A stretch of DNA of 64,000 nt, from assembly GCA_038247415.1 (NCBI GenBank), contig JBBRUX010000019.1:1-64000 (forward strand). Reading direction: 5' to 3'. This DNA comes from Chitinivibrionales bacterium (lineage in GTDB: Bacteria; Fibrobacterota; Chitinivibrionia; Chitinivibrionales; WJKA01). Shown here in pieces: positions 1 through 64,000 of this stretch. The notes under the pieces are model-generated. The model saw nothing but the letters and a program-made list of their open reading frames with translations. It searched no databases and was not told where the DNA came from. Position numbers and translations under genes: made by a program. Position 1 is the stretch's first letter. Every line of letters starts with the position of its first letter.

Positions 1-30
1 CACCCCTAAGTCTCGCGAAGCGGGATTTAG

Positions 31-201
31 ATTTCTCTTTTGCACGAGGGAGGACTGAAAGGTGATGGCCACACGGAGTGCGGCTATCAGTCTGGAGAGA
101 CCCAGGCACGCAGTGCCGCAAGGTTTGACAGACCGGCTCACGAAGTGAGAGCCTGAAAGGAGGCCCGACGGCGCTCTTGGCGCCGGCGTGCCCAGAATCT
201 T
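31..201. repeat. Structured intergenic repeat (REP/MITE/ncRNA-like), copy 1
   Basis: Starts ATTTCTCTTTTGCACGAGGG and ends GCCCAGAATCTT, matching the ends of 14673-14890; several short hairpins inside. Confidence 0.75.
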
Positions 202-423
202 AACCTTTTTATTTTATATTATATTTTGGGCTAAAGCTTAACCTTCTCAATTTCACCTTGTTTTAACATCCTATAAGGAGTATATTAATTGATTGGAGAG
301 AATGTACCTGCAACGAATGAATAATAGTGAATAGTAAGGAAGGGATCAATCTTGATGTCCTCTTTTGCGTAATGATATTTACTGAGGTATGCGGGAGTTT
401 GATTCAAAGAAAAGGAACGGAAT

Positions 424-1185
424 ATGATAAAAAAAGCTGAGAATGCAGAAATAACAAAGAGTATGAGAAGTGCACTATGCTGTGTGGGGATAGTAAGCCT
501 TTTGGGTAGTGTGGGTTTTGCACAAACCGAACCACCCGCTTCAATTCAAGTGCAGAACGCAGATTCAAAGCGCATGAGTGAACCAGGACGAAGCTTTGAA
601 AGTGGCGATGCGCTGCGAGTTCGAGTGTTCCCCGACACGAACTCTTTTGTCAATGGAATATATCCCATAGATGGAAATGGTGATGTTGATTTTCCTATTA
701 TTGGGAAAGTGCGGGTAATAAACAAAGCTCCAGATTCACTCGTTTCCATGCTTAAGGAAGCATATATAACGTATTTGCGGTATCCTAATGTGCAAGTTAG
801 TCCGCTTATGCGATTGGCTTTTGTGGGGGGCTTTTATAAACCTGGGCTGTATTACGTAGCGCCAACAAGTACGCTGTTTCAATCGATGGTGGCTGCTGGT
901 GGCACGCAGCGCGAAGATGGTGTTTTACAAATGCGACTTGAACGCGACAGAAAAGTTATTAAATCGAACCTTGTTGCTGATTTCCAATCCGGACAAAGCG
1001 TGGTTGAGCTTGGCTATAGATCTGGAGATCAGATTTGTGTTATTCAACGCCCGATCGAGACGTCGTGGGAAAAAGTACGGAACAATCTGATTCCCGTATT
1101 GAGTTTTGCTTTATCGGCAGTTTCCACAACCGCAACATTGTATCTTACCTATGAATCGTATAAGGTTTTGCGTACCCCTCGATAG
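424..1185 (+). CDS. Polysaccharide biosynthesis/export protein (Wza/SLBB family)
   Basis: Signal peptide; GDxLRVRV...IDGNGDVDFPIIGKV Poly_export-like segment and an SLBB-like segment; lies upstream of Wzc. Confidence 0.8.
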   Translation: MIKKAENAEITKSMRSALCCVGIVSLLGSVGFAQTEPPASIQVQNADSKRMSEPGRSFESGDALRVRVFPDTNSFVNGIYPIDGNGDVDFPIIGKVRVINKAPDSLVSMLKEAYITYLRYPNVQVSPLMRLAFVGGFYKPGLYYVAPTSTLFQSMVAAGGTQREDGVLQMRLERDRKVIKSNLVADFQSGQSVVELGYRSGDQICVIQRPIETSWEKVRNNLIPVLSFALSAVSTTATLYLTYESYKVLRTPR

Positions 1186-1218
1186 GGCCGCGCTGTACCT
1201 CTTACTAGGAGTATTATT

Positions 1219-1920
1219 GTGCCTGCTTTATCTCGTACCGAAACAACCGCAAACGGGAAGACCCTTGCCAAGGCGGGGTGGCCATTTCCTGCAATCAAAA
1301 CGGGCGCCTTTGGAGCATGTGTAGTATCGCTTGACGATGCTGGCTTATTCTGTGTGATTTCTTTGACCGGTTCATTGACAGGTGAAGATGTTGCCGAATT
1401 TGCATCATTTCTTGATGCTGTGGCGCTCTTGAAGGCTTCTTCTCTTATTTGCACCATGAAAGAACTGCGGGCTTTTGGTCCTTTGGCGTGGGGTGCGCTT
1501 TCATCAGAAATTCCACGGTATCGGAGGCGAAGTGGCACCATATATGCGTGTGATGTAGCACCTGATGTTTGCGACACCATGAAAATGATGCATGTTGATA
1601 CTCTTTTTGCTATGGCACCATCGGTTGAAGATGCTCGTGCGTTATGCAATGCGTCTATGTCAATTCCTAATGCAAGCATCCTTGAAAATAATCAGTCGCT
1701 TGATATTAAAGTTGTATGGGCTACGCCGTATACCCTCGAACAAAAAATAGAAAAAATTGTTGGGGCCCATCCGTCCCTCAGTACTCATCAAATGCTTGCG
1801 ACTCTTAAAAGCGATGCTTATGGGAAATGCAAGGTAGGATATATTGGTTTCATGCTTAAACTGCGGTCTATGAATTTGTATTCTGCTCAAGCGCGGGAAC
1901 GATATTCTCGTTCTGTTTAA
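1219..1920 (+). CDS. STAS-like (anti-sigma antagonist) domain protein with C-terminal HTH-like extension
   Basis: VISLTGSL...ICTMKELRAFGPLAWGAL...MAPSVEDA follows the STAS pattern; co-oriented between wza and wzc. Confidence 0.5.
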   Translation: MPALSRTETTANGKTLAKAGWPFPAIKTGAFGACVVSLDDAGLFCVISLTGSLTGEDVAEFASFLDAVALLKASSLICTMKELRAFGPLAWGALSSEIPRYRRRSGTIYACDVAPDVCDTMKMMHVDTLFAMAPSVEDARALCNASMSIPNASILENNQSLDIKVVWATPYTLEQKIEKIVGAHPSLSTHQMLATLKSDAYGKCKVGYIGFMLKLRSMNLYSAQARERYSRSV

Positions 1921-1976
1921 AATATGCATTGGGATAATCTGTTTTAGTTGACATAATCACGTTTTTTAATTGAGGA

Positions 1977-4337
1977 ATGGCTATGAATTCAGCGTCTCAG
2001 AAAGATTTACAGGAAGACGAAGAGCCAGGAATTGATTTCTATATTCGGCATTATGCGCGGCTCTTATGGCGTTGGAAATGGTATATAGGAATTGTCAGTC
2101 CGCTGTTATTTGTGGGGATTATGGGAGTTGTTGTACTGCGAGGCGTTGCTCGCCCTGTACTCGAATCCAGTGCCAAATTGCAGTTTGATGAAGGTGGGGG
2201 GCACGGAATTCAGCCTGTTGACATGGTGAAAGAAAGTCGTGATGCTCATATACGGAGCCGATCTTTTCTTGCTGGGATAGTAGAAAAATTATCGCTGCAA
2301 TTGAGTGTGCAAAAGCGTTTCAGATCCGAAATATTTGATAGCATTGTTGTTGATAAGAAATGTCCGAGCGGACGCTACGAATTAGTAATAGACAAAGTGG
2401 GAAATTTCTCCTTGTTATATACTAGTGGCAAGCGTCAGGGTATTGTGCGTCAGAGTATTTTAGCAGGAAGAATAGCCGATTTGGATAACTTTTCTTCCCC
2501 AGAATTGTTTTTAAAATTCGGGCACGAGTATCTTTCCGATCCCTTTCCATTTAGCTTTTATGTGGCCAGTCAACGGGAGGCGATCGATGATATCCAAAAT
2601 AGGCTATCCACTCGATTTTTTGGGGAGCAAGGGCCTATCATGTCGGTTACCCTTAAGGGGCGTGATTATCCTTTAATTACCCAGGTTGTAAATACCCTTG
2701 CCGATGACTTTGCCTTTCAAAATACCCAATCTCGGCAGGTGCGACAAATAGGAGAAATCTCGGGACTCGAAAAAAAACTTCAAGATGCAAAAAGTGTTTA
2801 TGCAGCTGCCGAGGCATCTGTTCGCACCTTCAGAGGAGCTAATCCAGCCGTTGAAATGCGCGCCTCCTTGCCGGCATCTTTAGGAGAGGTTTCTGCACTT
2901 GAAACATCATCGGTGACTATTAAAAATGCTCTGGCTGATGCCGACTTTTTGAGATCGAGGTGTGTAAATGCGAGCGGAAACCCAAGTGATATCCTGAGTG
3001 CTACATCGGGAATTGTTTCATTCTTGTCTACACATCAATCTATAATGGCAGCTTCTCTTTCAACCACCCAATCCGAATTATTGAACGAAAAAAATCGTCT
3101 TGAAGCTGGATACTCCCCAGAGCATCCCTTGGTTATTGAAAACACTGCAAAAATTGGAAAATTTGCCTCAATGGCAATAAAGACGCTTGATGAAACGATT
3201 TCTCGTTTGCAAAGTGGAGCCAGTACATCGGAAGCACGAAAAAAGTCTATTGTCGAACTGTATCAGAAGCTGCCGGCAAAAGAAATGGCGTATGCAGACT
3301 TGGAAAGAAAACGTCTTTCTTCTTCAGATGCCTACACAAGTGCCTTATCTGCTTACAATCAGATAAAAGATGCCGAAGCAAAGGATATGGGAGATGTTTT
3401 TGTTCTGGATCATGCCGTTGTCCCGCTCATGCCAGGCAGACTTAATACCATGATGCAGCTGATTTTAATAGTGCTTGCAGTGTCGCTTGTTGTGGGGCTT
3501 GCTCCGCCTGTTGTTGTTGATTATCTGGATAAAAAGCCTCGGAATGAAGAAGATTGCCGTAGGTTTTCGATGATTCCTTATCTTGAAGCAATCCCACTGT
3601 TTGACGAGAAGGTTCCACGCACGATCGATAAAGAAAAGTTAGACCCTAAACTTGTGGTCGCAGGTTTTTCGACACGGTATTTCGACGAAATGTATCGTTC
3701 TTTACGTACCAAGATTCTTCTGCATCTTGGAGAAGAGAAAGTCAAGCATATCGTGGTAACAAGTCTATCTATGGGAGACGGGAAATCGCTTACGGCATCA
3801 AACCTTGCAATTACTATGGCGCAGCAAAAGCTTCGTACTATTTTGATTGATGGTGATTTACGCAGGGGTGTTATACACAATTCTTTTGTTTTGGATCGAG
3901 CGAGTGGTTTAGCGGATATTTTATCTTCTGCCGTTGAAATAAACGAAAAGACTTTAGTGCCTTTTGTTAAGAAGACACATCTTCAGTATTTGTCCGTTAT
4001 TACCTCCGGAATGCTCATTCCAAATCCCTCCGAGCTTATGAATTCGGATAGATTCAGAAATTTATGCGATTACCTGGTTCAATGTTATGATGTAATTATC
4101 CTGGATACACCCCCGCTTTCTGCTGCTGTCGACGCAACCATATTGCCAGAAAGTTTTAACCACTATGTTGTTGTTGTGCGCACGGCAAAAACCGATCTTG
4201 TTGAGCTTGATAAAAAAATCGACGAGTTTCCCTTGCTTCGATCTAAACTTCTAGGCCTTGTGCTCAATGGGGTTACTGTTAACTCGAAGCTTGCTAAGGC
4301 ACGATATTCTTATTATCAAACCGCAAGAACAACTTAA
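1977..4337 (+). CDS. wzc: Polysaccharide co-polymerase / BY-kinase (Wzc/GumC family)
   Basis: Two TM segments flanking a coiled coil; YSPEHP; Walker A GDGKS; LIDGDLR; IILDTPP; C-terminal Tyr cluster RYSYY. Confidence 0.9.
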   Translation: MAMNSASQKDLQEDEEPGIDFYIRHYARLLWRWKWYIGIVSPLLFVGIMGVVVLRGVARPVLESSAKLQFDEGGGHGIQPVDMVKESRDAHIRSRSFLAGIVEKLSLQLSVQKRFRSEIFDSIVVDKKCPSGRYELVIDKVGNFSLLYTSGKRQGIVRQSILAGRIADLDNFSSPELFLKFGHEYLSDPFPFSFYVASQREAIDDIQNRLSTRFFGEQGPIMSVTLKGRDYPLITQVVNTLADDFAFQNTQSRQVRQIGEISGLEKKLQDAKSVYAAAEASVRTFRGANPAVEMRASLPASLGEVSALETSSVTIKNALADADFLRSRCVNASGNPSDILSATSGIVSFLSTHQSIMAASLSTTQSELLNEKNRLEAGYSPEHPLVIENTAKIGKFASMAIKTLDETISRLQSGASTSEARKKSIVELYQKLPAKEMAYADLERKRLSSSDAYTSALSAYNQIKDAEAKDMGDVFVLDHAVVPLMPGRLNTMMQLILIVLAVSLVVGLAPPVVVDYLDKKPRNEEDCRRFSMIPYLEAIPLFDEKVPRTIDKEKLDPKLVVAGFSTRYFDEMYRSLRTKILLHLGEEKVKHIVVTSLSMGDGKSLTASNLAITMAQQKLRTILIDGDLRRGVIHNSFVLDRASGLADILSSAVEINEKTLVPFVKKTHLQYLSVITSGMLIPNPSELMNSDRFRNLCDYLVQCYDVIILDTPPLSAAVDATILPESFNHYVVVVRTAKTDLVELDKKIDEFPLLRSKLLGLVLNGVTVNSKLAKARYSYYQTARTT

Positions 4338-4354
4338 ATGTAAAGAAGAATATA

Positions 4355-5422
4355 ATGGTTACCGTTGTTATTGCACAAAACTCAGATGAAAAGAAGTGGA
4401 ATGATTTTGTTGATGCACATGCTAACGCAACACTCTATCATCACTTCGCATTTAAATCGATTATAGAAGCATCATTTAAGAGATCACCCAAATATCTCAT
4501 GGCGCTTGATACCGTAACAAAAAGCATTATTGGGATTTTGCCCCTCATTCATTTCACTGGTATGCTTTCTGGCAATACACTTGTATCATTACCTTTTTTT
4601 GATGGTGGGGGAGTGTGCGCACAGAACCCAGAAGCTTCAGCTGCACTTGTTAACGAGGCTCTTGCTTTGGGAGAAAAACTTGGTGCAAAAGTTATAGAAG
4701 TGCACCAGGAAGGCTTACTTGATATATGCGAAGGCGGGCACACTACTTTTACACAGCCCTTTGCGCAGTTACAGACGAAAGTCAGAATGCTCCTATCTCT
4801 CCCACCAAGTGCAAAAACGCTCTTTGATTCGTACCCAGGAAAACTGCGCAGCCAGATTCGGCGTGCTCAAAAAGAAGACTGTACCGTGCGTGAAGGGGGG
4901 CATGAGCTCATTGCTGATTTTTACACGGTGCTGTGTCGCAATATGCGCGATTTAGGATCGCCTGTTGAACCCGCAATCACTTTTAAACATGTTTTTGATA
5001 GGTATCCAGGTTTAGTACGAATATTTATCGTTTATTATAAGGAAACTCCTATTGCCTGCTCTTTGCTGTTTGGTTTTAAGGACAGAGTTGTTAATAGGTG
5101 GGCTTCATCAAATAGGGATTACAAACAGATGGCGCCTAACATGATGCTCTATTGGCGGATGCTCGAATATGCAATTGAACAAAGGTATACAACGTTTGAT
5201 TTTGGCCGTTCTACCATTGGTGAAACAACTCATAAATTTAAGGCTCAGTGGGGCGCCTTGCCGCAATCACTCGTGTGGTATCTCTTTGGTCAAGAGGCTG
5301 TGACTGGCCAGGGCGAATCTGTTTCACGCAAAAAAGAATTTTTTATTGCAGTGTGGAGAAAATTGCCAGTACCTTTGGCGACATTTTTTGGATCTCGATT
5401 GCGCAGACATGTATCACTATAA
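4355..5422 (+). CDS. FemAB-related GNAT protein (type associated with exosortase A/PEP-CTERM EPS loci)
   Basis: LVSLPFFDGGG, KLRSQIRRA, MRDLGSP, APNMMLYW, FDFGRS, KFKAQWGA motifs. Confidence 0.85.
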   Translation: MVTVVIAQNSDEKKWNDFVDAHANATLYHHFAFKSIIEASFKRSPKYLMALDTVTKSIIGILPLIHFTGMLSGNTLVSLPFFDGGGVCAQNPEASAALVNEALALGEKLGAKVIEVHQEGLLDICEGGHTTFTQPFAQLQTKVRMLLSLPPSAKTLFDSYPGKLRSQIRRAQKEDCTVREGGHELIADFYTVLCRNMRDLGSPVEPAITFKHVFDRYPGLVRIFIVYYKETPIACSLLFGFKDRVVNRWASSNRDYKQMAPNMMLYWRMLEYAIEQRYTTFDFGRSTIGETTHKFKAQWGALPQSLVWYLFGQEAVTGQGESVSRKKEFFIAVWRKLPVPLATFFGSRLRRHVSL

Positions 5423-5464
5423 TTGTAATGGAGAGCTCTTGTTTGTTGGTAGTTCGGAAACTTC

Positions 5465-6688
5465 ATGAAACGACTTTTTGCACGCTCTATTCCCCCTGCA
5501 GCTGCTCCCTTTACTATTAGTGATATTATGCGAGGCCTTGCGGGCTTAGCAATGCCACAGCGTACCTATGCAGCTTTAACAGCGTCTATCCAGCATGCTT
5601 TCGATGTCCCGTATGTTTTCTTTGTTTCATCGGGAACCGCGGCTTTGTATCTGGTGCTTAAAGCACTCAAGGAAATACACCCAGATCGGCATGAAGTGCT
5701 CATTCCTGCATATACCTGCTTTTCGGTTCCGTCTGCAATTGTGGCCGCTGGATTAACGGTTAGAATATGTGATGTAGATTCCCAAACGCTCGATTTTGAT
5801 ACGATCGCTCTTCGCAACCAATTGACAGACACAAAAAGTCTTCTTTGTATAGTCCCTACTCATTTGTTTGGCTCTGTTGCAGTGAGTGCAGCTCTCAAAC
5901 AACACCTTGCCGATCCTGCGATTATGATTGTCGAAGATGCTGCTCAGGCAATGGGAATGCAATGCAATGGCGCAAAAGTTGGCACGGCGGGAGATGCGGC
6001 CATTTTTAGTTTAGGACGGGGAAAATCGGTTTCTGCTGTAGCAGGTGGGATTATATTAACGCGGAATAAGACCATAGCAGATAATATTGCACATTGTGTA
6101 AAAGATCTTCCCCAAGTATCCATGGTTGCGCACATCCGAGAGGTACTTGTCGCATGTGCTTTAAGCGTTTTTATTCGACCTTCATTTTTCTGGATTCCCC
6201 AAAGTCTTCCTCTGGGTGGGATGGGAGAAAATAAATTTGATACGCACTTCCCTGTAGCGCGTTTATCGCCTTTTGCGAAAGGGCTTACAGTGCGCTGGGA
6301 AAAAAATATTTCCCACTTTGCCCAATCAAGAAGTAGCAAAAACGATGTGTATCGTAAAGCATTTGTGGGCATACAAGGATTGCACATGCCAAGCTTAAGA
6401 GGAGATGATTTTCAAGGGACAATCCGTTTTCCGCTCATTATAGAAAATCTAGCTGCCAGAGACAGAATTCTTACCTTGTCCAAATCTTTGGGGCTTGGCA
6501 TTGTACGCATGTACCCTTTATCGATTGATTCAATTCCAGAGATAGCCGGTGCCACTTCAGATACAGAACAGAGTTACAAGGGCGCTCATCGGTTAGCTTT
6601 GGGGCTTATTACTCTTCCTAATCATTGCTTGGTGCGAATGCAGGATTGTAACGCTATAATGAAATGTATCCTCAATAATCTTGCATAG
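5465..6688 (+). CDS. DegT/DnrJ/EryC1/StrS family PLP-dependent aminotransferase
   Basis: SSGTAAL, EVLIPAYTC, VPTHLFG, EDAAQA, FSLGRGK (PLP lysine). Confidence 0.85.
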   Translation: MKRLFARSIPPAAAPFTISDIMRGLAGLAMPQRTYAALTASIQHAFDVPYVFFVSSGTAALYLVLKALKEIHPDRHEVLIPAYTCFSVPSAIVAAGLTVRICDVDSQTLDFDTIALRNQLTDTKSLLCIVPTHLFGSVAVSAALKQHLADPAIMIVEDAAQAMGMQCNGAKVGTAGDAAIFSLGRGKSVSAVAGGIILTRNKTIADNIAHCVKDLPQVSMVAHIREVLVACALSVFIRPSFFWIPQSLPLGGMGENKFDTHFPVARLSPFAKGLTVRWEKNISHFAQSRSSKNDVYRKAFVGIQGLHMPSLRGDDFQGTIRFPLIIENLAARDRILTLSKSLGLGIVRMYPLSIDSIPEIAGATSDTEQSYKGAHRLALGLITLPNHCLVRMQDCNAIMKCILNNLA

Positions 6689-6730
6689 CAGGGTCTTTTT
6701 GGCTGCTTGCCTTTGCTAAAAACTTTGGCC

Positions 6731-7882
6731 TTATCGAACAGATGGATTCCACATTGTTAAACGTTCCCCGCGAAGAAACCGTGTCCAGGCTACAAGAATG
6801 GATGCATTAGCTATTGTAAAGAATCGGGGGATTTTTATAAAAATCCATTTTCCGCTCTTTGGGAAAATCAGGCCAATCAGGGCTGCGCAATAAAAAAGAA
6901 TCTGCCCAATGCACAAAACGGTACATATCATATGGGTAGAAAAAAGTGCTACATTTGAAACAAAGGCACCAATAAGAAAAAAAGGCACAAGCCATCTACA
7001 TAATTTGTGGCTAATATATTGGTAGGTAAAAAGGCCATATTTAAATATGTTGAGAAATTCAAGATTGTTGAAGAAGACGGTAAGACCCCGAATAATAGTT
7101 CGGGATTTTCGAGTAAATTCGCGAGATGCATCTTGAATATCTTTATAGTAACCCACTGCCCCAGGCTCAATAACCCCGCGCATGCCAAGGCGCATACTGT
7201 TAAGCAATGTGCGAAAGTCGCTCGTCATTTTTGTAGAAAAATCCTGACACACTTCTTTACGAGCACCAAAGAATGAGCCACTCAATTGAACGAGTGTGTT
7301 TACCTGTGTTTCTATCGATCTCATCCACATTTCATAGCGTACATAAAATCCTTCGCCGCTGCTGTTTCCTTTAGTAGTAATCATTTTATCTTCGCTGCTA
7401 ACGCAGCCTACGCTTGGATCGGCAAAATTTGAGGTCATAGCAAGAATACCTTGAGGATCAAGAAGGGTCGCGGCATCAGAAAAAATAAGGATATCTCCTG
7501 TTGCATATGCAACCGCTTCCTTTTGTGCATTTTCTTTTCCACCTCTATCTTTTACGTCAAGTAGTACAATCCCTTTGTTGGCATATTCGGCAACAATCTG
7601 ATTGGTATCATCGGTAGATCCATCGGAGGCAATAATTACCTGCAAACGTTCTTTTGGATATTCAATCTTAAGCGTATTCTCGAGTTTTTCACGGATTCGT
7701 TTCCCTTCATTATGAGCAGTAATAATAAGCGTGAGAGGTGGTGTAAAAGTATCTTTTTTGATTTTTTTCTTTATAAAGAGACTTAAGAAAATCATTGAGA
7801 GGGGATAGCCGAAATATGCGTAGAGAATACCTAGAATTGAAAGAATCAGAATAAAAATCATAGTTGTTTCCTTTGGTGTCAT
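6731..7882 (-). CDS. Glycosyltransferase family 2, membrane-bound
   Basis: IITAHNE, SDGSTD, FSDA, RKxR motif; N- and C-terminal TM helices. Confidence 0.9.
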   Translation of the reverse strand: MTPKETTMIFILILSILGILYAYFGYPLSMIFLSLFIKKKIKKDTFTPPLTLIITAHNEGKRIREKLENTLKIEYPKERLQVIIASDGSTDDTNQIVAEYANKGIVLLDVKDRGGKENAQKEAVAYATGDILIFSDAATLLDPQGILAMTSNFADPSVGCVSSEDKMITTKGNSSGEGFYVRYEMWMRSIETQVNTLVQLSGSFFGARKEVCQDFSTKMTSDFRTLLNSMRLGMRGVIEPGAVGYYKDIQDASREFTRKSRTIIRGLTVFFNNLEFLNIFKYGLFTYQYISHKLCRWLVPFFLIGAFVSNVALFSTHMICTVLCIGQILFYCAALIGLIFPKSGKWIFIKIPRFFTIANASILVAWTRFLRGERLTMWNPSVR

Positions 7883-8058
7883 GAATGGTAGTATATTAAG
7901 TAATTCTTAAAAAAGTAATACGAATAGCCACGAGGCGATAGTATTGGATCATCAGGTAAAATAGCATTTGTCTTATATGAATCAGCGAACTTTAGCAATT
8001 TTTTGGATCGCTTTCACAGATTTTTGGCACGAAATCTTAAAAACTAAGGATCGGTCGA

Positions 8059-9351
8059 ATGGGCTTGGTTACGCGAAAAAAAACAAAAATTCAGACAGAA
8101 CTGTCCCAGCAAGAATCCCTGGTACCCAGGCTTATGAAAAAAACGCATACCTGGTATGCGATAGCACTGGTGTATCTCTTTTTTGATTATGTCAGGCCGC
8201 AGGCATTTGTACCTGTATTAGGTTACCTTAGACCTTCCCTTATTACCAATGTATTGCTCATTGGATTTCTTCTTCATCGCGGTCGTCGCTACCTTTTTCA
8301 ATCGATACAAATGAAACTAGTGTGGGCATTTATTGCCGTACTTGGACTCCTTATTCCCTTTTGTTTTAGAAATGATCTTGCTTTTAAAACAATGTTTTCT
8401 CTGATGTTGTATATCCCCTTCATGGTTGCGCTTATTGCCTGCATACATTGCGTAGAGCGCTGGCGGCATTTTTTATGGTTTTTGTTCTGGGTTATGACCT
8501 ATATGTCTATATATATGCTTACTCATGCTGGTATGGGCCCGGGCAATTATTTCATGGACGAGAATGACGTTTCGCTTTTTATTGATGCCATGTTGCCATT
8601 TGGATATTTTTTATTTCTTGACGAGAAGAAGATGTGGAAGAAGGTTGTCTTGATTGGGGGATTGTTACTTGGGGTCCTTTCGGTGGTCATCTCTTTTTCT
8701 CGTGGTGGTTTTATTGGGCTTGTTGTTGTATTTGTCATTATCTGGCTTTTTAGCCCGAAAAAAATACTTACCCTTGCAATATTAGCCATGCTGGCTGGTG
8801 GAATGTACCTCTTTAGCGATCCGGGATATTGGAAAGAGATGGATACTATTAGCGATCCCACAGAAAATACAGCTCAACAGAGACTCTGGTTTTGGCAAGC
8901 TGGCATCCGTATGTGGCAGGCACACCCCTTTGGTGTAGGTGGAGGTAATTTCCCCGTTCTCCACGATCGCTACCAGCCCGAAGAATGGAATGGACGCAAT
9001 AACTGGGGACGGCCTGCACATTCTATCTGGTTTACTCTACTGCCTGAGACGGGCGTTCAAGGTGTGCTGGTGTTTTTGCTTCTGCTTGGTATCAATTATA
9101 AAGATTTTATCTGGATGCATATCAAATTCCGTAAAAGCAAAGAACCCGATGACCGGTTTATCTATTATCAATCGATTGCCTTTATGGCATCAATTGCTGG
9201 CTTTTGCGCTGCCGGAACATTCATTTCGGTGTTGTATTATGCCCATTTTTGGTATCTAACTGCGTTTATCGTTGCCGGCGTAACCATCGCACAAAAACGC
9301 CTTGAAGAAATAAAGCAAGCTGCTAAGCTTGAGGCGCTAGAGTCTATTTAA
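8059..9351 (+). CDS. O-antigen ligase/Wzy-like family membrane protein
   Basis: Many TM helices; DENDV, SFSRGGFIG, HPFGVGGGNF, AHSIWF..LPETG motifs. Confidence 0.8.
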   Translation: MGLVTRKKTKIQTELSQQESLVPRLMKKTHTWYAIALVYLFFDYVRPQAFVPVLGYLRPSLITNVLLIGFLLHRGRRYLFQSIQMKLVWAFIAVLGLLIPFCFRNDLAFKTMFSLMLYIPFMVALIACIHCVERWRHFLWFLFWVMTYMSIYMLTHAGMGPGNYFMDENDVSLFIDAMLPFGYFLFLDEKKMWKKVVLIGGLLLGVLSVVISFSRGGFIGLVVVFVIIWLFSPKKILTLAILAMLAGGMYLFSDPGYWKEMDTISDPTENTAQQRLWFWQAGIRMWQAHPFGVGGGNFPVLHDRYQPEEWNGRNNWGRPAHSIWFTLLPETGVQGVLVFLLLLGINYKDFIWMHIKFRKSKEPDDRFIYYQSIAFMASIAGFCAAGTFISVLYYAHFWYLTAFIVAGVTIAQKRLEEIKQAAKLEALESI

Positions 9352-9541
9352 GAGCTTTCTGCGAGAACATGCTGGAATGGTTTTTCTGAATGATAGCAGG
9401 TTAGTCATGCTCTTTTTGGCTACTATAAGCTTTCCGCTCTCCAGGTTTCTAATATAATTGGTTTGTCAATCCACCCGCGCACCTTTATGTGAATTTTCGC
9501 AAGGGGGGTATGCGCTGCAAAAATTGTTCTCATACAAATGC

Positions 9542-9561
9542 ACAATTAAATATTGAATTGT
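9542..9561. promoter_or_regulatory. Near-perfect palindrome, candidate operator of the TIGR02147 gene
   Basis: ACAATTAAAT-ATTGAATTGT (one mismatch), about 30 bp before ATG 9590. Confidence 0.35.
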
Positions 9562-9589
9562 TTGGAAATGAAGGTATATTATTGAACAT

Positions 9590-10435
9590 ATGAAAACAAA
9601 ACCAAACATTTTTAGTTATAATAACTTCAGAATATTTTTGCTTGATGCATATGCGTATAGGCATAGCATCAATAAAATGTTCTCAAAGGCTTATATCTGC
9701 AAAGCCATGGGTCTGCCGAATAGCCGAAGTTATTTCCAGGACGTTCTCAATGGAAAGTTCGTTTCTCCATTGAAGGTGCCACTTCTTATCAAGATTTTTG
9801 ACTTAGATAAAGAAGAAGCTCAATTCATAAGAGCTCTGATCAATTACAATCAGTCTGTTGATGATCCCGAAGAACGAGAATTGCTGTTTGAACAACTTAT
9901 TTCGCTAAATCGAACCCCCAAAACGGTTATTGCGTCTGCGAGCTATGCCTATTATAAAGAATGGCATCATTGCGTGGTGCGGGCGATCCTGAACATTGTT
10001 GACTTTGAAAAAAATGGGAGTTATACCAAACTGGCAAAGAAAATATTCCCCCCACTTACCGAATCGCAAGCAAAGCAATCGGTTAATTTACTTTTGAGTT
10101 TGGATTTGATTAAAGAGAATGAAAAAGGCTTTCTAAAACCTACATCGAAAGTAATTACTACAGGCGCCTATGCCAAAGATGAAGTATTCAAGATGCATCA
10201 GTATAAATCGCTTGAGATTGCTTGTGAGGCAATTTTAAAAAATCAGAAACAACCTCAAAGAGTGATTACCAAAATGATGAGTTTTTCGGAAGAAGGATAT
10301 GCGCGAGTCCTTAAAAAGATTGAAGACGTGAGCGCTGAGATTAATGCGATAGTCCATAAAGATGAGAAGCCAGCTGATAGAATCTATCAATTAAACATGG
10401 TGTTTTTTCCTCACTCGCAAAGGGGTCAGAAATGA
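9590..10435 (+). CDS. TIGR02147-like (Fibrobacter paralogous family) putative DNA-binding protein
   Basis: IFSYNNFRIFL..., N-terminal HTH-like region, YYKEWHHCVVRAIL, C-terminal IYQLNMVFFP. Confidence 0.8.
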   Translation: MKTKPNIFSYNNFRIFLLDAYAYRHSINKMFSKAYICKAMGLPNSRSYFQDVLNGKFVSPLKVPLLIKIFDLDKEEAQFIRALINYNQSVDDPEERELLFEQLISLNRTPKTVIASASYAYYKEWHHCVVRAILNIVDFEKNGSYTKLAKKIFPPLTESQAKQSVNLLLSLDLIKENEKGFLKPTSKVITTGAYAKDEVFKMHQYKSLEIACEAILKNQKQPQRVITKMMSFSEEGYARVLKKIEDVSAEINAIVHKDEKPADRIYQLNMVFFPHSQRGQK

Positions 10436-12144
10436 GTTTGTCACGATTTTAGGGTATACATTTTGTTTGTGGAGCGCTTGCTCTTTGTGCATTGGTCTTG
10501 ACGCTCTTTGGGTGCTCGTCACAAGTGGCAGGTACTGTAACCGAAGTTGATACCGGAATTGCCTTGTATGATCAAGAAGGTAACCCTGCTAAGCATGCAA
10601 TAATCAAGGTGTTTGATTATCGGGATACAACGCTAGCATATCAAACTTCTACCGATGATAGTGGAAAATATACACTTGCTTCTCTCTCTGGAACCTACTC
10701 GATTTGGGCAGAAAAGGATTCTTTTGTTGCCTATCAAGATTCTGTTCATATCGCAAAAAGCAATAGAAATATCGCGCAAGATACGCTTAAAAAGCCAGGA
10801 TCTATTGCAGCACGAGTAACGCTTTTAGAAGGGGATCCTCAAACTGCTGTTGTTGTGCATGCTTTGGGTACCAATATATTTGCGAATGTAAATGATAGCG
10901 GACGCTTTGAACTATCTGGTCTTGGCGAGGGAACGTATGTTCTCCAGTTGTCGTGTTTTTTGCCAGGATATACGACAACCTATTCGCAGCCTATACATGT
11001 TACAAGGGGAACACAGATGGAAGTTCCTGCCCCCATCAAAATGCTTTACAATGGCATTCCTTATGTGGCTGGCCTTCAAGGCCAGTACGATACACTCAAT
11101 GGGGTTATTCGTTTGCGATGGAATGCAAGTCACTATCCAAATTTTCAGGAATATGTTATCTATCGGCGGAGTGATTTAGAAAGCTTCTACCCATTTAGTC
11201 TGCATTTTGTAACACAGGATACCGTGTTCAATGAAGCTGTTGACAATAGTGAAATGCTGCAAACCACAGGCAAATATCAATATAAAGTTTTTATTCGAGA
11301 TAAATTCGAAAATCAGGGAAGAGCCTATGGATATATCGAAATACAAACATGTCCGCCCGAATCGGTTTACACAGCAATGACCTATAACGTGAGGGGCAAG
11401 GCAAAAATACTTGTAGGGCAAGAAATTGCATTGGTTGTAAGTGCGCGAAATCCCACAAGAACTTTACGCAAAATTACCTGGACAGAAGAATCAACCCAAA
11501 AAATCTTAAAGGAAAAAATACTAGCTGGAAACTCATTGAGCGTTTCTGATACCCTTCGATATACTCCTTTTGTGAATGGGGATAAGATTATTTCTACGAA
11601 GGTAATGGATGGCGGTGGTTCTATCTGTACCGATTCGGTGTATGTTTCTGCTCGATCAGCTTATGCAGAAAATATATACGATGATGACGCTATTGCAGGG
11701 GTTTACCCGATTTCCATCCGTGTTCATGAATCGGTGAAAAGTGTGCGTGTTAGTATGGGAACAATAGTCATAGATACTATATTTATTTTAAATAGTAACG
11801 CTTCGTGCACCCTAGACACAAGAATAATTTTTCCTGAGCAAAAAGTCAATGTGATTATTTTGGGAGATGGAAAACCTCTCGATAGCACCCTGGTACTTGT
11901 AAGAAATATAGATCCGCTAATTGGTTGTTGGGTTTCGGTAAAAGATAGTCTTATCCATGAATGCTATTACGCAGATGGCAGTATCGAGTCGGATAGAGGA
12001 ATTTCGTGGCTATTAGGTTGGGAACGACATGGGGAAAAAGTTTACCTGCAAAGAGCAGCATCGGGGCCAGTTGTATTTACGCCTTCGTTTGCCGATTATG
12101 ATCACTGCAGTATTAATGGTGTTGACTGCGTAAGAATACGATAG
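10432..12144 (+). CDS. Lipoprotein with carboxypeptidase-regulatory-like/Fn3-like beta domains (signal peptide interrupted by in-frame TAG at 10450-10452; intact ORF from 10492)
   Basis: ATGA overlap with the upstream stop; lipobox LFGC; AGTVTEVDT N-terminus typical of TIGR02147 partner lipoproteins. Confidence 0.65.
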
Positions 12145-12245
12145 AGTGGCAAAAAGAAGGCAAGAGCGTTGCAAAAATCCCGGGATGCAACACTAAAACC
12201 GCCTGATTGCACATGGTAGATAAACAAACTTTAAGGGAGCGGCAT

Positions 12246-14477
12246 ATGCGCAAATTATCTGTAATAGTAGTAGTTGGATTATTATGGGCTGGAAGTGGGC
12301 AGATATGTGCCCAGAATAATTCGTGGACTACATTTTCTAAAGACCTGTCAACCTTTTTTGGAGGGGCGGAATTGGTACATGTAGATTTAACGATAAGTGT
12401 CAATCCATGGTATCTTGATTGCGAGCATACTTTCGAAATATCGGCCATTACTGAAAATCAAGTGCCTGTAAATTTTAAAGATTCACTGTGTATGACTGGA
12501 GATATTAATTTGCCAACAGGTGCTGTTATTGTTGGTGGGCAGCTTTGGGATGGGAATGTTATCATTCGTTCACAATTATTTGCTGCTAAAGTTGCAAGTA
12601 ATTCTTCTGGAACCGGTGCGGATACGCTAGGGCGTATGGGACAAGCTTCAATGAGTATTACAAAATTAAGAAGTTTTTCTTTGGGTGATGAATATCAAGT
12701 CAAGCTTTTTCCTATAAAAACAGGCTGGAATAGACAATTCAGTATTCGCTATCTTATTCCACAACGGGAGATTGATGGTTCGGTAACTATGCCATTTGCT
12801 CCGATTCTTGATATGCATTTTACAAAAATCCCTTCCACAATGAACATTAGTATCCAGAGTAACGGGCAAATGGATAGTGCTTCTTTACAGTTTGAGGGGA
12901 TTGATGACTATTGTAAATTGCCAGCTCTAAGGCAGATTTCATTGTCGCCGTTGTATAATGAATATGGTTCAAGATTTCCATACACTGTTTCAATTCCTGC
13001 TAAATATCGAAAAAAAGCCGTAGCAACGCAATTTCCTGCATCTTCGCCCTATAAAGGTAATTACTTTTTGTATTGGGGTTCTGTGCCAGAACAGCTCAGT
13101 ACGATGGCAACTCCACGAGTGGAGGTCTTGTTTGTTTGGAAGTGGTTTGGCGAATCAGGCTTTGTAACGCGTGAATCCGATGGCCAAAAATACGTAAATG
13201 GCGGGACTTGGGGAAGTGAAATTAGTTCACAGGCTTTTTCGCTGAAAAGTGCGCTTGTTGGTGTTGCTTATAGTGGCGCAAAAGTTGGTTTAATTCACGA
13301 TAGAGAAAGCACGCAAAATGACAAGCAATTCCCTTTGTCGTATAGGGGAACGCCTGAATTCGAAAATATGGTTCGCTATCTCCAAAAAAATACCAATAAA
13401 TCTTATATTATATCAACGATTCAGGGAAGCGTCCAAGGAGGGTATGAGGAAGTAACCGAAGAGCAAAAAAATGCCACTGCTAAAAAAGGGACAGAAGAAT
13501 TTACGGTGTGTATGCAAAAGGCATTTTCCATGTTTTCCCCCTCGGAAAATGTTGTACGTCACATTGTCGTGGTAACTGCAGGGGCATCTTACGATTTGGG
13601 TGAGCAGAATATGAATTTTTACAGGAACCCTGGCTTTTCCGGTGTAACCGTTGATATCAACGGTTCTTGGAATGGAGTGCCTGTAATGTCTGTAGAAAAT
13701 CAATTTGGATTGGGGAACGGCTATTGCCAAGGATATTCAGTTCCCGACATAAAAGCATGTAATTATGTTTTGACTTTTGAATCGAGCACAATGCAGAAGA
13801 AAACTGAAATAATTCCTTTTAATCAGGTCAACAATTACCTTTGCCCTAATTCGCAAGGAACTATTCCTGCATGTTTTTTTGCAGGGCAATCGCAGGGTGC
13901 ATGGCTCCCAAAAGTTCGGTGGGATTTATATCAGAAAAACGGTCAACTTATGGGCAGTTACTTAGATACACTCACGTTACCCGTTACGACAAATGATAGC
14001 GCGCTGGCAAAAATGTGGGCAGGATCGGTTGAACCTATTTCCGAAACGCAAACCTTAGATGGCCTGAGTGGTATATATGGCTTCGTTGATCAATATTCAT
14101 ATATGAATACCCGATTTGGGGATACGATATCAATAAACTCTTCCAATGCTGTAACGTCGAGAACATCCTATTTTGCAAATCAGGAAATCATGGCTTCAAA
14201 ACCGCAAAAATTGTTTGGAAAATCTGAAATCCATATTTCTTTTAAAAATGGATTTATTGAATGTTCACTAAGCGGACTTCCTGTGCGATCCGATCTTTCT
14301 ATCAACATCGTCAATGCTCGAGGGCAGGTTATTTACCGTAGCACTCTTGGCGTAAAGGTGTTGAACACAGGCGGGAGAGCATTTACTATTGCGTTGCATG
14401 CTGCGGCAGCAGGAATGTATTTTTGCACAGTGTCAAACCGTGAAATCTCAATAAAAAAGACATTTACTATTCTATAA
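12246..14477 (+). CDS. Large secreted protein with T9SS-type C-terminal sorting domain
   Basis: Signal peptide MRKLSVIVVVGLLW; C-terminus IVNARGQVI...AAGMYFC...KKTFTIL. Confidence 0.7.
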   Translation: MRKLSVIVVVGLLWAGSGQICAQNNSWTTFSKDLSTFFGGAELVHVDLTISVNPWYLDCEHTFEISAITENQVPVNFKDSLCMTGDINLPTGAVIVGGQLWDGNVIIRSQLFAAKVASNSSGTGADTLGRMGQASMSITKLRSFSLGDEYQVKLFPIKTGWNRQFSIRYLIPQREIDGSVTMPFAPILDMHFTKIPSTMNISIQSNGQMDSASLQFEGIDDYCKLPALRQISLSPLYNEYGSRFPYTVSIPAKYRKKAVATQFPASSPYKGNYFLYWGSVPEQLSTMATPRVEVLFVWKWFGESGFVTRESDGQKYVNGGTWGSEISSQAFSLKSALVGVAYSGAKVGLIHDRESTQNDKQFPLSYRGTPEFENMVRYLQKNTNKSYIISTIQGSVQGGYEEVTEEQKNATAKKGTEEFTVCMQKAFSMFSPSENVVRHIVVVTAGASYDLGEQNMNFYRNPGFSGVTVDINGSWNGVPVMSVENQFGLGNGYCQGYSVPDIKACNYVLTFESSTMQKKTEIIPFNQVNNYLCPNSQGTIPACFFAGQSQGAWLPKVRWDLYQKNGQLMGSYLDTLTLPVTTNDSALAKMWAGSVEPISETQTLDGLSGIYGFVDQYSYMNTRFGDTISINSSNAVTSRTSYFANQEIMASKPQKLFGKSEIHISFKNGFIECSLSGLPVRSDLSINIVNARGQVIYRSTLGVKVLNTGGRAFTIALHAAAAGMYFCTVSNREISIKKTFTIL

Positions 14478-14498
14478 GTCTAACGGATTTTTTTTTGC

Positions 14499-14536
14499 AG
14501 CGTGCATCGAAGTTACACTTCAATGCACGCTTTGTA
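14499..14536 (+). terminator. Intrinsic terminator-like hairpin
   Basis: AGCGTGCATcGAAG-ttaca-CTTCaATGCACGCT followed by T-rich sequence. Confidence 0.55.
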
Positions 14537-14672
14537 TTTGTTCTGCCAGATTGGCATCCAGTTAGAAGGAGCTCGAGCCCGCATATTTTTCTAACTGCCT
14601 TGAATCGAGCTATAAAGAACAGGAGCTTACAACGAGGTGTAATGATTCATTAAGCTTTTATTTTCCCATTGT

Positions 14673-14890
14673 ATTTCTCTTTTGCACGAGGGCCGACGGA
14701 ATGTGCTGGTGTAAACGAAATGACACCTGCAGTGCAACAAGACTCAGGCGCTTTGCGCTGCAAGGATTTTTGTACCGGCTTGGGAAGCAAGAGCGAAGGA
14801 GAAGCCGCATCGGAACATACCCCAAGGGTACTTCCTTTGGGTGCCCGACGGAGTGACGCCCGACAGCGAAGCTGGAACGCCCAGATTCTT
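14673..14890. repeat. Structured intergenic repeat, copy 2
   Basis: First 20 bp identical to 31-50; ends GCCCAGATTCTT; shares internal blocks AGAC(C/T)CAGGC, GCAAGG, ACCGGCT, AGAGC, GCCCGAC with copy 1. Confidence 0.75.
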
Positions 14891-15026
14891 GCTTTATGCT
14901 TATCTTAAGGTCTCATGTGCTGGCAATTTTCGAACAAGGCGAATTGCTTTTAATTTCAAACCGATCTATATTGAACGCTCCTTTTTTGTGCCCCATCCCC
15001 TCATAAATTCGTTGAAGGAGCCCTCT

Positions 15027-15488
15027 ATGCAACCAGAAATTATCGAAAATCCTGTCGCCCAACCGATTCTTGAGCTTCTTTCTGTGTATGACGAAAGTTT
15101 GCCAACGGTTTCGTTTCCCGATGTGAGTAGCGATATTCTTAAATCTCTTGCAGCCGACGTTACCACAAAGGCCCAAGAATTGGCAGATGCATTAGCTATT
15201 GCCGAGGAGGCGCGCGTTGTTTTAGATGCAAGTCAGAATGAATTGTTGCTGCGCTCTACGCGGGCTCTTGCGTATGCTAAAATTTTTGCAGAACACGATG
15301 ATGCTATGAGTGAAAAACTTGCAGCAATCAGTTTGGGAAAATCTGTTAGAATTCAAAAAAAAGGTGAGAAAACCAGATCTGTTATGGCCGATGGAGATGA
15401 AAATGATGACGGCAAAAAAGAGGTGAAAAAATCTCGCGTACGAAAATTGACAGAAAAAGAAGGCAGCCAAGAGTTGCCCTTAGAATAA
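15027..15488 (+). CDS. Hypothetical coiled-coil protein with charged tail
   Basis: AAGGAG RBS before ATG 15027; helical Ala/Glu-rich sequence. Confidence 0.65.
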   Translation: MQPEIIENPVAQPILELLSVYDESLPTVSFPDVSSDILKSLAADVTTKAQELADALAIAEEARVVLDASQNELLLRSTRALAYAKIFAEHDDAMSEKLAAISLGKSVRIQKKGEKTRSVMADGDENDDGKKEVKKSRVRKLTEKEGSQELPLE

Positions 15489-15624
15489 TCTGGACTCCCT
15501 GTTTTCTTGGTACGTCGCCTCTTTTTGCTGTAGGGTGAATGCATGTGGGCATGGGTTTGTTTGAGAGGTTTTTCCGCAATTTTTTTAGAAGCTGCTTGCT
15601 TTCCCCGAATTATTTTAGACTAAT

Positions 15625-16011
15625 ATGGAAGAGATTAAAAAGACCTATTATTCTATTTCGGAAGTATGCACGAAAACAAGCCTTGAACCGCATGTGCTGC
15701 GGTATTGGGAGAGTGAGTTTCCGTCGCTGCGTCCTAAAAAAAATAGAGCAGGAAATAGGGCGTACCGCGATAAAGATATCGATCTTATTCTTTATATTAA
15801 AAAGTTACTATACGAAGATCAATTCACAATTCCAGGGGCAAAAAAAAAGATTGCAGACATTCGGGCCGATGAGGCTCCTGCGCTTCTGCAGCAATCTTCT
15901 CCAGCTCTTCCTGAACAGAATGCTCAAGCTCCTGTCGTGCCTTCGGATGCGATGAGGCAAGAGACGATTAGCCAGCTCAAATCTCTTTTAGAAATAATTA
16001 CAGCGCCATGA
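15625..16011 (+). CDS. MerR family transcriptional regulator
   Basis: YYSISEV...PHVLRYWESEF...NRAGNRAY...FTIPGAK. Confidence 0.9.
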   Translation: MEEIKKTYYSISEVCTKTSLEPHVLRYWESEFPSLRPKKNRAGNRAYRDKDIDLILYIKKLLYEDQFTIPGAKKKIADIRADEAPALLQQSSPALPEQNAQAPVVPSDAMRQETISQLKSLLEIITAP

Positions 16012-16760
16012 ATGTGCTCCTCAAAGCACTTGTGGCGAGCATTGGCATAATTGTTGTGGTGTGCACAGCAGATACAACAAGCATTCCCTTTGAAGGCAGT
16101 AGCGTTAGTAAAGCAAACTGGTTTCGGGCTGGCCTGCTCGATATGTACAATATGCGTCTTGGTTCGTTTGAAATAGCGGGTCTGCGCCAAGATTCGGCTG
16201 CTCTGCCTATAAACCTTATGGGGATTGTTATTGGCAGGCAGATTGAAGTTGCTCCTTGGTTTAGAACATCACTTCTGGGTAATCTTGGGTATGGGTATGT
16301 GCCGGTTGATACTCAGATGGTTACCCTTTCGTTAGGTGGGGGGACACCATCCGATCGAAATTCGGAGATTGGTCAGGATTTAATCGTGGCATCATTGGCT
16401 CTGGAGGGGTATTGTCTGGCTCCTGGAACCCTCGGTGTTACCCCCTTTTTAGCAGCTCGAGCAGATGTTTCGTTTGCTTCCCTTAAAAGCCGTGGTACCA
16501 CCATTGATGCTGGAACTCGGTATAGCGTTGAATTATCTGATGGAGCGCAAAGTTCCCAAATTGTAGGAGCGCTTGGTTTTGGCGCAGGTGTTTCGTTCGC
16601 ATTGCCGCGCCAAGCAGCTCTGACCCTTCGGTATATTTATTCGCGATGGAATCCGGTGAAGTATGCCTATAAAGATGGTTTGTTGACAGATGGCGTGCCG
16701 TATAGCGAGCTTTTTCGCTCACATTCGTTTGTACTCACCTACGACTGGATGCGACACTAA
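16008..16760 (+). CDS. Putative outer-membrane beta-barrel protein
   Basis: Signal peptide; alternating amphipathic beta strands; aromatic C-terminus. Confidence 0.5.
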   Translation: MNVLLKALVASIGIIVVVCTADTTSIPFEGSSVSKANWFRAGLLDMYNMRLGSFEIAGLRQDSAALPINLMGIVIGRQIEVAPWFRTSLLGNLGYGYVPVDTQMVTLSLGGGTPSDRNSEIGQDLIVASLALEGYCLAPGTLGVTPFLAARADVSFASLKSRGTTIDAGTRYSVELSDGAQSSQIVGALGFGAGVSFALPRQAALTLRYIYSRWNPVKYAYKDGLLTDGVPYSELFRSHSFVLTYDWMRH

Positions 16761-16766
16761 TTTTTT

Positions 16767-17687
16767 TCATCCATTCATGGCAAGCATAGCCCGCAACGAC
16801 TTTTCTGCTTTTTCTGCACAATCGCTTGGTACCGTTACAACTCTCCCCATACCATGAGCAAGTGAATCATACACCATAGGCAATGTTGTTTTTTTCATGT
16901 TAGGGCACGATATAGCTTCGGAGAGCGGATAATAGCTCTTGTGTGGCGTTTGGGTTCGTAGCGTATGCAAAAGTCCTATTTCTGTTGCAATAATAAACTC
17001 AGTAGCTTCCGTTTTTTTTACATGACTGCACATTTGCCCTGTTGACAATATGGCATCTGCGTGTTGTCGCATTGCATGGGGTGCTTCTGGGTGCATGAGA
17101 AGCTCGGCGAAGGGATGTGCACTACGCGCTGCCTTGATCATGGTTTCTGTGATGCGAAGATGGGTTGGGCAAAATCCATCCCAGAGTATCATTTCTCTGC
17201 CGGTTTGTTCTGTTACATAGGATCCGAGGTGCTTATCTGGAACAAAAATTATTGGTTTGTCGCGCGGTAATTTGTTTACAATAGTTACGGCATTTGATGA
17301 TGTAACGCACACATCAGAGAGAGCCTTAACTTCGGCGGGAGAGTTGACATAACAGACGACTGAGGCCACAGGATATTCTTTTTTAAGCGCAGCAAGCTCT
17401 GTGGCCGTAATCATATCTGCCATTGGGCAACCCGCCTCGGGATGGGGAAGAATAACCGTGCGCGTAGGGTTAAGGATAGCCGCCGTTTCGGCCATAAAAA
17501 GGACACCGCAAAATATAATAGTTTCTGCTTGCGTGGCCGAAGCTTCTACCGACAATCCATAAGAATCACCCACAAAATCGGCTACATCCTGAATTTCAGG
17601 AGACTGATAGGTATGAGCAAGAATGCATGCATTGCGTTCTTTTGTAAGCGTCTTGATTTTTTCTATAAGATCTGCATGGGGGTTCAT
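16767..17687 (-). CDS. nadA: Quinolinate synthase
   Basis: ILAHTYQ, DFVGDS, FCGVLFMAET, AGCPMAD, YVNS, CPTH, HPE, CPNMK. Confidence 0.95.
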   Translation of the reverse strand: MNPHADLIEKIKTLTKERNACILAHTYQSPEIQDVADFVGDSYGLSVEASATQAETIIFCGVLFMAETAAILNPTRTVILPHPEAGCPMADMITATELAALKKEYPVASVVCYVNSPAEVKALSDVCVTSSNAVTIVNKLPRDKPIIFVPDKHLGSYVTEQTGREMILWDGFCPTHLRITETMIKAARSAHPFAELLMHPEAPHAMRQHADAILSTGQMCSHVKKTEATEFIIATEIGLLHTLRTQTPHKSYYPLSEAISCPNMKKTTLPMVYDSLAHGMGRVVTVPSDCAEKAEKSLRAMLAMNG

Positions 17688-17704
17688 GGTATATCCTTTA
17701 CCGG

Positions 17705-18859
17705 TTATTTAACAAAGGGAGAAAAGGAGCGCAAACGATCGATGATCGCTGGCATTGCTTGCAAAACAGCTTCGATCTCTGCATTGGTCGTATAGCGAGA
17801 GAGTGAGAATCGTGTTGAGCTGTGGGCGCACGTGTATGGAATACCCATTGCGCGCATAACGTGCGATGGCTCAAGAGAGCCTGTGGTGCATGCTGAACCA
17901 CTTGAGGCAGCTATACCTTTTTCGTCAAGCATTAAAAGAATTGCTTCCCCTTCGATGTTTTCGAAACTTATGTTGGTGGTATTAGGAAGTCTTTCGGTTT
18001 TATGGCCATTGAGACGTGATGCGGTGCACGTTGCAAGAAGCGTGTTTTCGAGCTTGTCGCGTAGCGCACGAACCTGCGTATTTTCGTAGGCACTATGCTT
18101 TTTGGCAAGGTCGCATGCTACCCCAAGCCCTACAATCGATGCGACATTCTCTGTTCCGGCTCGTAAACCATTTTCCTGATGGCCTCCAAAAAGCAAGGGT
18201 GGAAGGGCAGCCCCTTTACGAATATAAAGTGCCCCTACGCCTTTGGGCGCATGAAGCTTATGTCCTGATAATGCCAGGTAGTCAACGGGAGTAGTAGAAA
18301 CATTAATAGCGATTTTTCCAACGGCTTGCACCGCATCGGTATGAAAGAACCCGCCTTTAGATTTTATCATGGATGCTATTTCGTGAATGGGGAATAGAAC
18401 GCCTGTTTCGTTGTTAGCCCACATAAGCGAAACAAGCGTGTCGGCATCGATTGGCATACGCTTAAGGCGATCCAGATCGATCATGCCCTCTCCATTTACG
18501 CCAATTTCTACTGTGTCAATGCCATCTTCGCTCATTTGACGTACGGAGTTGCGTACTGCAGGATGTTCTACAACCGAGGTGATGATGCGCGTAGTGTTTT
18601 TACGAAGACGCTTAAATCCCCACAGGGCCATATTGTCGGCTTCCGAACCGCAGCTTGTAAAGCAAATTTCTTCGGGATGGGCATGTATAAGTGCTGCAAC
18701 CTGCTCTCGTGCGGTGTCGATATGCTTTTTGACGGTTCCGCCAAATCGATGGATGGAGGATGGGTTTCCGTACCTGGTTGTGAGAAAGGGGAGCATTGCT
18801 TCGAGCACTTCGGGCGCAACGCAGGTAGTGGCATTATTATCGAGAAATATGGTTTCCAT
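17705..18859 (-). CDS. nifS: Cysteine desulfurase (NifS/IscS)
   Basis: LDNNATT, GNPSS, MWANNETG, HTDAVQ, SGHK, SSGSACT. Confidence 0.92.
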   Translation of the reverse strand: METIFLDNNATTCVAPEVLEAMLPFLTTRYGNPSSIHRFGGTVKKHIDTAREQVAALIHAHPEEICFTSCGSEADNMALWGFKRLRKNTTRIITSVVEHPAVRNSVRQMSEDGIDTVEIGVNGEGMIDLDRLKRMPIDADTLVSLMWANNETGVLFPIHEIASMIKSKGGFFHTDAVQAVGKIAINVSTTPVDYLALSGHKLHAPKGVGALYIRKGAALPPLLFGGHQENGLRAGTENVASIVGLGVACDLAKKHSAYENTQVRALRDKLENTLLATCTASRLNGHKTERLPNTTNISFENIEGEAILLMLDEKGIAASSGSACTTGSLEPSHVMRAMGIPYTCAHSSTRFSLSRYTTNAEIEAVLQAMPAIIDRLRSFSPFVK

Positions 18860-18974
18860 GAAATTTCCTTATGGTTAGAATCAATAGAATGATCTTTTTT
18901 GTAGGCTATAAAGTAGTTGTTTAAAAATACCCCGTGGCAATGGCGTATCACAACAATCATGATAAAGTAACGTA

Positions 18975-20897
18975 TCAATCGAGCGGTGATTCGGCTAGCT
19001 TGGCGAGGTCAACTGATAGGCTTTCCCACTCGTGCATGAGGTTACTAAGGGTTTCTTGAACCAGGTCAAATTTGGCATGCTCTTGCGAAAGGCGTTCAAA
19101 ATCGGCAGCAATAGAAGGATCTGCGAGAATTACCGAAAGGGATTCGGATTCCAATTCGGCAGCTTCAATCTGTTTTTCGATCTTTTCGAGTGCACGTTCT
19201 TTCTTTTTGCGTTCTTCGCGCAGTTGCATTCGTTGGGACTTTGAGCTGGTTTCGGGCGAGGGCGTTTCGGAAGTGGTTTGTTTTTCGGCAAGAGACGGGA
19301 AATGTCCATTTTCAATGTAATACCGGTAATCTGAAAATGACCCTGGAAAATCGCGGAATGCTTGAGGACGCATTTCGATAATCCGGGTGGCAATGCGTGA
19401 GATAAAGCGCTCATCATGAGATACAACAATCATGGTGCCATTAAAAGCACATAATGCTTCGCCCAGAAGGTCTATTGTTTCTATGTCAAGATGGTTCGTC
19501 GGTTCGTCGAGCAAGAGCACATTCCCAGGATCTGCTAAAATGGTGGCCAATGACACGCGCGATTTTTCTCCCCCCGACAAGACGCCAACTTTTTTAAGAG
19601 CTTCATCCCCCGAAAAAAGAAATGCCCCAAGAATCGACTGAATATGTGTTTTATTGCTCGAATGGGCTACTGCACCAATCGTATCGAAAAGGGTCATGTC
19701 GGCATCGAGCTGATCGAGGCGATGCTGGCTGAAATACCGAAGGGTTACATTATGTCCAAGTGCGATGGTTCCACTTTGTGAAGAAATAATACCAGCACAC
19801 GCTTTAAGCAGCGTTGATTTACCTGCACCATTGGGGCCTATGAGCGCAATACGGTCGCCACGCTTTACAGAAAGTGATAAATTTTCAAAGACAGGCGTTA
19901 CGCCATAGCCAACTGTAATAGAGCTACACAAAATGGGAACAACGCCGCACACAGGAGCATCGGGGAAGCTAAATCGGACTGTTTTTGTTGATGCAATGGC
20001 TGGGGGTAATTCGGCCTTGAGCTTTTCGAGTTGCTTCATTTTAGACTGCGCTGCCGCTGCCTTGGTTGCCTTAGATTTAAAGGTATTTATGAACAGCTCA
20101 GTTTTTTCGATGTGATCGAGCAGCGTTTTGCGGCGTCGTTCAATGAGCTCACTTTGTTCTGTCTTCCAGGCAAAAAAAGCATCGATACTCCCTGTATATT
20201 GCAAAAGGGAACCCGCAGAAAGCTCTGCGGTATTTGTTGTCACACGGGATAAAAAATCACGATCGTGGCTTACAATCAGCATTCCGCCTTTAAAGCGGAT
20301 GAGCATTCGTTCTAGCCAGATAAGCGAATCCATGTCCAAGTGGTTTGTAGGTTCATCTAAAAGTAAAAAATCGGGTGCCCGCAAAAGCAATTGCGCCAAA
20401 AGAACGCGCATGCGGAACCCGCCCGAAAGCGCAGACATGGGTTTGCCCCAAAACGGCTGTGGGACGGCAAGTCCTGCTAGAAGTTCTTCTGCTCGCGCGG
20501 GCAATGAATACGCATCTACCGCGTGCATTTCGTCGGTCATTTTAGAAAGTGATTGCGTTGCTTTTGCCAAGGATGCTGCATCGGCATTTGCTACCTGATC
20601 GTAGGCGTGCGATGCATCGAGCAGATGGGCAAAAGGCTTTAAAACAAGATCGAGCGGCGTTATCGTAAGATCGAAAAAAGATTCCTGAGGTAAATAACCA
20701 ATAGAAATATTCCCCGGAATGAGAATTTCCCCTTTGTCGAGTTGCTCCTCGCCCGCCATAACGCGCAAAAGCACCGTTTTCCCTGCGCCATTAGGGCCAA
20801 TGAGTCCGGTGCGAATGTCTGGGTTGATGGCTTGAGTGAGATTATTGAAGAGGACTTTTGGCCCGAATTGCTTATGTATCGAACTGAGGGTAATCAT
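18975..20897 (-). CDS. ABC-F family ATP-binding protein
   Basis: Two ABC domains (GPNGAGKT/S, LSGG, LLLDEPTNHLD); no TM segments; coiled-coil tail. Confidence 0.93.
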   Translation of the reverse strand: MITLSSIHKQFGPKVLFNNLTQAINPDIRTGLIGPNGAGKTVLLRVMAGEEQLDKGEILIPGNISIGYLPQESFFDLTITPLDLVLKPFAHLLDASHAYDQVANADAASLAKATQSLSKMTDEMHAVDAYSLPARAEELLAGLAVPQPFWGKPMSALSGGFRMRVLLAQLLLRAPDFLLLDEPTNHLDMDSLIWLERMLIRFKGGMLIVSHDRDFLSRVTTNTAELSAGSLLQYTGSIDAFFAWKTEQSELIERRRKTLLDHIEKTELFINTFKSKATKAAAAQSKMKQLEKLKAELPPAIASTKTVRFSFPDAPVCGVVPILCSSITVGYGVTPVFENLSLSVKRGDRIALIGPNGAGKSTLLKACAGIISSQSGTIALGHNVTLRYFSQHRLDQLDADMTLFDTIGAVAHSSNKTHIQSILGAFLFSGDEALKKVGVLSGGEKSRVSLATILADPGNVLLLDEPTNHLDIETIDLLGEALCAFNGTMIVVSHDERFISRIATRIIEMRPQAFRDFPGSFSDYRYYIENGHFPSLAEKQTTSETPSPETSSKSQRMQLREERKKKERALEKIEKQIEAAELESESLSVILADPSIAADFERLSQEHAKFDLVQETLSNLMHEWESLSVDLAKLAESPLD

Positions 20898-21111
20898 AGG
20901 GTTGTGCTATCGATTGGTTGTGCATTGGTAGTTGAATGGTATAAAATACTGCGAGGTTAGAAAAGGTGTGATTTAAATGTAAAAAAGATGCTTTATACCG
21001 GCCACTGGGATATCTCTCCCCTCTCGATCGCAGTATTGATTCGTTTGGTCTGAACGTATTTTTAAAGCGTTGTTAGGTATTCCTGATCTTTAAAGAAATG
21101 GCCTTACTTAC

Positions 21112-22698
21112 ATGCGCTATGGTAAACAGATAGCCTCAATTTTTATAGCTTGCAGCATACTTGCGTTATCGGAATGCAAACAACACGAATCTGCTAAGGC
21201 ACCAGAGTCTCTAATCGTCTGCGATACCTTTTCGGTTATGTCGTATAATGTCGAGGGAATATTTGATCTGGTGAAGGATGGAACAGAATACCCTGAATAT
21301 GTCCCTGGTAATGCTAACTGGAATGTAAAAACATGGCGGATAAAAATCGATAATATCGCTTCGGTGATTGCCGAGGCAAAACCTTCTGTGGTTATTATTT
21401 CTGAAATCGAAAACAAAAAGGCGTTATCTGATTTAGTAAAGATACTACGGGAAGATGGAATGCGCTATCCCTATTCGTATGCAGCGGCAAAAAATGGTGG
21501 AGGGGCTACAACGTTAGGTATTCTTTCTCGATGTAAGCTTATTAAAGTTTCTGAAATCGAGGTTGATTTACCGGGGAGAACTCTTACACGGCCGATTCTT
21601 GAGGCGAAGGTTGCATGCGGCGGAACAACGCTTACTATTTTTGGTGTACATTTTCCCTCACAGCTTCATCCAGAGTCCTATCGAATTGCAGCGGCCAAAA
21701 TTGTTCGGCAAAAAATCGAACAGTTACCCCTAGGCTCCGAATATCTTGTTGCCGGAGATTTTAATGAAGGCTACGATGCCTGGCAAGCGATAGAATTTAA
21801 TAAGAATAACGATTGTGCTGGGCAAACTGCACTTAATGATGTTTTAAAAACTACTTCGGGTTCGTCTTTTGGCCCACGGGAATTATTTACGACACAAACT
21901 ATTATTAACAGTAAAGAAAACGGGTTGGTTGATTTATGGATAACGCTTCCGCTTTCTCAACGGTTTAGTTATATCTACCAAGGAAGACATGAGACGCTCG
22001 ATCATATGTTGCTTTCCAGAACGCTCTTTGATTCCAGTGGAATATCGTTTGTATCAGGCTCATTTTTGGCTTTTAAAGCTGGGGGGCGTTTATTGCGGGA
22101 TGATGTTCCGTTTCGCTGGCAGGTTACCTACTCTAAAGCAGGGAAAACCCATGTGGGAGAGGGTTATTCCGATCATTTGCCGGTTATGGCGACGTTTGCA
22201 CGAGGGGGCTATCGCGATAGTAAAAAAAGTGGGCCTCCATTATCCGATTTAGCAACACCCGGGAATACCGATTCAAAGGGTTCTACACAGGCTTCCATAA
22301 GCGGAAGTGGGTGGCAGACGTGTTGTGCATTTGTTACCTGCGAATCGACCGATGATCAAAAGCTCTTTACTGTCAAGGGCATGGTCAAAAATAATGGATG
22401 CGTTGTACAAGCGCGCATAGCGTCTATCGGGGTATCAAAAAAAGTGACGTTTGTGCTAAAAGGAAGGGGAAAGCTTGACATTAGAACACGTGTGCCGGGC
22501 TCACGGTATTGCTATTATAATGGGCCTACTTTTAAACCCTCAAAATCGGGTCGCTATACACCTTATTCGTTCGATTCTTTTCATCGTATCAGTATTGCCT
22601 TGCCAGAAGTTGAATCTGGACCCTGGGAACTTGAAATTCGTGGTGCAAAAGGTGGAATGATCAACTGCATAGTGGGCGCGCCAGAAACCGGAGGGTAG
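21112..22698 (+). CDS. Secreted endonuclease/exonuclease/phosphatase family protein
   Basis: SYNVE, SEIEN, HFPS, AGDFNE, LDHM, YSDHLPV; signal peptide. Confidence 0.85.
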   Translation: MRYGKQIASIFIACSILALSECKQHESAKAPESLIVCDTFSVMSYNVEGIFDLVKDGTEYPEYVPGNANWNVKTWRIKIDNIASVIAEAKPSVVIISEIENKKALSDLVKILREDGMRYPYSYAAAKNGGGATTLGILSRCKLIKVSEIEVDLPGRTLTRPILEAKVACGGTTLTIFGVHFPSQLHPESYRIAAAKIVRQKIEQLPLGSEYLVAGDFNEGYDAWQAIEFNKNNDCAGQTALNDVLKTTSGSSFGPRELFTTQTIINSKENGLVDLWITLPLSQRFSYIYQGRHETLDHMLLSRTLFDSSGISFVSGSFLAFKAGGRLLRDDVPFRWQVTYSKAGKTHVGEGYSDHLPVMATFARGGYRDSKKSGPPLSDLATPGNTDSKGSTQASISGSGWQTCCAFVTCESTDDQKLFTVKGMVKNNGCVVQARIASIGVSKKVTFVLKGRGKLDIRTRVPGSRYCYYNGPTFKPSKSGRYTPYSFDSFHRISIALPEVESGPWELEIRGAKGGMINCIVGAPETGG

Positions 22699-22776
22699 GG
22701 GTGTGGCTTTTGGGAAATTTGTACGAGCTTCAATCGCGGCATCCGGTTATACTCACTCCCAAACGCCACGTGTAAC

Positions 22777-23967
22777 CTAAAGCATGAATGTGAGCGTAAG
22801 TCCCCAGTTGTTTTTGCTTATGTAAAGATCGGCTGCAAAGGGGCTCACCGAAAAGCCACCGCCACCAATAATAAGATTTTCGTTGATTTTAGATCCTTTG
22901 GAAATAAGCTCCCCAAGGGATACTACCATGGGCGCAGAAGCATACCCAAAACGTAAAGCATAATACCCAAGAAAACGAGCTTCAACTCCAGCCCGCAGAG
23001 TCATGCGCGTTGGGGTGCCTCTATCAAAAAGTCCAATAAAAGCAAGGTCTGCAGGAATAATAAGAGTCACTTTATCTTCGAGAATTGGTGTTGTATAGGC
23101 AATACCAACGGTTATTCGCCGATACGAAGCAGGGAGCCATCCTTGCGTTTTTTCGGATTGCCAGGAATAGTAGTTTGAATCCAGATACGAAGTTACCTGC
23201 GACGAATCGACTCGATGGGTTGTATCGTTGATGGCATATGAAAGAGGTATGTGCTGGGTAAGTAGCGTGGGAGAATGTTCTTTCCATGCATATGCCAGAA
23301 GGTTATGAACACTCAGCCCAAAATCGAGACGATCCGCAACATTTTTTTGAAAAAATCCAAGATCGACAATGAATCGTTGATCAAACACCGTGCCTTCGGC
23401 GGGTAGGCCTGAAAAGATGCGGGCTATGGGTGCAGTTGTATCGGTGCGTAAAGAGAATGCCGAATCCAGATCGGTTCTTATCCAGCGGGTTCGTTCGTAG
23501 CGAATGCTTATCCCATAGTCAACCGCTCCCTGGGAGAGACTTTTTTCAAAGAGTCGCCCCGAAAGATTCAGCGTGCCTTCGTGCTGATAATGTGTTGCCG
23601 ATTGCCGAAGATATCGGTAGCTTATGCCAATAGTGCCGGCACTCCCTAAATTATAGCAAATCCCCTCGGGAACAACATGTTCGCCAAAGAGTGAGTCGCG
23701 CGCATAGCCAAGCGATATAACTCCGCGTGTTATCTGATTGTTGACAAGAAACGCATTGGGCAGAGCAGGGTTAAGTGTTGCTGCTGACATTGGCCCCAAA
23801 AGCGCGCATCCGGCACCCGCCATTGCTGCACTACGAGCATCGGAAAAACTGAGCTGTGCAGAGAGGTAGACATCGGGGTCGGTGGATACTCTTTCTGCAA
23901 ACGTATGCGTAGAAAAAAGAACTGCTATTCCAAGCGCGCCAAGTACTGCATTAATAAAATGTTTCAT
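22777..23967 (-). CDS. Outer-membrane beta-barrel, PorV/FadL-like
   Basis: Signal peptide; ARSAAMAGA...NPA N-terminal plug motif; LRFGY strand. Confidence 0.55.
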   Translation of the reverse strand: MKHFINAVLGALGIAVLFSTHTFAERVSTDPDVYLSAQLSFSDARSAAMAGAGCALLGPMSAATLNPALPNAFLVNNQITRGVISLGYARDSLFGEHVVPEGICYNLGSAGTIGISYRYLRQSATHYQHEGTLNLSGRLFEKSLSQGAVDYGISIRYERTRWIRTDLDSAFSLRTDTTAPIARIFSGLPAEGTVFDQRFIVDLGFFQKNVADRLDFGLSVHNLLAYAWKEHSPTLLTQHIPLSYAINDTTHRVDSSQVTSYLDSNYYSWQSEKTQGWLPASYRRITVGIAYTTPILEDKVTLIIPADLAFIGLFDRGTPTRMTLRAGVEARFLGYYALRFGYASAPMVVSLGELISKGSKINENLIIGGGGFSVSPFAADLYISKNNWGLTLTFML

Positions 23968-24085
23968 GAAAGAAAATTAAATCAGGGAAGGATAGAAATT
24001 TAAAAGAAATTCTTGAGATGCCTCTTTCAAGGCCCGAGTAGGGCCTAAAGGGCTTAACCGTGTTGATGCTAAAAAAGGTATCACC

Positions 24086-25435
24086 TTATTTACAGATAAG
24101 TAGAGATGTACACACTTGTCTATTACCACTGCGCGCTTTGAAAATATACGCTCCGGTATGCAGTTTGTTCATGGGGATGTTCCATTGGTTCTTAGCGCCC
24201 GTAGTAGTCAAAGTATGTCCTGCTAAATCGGTTACCATCGCAGAAATAAACAATTCGCCAGAAAGAGAAATTGAATAATAACCTGATCTTTTATGGATTG
24301 AGATGATAGGCTGCGAAGAAATGGGCTTGGCCTGGGCAGCAAGAGCAGTCGACTTATTGGGGCCTTCTCCATTGGCGATCCACATATCACCGATCCTATC
24401 ACGAAATGCATCGGTATTATCTGACACGCGAACAAATGTTGCATCGGTAAATGAATCGTTAAATTTCCCTATGCAAAATTCACCTGCTTTATAGGTGCCG
24501 TCCCCTTGTAAAGGGTAAGAAATCGAAATAAATTTTGAGCTGTTTGAGAAACGAGGGCCATTGGCATCTTTATACGTATTTCCTGGCAGTTTGCTTGCAA
24601 TACTTATCAGACGAACTTTTGCGCTGTTACTGGCTAAAACATCGTATCGATCGAACATATGGAGACTATTATGCGCCTCATTAAAATGAAAAAAGCGGTA
24701 ACTGGTATCTGGTGCCATGTTAGGCCAGCACGAAAGATTGTCTCCTGTAACACCCGACATGCTTGTGCCTGCCTTAGAAGAAAAATTATAAACAAACATA
24801 TACGGCCAATTATTCATGCCGCCCAGTTTTCCATCTCCCGAGACGAGCATGGGCGCGCGGAATGGATCGGTGGACCCCGATTGATCAAAAACTTTCGTTC
24901 CGCTGCCAACAACACTTCCGTTGAGAAATTCAATTTTGTAAATAACTTTGTAGAAAGGTTCTTCTATTTTTGTTGCGGGAGTCCCAGCCGCATCGGTTGT
25001 GTAGAGGTATTCTTTCTTTGCAACATCATCCCATTGACAAGAAAGAACAAAGTAGTTTCCTGTTGAGATCAGATCTTTTTTTCCAGAACCATCCCACTTG
25101 ATAATAATTGATTTTGTATTTTTAACATCGCTCCAAATCACATAGTCACCAGATCGGGTAATAATTGGTGAAACATGCTGGGCTACTGTGGCATCGAGGG
25201 TTCGGATTGCAGTTTCACTTGTTCCGAAACAAACGAGAGTCGTTGCTACGCCTGCATTATAGAGACATGATGGAGAAGAAGTAAAATCTGATGCGGACTG
25301 AGCTGCTCTTACCCACACAGCTTTTGCAGGTATATTCCCTGTTAGGGTTAAAATATCTTGCTGGGTAGTGGAAAAAAGAGTTGAGCTTATACAACCAACA
25401 AGCAGAAGAAATTTCTGAAATTGCGATGATTTCAT
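24086..25435 (-). CDS. Secreted beta-propeller-like protein with T9SS-type C-terminal domain
   Basis: Signal peptide MKSSQFQKFLLL; TolB-like repeats; C-terminus VTDLAGHTL...TGAYIFK. Confidence 0.65.
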   Translation of the reverse strand: MKSSQFQKFLLLVGCISSTLFSTTQQDILTLTGNIPAKAVWVRAAQSASDFTSSPSCLYNAGVATTLVCFGTSETAIRTLDATVAQHVSPIITRSGDYVIWSDVKNTKSIIIKWDGSGKKDLISTGNYFVLSCQWDDVAKKEYLYTTDAAGTPATKIEEPFYKVIYKIEFLNGSVVGSGTKVFDQSGSTDPFRAPMLVSGDGKLGGMNNWPYMFVYNFSSKAGTSMSGVTGDNLSCWPNMAPDTSYRFFHFNEAHNSLHMFDRYDVLASNSAKVRLISIASKLPGNTYKDANGPRFSNSSKFISISYPLQGDGTYKAGEFCIGKFNDSFTDATFVRVSDNTDAFRDRIGDMWIANGEGPNKSTALAAQAKPISSQPIISIHKRSGYYSISLSGELFISAMVTDLAGHTLTTTGAKNQWNIPMNKLHTGAYIFKARSGNRQVCTSLLICK

Positions 25436-25631
25436 GCTGATATATCCTTTGAAATACTCTGCATTGAGAGAGTGAATGTGCTCTGTGCTCAAGAAAAGAG
25501 CGATACTTGCTTATTATCAATTAAGGCGCGGTCGCGAGCAGGTGCGCTTAATCTGATACAGTATAAAATAGGGGAAAACAGAGGAACAGTTGAGGCAATT
25601 GGTTGATTTGGATAATTTTTGAAGTATTAAT

Positions 25632-25667
25632 AAAAAAATAAAGCACTGAACCTATTGAGTTCAGTGC
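25632..25667 (-). terminator. Intrinsic terminator
   Basis: GCACTGAAC-N7-GTTCAGTGC with an A-run on the + strand (U-tract on -), just after the 25703 stop. Confidence 0.7.
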
Positions 25668-25702
25668 CTTGTCGAGATTAAGTGCTTTTAATGTTTACGG
25701 AG

Positions 25703-26446
25703 TTATCTCTGATCAACCGCTATATTCACAACCGTTACTTTGTCGGTTTTGAGGTTGGTGAGCGTTGCCTGAGCTGTACCAGCTCCAAGGTATTCTACGG
25801 TAAACGTTTTATTTGGGAACGTTGCTGAAACGGTTCCACTTTCTGGGAACTGCCATAAATGATTGACTAAATGACGTGTGACATTGGTGATGGTTCCTGT
25901 TGCAAATGTTTCGGTATCGTAGGTACCGATAGCGTTTCCATTTTTAACAAGGGTAGTATCGCTTGCGGTTTTGGTTAGTACGCTATTCATAGTAAATACA
26001 ACATTCGCTTCGTCGCCACCACGAGTTTGGGTAACATGTCGTATATGGGAAATATGGTCTACCGTTGCAAGTGTTGGAGCTGCAATTTTCTGATTGGAAG
26101 CATCGTAAAAAGTTACGGTATCAATACGAGTGCGAGAGTATCCGCTTGATATAGTAAACATTGCATTCCGAATCCAGCTCATGCTGGCTGCATCGTAGGC
26201 ATAGGGATGAAGCTTCCAGTTGATATACGTTGTATCAAGCGATGCATCGGTTTTTGAAAGTGATGCTGGTGCCATGATTGTTCCTACATCGGCACTCATA
26301 TTCGATGACTCATCTGAAGTGAATTGTGCGGTTGCAAGGTTATTATCACGTGTGGTAGGATTAAAAAAGCAGCCAGGTAAAAATGCTGCCATGCTCAGAG
26401 CAGAAACACCAAGAAACACAACTTTTTTTGTGTGTGAAAGAAACAT
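25703..26446 (-). CDS. Thr-rich lipoprotein of unknown function
   Basis: AAGGGG RBS; lipobox LPGC; beta-rich sequence. Confidence 0.7.
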   Translation of the reverse strand: MFLSHTKKVVFLGVSALSMAAFLPGCFFNPTTRDNNLATAQFTSDESSNMSADVGTIMAPASLSKTDASLDTTYINWKLHPYAYDAASMSWIRNAMFTISSGYSRTRIDTVTFYDASNQKIAAPTLATVDHISHIRHVTQTRGGDEANVVFTMNSVLTKTASDTTLVKNGNAIGTYDTETFATGTITNVTRHLVNHLWQFPESGTVSATFPNKTFTVEYLGAGTAQATLTNLKTDKVTVVNIAVDQR

Positions 26447-26649
26447 AAGAGCCCCCTTTATTGAGTGATGAGTGATTGTCGAAACGTGATGCATGGTAAC
26501 GCGAAGAGCGTGCCAATTCAAAAAAACGGTATTCTTGGCCTGTTTTGTGAAAAGAATTAAATAAGCGTACGGGGTGGTACAGCAGTGTATTCCGAAATGC
26601 TCAGTAATAAAGGCTTTTAACGAATTTTTCAAAAATTGGGAATAAATTC

Positions 26650-26919
26650 TTATAAGCTCATTAGTACAAGGTTACAGGCTTTTAGTTGCGAGTATATTGC
26701 ATCGAGCTGTTCTTTGCTTTGAGCCATAAATGTTGCCGTTATCGAGAGATATTTGCCATTAGCACTTTCGCGGGAAGTGTATTCGATTGGCTCCTCGGTG
26801 CGAAGATGCTGTGCAATAATACCAGAAACTGCTGGCAAAAATTCTGGGACATTGCGCCCCATTACCTTAAGGGGAAAAGCAACGGGGAATTTTAGGAGCG
26901 ATTCGGTAGTCGGTTCCAC
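26650..26919 (-). CDS. DUF493/YbeD family protein
   Basis: LLKFPVAFPLKVMG...SANGKYLSIT...EQLDAIY. Confidence 0.85.
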   Translation of the reverse strand: MEPTTESLLKFPVAFPLKVMGRNVPEFLPAVSGIIAQHLRTEEPIEYTSRESANGKYLSITATFMAQSKEQLDAIYSQLKACNLVLMSL

Positions 26920-27129
26920 ACAGAGTCCTCAGTAATAGTATTGATGCCTCATAATTCACAGCATGCAAAAAATACATGCTGGAAATCCGAAGGTTTAGTG
27001 GATGTACAAAGCAAACATTGAAGCACCGTGCATCTGAGTGTATTTTCAAATCCGTTCATTACAAGATCATCATATTTTTTACAAGGCTAACGCATCATTT
27101 TTAAATCTACTCCTATATCTGACATATAG

Positions 27130-28800
27130 ACACTTCATGATGTTGAGCTTCATCGCAATGCGCTTGTGCTGATCCCAAATGCATCGGGGGCACCATTTCG
27201 CGCCGTACTTATTGAACCTGGTCCAAAGGACACTAAGCCGCGCATCTTTTGTGACTGCAAAAAGGGGCGGCACGCATCATGCGATCATGGGGCTTTGCTT
27301 ATGCGACTGCTTGCAGAGTAATGTATGGTACTTACGTCTATCGTGCCGAAAAAAAGCGTATTGTCAATCTTGATGCGGCGAGTGTAAAGTTATGTGCTTT
27401 GGGTTTTGGCGTCTTTAAAGAGTTTTCTCCTGAAGCACTGGCTGAGTATCTTTATGTAAATAGGTCGGCACTTTCTTTTTTTAGGGGTTGCTTGTTGTGA
27501 AAGAAATTAATGTGCATGATGAGGAGATGAAAAAGCTCCTCACCTTGCAGCCACTGCAACCCGTTGGCCCGTTAAAAACGTATGCGGGTACTTTACGGCA
27601 TTATCAGAAGACTGGTCTTGATTGGCTTATGTTTTTATACGACAACGGATTTGGCGGTTTACTGTGCGATGATATGGGCCTTGGTAAAACGCATCAGATT
27701 ATTGCGCTTATTGCGGCAATACGCGAACAGAGAACAAAAAGTGGCCGTATGATTGTGGTGTGCCCTGCAACCGTGGTTAGCCATGGGGAAAAAGTATTGT
27801 CACAGTTTGGTGCAGCGCTTGACGTGCATATTTTTTATGGCCAGGACCGTAATGTAAAGATCTTTGAGAAAAAACGGTCTTTGGTCCTAACCTCCTATGG
27901 TATTGTGCGTAATGACATTGACATTTTTTCGAGTATAGAATTTGATTGCGCGTTCTTTGATGAAGCGCAGAATTTAAAAATCCTGGTGCCGAAATGAGCA
28001 AGGCTGCAATGAAACTGCGAGCTCGCATGAAATATTGCCTTACGGGAACGCCCGTTGAAAATAGTGTGGTCGACCTTAAATCCCGTATGGATCTTGCCGT
28101 TATTGGCTATCTTGGCACAGAAATTCTTGAAACCCAAGCCGGAGAACTTAAAACCGATCTACTCAACACAACCGTTGCTATTCCGTTTTTACATGTTTTT
28201 GCGGTGCTTACCACATTAAAGCAGGTGGGTAATCACCCCGCGTTGTATTTAGACAGACTTATCGATTACCCCGATTTCGCAAGCGGTAAATCGGATCTCT
28301 TTTGTGAATTAGTCGCAGAAGCCCTTGGCGCACAGCGCAAAATTGTTATTTTTGCACAATTTTTAGGCATGGTCGAAATCATACGTTTGTATCTGACTTC
28401 GCAGCAGATTGGTCATGTCTGCCTCACAGGATCTTCAACCAATCGTGGTGCGATAGTTAAAAATTTCAATACCGATCCCCAGTGCAGGGTGTTTATAGGG
28501 AGCCTAAAAGCAGGTGGCGTGGGAATAGATCTGACTGCAGCATCTGTAGTTATTCATTACGATCGCTGGTGGAATGCTGCGCGAGAAAATCAGGCAACCG
28601 ACCGAGTGTATCGCATTAGTCAAGGAAGAGGAGTGTCGGTATTTAAGCTTATTTCTAGGGGAACATTGGAAGAAAAGATCGACCAGATAATCCAGCGAAA
28701 AAAGGATCTTGCAGAAGCAGTGCTCAATCAGGATGATGCAATCGTAACCAAGTCGTTTACACGAGAAGAGTTGCTTGAATTGCTTGATCTTGCAGTTTAA
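27130..28800 (+). pseudogene. SWIM zinc finger + SNF2 helicase, frameshifted and internally deleted
   Basis: FCDCKKGRHASCDH SWIM motif near 27247; LRHYQ, LCDDMGLGKT, DEAQ; frameshift near 27990; LTGTPVEN, NHP, GGVGIDL, QATDRVYR. Confidence 0.85.
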
Positions 28801-28804
28801 ACGC

Positions 28805-30250
28805 TTACGAAGCCAAAATCACGTCTTCGAGGGTTCTTATGTCAATATGTGCAATTTTTGGCGCAATGAGCTTATGCTTTACCTGATCACGCATGACATC
28901 AAATTCAGCATAGGCTTGTTTGTCAACCTCTAAGGTATTTGCTCGGAATACGAGGTTACTTACCAAAATGCTAAACGGATTGCGGCCTTGCAAAATCCCT
29001 CTTATAAGGCGAAGGATGATGCGTGGATACGAATAAAATGCAGCATAACAACGATGTCGTTCGTCTTTGATTTGAGCCCATGATAAGTTTTTATACCGTG
29101 CCACAGGAAAAGTAAGCGTAAAGTATTTCCAGTCGTCTGGAAAGTTGTTGGAAAGTATTCTTCCTTCGCTGTGCATGCTCTCCCAAAGTTTAGTGCCTGG
29201 AAGTGGCGTAAGTACCATAACATTGAGGACATCGACGCCATATTTTTTTGCACTTGTTGCCACGAGTGCTCCGATACCTTCTTTGTCAACATCCAGACCT
29301 AAAATAAACGACCCCAGCACCGTCATACCATGGTGTTGAATGCGGCTCACCGATGCTCTGAAATTGCGATCGCTTTTCATAGCAAATTTCTTGCTTACTT
29401 CTGCAAGTCCTTCTGCCGACGTAGACTCAAATCCAATGAATACTCCAATACATCCCGCTTTTTGAGCAAGAGAAAGAAGTTCTTCGTCGTCGGCCATATT
29501 TATGGTAACTTGTGCGATCCATTGCTTACGAAGCTTTGCTTTGATCATTTCCCGAAGGAGGCTTTTTGTATCGGAGATATGTTCGGAGCGCGTGCCTATC
29601 AGGTTATCATCTACAATAAGAACATATTTTTCTTTGATCGTTTTAAATTCTTCAATAATTTTATCGATAGGACGTCGTCTAAATCGTCCGCCATTAAAGG
29701 TTGTCACGCTGCAAAAACTGCATGCAAGTGGACATCCTCGCGATGTCTGGATAGATCCGATGCTATAACCTTCGGAAAGTAAATCGTGTCGAGCAGATGG
29801 CACATTATCAAGATCGATGCGCTCGCCTTTGTATTGTTTTTGCAGTGTTCCGTTTTGAAAGTCTTTTAAAACGGTGCTCCATATGCTTTCGGCCTCACCA
29901 AGCACCACTGCATCCACACGCGATGCTGCTTCATCTGCACACATGGTCGCATGAATTCCTCCCATGATAACGGGAATATGTCGCGCACGAAAGTCTTGGG
30001 CAATTTCATAGGCTCTATTTGCTTGCGATGTAAAGGCTGTAATTCCTACGAGGTCTGGTTTTGGTAGGCTTGCAAAGTCTATCGTTTCTTTGTTTTCATC
30101 AAAAATCTGGATATCCCAATCGGAGGGGGTAAGGCCTGCAAGAGCCAAAAGTCCAAGAGGTTTCCAAATGGTGTATTTGTTCCAATAGCTTTCGCGAGCT
30201 TTTACCATACTAACAAGAGGATTACACGGATTGATAAGATACAAACGCAT
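28805..30250 (-). CDS. B12-binding domain radical SAM protein
   Basis: PLGLL, GGIHAT, SRGCPLACSFC (CxxxCxxC), GFES, TPLPGT. Confidence 0.92.
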   Translation of the reverse strand: MRLYLINPCNPLVSMVKARESYWNKYTIWKPLGLLALAGLTPSDWDIQIFDENKETIDFASLPKPDLVGITAFTSQANRAYEIAQDFRARHIPVIMGGIHATMCADEAASRVDAVVLGEAESIWSTVLKDFQNGTLQKQYKGERIDLDNVPSARHDLLSEGYSIGSIQTSRGCPLACSFCSVTTFNGGRFRRRPIDKIIEEFKTIKEKYVLIVDDNLIGTRSEHISDTKSLLREMIKAKLRKQWIAQVTINMADDEELLSLAQKAGCIGVFIGFESTSAEGLAEVSKKFAMKSDRNFRASVSRIQHHGMTVLGSFILGLDVDKEGIGALVATSAKKYGVDVLNVMVLTPLPGTKLWESMHSEGRILSNNFPDDWKYFTLTFPVARYKNLSWAQIKDERHRCYAAFYSYPRIILRLIRGILQGRNPFSILVSNLVFRANTLEVDKQAYAEFDVMRDQVKHKLIAPKIAHIDIRTLEDVILAS

Positions 30251-30928
30251 GTATATGAGCCTTTCAAAAAATTAGCTTTACGTAAGCGGAGCGTCTTGTA
30301 AATTAACACGGTTAGGAGGTTGTAAACCTCCTAAGGGTGGAATGAAAAGGCGCTTAAATAACCGCACAGAAAAACGATCTTTTATCCCATCGATAATGAT
30401 ACCTACCCTGGCAATTTATGAGAGACTCATGCTCGCCACGGAGATCATCGTTTTAAATTGATCCAACTCACAAAGAATGAAATGCGGGCATTAAAAGGAA
30501 GCAATAGTGGTGGCCTGCAATGAAGGAGAAGGATTAATAGGTGCAAAAGATATAACACCAATTATAGAATCGAATATACTTGGTGCCGGCGGGGAAGTGT
30601 TGCACAGACGAAAAGATACTTTTTATAGGAGTTTATTCGCTTGCAAGCCTTGTGTCAACACAATCAATTGTGCCGAGAGAAGGATAGCCATTGCAGGTAG
30701 TTTTGAGCTGACGCGCAAAAAAGGATAGCATTCTCTCTTCCTATTTCCAACGTTGCTCTTTCTGGTTCTATAACCCGATACAAGCAGCACCTTCTAGTCC
30801 TTATTTTGTTGAGGTATGATACTAGGCAATTATGCACGCCCTCGCCAAAAAAATGGGGAACTATCTTGCGATTACCAATGGAGTTGATTGGACATTTGTA
30901 TACCCGGTAGGTATCAAAAAATGCATTG

Positions 30929-31537
30929 TCAAGTGCTTAGCACGCCAAAGTAGTTTGCAAGGTTTCGAATAATGCTCTCCGCAGAGGTGGTAGTTTCAAA
31001 GCCAATTTTCTTACCGAGTCGTTCCTGTTCTCTTAGGTCTAGCCATGCGTGCATCTTCAGACAAATAAGCCCGGGAACCGAAAGTAGGGCAAGTTTCTCA
31101 ACGATCCTGCGCAGACCGATAAGCAGTGGAAGTAGCTTTCGTCTATCAGGAGTGCGGAAAGACTTGACAAATCATTGTCAACGGGGATCGAAAATATTTC
31201 CTGCTCGGGTAGCATGTCGATGGTATCGGTTCGCGAGAAGAGTTCGAGTTTATGGGGGAAATGTATCTTCCTGCGGGTCAAAAAACCGAAAATACTGGCG
31301 CTTGCCCGTGCTTGCTTGGCGGTTTTCGTATTTTCCTTGTTTCACGAAGTCATTGAAACGCACAACAAACTTTCGATTTAAAGGTGCGAGCAATAGTACG
31401 ATATCTAAGTCTTTGGTCGCTCTGAACGCAAGCTCAGCATGCTCTAGCCAAAGTTCGCAGGCCGCTCCGCCAATAAGAAGATAGGAATCCTGATAGTCGG
31501 CGAAGAACTCTCGAAACTTTTCTAGCCCTCTTACCAC
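30929..31537 (-). pseudogene. Nucleotidyltransferase (AbiEii-like) remnant
   Basis: MVRGLEKFREFF..YLLIGGAAC..RATKDLD, then frameshifted KLELFSR, SSLSALL, LICLKMHAWLDL. Confidence 0.7.
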
Positions 31538-31780
31538 GGTATCTCCTTTGTTAATTGTTGGAGAGATACTTCGACGCGTTCATCTTTCTCCTGCAGCAAT
31601 CATAGATACAAAGAAATCCTGTCGAAGTCTATCCCGTTTGTCAGTAATTTTGGGTCGTATCGCCAAATGTGCAGCGTGATGCTGCCTTCATCAGGCCACG
31701 GAATTTGGGTAAGTGCAGTTTGCAGGTATCACTTCGAATACGAGCACAACCACCCTACTGCCCATGAAAAATTTTGGTGA
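31531..31780 (-). pseudogene. C-terminal remnant of the MarR/AbiEi-like partner gene
   Basis: Minus strand reads IWRYDPKLL..DRISLYL*LLQEKDERVE..LTKEIPW*, and its stop overlaps the GTG start of the nucleotidyltransferase. Confidence 0.6.
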
Positions 31781-31787
31781 TGGCCTC

Positions 31788-33332
31788 TTACCCCCCAATC
31801 CACAATTTCCTGTCAAGGCTTCTGTACTGCACTGCCTCTGCCATGTGGTGCATTTCGATATTTTCTTTTCCGTCAAGATCGGCGATGGTACGCGAAACTT
31901 TTAAAATTCTATCGTAGCCTCGTGCCGAAAGGCCCAGTTTTTCGATTGCTGCCTTAAGCAGATTTTGAGCATCGGGTTTAAGGTCGCAATGTTTTCGAAT
32001 ATGGCGAGATTCCATGTGAGCATTACAGAATATCCTTTTCTCTTTAGTAAACCTTACGGTTTGAAGTTCTCGGGCAGCTACAACGCGCTGGCGCATTGAT
32101 GCGGAATCTTCGCCGGGGGATTTTTGAGCCAATTCTTCGTATGATAAAGAGGGAACTTCTATGTGAATGTCTATCCGGTCCATAAGCGGGCCGGAGATCT
32201 TAGACATGTATTTTTGGATGAGCTGAGGGGAACAGGTGCATTCGTGCCGTGGATCGGAGAAATAACCGCACGGGCAAGGATTAAGCGCTGCGGCCAGCAT
32301 GAATCGAGCTGGATACGAAAGAGAAATAGCCGCTCGACTAATGGTTACTTTCCCATCTTCGAGTGGTTGGCGTAGGTTCTCTAATACATTCTTATTGAAT
32401 TCTGGTAATTCGTCAAGGAAGAGTACGCCGTGGTGAGCAAGACTTACTTCTCCGGGGCGTGGGTAAGAACCGCCACCAATAAGCCCAGCATCGGAAATAG
32501 TATGATGGGGAGATCGGAACGGCCGGGTCGCAAGCAGCGGGGTGTTTTTGTCAAGAAGGCCTGCAACCGAGTGTATTTTTGTTGTGTCAAGAGCCTCTTC
32601 GAGGGATAAATCGGGGAGGATTGTCGGCAGCCTCCGTGCGAGCATTGTTTTTCCCGATCCGGGAGGCCCGATCATGAGGATGTTGTGTCCTCCTGCTGCT
32701 GCAACAATCAGGGCACGCTTGATATGGTCTTGGCCTTTTACATCACGAAAATCCATCCCGTATTCCCGGGCGCGTGAAAAAATCGAGGCGATATCGGTGA
32801 TGATAGGCTCTATAGATTTTGATCCGTCAAGAAAGGCGACAGCATCGGAGAGTGTATCAACAGGATATACGGGGCATGGAGCAGCTACAGCAGCCTCTAG
32901 GGCGCATTCGCGCGGTGCAATAATTCCTGCAACTTCGCCAATATCACGCGCGCCAATTGCCATGGAAAGCATCCCTCGCACAGGACGTACCGAACCGTCG
33001 AGTGAAAGTTCCCCTACGAGCAGGTATTTTTCTTGCCCTTGAGTGGTAATTTGATTTGAGGCAATAAGAAGCCCAATTGCAATGGGAAGATCGTAGGCAG
33101 AGCCTTCTTTTTTAATATCAGCAGGGGTCAAATTAATAGTGATTTTGCGTGAAGGATATTCCCAGCCACAATTTTTTATCGCCGAAAGCACTCGTTCCTT
33201 GCTCTCACGGATTGCACCGTCGGGTAATCCTACGATCGTAAAACTGGGAAGCATCTCTGTTATGTCTGCTTCGATTCCTACTTCAAAGGCATCAATTCCG
33301 AAAAGAGCCATCGATCTAAGTTTTGCGAGCAT
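31788..33332 (-). CDS. comM: YifB/ComM family Mg-chelatase-like AAA+ ATPase
   Basis: IVGLPD, GELSLDG, GPPGSGKTML, RPFRSPHH, PGEVSLAH, NPCPCG, LSARGYDR. Confidence 0.93.
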   Translation of the reverse strand: MLAKLRSMALFGIDAFEVGIEADITEMLPSFTIVGLPDGAIRESKERVLSAIKNCGWEYPSRKITINLTPADIKKEGSAYDLPIAIGLLIASNQITTQGQEKYLLVGELSLDGSVRPVRGMLSMAIGARDIGEVAGIIAPRECALEAAVAAPCPVYPVDTLSDAVAFLDGSKSIEPIITDIASIFSRAREYGMDFRDVKGQDHIKRALIVAAAGGHNILMIGPPGSGKTMLARRLPTILPDLSLEEALDTTKIHSVAGLLDKNTPLLATRPFRSPHHTISDAGLIGGGSYPRPGEVSLAHHGVLFLDELPEFNKNVLENLRQPLEDGKVTISRAAISLSYPARFMLAAALNPCPCGYFSDPRHECTCSPQLIQKYMSKISGPLMDRIDIHIEVPSLSYEELAQKSPGEDSASMRQRVVAARELQTVRFTKEKRIFCNAHMESRHIRKHCDLKPDAQNLLKAAIEKLGLSARGYDRILKVSRTIADLDGKENIEMHHMAEAVQYRSLDRKLWIGG

Positions 33333-33499
33333 AGGGGGCTTTCTGTTAATATCAGGTTTAGTAACGATACAAAGTGCTTGTTATGAGAAACGAGCGCATT
33401 CCTTTTAAGGGAAATATGAAGTCAATAGGCTAATTTGATAGACTTTATTTTAACGAAAAACTATAATACTATATATACATTTTTTATATATGCGCTTAT

Positions 33500-34813
33500 A
33501 TGTGCATATTATTCATGGTTTTTGTTGTTTCTACTACAAAACTACTTTTGCACCACGCGATCTACAATGAAAATTTTGTGGATATGATTCAAAACTCTCA
33601 AAAACCATTGCTCCCGCAGCCCATTGGCCTCGACCAAGGTAGCGATCTTGCTTTGGCCCGCAATGTGATTCAGGCGCTTATTCCTCGAACATTGCCCGAA
33701 GTAGCTGGGCTTGACATGGCTTCCCTCTTTGTGGCAGGTTCCACGTTGGGTGGCGACCTGTTTGATGTGATCAGGCTCAGTGATGATCTGGTTGCGTTTA
33801 TCATGTTTGATGTTTCGGGTACCGGGGTAGCTTCTGCGCTTTTGTCGTCTCTTGCAAAGGCCTCGTTTATTCATCACTGTAGCGATGTACAATCGCCCCG
33901 TATTGTGCTTACCCGCGTTAATGCCGACCTGCACGAGCAGATAACAAGTGATTATTTCCTAACTGCTTTTGTTGCTGTTCTCGATTTACATAATAATAAA
34001 TTGACGTATTGTAATGGAGCGCATGCCTGGCCGCTGGTGTATGCCCGTGAATCAAACGCCCTTTCAGCGCTGAAATCATCGGGGCTTTTTGTAGGGCTTT
34101 TTAGTGATAGTCAGTACGAAGAAAAAAGCATCTTTTTAAATCCGGGTGACTGGCTTGTGATGTTTTCCAATGGTTTATACCGATTGTTTGATACCGACCA
34201 CGATCTTGTTGGCAGAAGAGTATTCGAGGGACTGGTGCTTAAAGCTGCGCCTCTGGGTACACTTTCAGATTTTATGGCTGATATTAAGGCGCGCATTGAC
34301 AATGCACCAGTAAGTTCTCTCGATGATGATATCGCGCTTATTGCGGTGCATTTACAAACGCAATCTCGCATGAGTCTTATTCGGGAAAAACTGGGTTTTG
34401 AGGGGATCGAGCCTGTGTATCTGCAGGTGATCCATTATTTCGAAGATATGGATTGTGCAGCGGCAGCCATTTTGCGAGACATGGATGAATTCGGCTACCC
34501 CGATGATTCAATCCGCAAAATGAAGATTGCCTTAACTGAGCTGCTTGCCAATGCGATTTTTCATGGTAACAATAAGGATCATTCGAAAAAGGTAACGGTG
34601 GGTCATCGTATCAACAAGCATGAGGTGATCGTGTCTATTATGGACGAAGGAGATGGATTCTCTGTCGACAATGTTCCCGATCCAACCCTTCCCGAAAATC
34701 TCGAAAAGGATTGTGGCAGAGGAATTTTTATTGTTCGCAATTACGTAGATAGCCTCATATATAACGATTGTGGTAATCGCGTGACTATCGTGAAAAAACA
34801 TATTCATGGATAA
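33500..34813 (+). CDS. SpoIIE/PP2C phosphatase fused to RsbW-like HATPase (start may be 33578/33584)
   Basis: GGDLFD, FDVSG, DDDIAL; ELLANAIFHGN, DEGDGF, GRGIFIV. Confidence 0.85.
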   Translation: MCILFMVFVVSTTKLLLHHAIYNENFVDMIQNSQKPLLPQPIGLDQGSDLALARNVIQALIPRTLPEVAGLDMASLFVAGSTLGGDLFDVIRLSDDLVAFIMFDVSGTGVASALLSSLAKASFIHHCSDVQSPRIVLTRVNADLHEQITSDYFLTAFVAVLDLHNNKLTYCNGAHAWPLVYARESNALSALKSSGLFVGLFSDSQYEEKSIFLNPGDWLVMFSNGLYRLFDTDHDLVGRRVFEGLVLKAAPLGTLSDFMADIKARIDNAPVSSLDDDIALIAVHLQTQSRMSLIREKLGFEGIEPVYLQVIHYFEDMDCAAAAILRDMDEFGYPDDSIRKMKIALTELLANAIFHGNNKDHSKKVTVGHRINKHEVIVSIMDEGDGFSVDNVPDPTLPENLEKDCGRGIFIVRNYVDSLIYNDCGNRVTIVKKHIHG

Positions 34814-34819
34814 CTGCTC

Positions 34820-35410
34820 ATGACTATTTCCCGTATTGGTATAGCTGGCTTTATGGGCAGTGGAAAAAGTTTGGCGGCAACATATCTCATGAGCCGCGGG
34901 TTTGCTGTTTTTGATGGTGACGCTATTGCAAAAAAAATCATGAATTCCTCTCAAGCTCTGCAAGAGGGCCTCATAGAATCGTTTGGATCTTCTGTTGTAA
35001 ATAATCAACTAGTTGATTTTGGGGGTCTTGGCGATAGAGCATTTAAAACTCGCGCATCACTTGAGAAGCTTAACAGCATCGTACATCCAGCCCTTAAGCA
35101 GTATCTGTTGGAATTTCTTCCGCAGCAGAAAGGCCCGTGGGTTCTGGATGCTGCTCTCTTGCCTTTGTGGGAGATCGAAGAACTCTTTGATTGTTGCCTC
35201 TGGGTGAGTGCTCCTGTCAAGGATCGATTGGATCGTATCCAGATGCGTAATAACCTGAGTCGCGATGTTATACAGGTACGTATGAAAATGCAGGAAGAAA
35301 TAATTATGGAACCAGAGGGTAATCGTTGGATTGTACTAGAAAATCAATCGACCCCAGATACATTCTATGAGTTGGTGCGTTGCGTACTGTCGCTCACAAA
35401 GGAGTTTTGA
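34820..35410 (+). CDS. coaE: Dephospho-CoA kinase
   Basis: GIAGFMGSGKS, DGDAIAK, LNSIVHP, LDAALL. Confidence 0.88.
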   Translation: MTISRIGIAGFMGSGKSLAATYLMSRGFAVFDGDAIAKKIMNSSQALQEGLIESFGSSVVNNQLVDFGGLGDRAFKTRASLEKLNSIVHPALKQYLLEFLPQQKGPWVLDAALLPLWEIEELFDCCLWVSAPVKDRLDRIQMRNNLSRDVIQVRMKMQEEIIMEPEGNRWIVLENQSTPDTFYELVRCVLSLTKEF

Positions 35411-36435
35411 TGTTTTTGTGCGTTAGTAAATTAGCCTGTATGGTATGTATGCTTGCCCTCGTGTTCATTGTTGGGTGTGGCTCAAATGGTGCAAAAAAGC
35501 CCCATGGGCCAGCCTGTATCTTTAAAACCGATACCTTGACTGCAGAGAGATCGCGAACCCTGTGTGGCGATTCGGCACTTGCCGATTCAAATGCCCTCGC
35601 AGTACTTGCGCGGCTTGTAGTACTATCCGACGCCTACCAAGGTACTCTTGGAAATGTGGAACCGCGAGCACTCGCAGAGCAATTGTCGTTACGAGGTGGG
35701 GTAGGGTATTCGCAGGCAGGGGCAACTCTTTTATTGCGTGCAGCTTTGTATGTTTCGATGCTCCCGAGAGTGGGCACAAGCATTTTTAGTGTGTGTCAAG
35801 GTGCAGATTCGGTGGTTCGAAGAGGTGTTTCATGCGCTCGATTGGGAGTAGCGACACTGTCAACCGATAGTATGGTGCTCTTAGATGGCCAAAAAAAGCT
35901 TCGTCGCGAAGCCATAGAATTAGTGTATTGCAAACTTTTCTCCCTCTCCTCCTCACGTGCCGGTGTGGTGTATGAGTTTGTGTGTGCAGTGTTGTATCCT
36001 TCTGCAAAAGCGTTCGATTCTAAGGCGCTGGTTAAAGGGCTCATGTATTCGGCGCAGAATCCGTCTTTGTCAACATCAAAGGCAAGAGCGTCGTCTTCAA
36101 CGGTTTCGGTTGCTCAAACAACTTCCACAGACGTGCTCAAATTAAGACCTTTGCAATCTATTACCGATACTATCAATCGACACATAACAAACATTAAAGC
36201 CGTATACAAAAAGGAGCTTAAACGCTCTGAGAATCTCGTGGGTGTCGTTTGGGTTAATTTTGCGGTCGTGGAAGATGGGGTTGTCGAATCGGTTTCTGTT
36301 AAAAAAACGTCTATCGCAGATGAGAAGTTTTTAAAAGAGTTGCTTAACTATTTGCAAACTATTAAATTTCTCCCTGTGGAAGCTAGTGCCGGCGTAATGC
36401 ATTTTGATTTTCCGTTTGAATTTGCACCCGAATAA
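35410..36435 (+). CDS. Lipoprotein with AgmX/PglI (TonB-C-like) C-terminal domain
   Basis: Lipobox IVGC; C-terminus IKAVYKKELK...LVGVVWVNFAVVEDG...FDFPFEF. Confidence 0.6.
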   Translation: MFLCVSKLACMVCMLALVFIVGCGSNGAKKPHGPACIFKTDTLTAERSRTLCGDSALADSNALAVLARLVVLSDAYQGTLGNVEPRALAEQLSLRGGVGYSQAGATLLLRAALYVSMLPRVGTSIFSVCQGADSVVRRGVSCARLGVATLSTDSMVLLDGQKKLRREAIELVYCKLFSLSSSRAGVVYEFVCAVLYPSAKAFDSKALVKGLMYSAQNPSLSTSKARASSSTVSVAQTTSTDVLKLRPLQSITDTINRHITNIKAVYKKELKRSENLVGVVWVNFAVVEDGVVESVSVKKTSIADEKFLKELLNYLQTIKFLPVEASAGVMHFDFPFEFAPE

Positions 36436-36439
36436 ACCT

Positions 36440-37816
36440 ATGCTTAAAGAACATTCTTCCTTTATAAAACAAGCTGTTGCGCTTATCGATTGTTTTTTGC
36501 TAGCGATCGCCTTTTTGTTAGCATATTATTGTGCTGCTCTTTTAAAACCTTTAGAGCCATTCCTTAATTATTGGATGATGTTTATTGGATTTCTTGGGTT
36601 TTATCTGTATTTTGCCTGGTCTCGCTCCCTCTTTTCGCTTTTGCAATTTACCTGGATTCGGCACCTTGTCAGTCGTGTTATCATGATTTTTGTATCGGCT
36701 GGAGCTTTAGGTGCAGCGATCCTTTTTATGGTCCCCGATAAATTTCATAGCCGCACGCTCTACCTCTATTTTTTCCTGTTTTCGGGCATTCTCATTCTGG
36801 TTGAAAAGATTTTGCTGCGCGCTGTGATTGTGCAAATACGTCGCCATAACCGTAATACTACACCGATCATTCTTTTTGGTCGTGGACGTTCCGCATCATC
36901 TATTATTAAAAAGCTCGAAGCGCATCCGGAATGGGGTATTCGCATTGTTCGCATTGTAGATATTGCTGTTTCGGTGCGGGAATTTGAAGAAATACTGAGG
37001 TCTATCCATGTTGAGGAGATCTTTTTCTGTATCCCGCGCAGCCTCACCAAAACAGGTTTTAAAATCGATCAATATCTTCAAATTTGTGAAGAGATGGGGC
37101 GATCGGCGCGCGTTTTTCTTAATATTCTTGGGTCAACATCGTTTGCCCGATGGCAATATTCTTCGTTTCTCGATTCCCCAACACTGCTCTCCCATACTGT
37201 AGAACTTGATCCCGATCAACTTATTTTCAAGCGCATGTTTGATATCGCCCTTTCGCTTGTTGGCATGGGTGTTCTTGTTGCGGTTTTTCCGGTGTTGGCA
37301 TTTGCCATTAAAACAACTTCTCCGGGTCCCATTTTCTTTAAGCAGGTGCGTGTTGGCAAAAACGGAAAACGCTTCCAAATCTATAAGTTTCGTTCTATGG
37401 GCATAGATGCCGAAGTGCGTAAAAAAGAGCTCATGTCTCAAAACGAGCTATCCGGTGCTGTATTTAAAATGAAAAATGATCCTCGCGTTACGTCAATTGG
37501 TAAGCTCATGCGTAAATTGAGCCTCGATGAATTACCGCAATTTATTAACGTTCTTAAAGGCGAAATGTCGATGGTTGGCACACGTCCACCAACTCCCGAC
37601 GAAGTGGCAAAGTACGAAAAGTGGCATCATCGTCGCATTAGTGTTAAGCCTGGAATCACGGGTATGTGGCAAGTGAGCGGACGTAACCGAATCACCGACT
37701 TTGACGAAATTGTCCGCCTCGATCTCAAATATATCGACTCGTGGAGCGTCTGGATAGATATCAAGATTGTTTTTAAAACCGTTGTTGTATTGCTCGAGCG
37801 CGATCAGGCGTATTAA
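36440..37816 (+). CDS. Undecaprenyl-phosphate sugar phosphotransferase (priming glycosyltransferase)
   Basis: KRMFDI, SPGPIFFKQ, YKFRSM, DPRVT, SLDELPQF, VGTRP, KPGITGMWQV. Confidence 0.92.
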   Translation: MLKEHSSFIKQAVALIDCFLLAIAFLLAYYCAALLKPLEPFLNYWMMFIGFLGFYLYFAWSRSLFSLLQFTWIRHLVSRVIMIFVSAGALGAAILFMVPDKFHSRTLYLYFFLFSGILILVEKILLRAVIVQIRRHNRNTTPIILFGRGRSASSIIKKLEAHPEWGIRIVRIVDIAVSVREFEEILRSIHVEEIFFCIPRSLTKTGFKIDQYLQICEEMGRSARVFLNILGSTSFARWQYSSFLDSPTLLSHTVELDPDQLIFKRMFDIALSLVGMGVLVAVFPVLAFAIKTTSPGPIFFKQVRVGKNGKRFQIYKFRSMGIDAEVRKKELMSQNELSGAVFKMKNDPRVTSIGKLMRKLSLDELPQFINVLKGEMSMVGTRPPTPDEVAKYEKWHHRRISVKPGITGMWQVSGRNRITDFDEIVRLDLKYIDSWSVWIDIKIVFKTVVVLLERDQAY

Positions 37817-37859
37817 TCTAAAAATAGCGCCTCTTAACAAGTGCCTGGCCAACCACAAA

Positions 37860-38171
37860 ATAGCATCCCGTATCGAATCTGCTAGACTTACCGGGTGGGA
37901 TTATTCATCACCGGGTTATTATTTCATTACAGTATGCACCCATGATCGCGTCTGTTTGTTTGGTCAAATCGATCACAATGAAATGCAATTGAATAATATT
38001 GGAAAGATTGTACAAAATGAATGGGATAAATATTTTGTAATTCGTCGTGAGTTATTGCGCATATGTCAATATATACAAAACAACCCCCGGAATGGGGTGG
38101 TGATAGAATTAATAGCAGATCGGAATATAGCGTGGGAGAAACGGATGTGCTATAGGGAGAATTTCAGATGA
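37860..38171 (+). pseudogene. RAYT/Y1 transposase remnant with the HUH core deleted
   Basis: SARLTGWDYSSPGYYFITVCT...GKIV..EW joined directly to QYIQNNP. Confidence 0.75.
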
Positions 38172-38211
38172 GTGATTGTTGGAGAATGTTCCGCTTAATG
38201 CATCTTTTTTC

Positions 38212-38590
38212 TTAATAAATCCCCAGAAAGAGAGCACTTGATTTTTTGCGATATTCTACATACCCAGTAAGATTTGTAGATAAAGAGCGTTCTTCGTTTT
38301 TTATCCGCACGAGTACCCCGATAATCGCCCACACAACAAATATAATGGCAAATCTTACATTGAGAAGCAGTATGGTTGAAATTGCCTGGAGAATAATTCC
38401 ACAGTAAATAGGATGTCTAATTATTGTGTAAATCCCACTTTGAATCAACTGATGATTAGTTTGCAGTTCAACCTTGTTAGAAAAGTGGTTCTTAAGCGTT
38501 ACAATTCCCATAAGCTGAGTAGCAGAACCAACAACAGGAGCAAAAAATAGAGAATCTCTTTTTTCATGTATTCCGTATCTTTCAAAGCCA
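38212..38590 (-). pseudogene. Isoprenylcysteine carboxyl methyltransferase family fragment
   Basis: HQLIQSGIYTIIRHPIYCG, EERSL, YVEY; N-terminus missing. Confidence 0.65.
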
Positions 38591-38616
38591 TTTTACATGC
38601 AGCATAAGCTCGTTTA

Positions 38617-39489
38617 CTAAAGTGTTTGCAATTGCTCGCGCAGCTCAAGGAGTTCTTTATGGTGCTCAGCTGTAACTTCTGGGTACTTCATGTCAAGTTT
38701 TTTTAGTGTGTCCACAACAACCTGAGAAACTATGAGCCGTGCGTTGAGTTTGTCGTCGGCGGGTACAATATACCAAGGAGATGTTTTAGAGCTTGTATGC
38801 GAAAAGCATTCCTGATAGGCGTGCTGATACTGCTGCCAGTATTTTCGTTCTTCAAAGTCCGATTGAACAAATTTCCAGCTCTTGTTTTTATTATCAATTC
38901 TTTCGATAAAGCGCTTTTTTTGCTCATCTTTGGAAATATGAAGAAAGAATTTTAGAACATGCGTGCCATTTTTTGACAAATGATCCTCAAAATTGGTAAT
39001 GGAGGTATAACGGTCATTCCAAAGTTTATCAGTCTTTTTGGTATCGATAAATATTCCTTGATTGTGAAGAAATTCCGGATGAACACGTATAATGAGAACT
39101 TCTTCGTAGTAGGATCTGTTGAAAATTCCAATGCGACCACGCATAGGGAGTTTGCAGGTTTCGCGCCAGAGAAAATCGTGAGCGAGCTCTTCGGCGCTTG
39201 GCTGTTTGAAGCTTACAACTTCTACTCCTTGAGGATTGATTCCCGACATAACATGTTTGATGGCACCATCCTTACCTGATGCATCCATGCCCTGAAAAAT
39301 GAGAAGCATTGCATGGTTGCCACTCGCATACAAAAGGCTTTGCAAAGCGGCCAGTTCTTTTTTTCTGGTATCCAGGAGGATCAGGTACTCTTCTTTGGAT
39401 GTATAGAGAGGGGAAACCAGAGTGTCCCATTTTTTAAGGTTTACTGTATCGGATTCTTTGACGCGAAAATCTTTTGTTTGAATCTTCAT
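38617..39489 (-). CDS. ppk2: Polyphosphate kinase 2 family protein
   Basis: QGMDASGKDG, SFKQPS, HDFLWR, FNRSYYEEVL, PWYIVPADDK. Confidence 0.93.
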   Translation of the reverse strand: MKIQTKDFRVKESDTVNLKKWDTLVSPLYTSKEEYLILLDTRKKELAALQSLLYASGNHAMLLIFQGMDASGKDGAIKHVMSGINPQGVEVVSFKQPSAEELAHDFLWRETCKLPMRGRIGIFNRSYYEEVLIIRVHPEFLHNQGIFIDTKKTDKLWNDRYTSITNFEDHLSKNGTHVLKFFLHISKDEQKKRFIERIDNKNKSWKFVQSDFEERKYWQQYQHAYQECFSHTSSKTSPWYIVPADDKLNARLIVSQVVVDTLKKLDMKYPEVTAEHHKELLELREQLQTL

Positions 39490-39729
39490 AGATAAAAAGC
39501 CGATCTAGTAGGTTTTTTGACATGCTATGCAATGGCTATTTGCGGTGTAAATAGGTTCCGAATCTCCCGAATAAAGACTTGAAGCGCAGAGGCAGGGTCT
39601 AGAAATTTTTGGCATTGTGAAATCCAAACACTAAAGGGGTTGAAAATGTCATTTTTTGTTAAAAAATCTTCCCTTATTAAACATACAATATGGCATTGAG
39701 GGCATTCTAGACAGCACTTGATATCTTTA

Positions 39730-40975
39730 TCAATACTGTTTGTTAAGTTTCCCAGAAGCAATAATACCTTTTTTATTTGAAATCGTATAGAGGTACATTC
39801 CGGGGGCAATGCCTAAAAATTCGGGATGGGAATAGATGTGCGCAGATGCTGTGCTGATATCTGATTTAAAAGTGACGGAGCGTTTTCCTGTGCATGAAAA
39901 GACTTCAATTTTTATGGTATTTGAAGAAATTGCCGATAGATTTTTTAGGGTTGTTGCCCTTGGATGAATAATAATTGAAGATCCACCAAGCCTCTTTGCT
40001 AGCTGCGCTTCATGAATATTTTGTGGTACGAGAGTAGATGGTTTCATAGTTTCAAACCATTTTCCCAAAGAATTCTTTGTAGGCAATTCTGCGGTGGGTA
40101 AACCCACGATATTGATGGTTAAGGGCGCACATGATGCAGGCAGGTACGAGATGTTTTTAAGAGATTTGAGGTTCCAGAAGGTCGACCAGGCCCCGCTATT
40201 AAGCCCAAGGTCCGATCCACCCACACAGCGCCACAACCGGTTACCTTCTCCACAGTCAATATTGGTAAAAACATTCCCATACGGTGCTTTTTTGTGGTGG
40301 TCAAAACAGATGTCCTTCCCTTTCCCGTTAGAAAAACATTTCCAGCAGAATTAGCTCCTTCTACCGAAATGTCATGCACATAGCTCATGCGAAAATCAAA
40401 ACCAGTAACCAGATTGTCGCTTCCGACAATTGAAATGCCATGATGTCCATTGCATCCTGAAGTTGTTTGATATTTGTTAGCAGTATATGCAGCTTTCGTA
40501 GAGGTTAAAACTACTCTTTTAATGGTGCAAAAGATACCACTACAAAAAAGTCCGCCTTCTGCGTTGTATCTATTTGCACAATGGGCGATACCATGCGGGT
40601 ACTTTGAAGACCAAGCGAAGTCATAGAACCAGGAGTGTTATTGTAAAGCCAAGTTGCCAGCGATTTAGCTGAGTCATCTTTTAGGTTGCTGCTATGGCAT
40701 CGTTGAATGCTTTAGTATCATCGGTGAGGCTATCGCCCTTTGCTCCAAAATCCCGCACATTAGTTTTTGTGGCAAGCTTGGGTATTGCTTTTTCTCCGCT
40801 AGCATATCCGGCATAGCTTACGTCGGGTAATCTGCTTGTAGGGCTCCATTTTTCGCCATTTGTTCCCCAAAGGTCGAGTTTTCGGCCTGGGAAAGGCCAA
40901 ACAGGCCAAGGCATATAGGAAGACGGTTCGTGCTTGGCGGTATAGTTCTGATGTGTTAAGAGATAGGTGATTCAT
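39730..40975 (-). pseudogene. Secreted pectin-lyase-fold (Pectate_lyase_3/GH55-like) enzyme, fragmented, with T9SS-type CTD
   Basis: LPDVSYAGY, NVRDFGAKGD..DDTKAF; further fragments in other frames; CTD VFSCTGK...PGMYLY. Confidence 0.7.
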
Positions 40976-41006
40976 GAATTGTCCCGACCTTGCTACGGAT
41001 GAAGTC

Positions 41007-43937
41007 TTATTTCGATGTCAACTTAAATACCCCGTCCCAATTTTCCCCCGGGCCTGCAAGCTTGTATTCGTTGCATCGGTCAATAAGAATTCGGCTCGGG
41101 GAAATATGATGCGCGGTGAAGCTTCTGTTAGGTTCCATTTCTTCGCATTCGGAAAGAACGAGTATTGCTTCATCCCATTTTTGTGCGTAGTATAAGGCAA
41201 CTCCATCATTATAGCGGGAGAGCAATTTTTGCTGTTCTTCGGTAATTTCTTTTTTTGGCGCAACCAATTCATAGATCGTGACAGGCTCGCTTTTTCCAAC
41301 AACGGTGATTTTATCGAGCTGCCGGGTTGCGTATTCATCGTTTACAAGATCGTAAGTCATATTCGAGATCATGGTAAAAACTCCGTATTGCTTGGCAGCG
41401 CTTTCGAGTCGTGCCGCCAGGTTAACTGCATCTCCCATCATGGTATAGTTCATGCGCACTGCAGAACCCATGTTGCCTGTGACAATGGGGCCAGTGTTGA
41501 CGCCAATACGCATACGCATGTCATGCACGATTTGCGGCCATTTGTCTCCTTCGGAGATCCATTTCTTGCGCAGGTCGCCCAATTTGCTTTGCATATCGAG
41601 GGCAGTTTGGCATGCACGCTTGGCATGATCGGGTAATTCCACCGGGGCTCCAAAGATTGCTATAATTGCGTCGCCCTCGTATTTGTCAAGAGTTCCGTAG
41701 TGGCTTAAGAGAATGTCGGTCATGGCACTAAGGTATTCGTTTAAAAGCTCAACAAGACGGGTAGGAGAACCAAGCTTTTCCGAAAATGTAGAAAATCCCT
41801 GAATGTCGGTAAAATACGCTGTGCGAATACCTTCGTCACCTCCCAAAGCAGGTACCTGTTTGTTCTTATACATCATATCGATAAGTTCGGGAGAGAGGTA
41901 TCGTTTGAACGTTGACTGAAGGAACTTTCTGTCTTTTTCTTCGGTAACATACCGGTACGCCATGATTGCAGTAAAGGCAAGTATGATAGATAGAACAGGT
42001 CGTGCAATTTCGATCCAGAGATGGTTTGTACCAAATACACTCATTGCTATAAGAAAATAAGCGACAATGGCAACAACCGTAAGAATTGCCCCGTACAAAG
42101 GCTTGACCATAAAACCAATAAAGCCAATGAGAGAGCTTATGATAAGCAGTACCGCAAAATTTTGCCAGTCGGGCAAGCGTGTGATAAAAGTATTAGTGAT
42201 AAATGAATTTATGAGTGATGCATGGATTTCCACGGCAGGGTAAATTTTTTCGTGAGGAACAGGCTTGATATCAAAGAGGTCGGGTTCTGTAGATCCAACT
42301 ATGTAAATCTTTCCTTCCAGATCTCCTTGTGCACGATCAAGCATGATATCGTAGTAACTATAATACGGAAAAGGCTTTCCTTTAGGACCAAAATAGGTGA
42401 TGATGTTCTGATTGTTTTCGTCGAGCGGAATGCGCACGGGGTTGCCAAAGTCCATCCGTGATCCTTGTGGAATCTCCGCAATAATGTCCCATGAGGTGCT
42501 GGCAAGTTGTTTGAGTGTTGCTTCGCGCAATACGGGAATAGACGAAATGAGCTTGTTGTTTTTGTTACTTACTGTAAAGCTATGAAAAATGAGTTTTTCT
42601 GGGCCGATAGCATAATTTTGGGCTTCTTGATACGTGAGGCGCGAGAGCGTTTTAATGTCAAGAGTGTTGAGATAATATTCCTGATCTCCATAGGGCGCTC
42701 GCAAAATCCATTCTGCATCGGAAGGGTGTGCTAGTATAACATCGGGTGCAAGCACAAGTGAATCACCTGCTTTACACGTTGGAGCTTTTTGAAGCATGCC
42801 AGCAAGAAGGAGCTTAACCAAAGGATCCGGAAACCGGCCGCAATGCAGTTCGAGAAAGCTTACATTAGATTCATCGCGACCTGCTTTGCAAAATGTTGTT
42901 ATGGCAAGCGATTGGCCTGGCTTAAGAGCTGCTATGTCGGCATGAGCATCAATAATTGCTTTAACTTGCGGGGCGGTAACATTGGGATATGAGAAGCTTA
43001 AACTGTTCTGTTTGTCTTTAAAAATTTTGAATGGTCTTCCAATGTCAAGGTACTGTTTAGGAACGAGTCGAATCTCCTCTGTTGGAGTAGCAAAGAGGCT
43101 TGCAACCGTACGAATACTCAAGGGGAGATACATCGAATTAAAATCACCAAAGGCGAAAAACACCGGGATATGCCTCACCGAACCATCTTCGTCGGGAACA
43201 ATGTTGACATAGGCTATATCTTTGGCTGCGTGGGCAATTTCGGGGAAAATACCATCGATAATAGGCTTTTTATTGGATGGGTTGAGTACCTGATTTTTTT
43301 GAGCAGGATCCAGAGAGAATGTGGAACTTGGATGCAGATTGTTATGCCAATCTATGGTCATTCGTTCTGCTACTTGCGAAAGAGCGAAACTGGGGTAATC
43401 GCTTTTGTTGGACATTCGAACGCCAAAGGTGACATTGCCGGCTTTGATGGCAGCAGCTTCGAGCTGTTTGTCGTAGTTGATCGTAGAAATGATCGCTTTT
43501 CTCACGGGATCGGAGAGGGGAATACTTGGGTCTATCTCGATACTTCGTTTAAGCAATTTGTCAAGACGCGTGGCATGGTTTTTATCTTCTGGATCAAAAA
43601 AGAGGATATCAAATACAATAGATGCCGGAAAATGGCTTGCGAGAGATTCAATGAGTTGTGCATGAAACGATCGATCCCAATTCCAATACACACCAAGCTT
43701 TTGCAGGCTACGTCCATCGATGTTGACAATGTGTATCCCGTTATCATCTCCATCATCTACTTTTTTCTGAGAGGGGTTAAAGGTAGGATCAAGTTCCCAG
43801 ATATAGCGCATATCGTAGGTCTGATTTTCGAGGCGATCGATTACTCTCGAAAAGAAAAAATTAGTAAAGAGGGCAATGATTATTCCCGCAATTCCACCAA
43901 TGAGAAGTCCCCTTAAAAGCCGATTTAAAAAACTCAT
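41007..43937 (-). CDS. CHASE2 domain class III adenylate/guanylate cyclase
   Basis: CHASE2 (IVNID..W.R, FDILF, DEDGSVR, AVEIHA); 3 TM; FTDIQGFS, DKYEGDA, MGDAVNLAARLE, VVGK. Confidence 0.92.
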   Translation of the reverse strand: MSFLNRLLRGLLIGGIAGIIIALFTNFFFSRVIDRLENQTYDMRYIWELDPTFNPSQKKVDDGDDNGIHIVNIDGRSLQKLGVYWNWDRSFHAQLIESLASHFPASIVFDILFFDPEDKNHATRLDKLLKRSIEIDPSIPLSDPVRKAIISTINYDKQLEAAAIKAGNVTFGVRMSNKSDYPSFALSQVAERMTIDWHNNLHPSSTFSLDPAQKNQVLNPSNKKPIIDGIFPEIAHAAKDIAYVNIVPDEDGSVRHIPVFFAFGDFNSMYLPLSIRTVASLFATPTEEIRLVPKQYLDIGRPFKIFKDKQNSLSFSYPNVTAPQVKAIIDAHADIAALKPGQSLAITTFCKAGRDESNVSFLELHCGRFPDPLVKLLLAGMLQKAPTCKAGDSLVLAPDVILAHPSDAEWILRAPYGDQEYYLNTLDIKTLSRLTYQEAQNYAIGPEKLIFHSFTVSNKNNKLISSIPVLREATLKQLASTSWDIIAEIPQGSRMDFGNPVRIPLDENNQNIITYFGPKGKPFPYYSYYDIMLDRAQGDLEGKIYIVGSTEPDLFDIKPVPHEKIYPAVEIHASLINSFITNTFITRLPDWQNFAVLLIISSLIGFIGFMVKPLYGAILTVVAIVAYFLIAMSVFGTNHLWIEIARPVLSIILAFTAIMAYRYVTEEKDRKFLQSTFKRYLSPELIDMMYKNKQVPALGGDEGIRTAYFTDIQGFSTFSEKLGSPTRLVELLNEYLSAMTDILLSHYGTLDKYEGDAIIAIFGAPVELPDHAKRACQTALDMQSKLGDLRKKWISEGDKWPQIVHDMRMRIGVNTGPIVTGNMGSAVRMNYTMMGDAVNLAARLESAAKQYGVFTMISNMTYDLVNDEYATRQLDKITVVGKSEPVTIYELVAPKKEITEEQQKLLSRYNDGVALYYAQKWDEAILVLSECEEMEPNRSFTAHHISPSRILIDRCNEYKLAGPGENWDGVFKLTSK

Positions 43938-44124
43938 ACGCTAAAGTCCTTAGTGCTGATGGTTCCTTAGGAACGGTTATAAAAACAGTTTTTCAAGCAT
44001 ACCTACATTATAGAACAATGTTGTGCAAAAAAACAAGGTATAGGAAGAGTAATGGGGTGTGCTCGATGTATTTTTTAATTTTGCTCTGGGAATGGTTGGT
44101 AGCGGAAAGGTAGATTAGGTTTTC

Positions 44125-45399
44125 ATGGGCTCATTTTATTTCGAAACCTTTGGATGTCAGATGAATGTTGCAGATTCTGATAGCGTATCATTGGCCTTGA
44201 TGCATCGTGGTTATACGCGTTGCGAGACAGCACAGGAAGCTGATTTATTGATAGTGAATACGTGCAGTGTGCGAGAGCACGCGGAGGTGCGCGCTAAAAT
44301 GCGACTTTCGCAGTTTGCTGCCCTTAAGCGGTCATCGCAATCTCCCAAGAAACTTTGGGTGATTGGATGTATGGCGGAGCGTGCAGGCGATAGCCTTCGC
44401 AAAGAAATTCGTGGAATTGATGCAGTTATTGGTGCTACCCGCCTCGAATTTATCGATCAGTTTATAGATGGCTTGCTCCCCATTTCTGGGGGTGAAAAAG
44501 TACCGGCTGCCCTGGCGCAATCGGGGCCATCTATTTTTGTTCCTATTACGCGGGGATGCGATAACTTTTGTACCTATTGCATTGTCCCCTATGTCCGAGG
44601 ACGCGAACATTCCATTCCGGCAGCCGATATCGAAACTCAGGTACGGCAGCGTGTTGAACTTGGGGCGAGGGAAATTACGCTTTTAGGTCAGAATGTAAAT
44701 TCGTATCGCGAAAATGATTTGGGTTTACCTGCACTTTTACGACGGCTGGAAAAAATAGACGGGCTCCTCCGAATTAGGTTTACAACATCGCATCCTAAGG
44801 ATTGCAGTCTTGAACTGCTTGATACTATGGCTGCTTCGAACCGAATTGTTCACCATATGCATGTGCCGGTACAAGCTGGTTCCGATCGTGTCCTTGATGC
44901 CATGAATAGAGGTTATACAAAAACAACATATTTGAAACTGATTGACGCAATAAAAACACGCATGCCTCATGCCGATATTACTACCGATGTTATGGTAGGC
45001 TTTCCATCCGAGACAGAATCGGAATTCAAAGAGACACTCGATCTTTTTACGCAGGTTCAATATACTCAGGCATTCATGTTTGCATATTCTCCCCGAGAAG
45101 GCACCGTTGCAGCACAGCACAAAGAATCTATATCCGAAGAAGAGAAAAAAACTCGTTTAGCAGAGCTTATTGATATACAAACGGCTATCACTAAGCGTAA
45201 ATATCAGGAGATGGTTGGGCAGAATACCCGCGTTTTGATCACCTGCCAGCAAGATGGGCGTGATAGGCTCTGGATGGGGCAGAATAGCGGCTCTAAAAAG
45301 ACTTTATGCAGCGGCGAGAATATTGCTCCCGGTGATTTACTTGATGTAAAGGTCGTTCGATCTACTGGTATGACCCTCATGTGTGAAAGGATTTCATAA
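44125..45399 (+). CDS. miaB: tRNA methylthiotransferase MiaB
   Basis: TFGCQMNVADS, NTCSVRE, GCDNFCTYC, LGQNVNSY, TSHP, TRAM-like C-terminus. Confidence 0.9.
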   Translation: MGSFYFETFGCQMNVADSDSVSLALMHRGYTRCETAQEADLLIVNTCSVREHAEVRAKMRLSQFAALKRSSQSPKKLWVIGCMAERAGDSLRKEIRGIDAVIGATRLEFIDQFIDGLLPISGGEKVPAALAQSGPSIFVPITRGCDNFCTYCIVPYVRGREHSIPAADIETQVRQRVELGAREITLLGQNVNSYRENDLGLPALLRRLEKIDGLLRIRFTTSHPKDCSLELLDTMAASNRIVHHMHVPVQAGSDRVLDAMNRGYTKTTYLKLIDAIKTRMPHADITTDVMVGFPSETESEFKETLDLFTQVQYTQAFMFAYSPREGTVAAQHKESISEEEKKTRLAELIDIQTAITKRKYQEMVGQNTRVLITCQQDGRDRLWMGQNSGSKKTLCSGENIAPGDLLDVKVVRSTGMTLMCERIS

Positions 45400-45746
45400 T
45401 GCGCGGTTTTTCTTTATTGCTTGTATTTATACTTGCCTTTTGTGCGGCGTGTATCGGAATCCTTACCTTTTTACAGCCGGCATTTCATGCCCCTGCCGGG
45501 ATAATTATTTTTTCGTATCATACTAAAGAATATCCGGTGTATTATTTCATTTTGGGCGCGCTTGCGCTTGGTGGAGCGATAGGATGCTTTTTGGCACTCT
45601 ACTATCGTGTCCGGTACGGATTAATGCTTTCTAAAGCAGATAAAAACATTGCTTCTCTAGAACAAACACTATCAGATCTTACCATCGCTCAATCGCATGC
45701 GCCATCCTTTGTTGTTCCCACACCCCCCAGTGAGGTTCGTGGATGA
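45399..45746 (+). CDS. LapA/DUF1049-like small membrane protein
   Basis: Two TM helices followed by a short coiled coil. Confidence 0.5.
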   Translation: MRGFSLLLVFILAFCAACIGILTFLQPAFHAPAGIIIFSYHTKEYPVYYFILGALALGGAIGCFLALYYRVRYGLMLSKADKNIASLEQTLSDLTIAQSHAPSFVVPTPPSEVRG

Positions 45747-46456
45747 CAAAATGGAACTATTTTTTGAGCCATGTTCACTTGCAAACACAGTGGAGCATAG
45801 CCTGTATTTTTTTTGTTTCTACAATAACGTACGCTGCAGGTTCAGAAGCGAACCCGATTTCGCGTATCGATAGCTCATGTCAAAAATGTGCTGCTGTGTA
45901 TAAAGCCGATTCAAGCAATTACAAGGCACTGCTCATGATTGCTGCGTGTACTTCCAAAAGCGGTGCTGCGCTTGAGATGTATAAACAGATTACGGCTACC
46001 GATTCGGTATCCGATTCAATTCGTTCGATTGCTTTTATGCGAATAGGTTATTATTATTTACTTAAAGAAGAATTTGCGACTGCCCGGGATCAGTTTTCGG
46101 AGGCATGCAGGTTTGCACCTACTGCCGAGTGTTCTCAGATAGTGCGAACCTGTGACGCCTATTTACAAGGGCAGAAAGTCAAGAATTCTGCCGATGCGGT
46201 GGCTGACAATCTGTCGTCGTATACATTACAGATCGGATCGTTTTCGGTTATCGAAAACGCGAATGCTCGTGCAAAACAGCTTGAGCGCATGTTTGTTGAT
46301 GTTAGTCAGAATGTTGAAGTAAGTAAATCGACGGTTGCAGATAAGGTGTTTTTTCGGGTGAGAGTTGGGACATTTCCATCGCCTGCAGAAGCATTGGTGT
46401 TTGGTGAAAAATATTTAAAAAGTCACAAAATAACTTTTACTGTGGTTCGAGAATAA
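45743..46456 (+). CDS. TPR + SPOR domain protein
   Basis: YTLQIGSFS..NA, FRVRVGTF (SPOR); TPR-like helices. Confidence 0.8.
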   Translation: MTKWNYFLSHVHLQTQWSIACIFFVSTITYAAGSEANPISRIDSSCQKCAAVYKADSSNYKALLMIAACTSKSGAALEMYKQITATDSVSDSIRSIAFMRIGYYYLLKEEFATARDQFSEACRFAPTAECSQIVRTCDAYLQGQKVKNSADAVADNLSSYTLQIGSFSVIENANARAKQLERMFVDVSQNVEVSKSTVADKVFFRVRVGTFPSPAEALVFGEKYLKSHKITFTVVRE

Positions 46457-46475
46457 TCGCATTTCTGGAGGATAT

Positions 46476-47900
46476 GTGCAGTACGAAACCGTTATTGGCC
46501 TAGAAATTCATGCACAATTGCTGACCCGATCCAAGATTTTTTGTTCTTGTCAAGCGGTCTTCGGGTCCAAGCCAAATACCAATGGATGTCCTGTCTGTCT
46601 TGGCATGCCTGGTTCGTTGCCGGTGCTCAATAGGAGTGTCGTTGAAATGGCAATTCTTATGGCGTGTGCTGTGGGGGCACAGGTTGCACCTAAATCGGTC
46701 TTTGCGCGTAAAAACTATGTATACCCCGATCTTCCTAAAGGATATCAGATTTCACAGTTTGATCTGCCGTTATGTAGCAATGGTCATCTTGACATAGAGG
46801 TTGAGGGTGTTGCTAAAAAAATAGGGATTACCCGTATCCATCTCGAAGAAGATGCTGGCAAATTAGTGCACGATCTCGACACGGCGTCTCTTTTTGATGT
46901 CAACCGTTGTGGAACGCCCCTTATTGAAATTGTGAGTGAACCCGATATGCGTTCACCCGCAGAAGCATACGCTTATCTCTCGTCAATTAAAAGAATTTTA
47001 GAATATTTGGGTATATGCGATTGCAATATGGAAGAAGGCAGTTTGCGGTGCGATGCCAATGTTTCTATTCGGCCTCTGGGCACAACAAAGCTTGGCACCA
47101 GAACCGAGCTTAAGAATATGAATTCGTTTCGCAATGTCGAGAAAGCAATAGCCTACGAGGTTGCACGACAAACCGATATTCTCGAAAATGGGGGAGCTGT
47201 TGTTCAGCAAACATTTTTATGGGATGCAGATAAATCGTGCACTATCGCAATGCGTTCGAAAGAAAATGCCGATGATTATCGCTATTTTCCCGATCCCGAT
47301 CTTGTGCCGCTGTTAATACATGAGCATGAAGTTGAGGTGATCAAAAATAAAATGCCAGAATTGCCCCAAACGCGGTGTTCTCGTTTTGTAACAGCGTATG
47401 GGCTTACCTTAGAACACGCTGCGGTTCTTACCGATTCGCGAGATGTTGCAGATTACTATGAATCGGTTATCAAAGAGGGGGCTGATCCTCGCACTGCTGC
47501 AACTTGGGTACTTGTCACAGTGCTAAAATGTGCCAAGGATAAAAAATGCCTGGTATCAGACCTTACGCTTACTCCTCTGCGCCTTGCTCAAATAGTGTCA
47601 CTCATGGTCGCAAATACCATTTCTGCATCTGCTGCAAAAATAGTAGCCGAAACAGTTGAATCAACGGGCAAAGAACCTAACGATATTGTAGCAGAACAAG
47701 GTCTTGGTCAAATTTCCGATACCATTGCATTAGAAACTGCCGTTCGTCAGGTTATAGATGCAAACCCAGCCGAGGTGACTCGCTTTAAGGGTGGTGATTC
47801 TAAACTCATGTCTTTTTTTATGGGGCAAACCATGAAGGTCATGAAGGGTAAAGGCAACCCCAAAGAAATATCAGCAATTCTTGCGAGGTTACTTGCATGA
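46476..47900 (+). CDS. gatB: Asp/Glu-tRNA amidotransferase subunit B
   Basis: IGLEIHAQL, RKNY.YPDLPKGYQISQ, HLEEDAGK, EEGSLRCDANVS, DYRYFPDPDL. Confidence 0.96.
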   Translation: MQYETVIGLEIHAQLLTRSKIFCSCQAVFGSKPNTNGCPVCLGMPGSLPVLNRSVVEMAILMACAVGAQVAPKSVFARKNYVYPDLPKGYQISQFDLPLCSNGHLDIEVEGVAKKIGITRIHLEEDAGKLVHDLDTASLFDVNRCGTPLIEIVSEPDMRSPAEAYAYLSSIKRILEYLGICDCNMEEGSLRCDANVSIRPLGTTKLGTRTELKNMNSFRNVEKAIAYEVARQTDILENGGAVVQQTFLWDADKSCTIAMRSKENADDYRYFPDPDLVPLLIHEHEVEVIKNKMPELPQTRCSRFVTAYGLTLEHAAVLTDSRDVADYYESVIKEGADPRTAATWVLVTVLKCAKDKKCLVSDLTLTPLRLAQIVSLMVANTISASAAKIVAETVESTGKEPNDIVAEQGLGQISDTIALETAVRQVIDANPAEVTRFKGGDSKLMSFFMGQTMKVMKGKGNPKEISAILARLLA

Positions 47901-48169
47901 AAAAGAGTGCGTGGCATCTTCTTGTTATGGGTAGTTTGCTGGGAATACTTTTTTCTGCGCCCTGTAGTGCGCTTGCCATTGCCGATAGCCTTGTTGTCAA
48001 ATCTGATACGAGTCGGTCAATTGCACCTGTAAACGCAGCCCCACTCAAAGACAAAAAACTTACGGTGGTCAAGCGCCCTCACAGCTATTTTATGCAGGTG
48101 TATGCTGCTGCTGGAATGATGGCCTTTATTGCGCTTATCCTAACGTCTTCTCAGGAGTGGAATCCTTAA
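47897..48169 (+). CDS. Small hypothetical membrane protein
   Basis: ATGA overlap with gatB; signal peptide plus C-terminal TM helix. Confidence 0.55.
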   Translation: MKKSAWHLLVMGSLLGILFSAPCSALAIADSLVVKSDTSRSIAPVNAAPLKDKKLTVVKRPHSYFMQVYAAAGMMAFIALILTSSQEWNP

Positions 48170-48215
48170 GAGATTCTTTTCCGAGACGTACCTGGTCTTA
48201 TTTTCTAAATCTCTC

Positions 48216-49409
48216 GTGCCTCTTTCAAGGAATTCAAAATTGTCAATTAACAATGATGCACTCATCAAAAAGGCTGTAGAATCTTTTGCTGCACTGTATG
48301 GTAGTGCCCCACAGGCATGTGCTATGGCACCTGCCCGTGTAGAAATTTTGGGCAATCATACCGATTACAATGAAGGCTATACGCTCTCGGCTGCCATTAA
48401 TCGATATACTGTGGTTGCCCTTGGGGATAGCCCCGATGGCTTGTTTCGCCTGTGCACAGAGGGATCAGAGGTGTCGGTAGTACACGAATTAACGGTGCAA
48501 CCAGATCATGCTTGGGTCAATTATCCTTTGGGCGTTTATGCGATCATGCAACAAACGTTTCCGGTGCTGCGGCCTTTTTCTCTTTTTGTAGCTGGGAATA
48601 TCCCTTTAGGGGCAGGATTAAGTTCCTCGGCGTCGTTTGAAGTTGCCATGGGTTTGGCATTGCAAAAGATTTACAATCTCGATATTGCTGCAGAATTGAT
48701 GGCAAAGATCTGCCAGCAAGCTGAACACACGTGGTGTGGGACGAAATGTGGATTGCTGGATCAGTACAGTGTTTTGTTTGGCAAACAGGATCAGTTGCTG
48801 TGTACCGAATACCGGGGCCTTACCCATTTTACGGTTCCACTTGGCACGTCAGATCTTACGCTTTGCATTACCCCGTCGGGAGTTAGCCATTCGCTTGCAA
48901 CATCTGCATATAACGATCGACGAAGAGAATGCTTTGCAGTAGCTGAATATTTTACGCGTAAATATTCCCAAAGAAAAACCCTTCGTGATATATCCAGTGC
49001 GGAACTGCTTGCCGAAAGAGAGCACCTCGATGCAGTTGAATTTAAACGTGCGATGCACATTGTGAGCGAAGACGATCGGGTTATTTCTGCTCAGTCAATG
49101 CTTGAACTACAGGATTATGTCGGATTTGGAAAGCTTTTTTTCGACTCTCATGAAAGCTCTCGTAGCTGTTTTGAAAATTCGTGTGACGAACTTGATATCC
49201 TGGTTGAAGGAGCCAAAACAATTCCGGGGGTATTAGGTTCTCGTTTGTGTGGAGGAGGGTTTGGTGGGGCAACCATTTCTCTTGTTGAATCACATGCTGT
49301 CGAGGCATTTACAGAGGCTATTAAATTGTATTATCATACGGCAACCGGTCAGGATGTCGTGGTTCATTGTGCTTCGGTTGCAGAGGGCGCAAAAGTACTA
49401 GAGGTTTAA
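48216..49409 (+). CDS. galK: Galactokinase (start possibly TTG 48240)
   Basis: APARVEILGNHTDYNEG, PLGAGLSSSA, CGLLDQ, YNDRR, GSRLCGGGFGG. Confidence 0.92.
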   Translation: MPLSRNSKLSINNDALIKKAVESFAALYGSAPQACAMAPARVEILGNHTDYNEGYTLSAAINRYTVVALGDSPDGLFRLCTEGSEVSVVHELTVQPDHAWVNYPLGVYAIMQQTFPVLRPFSLFVAGNIPLGAGLSSSASFEVAMGLALQKIYNLDIAAELMAKICQQAEHTWCGTKCGLLDQYSVLFGKQDQLLCTEYRGLTHFTVPLGTSDLTLCITPSGVSHSLATSAYNDRRRECFAVAEYFTRKYSQRKTLRDISSAELLAEREHLDAVEFKRAMHIVSEDDRVISAQSMLELQDYVGFGKLFFDSHESSRSCFENSCDELDILVEGAKTIPGVLGSRLCGGGFGGATISLVESHAVEAFTEAIKLYYHTATGQDVVVHCASVAEGAKVLEV

Positions 49410-49442
49410 GAAGATAGGTCTATGAAAATTTAGTCGCCGCAG

Positions 49443-49550
49443 AGCGAATATCTCGAGGAACATCGCGAAGATTATTATAATGCGTTACGCATTATTACCC
49501 AAGAAAAAGACTGGAATACCTGGATTGAATTCTTTCTTGAAGCTGTTTCC
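49443..49550 (+). pseudogene. Fic family protein C-terminal fragment
   Basis: SEYLEEHREDYYNALRIITQEKDWNTWIEFFLEAV. Confidence 0.6.
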
Positions 49551-49765
49551 GCTTTTCTGATAGTATGATTCAAAAGTCGAATTCAACTCAATTTTTTGTA
49601 ACGTCAAGACAAAACTATCCCACTGTTTGATAAAACGACAATCTAACTAAAAAAGGCGTTCATGGATGCACTTCACAAATTCTCTTCCATTGAGAATCGC
49701 TTGGAATGCATATTGAACATTCCAATGAGCCTATTACCCTTTACCTGTAAACATCAGGAACAATT

Positions 49766-50316
49766 ATGAGCAATTCACAGAACTTTCATCAATCTTTTTG
49801 GAATGATGTGACTTTTGTTCAGAAGTATCTTAATGACAGCGACACTTATTTTCCCCAACGCAAAACGGTTCTATCCATGATCCAATTCATTTATCAGAAT
49901 CTTTTGAAGAAAACTAATAAAAATCATCATATCGTCGATTTTGGATGTGGCAGCGGAATCATATCGCAGATATTGCTAAGAGTTGATCCTGATATTCAGA
50001 TTACTTTGGTAGACGGCTCATTAAAAATAATGGGATTTTCCTCAATTTTGATCCTGTGCTCTCCACATCCAGAACCATGGAGAAATTTGAACTGCAGCTA
50101 TGGAAAGAATGGATTGCTCAATCCGAGGCTGCATTAAACCGGGTGTCAAAAAAATCGCTCGATTATATCCCGGCACAATATAAAAACCATAAAGATAACG
50201 TCCCGAGTTTGCTCGATACACAACTAAAAATGCTTAAAAACATTGGTTTCCGTGACGTTGCTGTGTTTTATAAATATGGTATGTTTGCTTTGTTTGGCGG
50301 TCAAAAGACAAAATAG
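49766..50316 (+). pseudogene. Class I SAM-dependent methyltransferase, internally deleted/frameshifted
   Basis: VDFGCGSG, LVDGS, then another frame LKNNGIFLNFD...QLKMLKNIGF..YKYGMFALFGG. Confidence 0.7.
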
Positions 50317-50435
50317 GCTTTGAAGGAGAGTTGATATGTTTATCTATAATATGTTATTTAACAATATGGAAGCCAATTGCGGGAACATAGCGGTTGACGA
50401 TAAGTAAGCATCCGGTGAACCCCGTCTTTATAAGG

Positions 50436-50579
50436 CACTGTTGCCTATGGGAGTTATCGCTGATTATTTGAAAATCAGTATCTCACCGGTCGCTCGTCTG
50501 GTTAGACGAGGCAAAAAAAATGTGGATTCTTAAAGATCAATAAGGATAAAAGGATAGTCCGTCCCCCTCAACCCCTCAC
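50436..50579 (+). mobile_element. 3' remnant of a second Y1/HUH element with its right end
   Basis: LLPMGVIADYLKISISPVARLVRRGK aligns with the C-terminus of 51846-52829; followed by ATAGTCCGTCCCC at 50554-50566. Confidence 0.75.
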
Positions 50580-50688
50580 AAAATTGCTTTGTGGTGGTGG
50601 AGAGAAATTACTCTTTGCCACCATTTTTTTATATATTAGAAGATATTTTTGTAGCCCGCGGCTTAATAAAAGGGCTAAAATATCAGGT

Positions 50689-51522
50689 TTAACTTGGGCA
50701 AGATATACTCAAATACTGATCCACCCCTTTTGCACATGCAACGATTTTCTTAAGAAGAGATTCCCGGTAAATTGAATTATTAAAAGTTGCATCTGTACGT
50801 GAATTAATTGGATGTTCAAGATGATACTGTATTCCACTGAAGAAAAGATTCTGCCGCCTGATTCCCGCGTTCAGCAGCCGGACTACAAATTCATTATCCT
50901 CACACCCCCAACCACTCATTTCTTCATTATAGCCATTGATCAAAATCGAATCGGCTCTCCAATAGGCCAGAGTCGATCCCAAAACGCCCTTGAGAGAACT
51001 ATTGGTTGCATACGCACGAAACAAAGGGAGTGTTGAAATCCAAGGTAGTCGAAGAGCATTTCCTTTTTTCCTTTCCTGTAAGTCTCTCATGGACGGAATT
51101 TTGGTAGGATTATTAAGCAGATATTCAGTTGCTTTTTTAGTAAAATATGCGCGCCTCCCGGCACTGAAGAAATTTACCTTTGCAAAATGTAAATGATCCG
51201 AAATAAAATTTTCATGCAGAATTGTATCACCATCAACTTGGATAATATAAGGTTTTGCTGCAACTGCAATAGCTTTATTGAGAATTATTGTTTTTCTGAA
51301 TCCCTGATCTGCATGCCAAACGTGTAAACAAGGAAAAGAGGTGCTCGCTTTCTTGGCAAATGCATCAACTACATTTTTAGTTTCAGGCTCAGATCCATCA
51401 TCTGCAATGATAACTTCTTGAGGTAATTGAGTTTGTCGCAAAATCGAAGATAGACAACATTCCAGAGCGTGCGGCCAATTATAGGTTGTGATAATGAGAG
51501 AACATGCTGTCAAATGTTTCAT
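50689..51522 (-). CDS. Glycosyltransferase family 2 (with GT7 C-terminal-like motif)
   Basis: IITTYN, IADDGS, QVDGD, NGYNE..GWGCED. Confidence 0.9.
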   Translation of the reverse strand: MKHLTACSLIITTYNWPHALECCLSSILRQTQLPQEVIIADDGSEPETKNVVDAFAKKASTSFPCLHVWHADQGFRKTIILNKAIAVAAKPYIIQVDGDTILHENFISDHLHFAKVNFFSAGRRAYFTKKATEYLLNNPTKIPSMRDLQERKKGNALRLPWISTLPLFRAYATNSSLKGVLGSTLAYWRADSILINGYNEEMSGWGCEDNEFVVRLLNAGIRRQNLFFSGIQYHLEHPINSRTDATFNNSIYRESLLKKIVACAKGVDQYLSISCPS

Positions 51523-51730
51523 AGAATTATTTAGTAGAGGCCTGTTATATTGTAAATAATAATTTGGATGAAGGCGATTTTTAAAAAATACTATTATTTG
51601 GGTAGCATATTCAATTGTTGTCTCACAAAGAACTTGAATCGATCAAGGATCGCTAAAAAGAATTTCAAATAAAACGAGAAAATTCCCTGTGTTGACAGAT
51701 GAGTGTGCTTTTAATCCTGCCGTCATTCTC

Positions 51731-51759
51731 GGGTGCTTTCCTCCCGTAGAAAAGCACCC
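51731..51759. repeat. Hairpin GGGTGCTTT-N11-AAAGCACCC next to the element's left end
   Basis: 9-bp perfect stem, preceded by REP-like CCGTCATTC. Confidence 0.5.
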
Positions 51760-51783
51760 CTAATAAAATTGGGGGGCGAATTG

Positions 51784-52838
51784 GGGGACGGACTATTATA
51801 TTTGGTTATTCATTCTCCGCCACACCCAAAGACAGGAGCACGCACATGCCACGAATGGCTCGCCTGGATGCCCCAGGGTCTCTCACCCACGTCATGGCTC
51901 GAGGTATCGACGGCCGAGTCATCTTCAGTGATGACGACGACCGACAGGAGTTCATCCGCCGCTTGAGCGCGAGCCTGTCCATATGTGGATTCAAATGCCT
52001 GGCGTGGTGCCTCATGGACAACCACTATCACTTCATGCTGCGAACAAACGAGAAGCCTCTCAGCGCCCTCATGCGTCGGCTCAACGGTGGCTATGCCCGG
52101 TGGTTCAATCACAAGAACAGCCGTAGAGGCTATCTATTTCAGGACCGCTTCAAGTCTGTCTTGTGTCAAGATCAGGAATACGCCAAACAACTTATCCGAT
52201 ACATCCACCTCAATCCGTTGCGTGACGGGATGGTGCGGTCGGTCGCGCAACTGGGTTCGTGGCAGTGGTGCGGACACGGGTATCTTCTCGGGAATCCCGA
52301 TTCTCTTGGAAAGGGATTCCAGGACCGTTGGGAAGCGCTCCGTCGATTCGGGCAGACACCCAGGAATGCCGTGTCCGCCTACCTATCGTACTTCGCTGAT
52401 GGAGTTGACGCGCAGCATATTGAGAAGTCCGGTGATCTTCCGTCGGAGGGAGAAACCGAGATTGCCGGATCGCACAAGGGGTGGCCAGCCGTCGTGGGTG
52501 ACCCCGAGTTTGCCCGGGAGGCAATGGCGAGCCACCGAACTTCGACTTGGCGGAAGCATCGCCAAACAGATTACCGCGGGACGCTGACAAAGATCGCCCG
52601 GCAGATTTGCGCGGAGTTTTCGGTCTCCGAGGATGACCTTCTTCGGCGTGGATGGAACAACGCCAGAGCGACAGCTCGATCCGCATTCTGCTACCGCGCA
52701 CACTTCGAAGAACTGCTGCCGTTATCCGCCATTGCCGACTTCATGGGCATCACGATGTCACCGGTCCTTCTGCTGGCGCGGAAGGGGAAATCGTCCCTAT
52801 CCAATGCCGTAAACAACCAAATAAAATAGTCCGTCCCC
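51784..52838 (+). mobile_element. Y1/HUH transposase element bounded by 14-bp terminal inverted repeats
   Basis: GGGGACGGACTATT (51784-51797) and AATAGTCCGTCCCC (52825-52838); visibly GC-richer than the flanks. Confidence 0.8.
51846..52829 (+). CDS. RAYT-like Y1 (HUH) transposase with C-terminal DnaA-C-like HTH
   Basis: MPRMAR, HVMARG, MDNHYH (HUH), GYLFQDRFKS, YIHLNP (catalytic Tyr); AGGAG RBS. Confidence 0.9.
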   Translation: MPRMARLDAPGSLTHVMARGIDGRVIFSDDDDRQEFIRRLSASLSICGFKCLAWCLMDNHYHFMLRTNEKPLSALMRRLNGGYARWFNHKNSRRGYLFQDRFKSVLCQDQEYAKQLIRYIHLNPLRDGMVRSVAQLGSWQWCGHGYLLGNPDSLGKGFQDRWEALRRFGQTPRNAVSAYLSYFADGVDAQHIEKSGDLPSEGETEIAGSHKGWPAVVGDPEFAREAMASHRTSTWRKHRQTDYRGTLTKIARQICAEFSVSEDDLLRRGWNNARATARSAFCYRAHFEELLPLSAIADFMGITMSPVLLLARKGKSSLSNAVNNQIK

Positions 52839-52856
52839 AAAAACGTCCCCAAAAAA

Positions 52857-53260
52857 CTTGCTCGAATATAAGATCCAAGCCTTGGCCGGATCGTTCAACC
52901 AATCCAGCTTTCTCGAAAACTTCTGCAAGCCGTTGATTTCTCCACGCACGGCTGAATATAACGTTTTTCGGGGTAATGCCGGGCAGAAAACCGCCGGGAC
53001 TCTCTATCAGAAATCCATCTGGTGAGGCAGTAATAAATATTACCTGTCCGGAAATTGAATAATCACGGTGGGTAACAGCATTTAAAACCGCTTCCCGGAT
53101 GGAGCGTTCATCAAAAGCAAACACTTCTCGCTGAATGAATCCCTGTTGGAATGGAGTGCGGATGTTGCGGCTTTCGAGTTCTCGCCAAATCTCGTTCACA
53201 ATCGTCAAGAATGATTGCCGCCATTCAAAAACAATCTCAGCCTGGGGCAATATAAATAAG
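52857..53260 (-). pseudogene. Internal fragment of an ATP-binding protein (HATPase_c_4 / RecG-C-like, Schlafen-AlbA-associated type)
   Basis: IREAVLNAVTHRDY, IESPGGF, RNQRLAEVF...VERSGQG; truncated at both ends. Confidence 0.75.
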
Positions 53261-53271
53261 CCCGGACGACC

Positions 53272-54399
53272 CTATTTTATGAGAAACTTCTGGCTATGCG
53301 TCTCATTCCTCTCACTCACATTCAATAAGTACATGCCACTCGACAGATTAGAATTCACCTGTGCATACGATGAACCCACTGCAGTCTGCCGATGGCAAAG
53401 CCGTCCACGCATATCCCGGATTTCGATAACAGCATGCGTAGTCTGCCGGTTAAAATCTATGGTTAACTGCCCGGATCGACTATTTGGATTCTGATGTACA
53501 CCAAGAAGGTTTGGAGTCTGATTTTCTGATTTTAATATGGTGCCGGTTGTTCCTGCCGCATCAGTTGGATTAACCGTCTGGAATTCATTCGCCCCCACAG
53601 CACCACGCACATTATCAAAATAACAAAGGAATGGACGTCCGGGAGAAGGTTTCTTTGCATAGGGCCCAAACTTCCAGAGAAAGTCACCCGAAGTTACTCC
53701 ATTGTATCCGGTTGCCTGTTCAACTTTTTTCACGCCGTTGAGCCAAACTTCAACTTTGCCCCCTGTAGAGAGCCATTTGAGGTGAATGACAATGTCATGC
53801 CATGTATCCCATACCATCGGGCCAATTATGTATGTGCTACTACCTTTAACGGCAAGCGAATAGGAGCTCCCTTCTTTTTGAATATTGATAAACCAGAGAG
53901 GGTCGCTTGTGGCACTATGGCTAAAAATCTGATTGATGTGTTCGCAATCCGTTGCCGTCCAATTCCATGTGGTAGCCCAGGTACCGCCCCGTTCAGTGCT
54001 TGGATAGAAACTATACCCCACCCAGAAATCGTCGCCGTAATTGAATGCATGCTTTTTCATCACTTCATTTCGACGGGCGGTGCAGTTTCCGCCACCATAG
54101 TCCCACGTATCATTTTCATATTTAACAAGTTTTAATGATTGATTTCCAGTGCGAGCTTTGTTCCCAACCACTTCTTGTCGTTTTTCAGTTGAAGCGTTAT
54201 CACAGGAACAGCCGTTTGATCCTGCACAATATTGTTGCAAGTCAAACGGGGGGGTTATATCAGTAGTTCCGAGTGGAATCGATTCGAAATCAGTACCAAA
54301 TTTTAACACGGCAAACGCATCTGAAAACAGACAAACACTTGCTACCGAAAAACCGATGAACAACGCTCTTCGCAAAATCAATCGTCTTGGCGCACTCAT
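53272..54399 (-). CDS. Secreted polysaccharide lyase (beta-jelly-roll, Polysacc_lyase/heparin lyase I-like) with T9SS-type CTD
   Basis: RNEV, WVGYSFY, WHDIVIHLKW, VEVWLNG, WKFGPY, YFDNVR; CTD SGMYLL..SQKFLIK. Confidence 0.7.
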   Translation of the reverse strand: MSAPRRLILRRALFIGFSVASVCLFSDAFAVLKFGTDFESIPLGTTDITPPFDLQQYCAGSNGCSCDNASTEKRQEVVGNKARTGNQSLKLVKYENDTWDYGGGNCTARRNEVMKKHAFNYGDDFWVGYSFYPSTERGGTWATTWNWTATDCEHINQIFSHSATSDPLWFINIQKEGSSYSLAVKGSSTYIIGPMVWDTWHDIVIHLKWLSTGGKVEVWLNGVKKVEQATGYNGVTSGDFLWKFGPYAKKPSPGRPFLCYFDNVRGAVGANEFQTVNPTDAAGTTGTILKSENQTPNLLGVHQNPNSRSGQLTIDFNRQTTHAVIEIRDMRGRLCHRQTAVGSSYAQVNSNLSSGMYLLNVSERNETHSQKFLIK

Positions 54400-54480
54400 A
54401 ATAACTCCCTTTTTCTGGTTCCCGTTGAAATGGAAGGAGGAGCAAAATTCTTTTTGTCAATCTGTTTCAAAACCAGGGCA

Positions 54481-55872
54481 CTACTGCTTTACGTTGACAA
54501 TAGATCGTTTAACAACCGTCCCGGTATTTTTATCTGAAATGAGGTAAACACCCACTTGACTAACGCTATTTGTATTGATACGTTTTCCTGAAATGGAGAA
54601 GTACTGGGCGTTTTGTTCATATGTTCGGATGTTTTGTGCAAAAAAGGCTGGTGAATATCTTGTATTTGTAGGCAAACCCCCTCCTTCTGTATTTCTCAAC
54701 ATTCTGGAACGAAGTTTCCAAAGATTGTTGGTGGCTGGATCGCCCTTTGCCCAATCGGCAGTTTCAAACCGTTCATCGATAAAAGCAAGGGAATAACCCG
54801 CTTTTTGTTTGAGCCCATATTTTAATGGATCCCAGAATGGTGTTAATCCGTTATCTGATTCAACGCATCTGGCATATGTGTTGAAAGCATCATAGAGGTC
54901 TCCAAAAGCGAAGCGGTACCACAAATCCAATAATTCCCTTAATTTTGCCTGGTTTTGATTGGTTGGACTCAAGATATCCCAATTGGAACTGCCGCCATTA
55001 CGGGCAGCATGGGTGAAGTTAAACATCGTATTAAAGGCATGTGCCATAACTATTATTCCATGCACTCCGTCACGACGTCTTAATTCGTCGGAGTAGCCAA
55101 AAGCATCAGGAACCGAGGTGCATTTGGAATTGCGGGGATAGCCAAAAATATCGACAATGTTTTTGTAGCCTCTGTTTTTTTTGCCACCTCCATAAGCCAT
55201 AACGTCCCAATAGGCATCAACTCCTGCTTTGTCTTGAAGTATCAAACGTATGAGCAAAGCCTGGCCAAATGAGGCGGTTCCCCGGTTAGCATATCTGTTT
55301 TCGTATAATTGCTCTTCGTCATCCCACAGAACCGAGGCAAATCCACTAAGCCACGTGTCAACTTGAGTGCGGGTACTCGTAGGTAAATCGTAACGAATAG
55401 CATCATACGAGGGGAATGCGCCAAGTATCCAATAGCGAAGTGTAATGTCGCCTTCGTACCAATCGGGAGAGGAATACTGTTGGTTTTTCACCCAAGTACT
55501 TAGTTTCCCTTTTTGGGTCAAAAAGAGCCACCATTTTGCAGAAAAGTCGATGTAAGGTTGCATTTCTGGGTTGGTACTACCGTTGTATTTTCCATGCTTC
55601 AATGCAAAATAGACCGCAGCGGTATGTTCCAACCCTTGATCCAATTCACTAATCCAGCTTTCGGTATGGCTAATTTTATTGATGGCAGGATTATATCCGC
55701 TTAGGAATTGATCCGCTACAGCCCGAATGTCTTTAAAATGGGGGGAATTATAAAGCTCGATACCTTCCTGGGGTGTCATGTATACCCACCACGTGCGTTC
55801 GGTCTGCGACATAGCCGATCTCGATAGTAAAAAAGCCAGTAAAACAACTTTCATTGCTGTTATTCCCTTCAT
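54481..55872 (-). CDS. Secreted alpha-helical protein, possibly alginate-lyase-like (alpha/alpha toroid), with short CTD
   Basis: Signal peptide; YDAIR..VDTWL, ANRG, DELRRRDG.H motifs; CTD YFSISGKRI..GVYLI. Confidence 0.5.
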   Translation of the reverse strand: MKGITAMKVVLLAFLLSRSAMSQTERTWWVYMTPQEGIELYNSPHFKDIRAVADQFLSGYNPAINKISHTESWISELDQGLEHTAAVYFALKHGKYNGSTNPEMQPYIDFSAKWWLFLTQKGKLSTWVKNQQYSSPDWYEGDITLRYWILGAFPSYDAIRYDLPTSTRTQVDTWLSGFASVLWDDEEQLYENRYANRGTASFGQALLIRLILQDKAGVDAYWDVMAYGGGKKNRGYKNIVDIFGYPRNSKCTSVPDAFGYSDELRRRDGVHGIIVMAHAFNTMFNFTHAARNGGSSNWDILSPTNQNQAKLRELLDLWYRFAFGDLYDAFNTYARCVESDNGLTPFWDPLKYGLKQKAGYSLAFIDERFETADWAKGDPATNNLWKLRSRMLRNTEGGGLPTNTRYSPAFFAQNIRTYEQNAQYFSISGKRINTNSVSQVGVYLISDKNTGTVVKRSIVNVKQ

Positions 55873-56041
55873 AGGAACCCACCTTCTGTTTAAATAAGGA
55901 TCAGGACTTAATTAATTCCACACTAATTTCCCCCCGCGTTGTCAGGCTACCTACCTAACATACGCTGCCTGCGGCACATTTTCACGACGGTTTAGGGGGA
56001 AAAATCCGACAATTTCCGAGATTTGTCGACATTTCTGGCGA

Positions 56042-57595
56042 TTATCGGTTGTTGCGGTACTTTCGCGGGGTCATGCCATAGTGGTTGCGGAACACGCGCG
56101 TAAAGTGATCGGGCGTGCCATAGCCGCACTGCAGGGCGGCCTGACTGATGTTGATGTCAGGATTGCCCAACAGCTCTTTTGCTCGCGCCATCCGCCGTTC
56201 GTTCAAGAGCTGAACAAACGTTTGCCCGACCAACTCACCGAACTTGCGCCCGAAGTAGTCTTTGTTGAGCCCAACACGCCGAGCAACCATCTCGATGCAC
56301 AACTCCTCGTTGTCGAGGTTATCGTCAATGAACTTGATGGCGGCCGCAACCATCGGATCCGTCGAGATCACCGGCGCAAGATCGGGAGCATCCTTGGGGG
56401 ATCGTCGGCGCCTTGGCGCGACCAGAAAGGCGGCGACCACCACACATACTCCTACCAGGGCAGCAATCAAACCGAGGGTAGACCCTTGGACACGCTCGTC
56501 GTCGAGGACAAGCGATCCCCACTCGCTCGGGTTCTCGTGATTGTGGGGCTGCCCGGCCCATCGGGCGAGTGTGCGTGCTCCATCGACACTCTCCCGATCG
56601 ACCATGTAAAGGTCAAACCCTAATGTGTCTCCCGCAGCCACGTCTGGTTTGAGAACCGACCATGGAAGGTGAATTTTTGTGACCGAAACACCGGAGTCGG
56701 CTGATGTGTCGAAGGTTGTCGCCACGTTGATACTGTCTAGGATATTGTAGTGTTTGGCATCGCGTGCATTCAGTCGATACGCATTGACCGACCCCCAACA
56801 CGACACACTGACGATGATGTCGTCCAAAACGATCGCTTCACCCCGGTCTCGGGCGGGGTCGAGGAACACGATGAACCCGTCGTCCAGATAGAGTCTCTGC
56901 ATCGCTTCGTAATCCGTGGTCGTGTCCCAACTCGGTTGGCCTTCAGACGTGAAGCGAGAAAAGAGGCGGTCGTCGCGCGATCGCAGGGCGATGAAGAGTC
57001 CGGTTGCGGTCCAGCATACATGCACAGCGTACCGGTTGTCTCCGTTCACATAGACGATAGTGGGGTCACCGGGCCATTCAGTCTCCCCGAACTTACCGTC
57101 GATTACAGGGTCGCGGCGCACTCGATCTGCGCTCGCTGTAAGCGTGGAGTACTCGATATGACGGTCGAGGGCAGCCCGGACCCACTGCGAACTGCCATGT
57201 TTCCCGGCACTATCCTCCGCGACGCACCAGAACCCAAGTCGGCGCATCGGCTGATCCAAGATTCGCGAGCAATCCCAAATGACCTCATAAGGCGGGGTGG
57301 AATCCCATCCGATGGTATCGGTGGTACCCTCGCGCAGCCGCTGCGGCCCCTGGTAGTTCACAAAGAAACCGACGGTCCTGACCCCGGCTTCGCCGCCCGT
57401 TGCTTCTGCCCGAATCCTGATTGCGTCGCTGCGGAGCATAGAGAACTGGGCAGGCTCGATGAGACGAACGTTGGGGGAAGCGGCGTCTACTAATAGAGCC
57501 CCGATGAGCACCATCGAGGCGATGCTAATTAAATGGCTGCACCGATGGACGATGGACCAGTGAGCAAGGCACGGAACATTTGAGAGCACAGACAC
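56042..57595 (-). CDS. Membrane-spanning regulator: Ig-like + CBM9/DOMON-like sugar-binding domain, TM helix, AraC HTH (start uncertain)
   Basis: PVIDGK..EW, IHLPWSVL, LGFD, NPSEWG; TM followed by RRRR; YFGRKF, RMARAKELL, ISQAALQCGY..HFTRVF..GMTPRKY. Confidence 0.8.
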   Translation of the reverse strand: MSVLSNVPCLAHWSIVHRCSHLISIASMVLIGALLVDAASPNVRLIEPAQFSMLRSDAIRIRAEATGGEAGVRTVGFFVNYQGPQRLREGTTDTIGWDSTPPYEVIWDCSRILDQPMRRLGFWCVAEDSAGKHGSSQWVRAALDRHIEYSTLTASADRVRRDPVIDGKFGETEWPGDPTIVYVNGDNRYAVHVCWTATGLFIALRSRDDRLFSRFTSEGQPSWDTTTDYEAMQRLYLDDGFIVFLDPARDRGEAIVLDDIIVSVSCWGSVNAYRLNARDAKHYNILDSINVATTFDTSADSGVSVTKIHLPWSVLKPDVAAGDTLGFDLYMVDRESVDGARTLARWAGQPHNHENPSEWGSLVLDDERVQGSTLGLIAALVGVCVVVAAFLVAPRRRRSPKDAPDLAPVISTDPMVAAAIKFIDDNLDNEELCIEMVARRVGLNKDYFGRKFGELVGQTFVQLLNERRMARAKELLGNPDINISQAALQCGYGTPDHFTRVFRNHYGMTPRKYRNNR

Positions 57596-57793
57596 TGCAA
57601 TCCCCCCATTTTTCTGGGTTTTCAGAAGCAGATTCTTTGTTTTCTACGTGACAATTTCCCGTCATACAGCTCACCCGACCAAAGGGAGAGAGCTGGCCGT
57701 AGGCAGCAAACAATCTCAAAGGCAGTCTCTTTCCTGAGACTACCGGAACTTACCCACGATTTTTGGTTTTGTTAACTCGAATTTCTGATCCGC

Positions 57794-58879
57794 TCAGAAC
57801 AGTTCGATTGCCGGCCGGTCATTTTCACCTATCTTATCGCCAGCATCTTCACCGTTCAGCTCAGTGTAATGCGTTTCGCGCTGAATATCCATTGTGTAGC
57901 CGCCGCTGAGTGATTCGGTGATATCATCAAGGGGAACAAGTTCGAGGGGCTGTGAATCGATGTGGTCTCCGAGTGTTTCAATTGTGGATGCTATCCGGTC
58001 ACTGCAGTCGGTAAGTCCTCGCTGCACCTGCTCGATCTGTTGGCGAGTGATATCCTGTGATTGGGCACTTTCAAGCACGTTGAGAACATCGCCCCGAATT
58101 GCGTCAATTGTGCCTCTGGTAAATTTCGACAGTTTTTCGAGATCGGTTATGGTTGTCTGGAAATTGTCGGAAAGTGCAACCATCGAATCCGCCATGCGGG
58201 TGATCCATTCGGTATTGTTGGCTTGGTTGTTATACAGGAGCATCGCTTCAAGCTGTTCTCGGATGGATTTTAAAACCTGCTCGATTTTATCCTGGATCAT
58301 ATTCGAAATCTCCTCGACCTCGTTTGAGAGACGACGGACTTCGGTTGCGACGACCGCGAAGCCGTTCCCCGCATCTCCTGCACGCGCAGCTTCGAGTGAT
58401 GCATTGAGTGAGAGAACTTTCGTTTGGAAAGTGACATTTCGCAGAACACCCGCGAGTGGTTTGAGTTCTGCTGCTTTGGTGATTACCTGTTCTATTGAAG
58501 TTTTTTGAGCATCCATTTTCTCCGCGCGGGCTTGTTGAAAATTGCCGATCTCGCGTAACTGTTTTCGATTCGCATCAATGAGCGTACGCGCAGTACCCGC
58601 AACCGTTTGCGCCCGCTCGGTGACCCCCCCCATTGTCTCGATAAGACGGGTGGACTGCGCCTCAACATGCCCTTTCACCTCGATAAGCTCCTGCATTATG
58701 GAAATAGTGGATGCTTCAGCGGTGGCGTTTGTCTGGGCAAGGTGCGCGTTCAGAAGCCCCAGAAGTGACTGTACCGATCCGAGGAACAACTGGATTTGAC
58801 CGGTATCGTTATCGGTAGCAGTGTTTGCATCGACTTCATTATTATCTTCCGACAAATTATCCGTGTTGATCTGATTCAT
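57794..58879 (-). CDS. Cytoplasmic methyl-accepting chemotaxis protein
   Basis: QTKVLSLNASLEAARAGDAGNGFAVVATEVRRLS; QSQDITRQQIEQV; no TM. Confidence 0.88.
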   Translation of the reverse strand: MNQINTDNLSEDNNEVDANTATDNDTGQIQLFLGSVQSLLGLLNAHLAQTNATAEASTISIMQELIEVKGHVEAQSTRLIETMGGVTERAQTVAGTARTLIDANRKQLREIGNFQQARAEKMDAQKTSIEQVITKAAELKPLAGVLRNVTFQTKVLSLNASLEAARAGDAGNGFAVVATEVRRLSNEVEEISNMIQDKIEQVLKSIREQLEAMLLYNNQANNTEWITRMADSMVALSDNFQTTITDLEKLSKFTRGTIDAIRGDVLNVLESAQSQDITRQQIEQVQRGLTDCSDRIASTIETLGDHIDSQPLELVPLDDITESLSGGYTMDIQRETHYTELNGEDAGDKIGENDRPAIELF

Positions 58880-58888
58880 ATTCTATTC

Positions 58889-60190
58889 CTAAAAGAGCTC
58901 GATTGACGGCCGATTATCGGCTTTCTCAACGGGATTCGTAGAGAGCACCGACTCGTGCACGGCTCGCTGTGAGTTCATGGTGTAGTTCGATTTAATAATC
59001 CTGAATGTATCGTCGAGGGGAGGCAAGGCTGTATCAATTGTCTCTGCTCCTGTGAGCAGAGTCGAAATGCTGACCATTCGTTCGGCATACATCGTGAGAC
59101 CTTCCTGTACCTGTTCGATCTGTTGACGAGAAATGTCCTGAAATTGGGCTTGTTCAAGCACGTCGGTAATTGAGTGTGAGATCGACCGGACAGCACTTAG
59201 AGAATCGCTTGAAAGTTTATTGAGCTCGGTCAAGGCAATCTCGAATTCCAATGTGATTTTTCCTGTGCCTGCGGAGAGTGTGCTTAGCCAATTCATCTCA
59301 GTTGCAATGCGAACGGCATCGGTGAGGCCAGCAAGGTTTGAGGTAACCCTTTCTGCAACCTGCCTGATGCCTTCATCAACGCGTGCAGATGCAGTTTCAC
59401 ATTGACAGGAAAGGCCTTTCATTTCCGCAGCAACGACGGCGAAACTGCGACCTGTCGCGCCAGCCCCTGCCGCTTCGATTAGAGCGTTAAGTGAGAGTAT
59501 CTTTGTTTTGGAAGCGATTCCCCGAATGAGGTCGGTGAGCGGTTTGAGTTCGCGGATGAGGGTAAGGACTTCATGAATCGCCGCAGTATCGCCCTGCATC
59601 TGAACCTCGCGACGTAATTTATAGGAATTCATTTCGGTCGCCATATTTCTACTCGTCGCAATCTGTTGTGTGGCGTTCATGTGGACATTATCCGCGCGTT
59701 GTTTGCTTTCGCCAAGAGACGAGTTAAATCCGCTCGATGCTTTCAGGACATCGGTAAGTCGTGCAATAATCGAGAGCGCGGAGTCTTCGGTGAGGCTCGT
59801 CACTTCGTTCAAATGAGCTTTGAGGAGCTCTGTAAGCCTGGGTACCGATTGGAGAACGGCTTCAGTGTGCTCGATAACTTTTCTTCCAGTGCAGGTTTCA
59901 CTTCTAAATCCGGGGCACGCCTTAGAAAGTTTCATTTTCTCGTTTTCGAGGTGTTCCGCAAGTATGACCATTCGTTTCCGCATTGCTAATCGGTAGACTG
60001 CACTGATCGATAGTATCCCAACAATTGTGAACAAAGTGGCGATGAGTGTGTGCTCGGTCGTCCCGTGCTGATATAAATACCCCGTTGCTGCATCAGCTCC
60101 ACGGTGCATAATAACAGCAGCAACGGCAAAGAGAAACGCCGATAACCAAATTCCACCTTTGGATGGAATTTGGTGTTTTCTATATCTCAC
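58889..60190 (-). CDS. Methyl-accepting chemotaxis protein, 2 TM with tiny periplasmic loop
   Basis: KTKILSLNALIEAAGAGATGRSFAVVAAEMK; QFQDISRQQIEQV; ends PSIELF. Confidence 0.85.
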   Translation of the reverse strand: MRYRKHQIPSKGGIWLSAFLFAVAAVIMHRGADAATGYLYQHGTTEHTLIATLFTIVGILSISAVYRLAMRKRMVILAEHLENEKMKLSKACPGFRSETCTGRKVIEHTEAVLQSVPRLTELLKAHLNEVTSLTEDSALSIIARLTDVLKASSGFNSSLGESKQRADNVHMNATQQIATSRNMATEMNSYKLRREVQMQGDTAAIHEVLTLIRELKPLTDLIRGIASKTKILSLNALIEAAGAGATGRSFAVVAAEMKGLSCQCETASARVDEGIRQVAERVTSNLAGLTDAVRIATEMNWLSTLSAGTGKITLEFEIALTELNKLSSDSLSAVRSISHSITDVLEQAQFQDISRQQIEQVQEGLTMYAERMVSISTLLTGAETIDTALPPLDDTFRIIKSNYTMNSQRAVHESVLSTNPVEKADNRPSIELF

Positions 60191-60375
60191 AAGGGAACCT
60201 CGATTCTGCGAGCTTTTTATTTAGTTTCTGTTCAGAGTAACACGATTTTCGACATACCAGAGTTGTTTTATCGGGTATCCATCCTAAGCCATTAAAAAAC
60301 AAAATGGTTTTTCACTGCCGTTCAGAATGGTAAGGAATTAGTGCTATCGCACACTTAGTTATAGTTTTCTGCCAT

Positions 60376-60399
60376 TTCCTGCTTTCGCAGGAATGACGG
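60376..60399 (-). repeat. REP-like palindrome
   Basis: Reverse complement reads CCGTCATTCCTGC-GAAA-GCAGGAA, the common GTCATTCC-type REP form. Confidence 0.6.
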
Positions 60400-60473
60400 A
60401 TCTTTCTCCAATTTATATTCCGAACAAAAACTAATTTACTTGACCCCAATTTATTGGCCGTTAATTTCAGATC

Positions 60474-60848
60474 TTAAGCCCCAGGCAAAACCTGCTTGAT
60501 AACCCTTATCAAATCGGCTCCCGCCACAGGCTTTACCATCCATCCTGTAGCCCCGAGCTTCTTACCCTCATCGCGCTTTTCTGACTGACTTTCAGTGGTG
60601 AGCGTGAGAATCGGAGTGAATCTGAATCCGGGTAGACTCCGTACATTTTTTATCAGGTCGAGCCCACCCATATTCGGCATGTTTACATCTGTAATTATGA
60701 GGTCGGGTTTGAGCCCCGCCTTAAGTTTAGTAAGCGCTACGATGCCATCCTCGGCTGCAATCACCGCAAAGCCGTTCATTTCAAGCGTAGTGGAGATACT
60801 CATCCGCATAGTGGCAGAGTCGTCGACGATCATGATGGTTTTAGCCAT
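60474..60848 (-). CDS. cheY: CheY-like response regulator
   Basis: IVDDS, ITDVNMPNMGG, LTTES, WMVKP. Confidence 0.88.
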   Translation of the reverse strand: MAKTIMIVDDSATMRMSISTTLEMNGFAVIAAEDGIVALTKLKAGLKPDLIITDVNMPNMGGLDLIKNVRSLPGFRFTPILTLTTESQSEKRDEGKKLGATGWMVKPVAGADLIRVIKQVLPGA

Positions 60849-61098
60849 TCAGTTTTCCTTTTACGGATGTTAATGCGGTTTCGAGCAAGGCTCGAAGCAA
60901 TGTGTCTACGGGCCATTCGGCGACCGGCGTTTTTGCAGCCATGAGCACCTGTACATTTGCCGCATGCAGGTGCGTGCAGGCAGACAGATTTACCTTCACT
61001 GACGATTTTGTCTGGAGCCATTCAAGCAGAGCTTCTGCGTCATCGACGGTCACCATGCCAGAAAAAACTGCCTGGTTTTTTTTGTATTCAATCGGCAT
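60841..61098 (-). CDS. STAS-like protein of the chemosensory cluster
   Basis: VTVDDAEALLEWL, VNLSACTHLHAANVQVL; overlaps cheA and cheY. Confidence 0.7.
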   Translation of the reverse strand: MPIEYKKNQAVFSGMVTVDDAEALLEWLQTKSSVKVNLSACTHLHAANVQVLMAAKTPVAEWPVDTLLRALLETALTSVKGKLNG

Positions 61099-63500
61099 TA
61101 TACGATTTCCTTCATGTTGAGTACCATAAGCACCGTGCCGTCGCCCATGAGTGCAGAACCCGAATAAACATTGAGTTTGGCGAGTACGCTGCCAAACGGT
61201 TTCTGAATAATGTCAAGTGACTCACGAAAACTGTCAACGATAAGGCCGACCGATTCGCTACCAATGCGAACGACAAGGACCGCAAACTCGTCGGCGGCGT
61301 TAGGTTTCGGCTCTGCCGGAAGTTTGAGAAGCGCATTCAGTGGCTTAAGCGGTAACATCCGCCCACGCAGAACAGTTGTGAGGCTATGCTTAATGGCTGT
61401 GATCTTCACGCGCGGAATGCGCATTGTTTCGACCACGGTCTCCATCGGTACTCCAAAAATCTGCCCATCAGATTCGATAATCATCATCTTCGTGACCGCC
61501 ATCGAAAGCGGCAGCGAAATTCGGATCGTGGTACCCTTCCCCTCGGTGCTTTGAAGATCAAGTGTCCCATTGACCTTTCCTACAGCGGTTCGCACGACAT
61601 CCATACCGACTCCTCGTCCCGAAAGATCGGAAACCGTTTCCACAGTCGAAAAGCCAGCAGCGAAGACCAGGGTTATAGCTTCCCTGTCGCTGATTTTTTC
61701 GAGTGTCGCCTTATCGATAAGCCCCTTTTCGAAGGCCTTCATTTTTACGATTGAAGGGCTGATCCCCTTTCCATCGTCAATAATCTCAATGAGCACGCGA
61801 TCACCCTCCTGCGATGCGCGGATCGTAAGCGTTCCGTTGGTTGGTTTTCCTGCTGCGGTTCGAACGGCGGGAAGTTCAATCCCGTGATCAAGGCTGTTTC
61901 GCACAATATGTATGAGAGGATCGGCAAGTGACTCGATGATGTTTTTGTCAGCCTCAGTCTCCTCGCCTTCAAGTACCAGTTCGATCTCTTTGCCAAGTTT
62001 ACGCGAGGTATCGCGCACCAGGCGCGGGAAGCGTTGGAAAACAGTTGAGACCGGCATCATTCGCACCTGCATGATAGCATCCTGCATCTCCTGAACAATG
62101 CGGTTGATAACCGCATACTGTGTCTTGATCTCCCGCGAAAGCTCGCGGCAGCCAAACTGATTTTCGGCTCGCTGCGCAAGGTATGGCAGCGAGTTCTTTG
62201 ATACCACCATTTCACCGATGAGATTCATGAGTGTGTCAATCTTTGCCTGATCGACCTTGAGTACATGAGATGAAAGGCGGTCCTCAGCACGGCGACCGAA
62301 CTTTGGACCATCCTCGGCGAGCGATGCAGTGGAAGTATTGGGTGTATCCATGATTACCGAAGCCGGGATTTTTCCAAATTCAACACCAAACTCTGCATCT
62401 ATCCATGTGATAAGCGGCTTCCCGGATTTATGTGCAAGTGCCTCGGTGAGAGCCACGCCGATCTCCTGTTGTGGAGGTGGCATTCCACTTGAATGGTGGC
62501 AATTGACAATTGTTGCCGCTCCAGCTCGTAAACGGCCAGCGAGCCATGATGGTGTATCAGTAAGGGCAAATATCTGCCGCTGTGTTGCGATGATGGAAGC
62601 AAGTAATTTTGTGTTTTCAAGCCCCAGCATCCCTTTTAACGACTCATCACTTATCGTTTGAGATGCCGGTTTTTTCGGTCCATCTTCGGAAGTATCAAGC
62701 TCAGATGGATCGACAAGTGTCACAGCAATCTGATCTGCAACGTACCTGAAGTGTTCGGCAATCTCCGCTTCTGTTGCGGCAACAAGCATCGTGAATACAA
62801 GATTACAACGGTACGCATCAAGAGTAGTTAACGAAGCCCATGGCTCTTTTGGTGAGATACTCCCATGGAGCAATTCCGGGGTTTGACGCACACTGAAAAG
62901 CGGATCATCGCCCTGAAAGAAGCACTCAGCCGAAGGCGCGTAGACCACCAAAAAAAGTGAGTCACCTTCTCCAATACGCAGCAGAGCTTCGATTTTCACC
63001 TCGTCTGGCAACGTTTTGAACCAGGCTCTGGTCGCTGATTTCGGCGTCGAATTCGATGAACCATTTTTATCTATTGACGTCTGCGCATTATTCATTACTG
63101 CATCAGGTTTATTGTTTATGTCAATGAGTGCACGAAGTCGTTCCGCGATTTTCACAGAATCGCCTGCATGACGAGTATCGATCGCCTCGGTGGTCTCGAT
63201 TTCGTCGCAGAGAACAGCAATGAAATCCATCGTATCCAGCAGTTCATCAGCCATTTTTTGTGTATACGAAATTTTGCCTTGTCGCATCACATCCATGAGG
63301 TCTTCACCGGCATGAAGCACACGGGTCATTTCGGGAAACGAGAAAAGTCCGCTGCTCCCTTTGAGTGTGTGGACAAGTCGGAAGAGTTCATTGATGCACT
63401 CAGAGTCAGTGGGCGACTTCTCGAGCTGCATCAGTTTCCCTGCAATGCTCTCAAGCGCTTCCCGGGATTCAGCAACAAATTGAGTAAGAAGTGCGTTCAC
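61098..63500 (-). CDS. cheA: Chemotaxis histidine kinase CheA
   Basis: HPt FRLVHTLKG; LMNLIGE; HIVRNSLDHG, DDGKG, GFST, SGRGVGMDVV; CheW domain. Confidence 0.95.
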   Translation of the reverse strand: MNALLTQFVAESREALESIAGKLMQLEKSPTDSECINELFRLVHTLKGSSGLFSFPEMTRVLHAGEDLMDVMRQGKISYTQKMADELLDTMDFIAVLCDEIETTEAIDTRHAGDSVKIAERLRALIDINNKPDAVMNNAQTSIDKNGSSNSTPKSATRAWFKTLPDEVKIEALLRIGEGDSLFLVVYAPSAECFFQGDDPLFSVRQTPELLHGSISPKEPWASLTTLDAYRCNLVFTMLVAATEAEIAEHFRYVADQIAVTLVDPSELDTSEDGPKKPASQTISDESLKGMLGLENTKLLASIIATQRQIFALTDTPSWLAGRLRAGAATIVNCHHSSGMPPPQQEIGVALTEALAHKSGKPLITWIDAEFGVEFGKIPASVIMDTPNTSTASLAEDGPKFGRRAEDRLSSHVLKVDQAKIDTLMNLIGEMVVSKNSLPYLAQRAENQFGCRELSREIKTQYAVINRIVQEMQDAIMQVRMMPVSTVFQRFPRLVRDTSRKLGKEIELVLEGEETEADKNIIESLADPLIHIVRNSLDHGIELPAVRTAAGKPTNGTLTIRASQEGDRVLIEIIDDGKGISPSIVKMKAFEKGLIDKATLEKISDREAITLVFAAGFSTVETVSDLSGRGVGMDVVRTAVGKVNGTLDLQSTEGKGTTIRISLPLSMAVTKMMIIESDGQIFGVPMETVVETMRIPRVKITAIKHSLTTVLRGRMLPLKPLNALLKLPAEPKPNAADEFAVLVVRIGSESVGLIVDSFRESLDIIQKPFGSVLAKLNVYSGSALMGDGTVLMVLNMKEIV

Positions 63501-63868
63501 GTTGCAACCCCCCCGATAAGCAGCATAACATGTGCAAGTAATTCCTCGGGTCGGGCTGGTTTGATCAGGTAATCGTTGGCACCAGCCACTAACGCCTTTG
63601 ACTGGTCGGTGGCCTCCGTTTCGGTGGAGATCATAATTGCTGGCGGCTGCGCAATATCTTCGGTACGCAACTGACGCAAAAATCCATAACCGTCGAGTTT
63701 CGGCATATTAATGTCGACAATGAAAAGGTCATAAGCATTAACCAATGCTTTCTCCATAGCTTCAACACCGTTTGCCGCTTCGTCAATAACAAAGCCTGCC
63801 GCTTCAAGAATTGAGCGATGATACATGCGGACGGTAGCCGCATCGTCAATTAATAGAATTTTTATCAT
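63497..63868 (-). CDS. Single-domain response regulator (CheY-like)
   Basis: LIDD, VDINMPKLDG, ISTE, YLIKP. Confidence 0.88.
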   Translation of the reverse strand: MIKILLIDDAATVRMYHRSILEAAGFVIDEAANGVEAMEKALVNAYDLFIVDINMPKLDGYGFLRQLRTEDIAQPPAIMISTETEATDQSKALVAGANDYLIKPARPEELLAHVMLLIGGVAT

Positions 63869-64000
63869 TGTGTCTCCAGAGCTCTTTGATATACTATTGC
63901 TTCGGGGAATCGCCGTGCGGTGTAGAGTGACGAAACACGGCTCATTGACTCCGAATGGCCAAGGCAGATAAACCCGCCAGGTACGAGAGCATCGTAAAAG
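63865..64000 (-). CDS. cheR: CheR methyltransferase, C-terminal part (runs off the window)
   Basis: Minus strand reads FYDALVPGGFICLGHSESMSRVSS...IVYQR*; stop overlaps the next ATG. Confidence 0.8.
   Translation of the reverse strand, partial: FYDALVPGGFICLGHSESMSRVSSLYTARRFPEAIVYQRALETQ

Follow-up and report, generated by a model that had tools for sequence, protein, structure and literature searches.

Within the window, by which we mean the whole 64,000-nt stretch of DNA that was analysed, an intact open reading frame was found on the plus strand at 51846-52829. It encodes a protein of 327 aa with the motifs NHYH (H60 and H62, at 52023-52031) and YIHLNP (the catalytic Y119, at 52200-52202), and all three residues were invariant in an alignment of 33 sequences; the intact Y1 gene that the earlier note had described at this place is thus borne out. 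The gene lies between inverted repeats. Direct reading of the sequence gave an exact match of 14/14 nt between GGGGACGGACTATT (51784-51797) and its reverse complement AATAGTCCGTCCCC (52825-52838), and in a repeat search this inverted pair lengthened to 42-nt arms (51769-51810 and 52812-52853) that are 83% complementary. The repeat search also revealed that a 12-nt unit is repeated in tandem at both ends: at the left AATTGGGGGGCG and AATTGGGGGACG, which fill 51767-51790 (92%) with an outer tip unit at 51767-51778 and an inner one at 51779-51790, and at the right two copies of CGTCCCCAAAAA in 52832-52855 (100%; 52832-52843 and 52844-52855). With the imperfect arms included, the left end runs over 51767-51810 and the right end over 52812-52856, neither being assigned to a strand, and the stop codon of the gene (TAG, 52827-52829) falls within the right repeat.

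The inverted repeat was evaluated by ungapped +1/-2 scoring of 260 nt around the start against 260 nt around the stop, with 300 dinucleotide shuffles. The best inverted repeat between the two regions scored 21, whereas the shuffles gave a mean of 8.2 (sd 1.0, max 12) and 0/300 of them reached 21, so the perfect 14-bp repeats claimed to bound the gene tightly are well above chance. The GC content of 51784-52838 was 0.570, against 0.381 in the 2 kb to the left, 0.446 in the 2 kb to the right and 0.437 in the whole genome; the unit is indeed richer in GC than its flanks, as had been stated. When both ends were folded as single-stranded DNA on both strands, no local hairpin better than those of shuffles was obtained (z 0.20, 0.67, -0.24 and 0.02). 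Promoters and terminators in 51500-53000 showed no excess over shuffles and none had a bearing on the element.

In the genome the 14-mer occurred at the two element ends only, and a 13-mer of it once more, at 50554-50566. When as many as 7 mismatches to the 24-nt end were allowed, a search of the whole genome gave these three places (the two ends and a remnant described below) and otherwise chance matches only, and neither a dispersed family of the end sequence, nor a REP family, nor gene-less ends were found elsewhere in the same genome. The lack of end hairpins and of a dispersed end sequence agrees with the earlier note in its statement that the unit is neither of the IS200/IS605 type nor a REP-flanked RAYT. 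The exact 24-nt end, with one degenerate place, gave 0 matches in JGI metagenome contigs.

The protein was analysed by profile searches and by structure prediction. A Pfam match to Y1_Tnp (E 2.9e-11) was obtained, while the NCBIfam model REP_Tyr_transpos (NF047646) scored 67.9 bits, under its equivalog cut-off of 80. In the tail, Pfam Bac_DnaA_C matched weakly (E 0.0095, with 16.4 bits where the cut-off is 31.5), and of the 33 aligned family members 16 had the same domain at E<=0.01, with a best value of 3.6e-7. The AlphaFold2 model had two domains (mean pLDDT 82.4) joined by a low-confidence linker at residues 208-223. In this model residues 3-207 aligned with 4er8_A (Z 15.6, rmsd 3.1, 156 aligned of 165; Foldseek E 3.2e-6), and residues 245-323 with DnaA domain IV, both 1j1v_A (Z 11.2, rmsd 2.0, 79 aligned of 94) and 3pvp_A (Z 11.0). 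The DnaA-C-like helix-turn-helix tail proposed earlier, weak in Pfam, was therefore confirmed by its fold. A PDB sequence search with the family profile returned nothing meaningful (best E 0.54), and an uncontrolled homodimer prediction from two copies with the alignment gave no answer, scoring 0.00 against a mark of 0.42. By the model, then, the protein joins a predicted RAYT-like HUH/Y1 single-strand nuclease (approximately residues 1-207, 51846-52466, plus strand) to a predicted DNA-binding domain of the DnaA-domain-IV type (residues 245-323, 52578-52814, plus strand).

Relatives of the protein were numerous. In a word-indexed protein search, 1,946 proteins reached E<=0.001 among 8,000 candidates scored, the best one other than the protein itself being 66% identical; the named matches came from Chitinispirillaceae or Chitinivibrionales, or were labelled 'RayT' or 'transposase' by their sources. 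A relative was encoded in 581 of 609 candidate stretches of genome contigs, and 79 loci were kept. These 79, together with loci from related genomes, made up 90 examined loci; 24 with a partial gene or short flanks were dropped, which left 66, and removal of 7 duplicates (the same DNA fetched twice) left 59 unique loci. Their hosts were Fibrobacterota, Desulfobacterota-type MAGs, SAR324 and others, with 33-56% protein identity. A protein-based search of JGI metagenome contigs yielded 13 further loci, all 30-45% identical and useless for defining the ends of the element.

The earlier note had proposed that conservation of the terminal repeats be checked in homologues, and such conservation was observed. 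An inverted repeat scoring at least 13 was present at 37/66 loci, compared with 0/66 when the upstream sequence was shuffled, and 31 of these 37 strong repeats contained GGGACG. At 37 of the 59 unique loci GGGACG occurred within 250 nt upstream together with CGTCCC within 250 nt downstream; the hexamer was on one side only at 18/59 and on neither side at 4/59, the expectation from far-flank density being about 0.05 per side. Alignment of 86 tips on the hexamer gave the consensus WWR-GGGACG-GAST. As judged from these loci, the repeats and the GGGACG tip have been kept across a large family. Inside the repeats many relatives carry two direct 8-nt subrepeats: an exact subrepeat run of at least 6 at period 6-12 (mostly 8) was counted at 17/59 ends versus 3/59 shuffled, and a run of at least 7 at 12 ends versus 0 shuffled (59 each). 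In the repeat of the window's own element 8-nt subrepeats were not clearly visible, the best run being 4. Tandem tip units, consisting of 5-9 outer bases plus GGGACG at a period of 12-16, were found in about 10/59 relatives in addition to both ends here. A crude test for a bias of orientation relative to replication, based on the GC skew of the flanks at 51 unique loci, gave 21 positive and 30 negative values (binomial p 0.26).

The gene is single-copy in its own 3.84-Mb genome. Matches were obtained in 21 of the 41 related genomes searched (its own included) and in 6/6 of those in the same family, with up to 17-18 matches per related genome, many of them fragments; the best relative in the 40 related genomes was 56% identical to the window's protein. 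In one related MAG there were 8 copies, which share 86-96% identity along about 1.3 kb, have the ends GGGACGGACT and AGTCCGTCCC and lie in AT-rich flanks. No direct repeat was seen at these 8 copies, and the right end in this MAG holds the tip motif twice in inverted orientation, an arrangement able to form a local hairpin.

Immediately to the right of the element lies a fragment of a HATPase_c_4 gene (52857-53250, minus strand; HATPase_c_4 E 1.7e-10), which the element cuts and whose N-terminal part is also absent. In tblastn with a 488-aa paralogue the fragment corresponded to approximately residues 262-361, and the rest of the cut gene was not on the left side of the element. The insertion is thus not a clean, simple one, since the left flank does not represent the missing half of that gene; for the same reason the absence of a direct repeat flanking the unit, which agrees with the earlier statement that no target-site duplication is shared, carries little weight. 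An empty site was not found in the related genomes, as the 40 genomes held no close orthologue of the cut HATPase_c_4 gene (best 38% identity).

The junctions were read from public sequencing runs, in contigs which at the informative places were 151-177 nt long with a depth of 2-3 and which cannot be phased to one molecule; of runs X4 and X5 only the parts with cover served as evidence. In runs X2 and X3 (the probable source study) assembled contigs span the two junctions in the form that they have in the window, and the left junction has the same form in X4 contigs too. In X5, a 177-nt contig matches 52857-52966 and then continues leftwards in other letters that, by a translation made by eye, carry on the HATPase_c_4 frame; since the frame goes on to the left of 52857, the foreign DNA ends at 52856/52857. 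No uninterrupted form of the gene was seen apart from this contig. In X4, which comes from another study, contigs identical to the element and its left flank were found, and one 151-nt contig departs from the window sequence after 52843, where the first 12-nt unit stops. By composition the copy is foreign to its genome, and according to the X5 contig it interrupts a gene that is found uninterrupted in another sample. The element is small and horizontally acquired.

A remnant of a second element was recognised 1.2 kb to the left of the intact one, in the same orientation. This stretch of 137 nt (50431-50567, plus strand) is a diverged 3' end that comprises the last 32 or so helix-turn-helix codons and the tip ATAGTCCGTCCCC at 50554-50566. 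These codons gave an hhalign probability of 97.7% (E 1.7e-12, with 44% identity across 32 columns), and the 13-nt tip is identical in the remnant and in the intact element despite only about 44% protein identity over that stretch. Contigs from X2-X4 that are 99% alike to the remnant lead on into more of the element than the window has, and also into a right flank that differs from the one here. A fuller copy of the remnant's element thus exists in these communities.

RAYT-like tyrosine transposase genes with long terminal inverted repeats on either side were given the name TIRtrons, and the enzymes that they encode the name TIRYTs, by Di Nocera, De Gregorio and Rocco (2013, BMC Genomics 14:522, PMC3733652); the motif GGGGWSAS is common to some but not all of the repeats, and some of the repeats form moderately abundant families. 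In the classification of Quentin, Siguier, Chandler and Fichant (2018, BMC Genomics 19:475, PMC6006769), TnpA_REP subclass 2.1 takes in 20 of 26 TIRYTs, each with a C-terminal domain like Bac_DnaA_C, HTH_23 or HTH_28, and the tip motif of the repeats is unlike the DnaA box. The unit described here, running from 51767 or 51784 to 52838 or 52856 (1.06-1.09 kb), is in all likelihood such a TIRtron, a one-gene mobile element in which a TIRYT gene lies between inverted repeats with the outer tip GGGGACG. It shares with that class, taken together with TnpA_REP 2.1, an HUH/Y1 RAYT-like gene that has long terminal inverted repeats at its sides where REPs would otherwise stand, a G-run motif at the start of the repeats, a right repeat into which the 3' end of the gene reaches, a long protein, the C-terminal Bac_DnaA_C-like helix-turn-helix and the absence of REP-like sequences nearby. 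The element is real and very probably of a kind that is not new, belonging to the TIRtron/TIRYT class equated with TnpA_REP subclass 2.1 (subgroup 2.1.2) and matched by the published descriptions.

There are differences from the published members as well. The tip GGGGACGG of the window's element fits 7/8 places of GGGGWSAS, and only 2/37 strong repeats of relatives contain the published motif in full; because of these two results, the clade appears to have its own tip variant, GGGACG-G. In addition, this TIRtron has a Fibrobacterota host (with Chitinivibrionia-type relatives), no Fibrobacterota member being named in the available portions of the TIRtron and subclass 2.1 accounts (PMC3733652, PMC6006769). 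Compared with published TIRtrons, the tandem 12-nt tip units at both ends and the multi-copy relatives, with at most 17-18 matches per genome, are also distinctive. Several observations were counted against the TIRtron reading: the 7/8 fit of the tip, the REP_Tyr_transpos score short of its cut-off, the 22/59 relatives without the hexamer on one or both sides, the single copy with no gene-less ends in its own genome, the left flank that is not the other gene half, the own repeat without clear 8-nt subrepeats, and the short, unphased junction contigs.

The element was also compared with other known systems. With E. coli TnpA_REP/RAYT (4ER8, solved with a REP hairpin) the element shares its nuclease fold, for which this is the best structural match, and the conserved HUH and Tyr residues; unlike that system with its REP/BIME sequences, it has no REP palindromes, GTAG-tagged hairpins or dispersed repeats, its protein has an added DnaA-IV-like domain, and it scores below the NCBIfam equivalog cut-off. 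IS200/IS605 elements have subterminal hairpins, asymmetric ends and a TnpA of about 130-150 aa. Their TnpA proteins (IS608, ISDra2) resemble ours in the Y1_Tnp domain, and the lack of a target-site duplication among the 8 MAG copies is a further likeness, whereas the element here has hairpin-free true inverted repeats and a two-domain protein of 327 aa. The fold of residues 245-323 is that of DnaA domain IV (1J1V, 3PVP; rmsd about 2.0 over 79 residues), but unlike DnaA the TIRYT lacks an AAA+ module, and the repeat tip is unlike a DnaA box, which had been remarked on before (PMC6006769).

Three other explanations were weighed against the TIRtron reading. The gene might be a domesticated, immobile RAYT-like gene kept for a host function, its inverted repeats having a regulatory or structural role. 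A single copy in a 3.84-Mb genome and the lack of dispersed ends would suit such a gene, and RAYTs in general have been described as single-copy and housekeeping-like (PMC5581495). Against this, the GC content is foreign and no orthologue above 56% identity exists in the 40 related genomes; moreover, the cut gene is whole in X5, the right junction of an identical copy differs in X4, the relatives are multi-copy with many decayed fragments, and the remains of a second copy are found at a distance of 1.2 kb. We consider domestication improbable. An ordinary unit of the IS200/IS605 or REP/RAYT type, which uses local hairpins at its ends and in which the long-range inverted repeat is incidental, would account for the superfamily of the nuclease domain and for the hairpin-capable inverted tip pair at the right end in one related MAG. 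However, neither end folds better than shuffles on either strand, the inverted repeat is far above chance with the same tip at both ends in 37/59 relatives, the 327-aa protein has a second domain and the genome has no REP family, which makes such a unit very unlikely.

The earlier note itself had favoured a separate, poorly described class. A class so far undescribed would be in keeping with the tip GGGACG-G in place of the published GGGGWSAS and with the absence of a named Fibrobacterota member from the available parts of the published accounts. Yet the RAYT-like Y1 enzyme, the long inverted repeats beginning with a G-run and the Bac_DnaA_C-like tail are all features already published for the TIRtron/TIRYT in 2013 (PMC3733652) and for TnpA_REP 2.1 in 2018 (PMC6006769). 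The claim of a separate class thus fails, and we regard this alternative as extremely unlikely. The earlier note had set its claim against a match to an already characterised family with this end structure; such a family has been described, and no biochemistry or other experiment on any TIRYT was found in the literature searched for TIRYTs and TIRtrons.

For the TIRtron, a joint mechanism is put forward tentatively, as a real possibility, from the anatomy of the element and its relatives. Recognition of the repeats by the helix-turn-helix, an idea of the earlier note, would be part of it: this C-terminal DnaA-IV-like domain would dock the enzyme on duplex DNA at the inner, element-specific part of each repeat, which in many relatives consists of two direct 8-nt subrepeats. 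The Y1 domain would then cut and rejoin one strand, at the GGGACG tip or a few bases outside it, when this DNA is single-stranded, and movement would make no target-site duplication, as with other HUH/Y1 elements. Two versions can be envisaged. In one, the inverted tips would be nicked on opposite strands; in the other, pairing of the repeats within a single strand would form a panhandle that is cut at its base, much as if the gene were carried in the loop of a REPIN.

A more specific proposal starts from the two right junctions of the element, which coincide exactly with the ends of units (one after 52843, the other after 52856). The tandem tip units may be footprints of cutting and rejoining by the enzyme, with cleavage a few bases outside the G-run, the ends nicked on opposite strands because the tips are inverted, and the DnaA-IV domain reading 8-nt iterons in the duplex; we hold this combination to be doubtful. 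If it were true, it would imply a two-strand HUH transposition, unlike the single-strand peel-and-paste of IS200/IS605, and a logic closer to that of Rep proteins acting on inverted terminal repeats.

In an exhaustive search of representative clusters, the protein matched 31,197 clusters at E<=0.001, 13,483 at E<=1e-10 and 607 at E<=1e-30, and by the last two counts TIRtrons form a large group. They pose a mechanistic question, namely in what way an HUH/Y1 nuclease that acts on single strands can be combined with true inverted repeats and a DnaA-type domain for duplex DNA. The copy in the window adds a Fibrobacterota TIRtron of clean anatomy, in which the ends are free of hairpins, the GGGACG tip is conserved, tip units stand in tandem and two alternative junctions occur. 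It would be a reasonable substrate for a first biochemical test of the class, and otherwise an ordinary member.

Two minor observations concern the surroundings of the element. The sequence TTGCT lies just outside the right ends of both the intact element and the remnant, an unexplained coincidence; it was considered as a target motif and rejected, being in the intact element part of the cut gene, as X5 shows, and absent from the 8 copies of the other MAG. A composite transposon made up of the remnant, a glycosyltransferase gene and the intact element was likewise considered and set aside, the remnant being without a left end.

The intact TIRtron, the element in which the TIRYT gene lies between inverted repeats, has one right junction in contigs from the public sequencing run X4 (52843/52844) and another in the window (52856/52857), and each of them falls where a 12-nt unit (CGTCCCCAAAAA) ends.

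In many relatives (L052, L056, L062, L067, L074, L075, L078, L094 and others), the inner portion of the inverted repeats consisted of two direct 8-nt subrepeats, as in the pair TTAACTTA TTAACTTA; these subrepeats are candidate binding sites of the DnaA-type domain. In a metagenome-assembled genome carrying eight copies (L011-L016, L019 and L030), the right end held the tip motif, the outermost part of the repeats with its GGGACG core, as an inverted pair with a spacing of about 22 nt, which could fold into a local hairpin, and the left end often held two direct tip copies, 32 nt apart.

A diverged remnant of a second TIRtron, 137 nt long, was located at 50431-50567; it comprised the end of the HTH domain and a 13-nt tip identical to that of the intact element, and its left end was missing. 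In runs X2-X4, contigs that were 99% alike extended the remnant sequence to a longer copy and into another right flank, and the depth of these contigs was higher than that of their neighbors. It was also seen that TTGCT occurs shortly 3′ of the right ends of both the intact element (52857-52862) and the remnant (50592-50597), and likewise beyond the right end of the remnant-like copy in the other contigs. At the intact element, TTGCT is part of the cut HATPase_c_4 gene, and its presence near the right ends could reflect either a target preference or chance.

The stretch from the right end of the remnant to the left end of the intact element (50568-51783) holds a glycosyltransferase family 2 gene (50689-51522, minus strand) of low GC, about 0.38. 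At 51731-51759, where GC is already climbing, a stem of 12 bp with a loop of 5 nt (GGGTGCTTTCCT / AGAAAAGCACCC) was found on the outer side of the left repeat, some 10 nt away from it; no T-run follows this stem.

Two short ORFs of 123 and 86 aa lie in different frames at 49766-50316, likewise in that low-GC stretch, and together look like a single broken gene. The 123-aa ORF contains a VDFGCGSG-type motif, which has the look of a SAM-methyltransferase. A 517-aa ORF (56042-57595, minus strand) occupies a second GC-rich patch, with GC of 0.53-0.63 against about 0.44 around it, and is possibly another foreign gene; judged by eye, its C-terminus appears AraC-like.
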